A stretch of DNA of 624 nucleotides from Escherichia coli. Its GTDB lineage: Bacteria > Pseudomonadota > Gammaproteobacteria > Enterobacterales > Enterobacteriaceae. The position numbers and the translations under genes were made by a program. The stretch lies in the NCBI RefSeq assembly GCF_003334385.1, contig NZ_QOWN01000159.1, one strand, 5' to 3'. How positions within the stretch are numbered: the first letter of the stretch is position 1; the number at the start of each line of letters is the position of its first letter. Of the stretch, positions 1-624 are shown piece after piece. Below the pieces are notes generated by a model. The model saw nothing but the letters and a program-made list of their open reading frames with translations, was not told where the DNA came from and searched no databases.

Positions 1-624
1 AACGCGAGGCATCGTCTTAACGAGGCACCGAGGCGTCGCATTCTTCAGATGGTTCAACCCTTAAGTTAGCGCTTATGAGCAACACCTCCGCCCCTTCCGG
101 GGTATCCTGCAGGCGGATGCGTTCACAGGTTACGACAGGTTGTTCAGTGCAGAACGTGAAGGTGGTGCACTGACAGAAGTTGCGTGCTGGGCCCATGCCC
201 GGCGAAAAATCCACGATGTATACATCAGCAGCAAAAGTGCGACGGCAGAAGAAGCCCTGAAGCGAATCAGTGAACTGTACGCCATCGAGGATGAAATACG
301 GGGATTACCGGAGTCAGAGCGTCTTGCCGTCAGGCAGCAGCGAAGCAAAGTGTTACTGACGTCGCTGCATGAATGGATGGTGGAGAAGAATGGTACGCTG
401 TCGAAAAAATCCAGACTGGGCGAAGCGTTCAGCTATGTACTGAATCAGTGGGATGCCCTCTGTTATTACAGTGATGACGGTCTGGCGGAGGCGGATAATA
501 ATGCTGCGGAAAGAGCGCTTCGTGCAGTCTGTCTCGGAAAGAAAAACTCTTATGGCCTTTGTCAAATATTGAGCCCAAAAAGACCTTACGCAGCTCCGGG
601 AGCTTCGTTATATCGCGGATTAAA
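1..624 (+). mobile_element. IS66-family insertion sequence, internal portion only (no terminal inverted repeats or element boundaries visible in this window)
   Basis: The window is dominated by the IS66-type transposase coding sequence. No GTAAGCG-type IS66 terminus is found on either strand, so the element ends, if present, lie outside the window, or the copy is a truncated remnant. Confidence 0.65.
65..622 (+). CDS. IS66-family transposase (TnpC/ORF3-type, DDE_Tnp_IS66-like), partial internal fragment; open at the 3' window edge; possibly a degraded copy
   Basis: Frame 2 is open from the codon after TAA(62-64) to the window end. Translation: VSAYEQHLRPFRGILQADAFTGYDRLFSAEREGGALTEVACWAHARRKIHDVYISSKSATAEEALKRISELYAIEDEIRGLPESERLAVRQQRSKVLLTSLHEWMVEKNGTLSKKSRLGEAFSYVLNQWDALCYYSDDGLAEADNNAAERALRAVCLGKKNSYGLCQILSPKRPYAAPGASLYRGL. 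Family-typical motifs: LQADAFTGY (107-133), CWAHARRKI (185-211), ALKRISELYAIE.EIRG (254-304), DNNAAERALR (494-523), LGKKN (533-547). Codon usage is CTG/GCG-rich, typical of enterobacterial coding DNA. Family assignment is from memory of IS66 transposase consensus; no search was run. Homology is convincing from about 80 to about 547 and uncertain beyond. Confidence 0.85.

Follow-up and report, generated by a model that had tools for sequence, protein, structure and literature searches.

A probable nested insertion-sequence scar in Escherichia coli: an internal fragment of ISEc23 tnpC lying between IS186 and ISEc45

The window (the whole stretch of 624 nucleotides of Escherichia coli DNA that has been analysed) is very probably the scar of nested insertion sequences, in which the transposase gene tnpC of an ISEc23 copy has been cut by ISEc45 and then by IS186, leaving an inactive fragment. 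The identities of the pieces, their boundaries, and the parts of the gene that are missing have been established by alignment (Table 1), and from these we infer the order of the events and the arrival of IS186 by simple transposition. On F-type plasmids and in E. coli islands, insertion sequences are often nested in this way. The pieces of ISEc23, IS186, and ISEc45 correspond, as judged by sequence identities of 99.8–100%, to named and annotated elements, and to that extent the finding appears to be already known. Its value lies in the annotation: an open frame with a strong match to a transposase domain has turned out, after the boundaries were checked, to be a pseudogene fragment and not a gene.

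Table 1. Parts of the 624-nt window, with their coordinates, strands, and the evidence for each assignment.
Feature	Position	Strand	Evidence
IS186 right (3') end, non-coding tail 3' of the transposase stop	1–77	+	100% identity to IS186 copies
IS186 23-bp terminal inverted repeat CAACCCTTAAGTTAGCGCTTATG, containing the frame-opening TAA 62–64	55–77	+	reverse complement at the other IS186 end
ISEc23 (IS66 family) tnpC internal fragment, codons E319–N475 of 537, pseudogene piece	77–547	+	100% identical to L003 5001–5471
LQADAFTGY block, TnpC 329–337	107–133	+	position in translation
CWAHARRK block, TnpC 355–362, inside the PF03050 match	185–208	+	position in translation
DNNAAERALR block, TnpC 458–467	494–523	+	position in translation
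LGKKN	533–547	+	position in translation
CT dinucleotide core, ISEc23/ISEc45 junction	547–548	.	same CT at the other ISEc45 end
ISEc45 (IS110 family) last 76 nt, 3' of the transposase, non-coding	549–624	-	100% identical to L003 5473–5548
ISEc45 subterminal inverted repeat TATGGCCTTT	551–560	-	matching repeat TATGACCTTT at the other end

The coding signal has been found in frame 2 of the plus strand, where a six-frame stop count over the 624-nt window has given a single stop (TAA, 62–64) followed by 186 open codons (65–624), compared with 6–10 stops in each of the remaining five frames. As the first-pass annotation had supposed, this frame is missing from the list of open reading frames because it does not stop before the window ends. 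A Pfam search of the frame-2 translation has returned DDE_Tnp_IS66 (PF03050) with an i-E value of 4.2e-48 over residues 4–163, where a hit to roughly residues 5–160 had been predicted, and NCBIfam NF033517 (transpos_IS66) has matched residues 4–164 with an E value of 3.6e-50. The IS66-family signal is far above chance. The PF03050 match is nevertheless partial, with model positions 119–274 of 284 being covered, and the NF033517 score of 171.1 bits falls below the curated cut-off of 180 because the fragment is truncated, not because it is divergent; intact ISEc23 TnpC reaches 448.9 bits. The three conserved blocks named beforehand (LQAD, CWAHARRK, and DNNAAERALR) have all been located at the positions given in Table 1. 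CWAHARRK is a signature of the IS66 family that lies between the second D and the E of the catalytic triad. In the DDE triad, the second Asp is presumably D332 in LQAD and the catalytic Glu presumably E463 in AAERALR, and the first catalytic Asp is presumably situated at about residue 265 (HTDDTP), upstream of the IS186 cut and hence absent from the fragment. A sequence search for a solved structure of IS66 TnpC has found none, and a search of the open literature for the IS66 DDE residues has found nothing usable.

The element to which the fragment belongs has been identified by megablast against 5,426 complete E. coli genomes. Positions 77–624 were matched, not 1–624, and the identity was 99.5–99.8% to coding sequences that are named by PGAP as 'IS66-like element ISEc23 family transposase'. 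This tnpC is annotated by PGAP on chromosomes of E. coli as well as on F-type plasmids. Over the same 77–624, the window is 100% identical to plasmid pSCU-107-1 (NZ_CP053385.1, referred to as L003) and 99.8% identical to a second record (L001). Both carry an ISEc23-family transposase pseudogene in the PGAP annotation; next to it lie, in this order, an IS110-like ISEc45 transposase in the opposite direction and an IS66 C-terminal remnant, and the end of the pseudogene CDS in L001 (3471) corresponds to window position 547. When the two IS66 pieces are rejoined, a sequence is obtained that is intact in thousands of records. As a reference for the intact ISEc23 tnpC, we have used NZ_CP033635.1 (L004, 1748–3361), which encodes 537 aa with the Pfam domains LZ_Tnp_IS66 (60–130), zf-IS66 (138–182), DDE_Tnp_IS66 (196–486), and DDE_Tnp_IS66_C (494–530). 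In L001, L003, and L004, the matching tnpC is preceded by tnpA and tnpB in the order tnpA-tnpB-tnpC, which lies outside the window. The terminal inverted repeats and the 8-bp target duplication that mark an IS66-family element would likewise be situated beyond the window. Window 77–547 differs from the intact copy of NZ_CP033635.1 by a few bases and shares its frame, motifs, and Pfam family, but it comprises codons 319–475 of the 537 only, the upstream part being replaced by IS186. The full architecture of an IS66 TnpC is accordingly not found in the fragment, which consists of residues 319–475 and lacks the leucine zipper, the zinc finger, the first 118 positions of the catalytic profile, and the C-terminal domain.

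Pfam, NCBIfam, and the DNA identity of 99.8–100% to ISEc23-family coding sequences thus confirm the first-pass annotation, which had proposed an IS66-family TnpC core in plus-strand frame 2 at about 65–547. The true IS66 homology spans 77–547 (E319–N475); the codons within 65–76 (VSAY) come from the IS186 terminal repeat, and those beyond 547 are read from ISEc45. The IS66 sequence at 77–547 is, however, an internal piece of 157 codons (29%) of the 537-codon tnpC and not a gene. Nor does it account for essentially all of the window, as the IS186 end at 1–77 and the ISEc45 end at 549–624 together make up about 25% of it.

At the right boundary, the end coordinate proposed earlier, 547, has proved to coincide precisely with the end of the last codon of ISEc23. 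In L004, where no ISEc45 is inserted, the target has the sequence AAAAACTTTATGTTC, and the ISEc45 junctions read AAAAA-CT|CTTATGGCC ... ATACCAT-CT|TTATGTTC. The CT core is found at both junctions, and ISEc45 therefore starts at window position 549, with the core at 547–548. With the CT core included once, ISEc45 has a length of 1,446 bp (L003 5473–6918), and its insertion is antisense, between tnpC codons N475 and F476. The ISEc45 transposase is encoded outside the window on the minus strand (377 aa, L003 5724–6857) and scores 280 bits on NCBIfam NF033542, 'IS110 family RNA-guided transposase'. A BLAST alignment of the window to the intact ISEc23 copy at 99.2% over 77–561 includes a spurious 14-nt extension into ISEc45. 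This overrun (window 533–575 vs L004 3157–3185) is due to a resemblance between the ISEc45 end, CTCTTATGGCCTTTG, and the target sequence that it has displaced, CTTTATGTTCTTTG. The ISEc45 target is itself partly palindromic (AAAGAA...TTCTTT).

An intact, functional IS66-family transposase gene extending past the window would also leave the frame open to the window end and give a strong Pfam match. Its left part is contradicted by the stop at 62–64 and by 1–77, which is IS186 and not IS66 sequence, and its right part by the departure of the translation from TnpC after 547, where the DNA is that of ISEc45. Past N475, the translation continues as SYGLCQILSPKRPY... and bears no relation to the FMFFGSDHGGERG... 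of intact TnpC, and within the fragment the match extends over model positions 119–274 of 284 only. This reading has already been refuted by the boundary alignments, and we assign it practically no chance of being correct. The missing in-window stop is no sign of a transposase that continues and is accidental: the frame reads by chance into ISEc45 and would meet a stop 51 codons after N475.

At the left boundary, window 1–77 has been found to be 100% identical to IS186 in the complete plasmid pMTY14664_IncFII (L002, 5001–5077) and in the contigs L005 (240–164) and L006 (499–423). The IS186 copy is named by PGAP as IS4-like, IS421 family; in L002 its transposase, with a score of 133 bits on NCBIfam transpos_IS4_1, extends to 4906 and the element itself to 5077. 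The reverse complement of the terminal repeat, CATAAGCGCTAACTTAAGGGTTG, forms the opposite end of the same element in L002 (3738–3760) and in a further record (L011). Native ISEc23 at the left junction reads ...CACCCGG|AGCAACACCT..., and IS186 is therefore placed between codons P318 and E319. Base G77 can be assigned to IS186 or to ISEc23, and in the alignment to intact L004 tnpC, E319 occupies 77–79 and N475 occupies 545–547.

A close counterpart of this junction has been observed in L002 and in a second complete plasmid, H27, in which an IS66 relative, by estimate ~93% identical to ISEc23, carries IS186 at the homologous position and with unchanged orientation; a BLAST value of 95.7% over window 1–207 includes the identical IS186 end. 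In L002, IS66 fragments flank IS186 on both sides, and a direct repeat of 10–11 bp, GGCAACACCT, is present, so a genuine IS186 transposition occurs at this homologous site. IS186 has been described to insert at hot spots and to produce a 12-bp duplication at lon (PMC3861542), which the 10–11 bp duplication of L002 fits. The IS186 target in the window, GGAGCAACACCT, shows a weaker G-run/C-run match than the three other copies GGGGATAATTCC, GGGGGTAAAACC, and GGGGTAAACCCCC. Three human-gut metagenome contigs (L005–L007) are 100% identical to window 55–624 and continue inside the repeat with the other IS186 end, that is, in the opposite orientation to the window. This opposite-orientation junction is absent from the complete E. 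coli genomes. Taken together, the window, L002 and H27, and L005–L007 suggest repeated, independent IS186 insertions at the codon 318/319 site, and they point to this position of IS66-family tnpC as a recurrent IS186 insertion site. Partial matches to 1–125 in complete E. coli genomes have been considered and set aside as an unrelated prophage copy of IS186, in which a GC-rich target resembles the flank by chance.

The far side of IS186, where a target duplication and the 5' portion of ISEc23 would be expected, lies outside the window. The junction may thus also be read as the product of an IS186-mediated deletion or of recombination between IS186 copies, in which case the 5' two-thirds of ISEc23 would not be found beyond IS186. 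IS186 is indeed multi-copy: in E. coli genomes with at least one match to window 1–110, the median number of matching places is 3, nearly all of them being IS186 ends. L005 and L006 join the junction to chromosomal IS186 flanks beside genes with Pfam matches to Nucleos_tra2_C and HOK_GEF. Such a linkage could be a true rearrangement or a repeat collapse during assembly. The left flanks of L005 and L006, however, carry their own typical IS186 targets, which suggests assembly collapse, and at the homologous site L002 shows a simple insertion, flanked by a target duplication and by IS66 sequence at either end. We therefore regard a deletion or recombination as unlikely. The IS186 flanks of the two contigs differ from each other (L005 1–163, Nucleos_tra2_C; L006 1–422, HOK_GEF), and they probably reflect repeat collapse and not a real linkage. 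They presumably represent the nupC and hokE IS186 sites of E. coli K-12, which we take them to match.

The ends of the window have a further regularity, with 77 nt of the IS186 repeat on the left (1–77) and 76–77 nt of the ISEc45 repeat on the right (548–624). Such ends would be expected of a de Bruijn contig assembled from short reads (k about 77) that spans the unique DNA from one repeat to the next. The window probably represents one such contig in its entirety, and this would explain both its odd length and the frame that is open at the right end. The same k=77 pattern of a repeat-bounded contig would be expected if the junction were an assembly artefact, in which IS186 had been joined to a wrong partner or the wrong way round. 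The complete 624 bases have not been found in any record of the 5,426 complete E. coli genomes, PLSDB, the GTDB representative genomes, or the JGI metagenomes, and the three metagenome contigs show the opposite orientation. The IS186-ISEc23 junction of the window has likewise not been found in complete E. coli genomes or PLSDB plasmids, and its exact pattern has given 0 matches in genome and metagenome contigs. An artefact is nonetheless very improbable in our judgement: every k-mer in a contig of this kind is derived from reads, positions 1–54 occur specifically in the IS186 right end, and the same orientation is present at the homologous site in two complete plasmids. For the orientation of IS186, the window itself and the related L002 and H27 plasmids are the only support, and the identity of 77–547 is unchanged either way.

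In the proposed history of the window as a nested scar, an ISEc23 copy (tnpA-tnpB-tnpC) would first have been struck by ISEc45, a site-specific element of the IS110 family. Its antisense insertion between N475 and F476 would have severed the C-terminal domain from the catalytic domain. A later insertion of IS186 between P318 and E319 would then have separated the zipper, the zinc finger, and the early part of the DDE domain, and codons 319–475 would have been left between the two insertions together with the LQAD, CWAHARRK, and DNNAAERALR blocks. Of the complete E. coli records, 337 have the ISEc23::ISEc45 junction but lack IS186 there, and we therefore infer that the IS186 insertion is the later one. 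The fragment lacks a start codon of its own, the DNA-binding domains, the presumed first Asp, and the C-terminal domain, and therefore does not encode an active transposase.

Metagenome gene callers have predicted a protein of 183 aa starting from TTG 140. We have considered expression of the fragment and rejected it as improbable from the bases around this start, which is the only in-frame one used by the callers and has no spaced Shine-Dalgarno sequence before it. A scan of the window for promoters and terminators has given no more than is obtained with shuffles: a single weak promoter-like site, located within the coding fragment, and no terminator. With Rfam, searched at E≤1 with the window and the whole ISEc45 region, only a chance snoRNA match (E 0.36) and nothing for ISEc45 has been found. 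The minus-strand open reading frames of 65–72 aa are taken as shadows of the plus-strand coding frame.

The position of ISEc45 in the window is shared by other copies of this element. At eight loci (L001, L003, L007–L010, L012, and L013) with at least four types of IS66 flank, ISEc45 follows the LGKKN codons in every case, with its codon position and its antisense orientation unchanged. The hosts include an ISEc43-family gene, which over its upstream 400 nt shares only 78% identity with ISEc23. The junctions share only the 2-nt core (CT, or TT in the target), with no conventional target duplication, and a sampled ranking suggests that nearly all ISEc45 copies in complete E. coli genomes lie in IS66-family genes. 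Roughly 550 E. coli records contain copies of ISEc45. The element ISEc21, also of the IS110 family, targets conserved codons of IS3-family transposase genes via a seekRNA (Siddiquee et al., 2024, PMC11187229). ISEc45 resembles it in being orientation-specific, in having only a 2-nt core, and in residing in a conserved coding block of the transposase gene of another insertion sequence, but its target is IS66-family tnpC, whereas that of ISEc21 is found in IS3-family genes. The main text of PMC11187229 makes no mention of IS66, and in its supplements ISEc45 appears solely among the transposase sequences and in an identity matrix.

ISEc45 has a long non-coding region 3' of the transposase and subterminal repeats, a layout that is IS1111-like. 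In this region of 251 nt, a closed fold of 171 nt (element 1198–1368, z -2.3) has been found, which corresponds to L003 5551–5721 (minus strand). Two bases separate its end from the ISEc45 portion present in the window, so that the window supplies just the junction and the terminal repeat. Copies with the flank GAACATAA have CATAT in an internal-loop segment of this domain, and those with the flank GAACACGT have CACGT there. The flank carries CATAA in the ISEc23-type target and CACGT in the ISEc43-type target, and the loop (CATAT/CACGT) matches the flank (CATAA/CACGT) in most loci, L009 and L013 being imperfect. A scan of genome contigs with a conserved 31-mer of the ISEc45 non-coding region, aimed at ISEc45 in other species, has given 0 matches. 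On sequence grounds, the 3' non-coding domain is a candidate seekRNA or bridge-RNA guide, and the covariation of loop and flank may, by analogy, follow the seekRNA/bridge-RNA logic of the IS1111 and IS110 elements.

We have combined these observations into a broader proposal, for which we see about even chances. ISEc45 would be an RNA-guided element of IS110/IS1111 type that specifically parasitises IS66-family transposase genes at the conserved codons LG(K/R)KN|(F/Y)xFFGS, the 547/549 junction of the window being one example. A guide in its 3' non-coding region would have been naturally retargeted between ISEc23-type and ISEc43-type genes, and codon 318/319 would be a recurrent site at which IS186 inserts in two orientations. 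If this is true, ISEc45 is the second natural case, after ISEc21, of an IS110-type element homing into the transposase of another IS family, and it provides a natural pair of guide and target variants for study. L009 and L012 represent an orthologous chromosomal locus beside a PfkB kinase gene, at which different ISEc45 variants have been observed. The identities to the L003 copy are 97.8% in one strain and 99.8% in the other, and their guide-like segments differ, which suggests gene conversion or replacement between ISEc45 copies at this locus.

Follow-up and report, generated by a model that had tools for sequence, protein, structure and literature searches.

An apparent premature stop in an IS66-type transposase frame of Escherichia coli lies in the terminal repeat of an adjoining IS421 element

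In the 624-nucleotide stretch of Escherichia coli DNA analysed here (the window), the reading frame that carries an IS66-type transposase is interrupted by a TAA codon at 62-64, raising the question of whether the stop is a nonsense lesion in a gene that runs on upstream, or whether homology to the transposase only begins downstream of it. An earlier note on this DNA had entertained both readings. The position and frame of the codon given there are borne out by translation: the frame from base 2 reads TRGIVLTRHRGVAFFRWFNP, the stop, VSAY, and then the IS66-type stretch EQHLRPFRGILQADAFTGY, and downstream of the TAA the same frame yields VSAYEQHLRPFRGILQADAFTGYDRLF. When stops are counted per frame, this TAA is the sole stop of the base-2 frame across all 624 bases. 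A frame that is open on either side of a single TAA is also the observation that favours a nonsense lesion, whereby an IS66-type gene would run through 1-64 and the TAA would replace a sense codon.

The window was compared by megablast with 72,556 plasmid records and 5,426 complete E. coli genomes, with thousands of matches resulting, the best of which span positions 77-624 only and are annotated as 'IS66-like element ISEc23 family transposase'. The reference for alignment was the intact ISEc23 of plasmid pC15-1a (NC_005327.1; locus L004), the tnpC gene of which has 537 codons (WP_000080200.1). Window 77-547 aligns with this element in the same frame at 470 of 471 nucleotides, and collinearity breaks abruptly at 76/77 and again at 548/549, with codon 319 starting at base 77 and codon 475 finishing at base 547. 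Nucleotide alignment to a full-length IS66 relative was the check proposed in the earlier note, and by that check homology stops at 76/77 instead of continuing through 1-64. The suggestion that homology truly begins near 70-80 was accurate, as both the nucleotide alignments and the profile NF033517 place its start at about 77, and the alignment to ISEc23 at 77/78. The profile match (E = 1e-48) covers positions 196-346 of 387 and begins at residue 4 of the 65-547 translation; its 166 bits fall short of the cut-off of 180 set for a whole protein, since the window contains no more than a fragment. The expectation that this position is mid-protein, and the copy not intact, likewise holds, given a start at codon 319 of a 537-codon gene.

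What precedes base 77 has a different origin. Window 1-76 matches the collinear part of ISEc23 at 25 of 76 nucleotides, whereas it matches the right end of an annotated IS421 (locus L003) at 76 of 76. The upstream peptide, thought to resemble the region that precedes the HP(E/Q)QHL block of IS66 transposases, reaches a local BLOSUM62 score of 17 against ISEc23 residues 271-318, a score that rests on the dipeptide 'WF' and is equalled or exceeded in 1059 of 2000 shuffles of the peptide, such that the resemblance is at chance level. In the intact ISEc23 protein, the residues ahead of EQHL are ...WFAYSPNRQGKHP, or over a longer stretch ...TGRIWTYVRDDRNVGSSSPPAVWFAYSPNRQGKHP.

The IS421 end is found widely. 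Window 1-90 has matches at 8422 places in 2144 of the 5426 complete E. coli genomes, in unrelated genes that include mdtQ and a cobalt transporter gene, and at every inspected locus the match lies just downstream of a gene annotated as 'IS4-like element IS421 family transposase'. The IS421 transposase of the relatives matches the IS4 family profile NF033592 with 133 bits (cut-off 115). The inverted repeats of the element are perfect over 23 bp, CATAAGCGCTAACTTAAGGGTTG, a sequence that the window carries at 55-77 as its reverse complement; the same 23-mer is present at both ends of a 1339-bp element in L002, L003, L005 and L006. The left end of IS421 reads CATAAGCGCTAACTTAAGGGTTGTGGTATT. The IS421 transposase gene would be located 5' of the window and read towards it.

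A nonsense-mutated pseudogene requires collinear homology on both sides of the stop, and the 25 of 76 nucleotides upstream set against 470 of 471 downstream do not provide it. Given that collinear homology is missing 5' of base 77, and that the score of the upstream peptide is one of chance, the nonsense-lesion reading is refuted, and the probability left to it is vanishingly small. The same 77 nucleotides form the IS421 end at thousands of unrelated sites, and within the IS421 terminal repeat CAACCCTTAAGTTAGCGCTTATG the TAA is invariant. Nor is the TAA a sequencing error, which the earlier note had raised as a way in which the lesion might be explained away. A lone stop in 25 codons of foreign, non-coding DNA is the chance expectation.

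The identities and boundaries of three elements are thus laid out along the window (Table 1), ISEc23 homology being absent 5' of base 77, and there is very little doubt that the 624 nucleotides represent a junction fragment of nested insertion sequences, namely IS421, ISEc23 and ISEc45. One base at each boundary has two possible owners: G77 may be the last base of IS421 or the G of ISEc23 codon 319, and T548 is common to ISEc23 and ISEc45. The earlier reading missed the cause of the first break, an IS421 insertion, as well as the second break, made by ISEc45 at codon 475/476.

Table 1. Features of the 624-nucleotide window and the observation that identifies each
Feature	Position	Strand	Observation
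IS421/IS186 (IS4 family) right (3', non-coding) end	1..77	+	76/76 identity to the right end in L003
IS421 23-bp terminal inverted repeat CAACCCTTAAGTTAGCGCTTATG	55..77	.	inverted 23-mer bounds the elements of relatives
TAA in CTTAAG of the IS421 terminal repeat	62..64	+	no codon of an IS66-type gene
ISEc23 (IS66 family) tnpC internal fragment, codons 319-475 of 537	78..547	+	470/471 nt to pC15-1a
ISEc45 (IS110 family) end, 3' side of its minus-strand transposase	548..624	-	continuity with L001 and L007

At the 3' boundary, the identity of the interrupting element follows from two loci, L001 and L007, in which the sequence from position 548 runs on into an annotated ISEc45 transposase. Over 548-624 the window agrees with L007 at every position and with L001 at about 97% of them. 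In L001, ISEc23 resumes 1447 bp after the break with ...FMFFGSDHGG, the intervening segment (L001 3472-4918) being ISEc45. There are 863 occurrences of the ISEc45 end, spread over 616 genomes, and the ISEc23::ISEc45 junction is present in 342 of the 5426 complete E. coli genomes. The closest relative of window 77-624 is plasmid pSCU-107-1, which is identical over these positions (548/548) and in which ISEc45 is present and codons 1-475 are uninterrupted. As a side observation, the diverged IS66 relics of L008 and L009 also carry ISEc45 at the corresponding point, a recurrence that is suggestive of either site-specific targeting of IS66-family tnpC genes or a very old insertion. The non-coding portions of ISEc45 measure 253 nucleotides 3' of the transposase and 60 nucleotides 5' of it.

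As for coding capacity, the ISEc23 remnant carries the QADAFTGY, CWAHARRK and NNAAERALR blocks and is devoid of N-terminal domains. In the intact protein of 537 amino acids, Pfam places a leucine zipper (LZ) domain at 60-130, a zinc finger at 138-182, DDE_Tnp_IS66 at 196-486, and a C-terminal element at 494-530, so that codons 319-475 amount to only the second half of the catalytic domain; of the LZ domain, zinc finger, full DDE_Tnp_IS66 and C-terminal element that make up a complete protein, the window holds residues 319-475 only. Of the catalytic residues of IS66 transposases, the first Asp presumably lies upstream of the break, and the second, together with the Glu, within the window. After the TAA, there is no start codon in frame before a TTG at 140. 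Judged from its sequence, the remnant is a dead gene fragment, as it lacks the N-terminal domains as well as the beginning of the DDE domain, and no start precedes the TTG at 140. A scan for promoters and terminators found nothing in 1-140 able to drive the truncated frame, the sole promoter-like site of the window being at 474-502, and Rfam at gathering thresholds gave no match in the window or in L001. An N-terminally truncated product driven from IS421 was also considered and is unsupported, with a first start at TTG 140, no predicted promoter upstream of it, and the N-terminal domains absent.

Two short ORFs cross the IS421/ISEc23 junction, one of 32 amino acids on the plus strand (75-173) and one of 65 amino acids on the minus strand (17-214). 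The first of these starts at an ATG made by the IS421 terminus (TTATG). Both are taken as chance ORFs.

The two foreign flanks, the IS421 end at 1-77 and the ISEc45 end at 548-624, are each 77 nucleotides long, and each shares one base with ISEc23. This symmetry is suggestive of a short-read contig from a de Bruijn assembly with k=77, in which a unique segment is bounded by multi-copy repeats, and the ends of the window would then be assembly boundaries and not biological ones. The twin 77-nucleotide flanks could also be read as a sign that the join itself is an assembly artefact, with the IS421 end and ISEc23 not adjoining in the organism, and the fact that the junction is missing from the complete-genome collections points the same way. 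Against this, the k=77 words across 54-131 would hold both the orientation-specific base 54 and 54 nucleotides of ISEc23, so that reads would have to cover the junction, and finished plasmids carry IS421 at the same position. An artefactual join is for these reasons considered very improbable.

In the plasmid (72,556) and complete E. coli (5,426) collections, no record covers the window beyond 77-624 and none matches window 1-200 at more than 96.5% identity; the exact IS421/ISEc23 junction is absent from both. An exact scan with a 56-nucleotide, orientation-specific junction pattern found no occurrence in species-representative genomes or viral contigs.

How the junction arose can be proposed from the right-hand end that lies in the window. 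IS186/IS421 is an active E. coli element that targets GGGG(N6/N7)CCCC and duplicates the core and adjoining bases, and its palindromic target flanks allow it to enter a given site either way round (PMC5009759; PMC3045373). Of 59 sites, seven differ from the motif at one or two positions (PMC5009759). The perfect GGGG(N6/N7)CCCC motif does not occur anywhere in ISEc23. The site in the intact ISEc23 is GGAG-CAACAC-CTCC, with two mismatches among the eight flanking G/C positions, and that of the related IS66 element in L002 is GGGG-CAACAC-CTCC, with one mismatch. IS421/IS186 would have landed between codons 318 and 319 of ISEc23 tnpC, probably by normal IS186-type transposition into a G/C-flanked target. 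Counting against this are the two mismatches to the motif, the absence of the exact junction from the collections searched, and the one public contig that shares it, L006, where IS421 is in the other orientation and has an unrelated far flank. The ISEc45 insertion probably came first and that of IS421 second, since the closest relative, pSCU-107-1, has ISEc45 together with uninterrupted codons 1-475. Outside the window, the left junction would be expected to show the 10-bp duplication AGCAACACCT. Under simple insertion, this junction would read ...GGGGAAACACCCGGAGCAACACCT followed by CATAAGCGCTAACTTAAGGGTTGTGGTATT..., that is, tnpC codons 1-318 plus the duplicated AGCAACACCT; a retained 5' half would accordingly appear as ...ACACCCGGAGCAACACCT joined to the left IS421 end CATAAGCGCTAACTTAAGGGTTGTGGTATT, approximately 1.34 kb upstream.

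Such an arrangement exists at the corresponding point of a related gene. In the IncFII plasmids L002 (CP135651) and L005 (JBRERC010000002), IS421 is found at exactly the same position of an IS66 element that is identical to window 78-150 at 69 of 73 positions and then diverges. In both plasmids, IS421 occupies 2739-4077 (1339 bp), is accompanied by the 10-bp duplication GGCAACACCT, and stands between the rest of the gene and its 5' part. With regard to the earlier statement that the 5' portion had been lost, the copy is indeed not intact, but 'lost' may be the wrong word, as the 5' part is retained beyond IS421 in these two plasmids. The plasmids come from Japan and the Gambia, and in them, unlike in the window, the part of the IS66 element that lies right of IS421 stops at about 150 nucleotides (annotated 4080-4226).

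A third context was found with a shorter junction pattern in a single metagenome contig, L006 (OHVJ01002327.1), which is identical to window 55-624 (570/570). Here, IS421 (423-1761) points the other way, an arrangement that none of the complete E. coli genomes shows, and beyond its far end lies chromosomal hok/gef DNA that carries no matching duplication. Recombination between IS copies leaves the abutting end of a flank unchanged, and L006 would therefore represent an independent insertion in the opposite orientation, an inversion in place between the 23-bp repeats, or a mis-assembly; a hybrid is a further candidate.

A true loss of the 5' part, in which IS421 would no longer adjoin codons 1-318 of tnpC, is a sub-case of the IS421 insertion and not a competitor to it, and could have come about by an IS421-mediated adjacent deletion or by recombination between two IS421 copies. 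The IS421 of L006 speaks for loss, as it lies beside the same fragment and has hok/gef in place of the 5' gene part, with the matching duplication absent; this contig may, however, have been wrongly assembled through a multi-copy element. Loss is also favoured by an IS66 relic of 93.8% identity in L008, cut within about 4 nucleotides of the same point in the absence of IS421, whereas L002 and L005, which have IS421 in the same orientation and position as the window, keep both the 5' part and the 10-bp duplication. Loss of the 5' part is possible, though rather less likely than not.

The L008 relic (1526-2000, near atoB on the chromosome of E. coli S19-651) has ISEc45 at the same point as the window, and its 5' truncation within some 4 nucleotides of the IS421 junction of the window is preceded by AT-rich, unrelated DNA. 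The truncation is either a coincidence or what an old event at this point has left behind.

Taken as three contexts, the right end of IS421 abuts ISEc23 in the window and an IS66 relative of about 94% identity in L002 and L005, and the left end abuts ISEc23 in L006. It is conceivable, with a likelihood that we would put just short of even, that codon 318/319 of ISEc23-like genes is a recurrent IS186/IS421 target that several lineages have had entered independently, in one orientation or the other. If so, one IS family would repeatedly inactivate another at a fixed point, and the picture of how IS186 chooses its targets would gain a minor detail, a hot spot within transposase genes of the IS66 family.

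For the window itself, the implications are modest. Nesting of IS421, ISEc23 and ISEc45 is routine in E. coli plasmids and chromosomes; all three are catalogued insertion sequences, and their nesting is already known biology. The recognition that a seeming premature stop in a transposase gene marks the border of a second mobile element matters little beyond annotation, where the fragment is best labelled as nested IS remnants and not as a point-mutated gene.

Set beside known systems, the parts of the window are readily recognised. Positions 1-77 are identical to the right end of annotated IS186/IS421 copies, including the perfect 23-bp inverted repeat. Those relatives measure 1339 bp, have a single transposase gene of the IS4 family, and make 10-bp duplications at G/C-flanked targets, in agreement with published IS186 (PMC5009759), and the window differs from them in holding the last 77 nucleotides only. 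The ISEc23 target, GGAG-N6-CTCC, is an imperfect version of the IS186 target GGGG(N6/7)CCCC. Compared with the ISEc23 TnpC of pC15-1a, 157 of 537 codons are present here with conserved blocks that match those of TnpC, cut 5' by IS421 and 3' by ISEc45, and the remnant is, by this comparison of sequences, not a functional gene. In the ISEc23::ISEc45 composites, as exemplified by pSCU-107-1 and found in 342 of 5426 genomes, ISEc45 follows codon 475 in all, as it does in the window; these composites keep an uninterrupted 5' tnpC, whereas the copy in the window has IS421 at codon 318/319.
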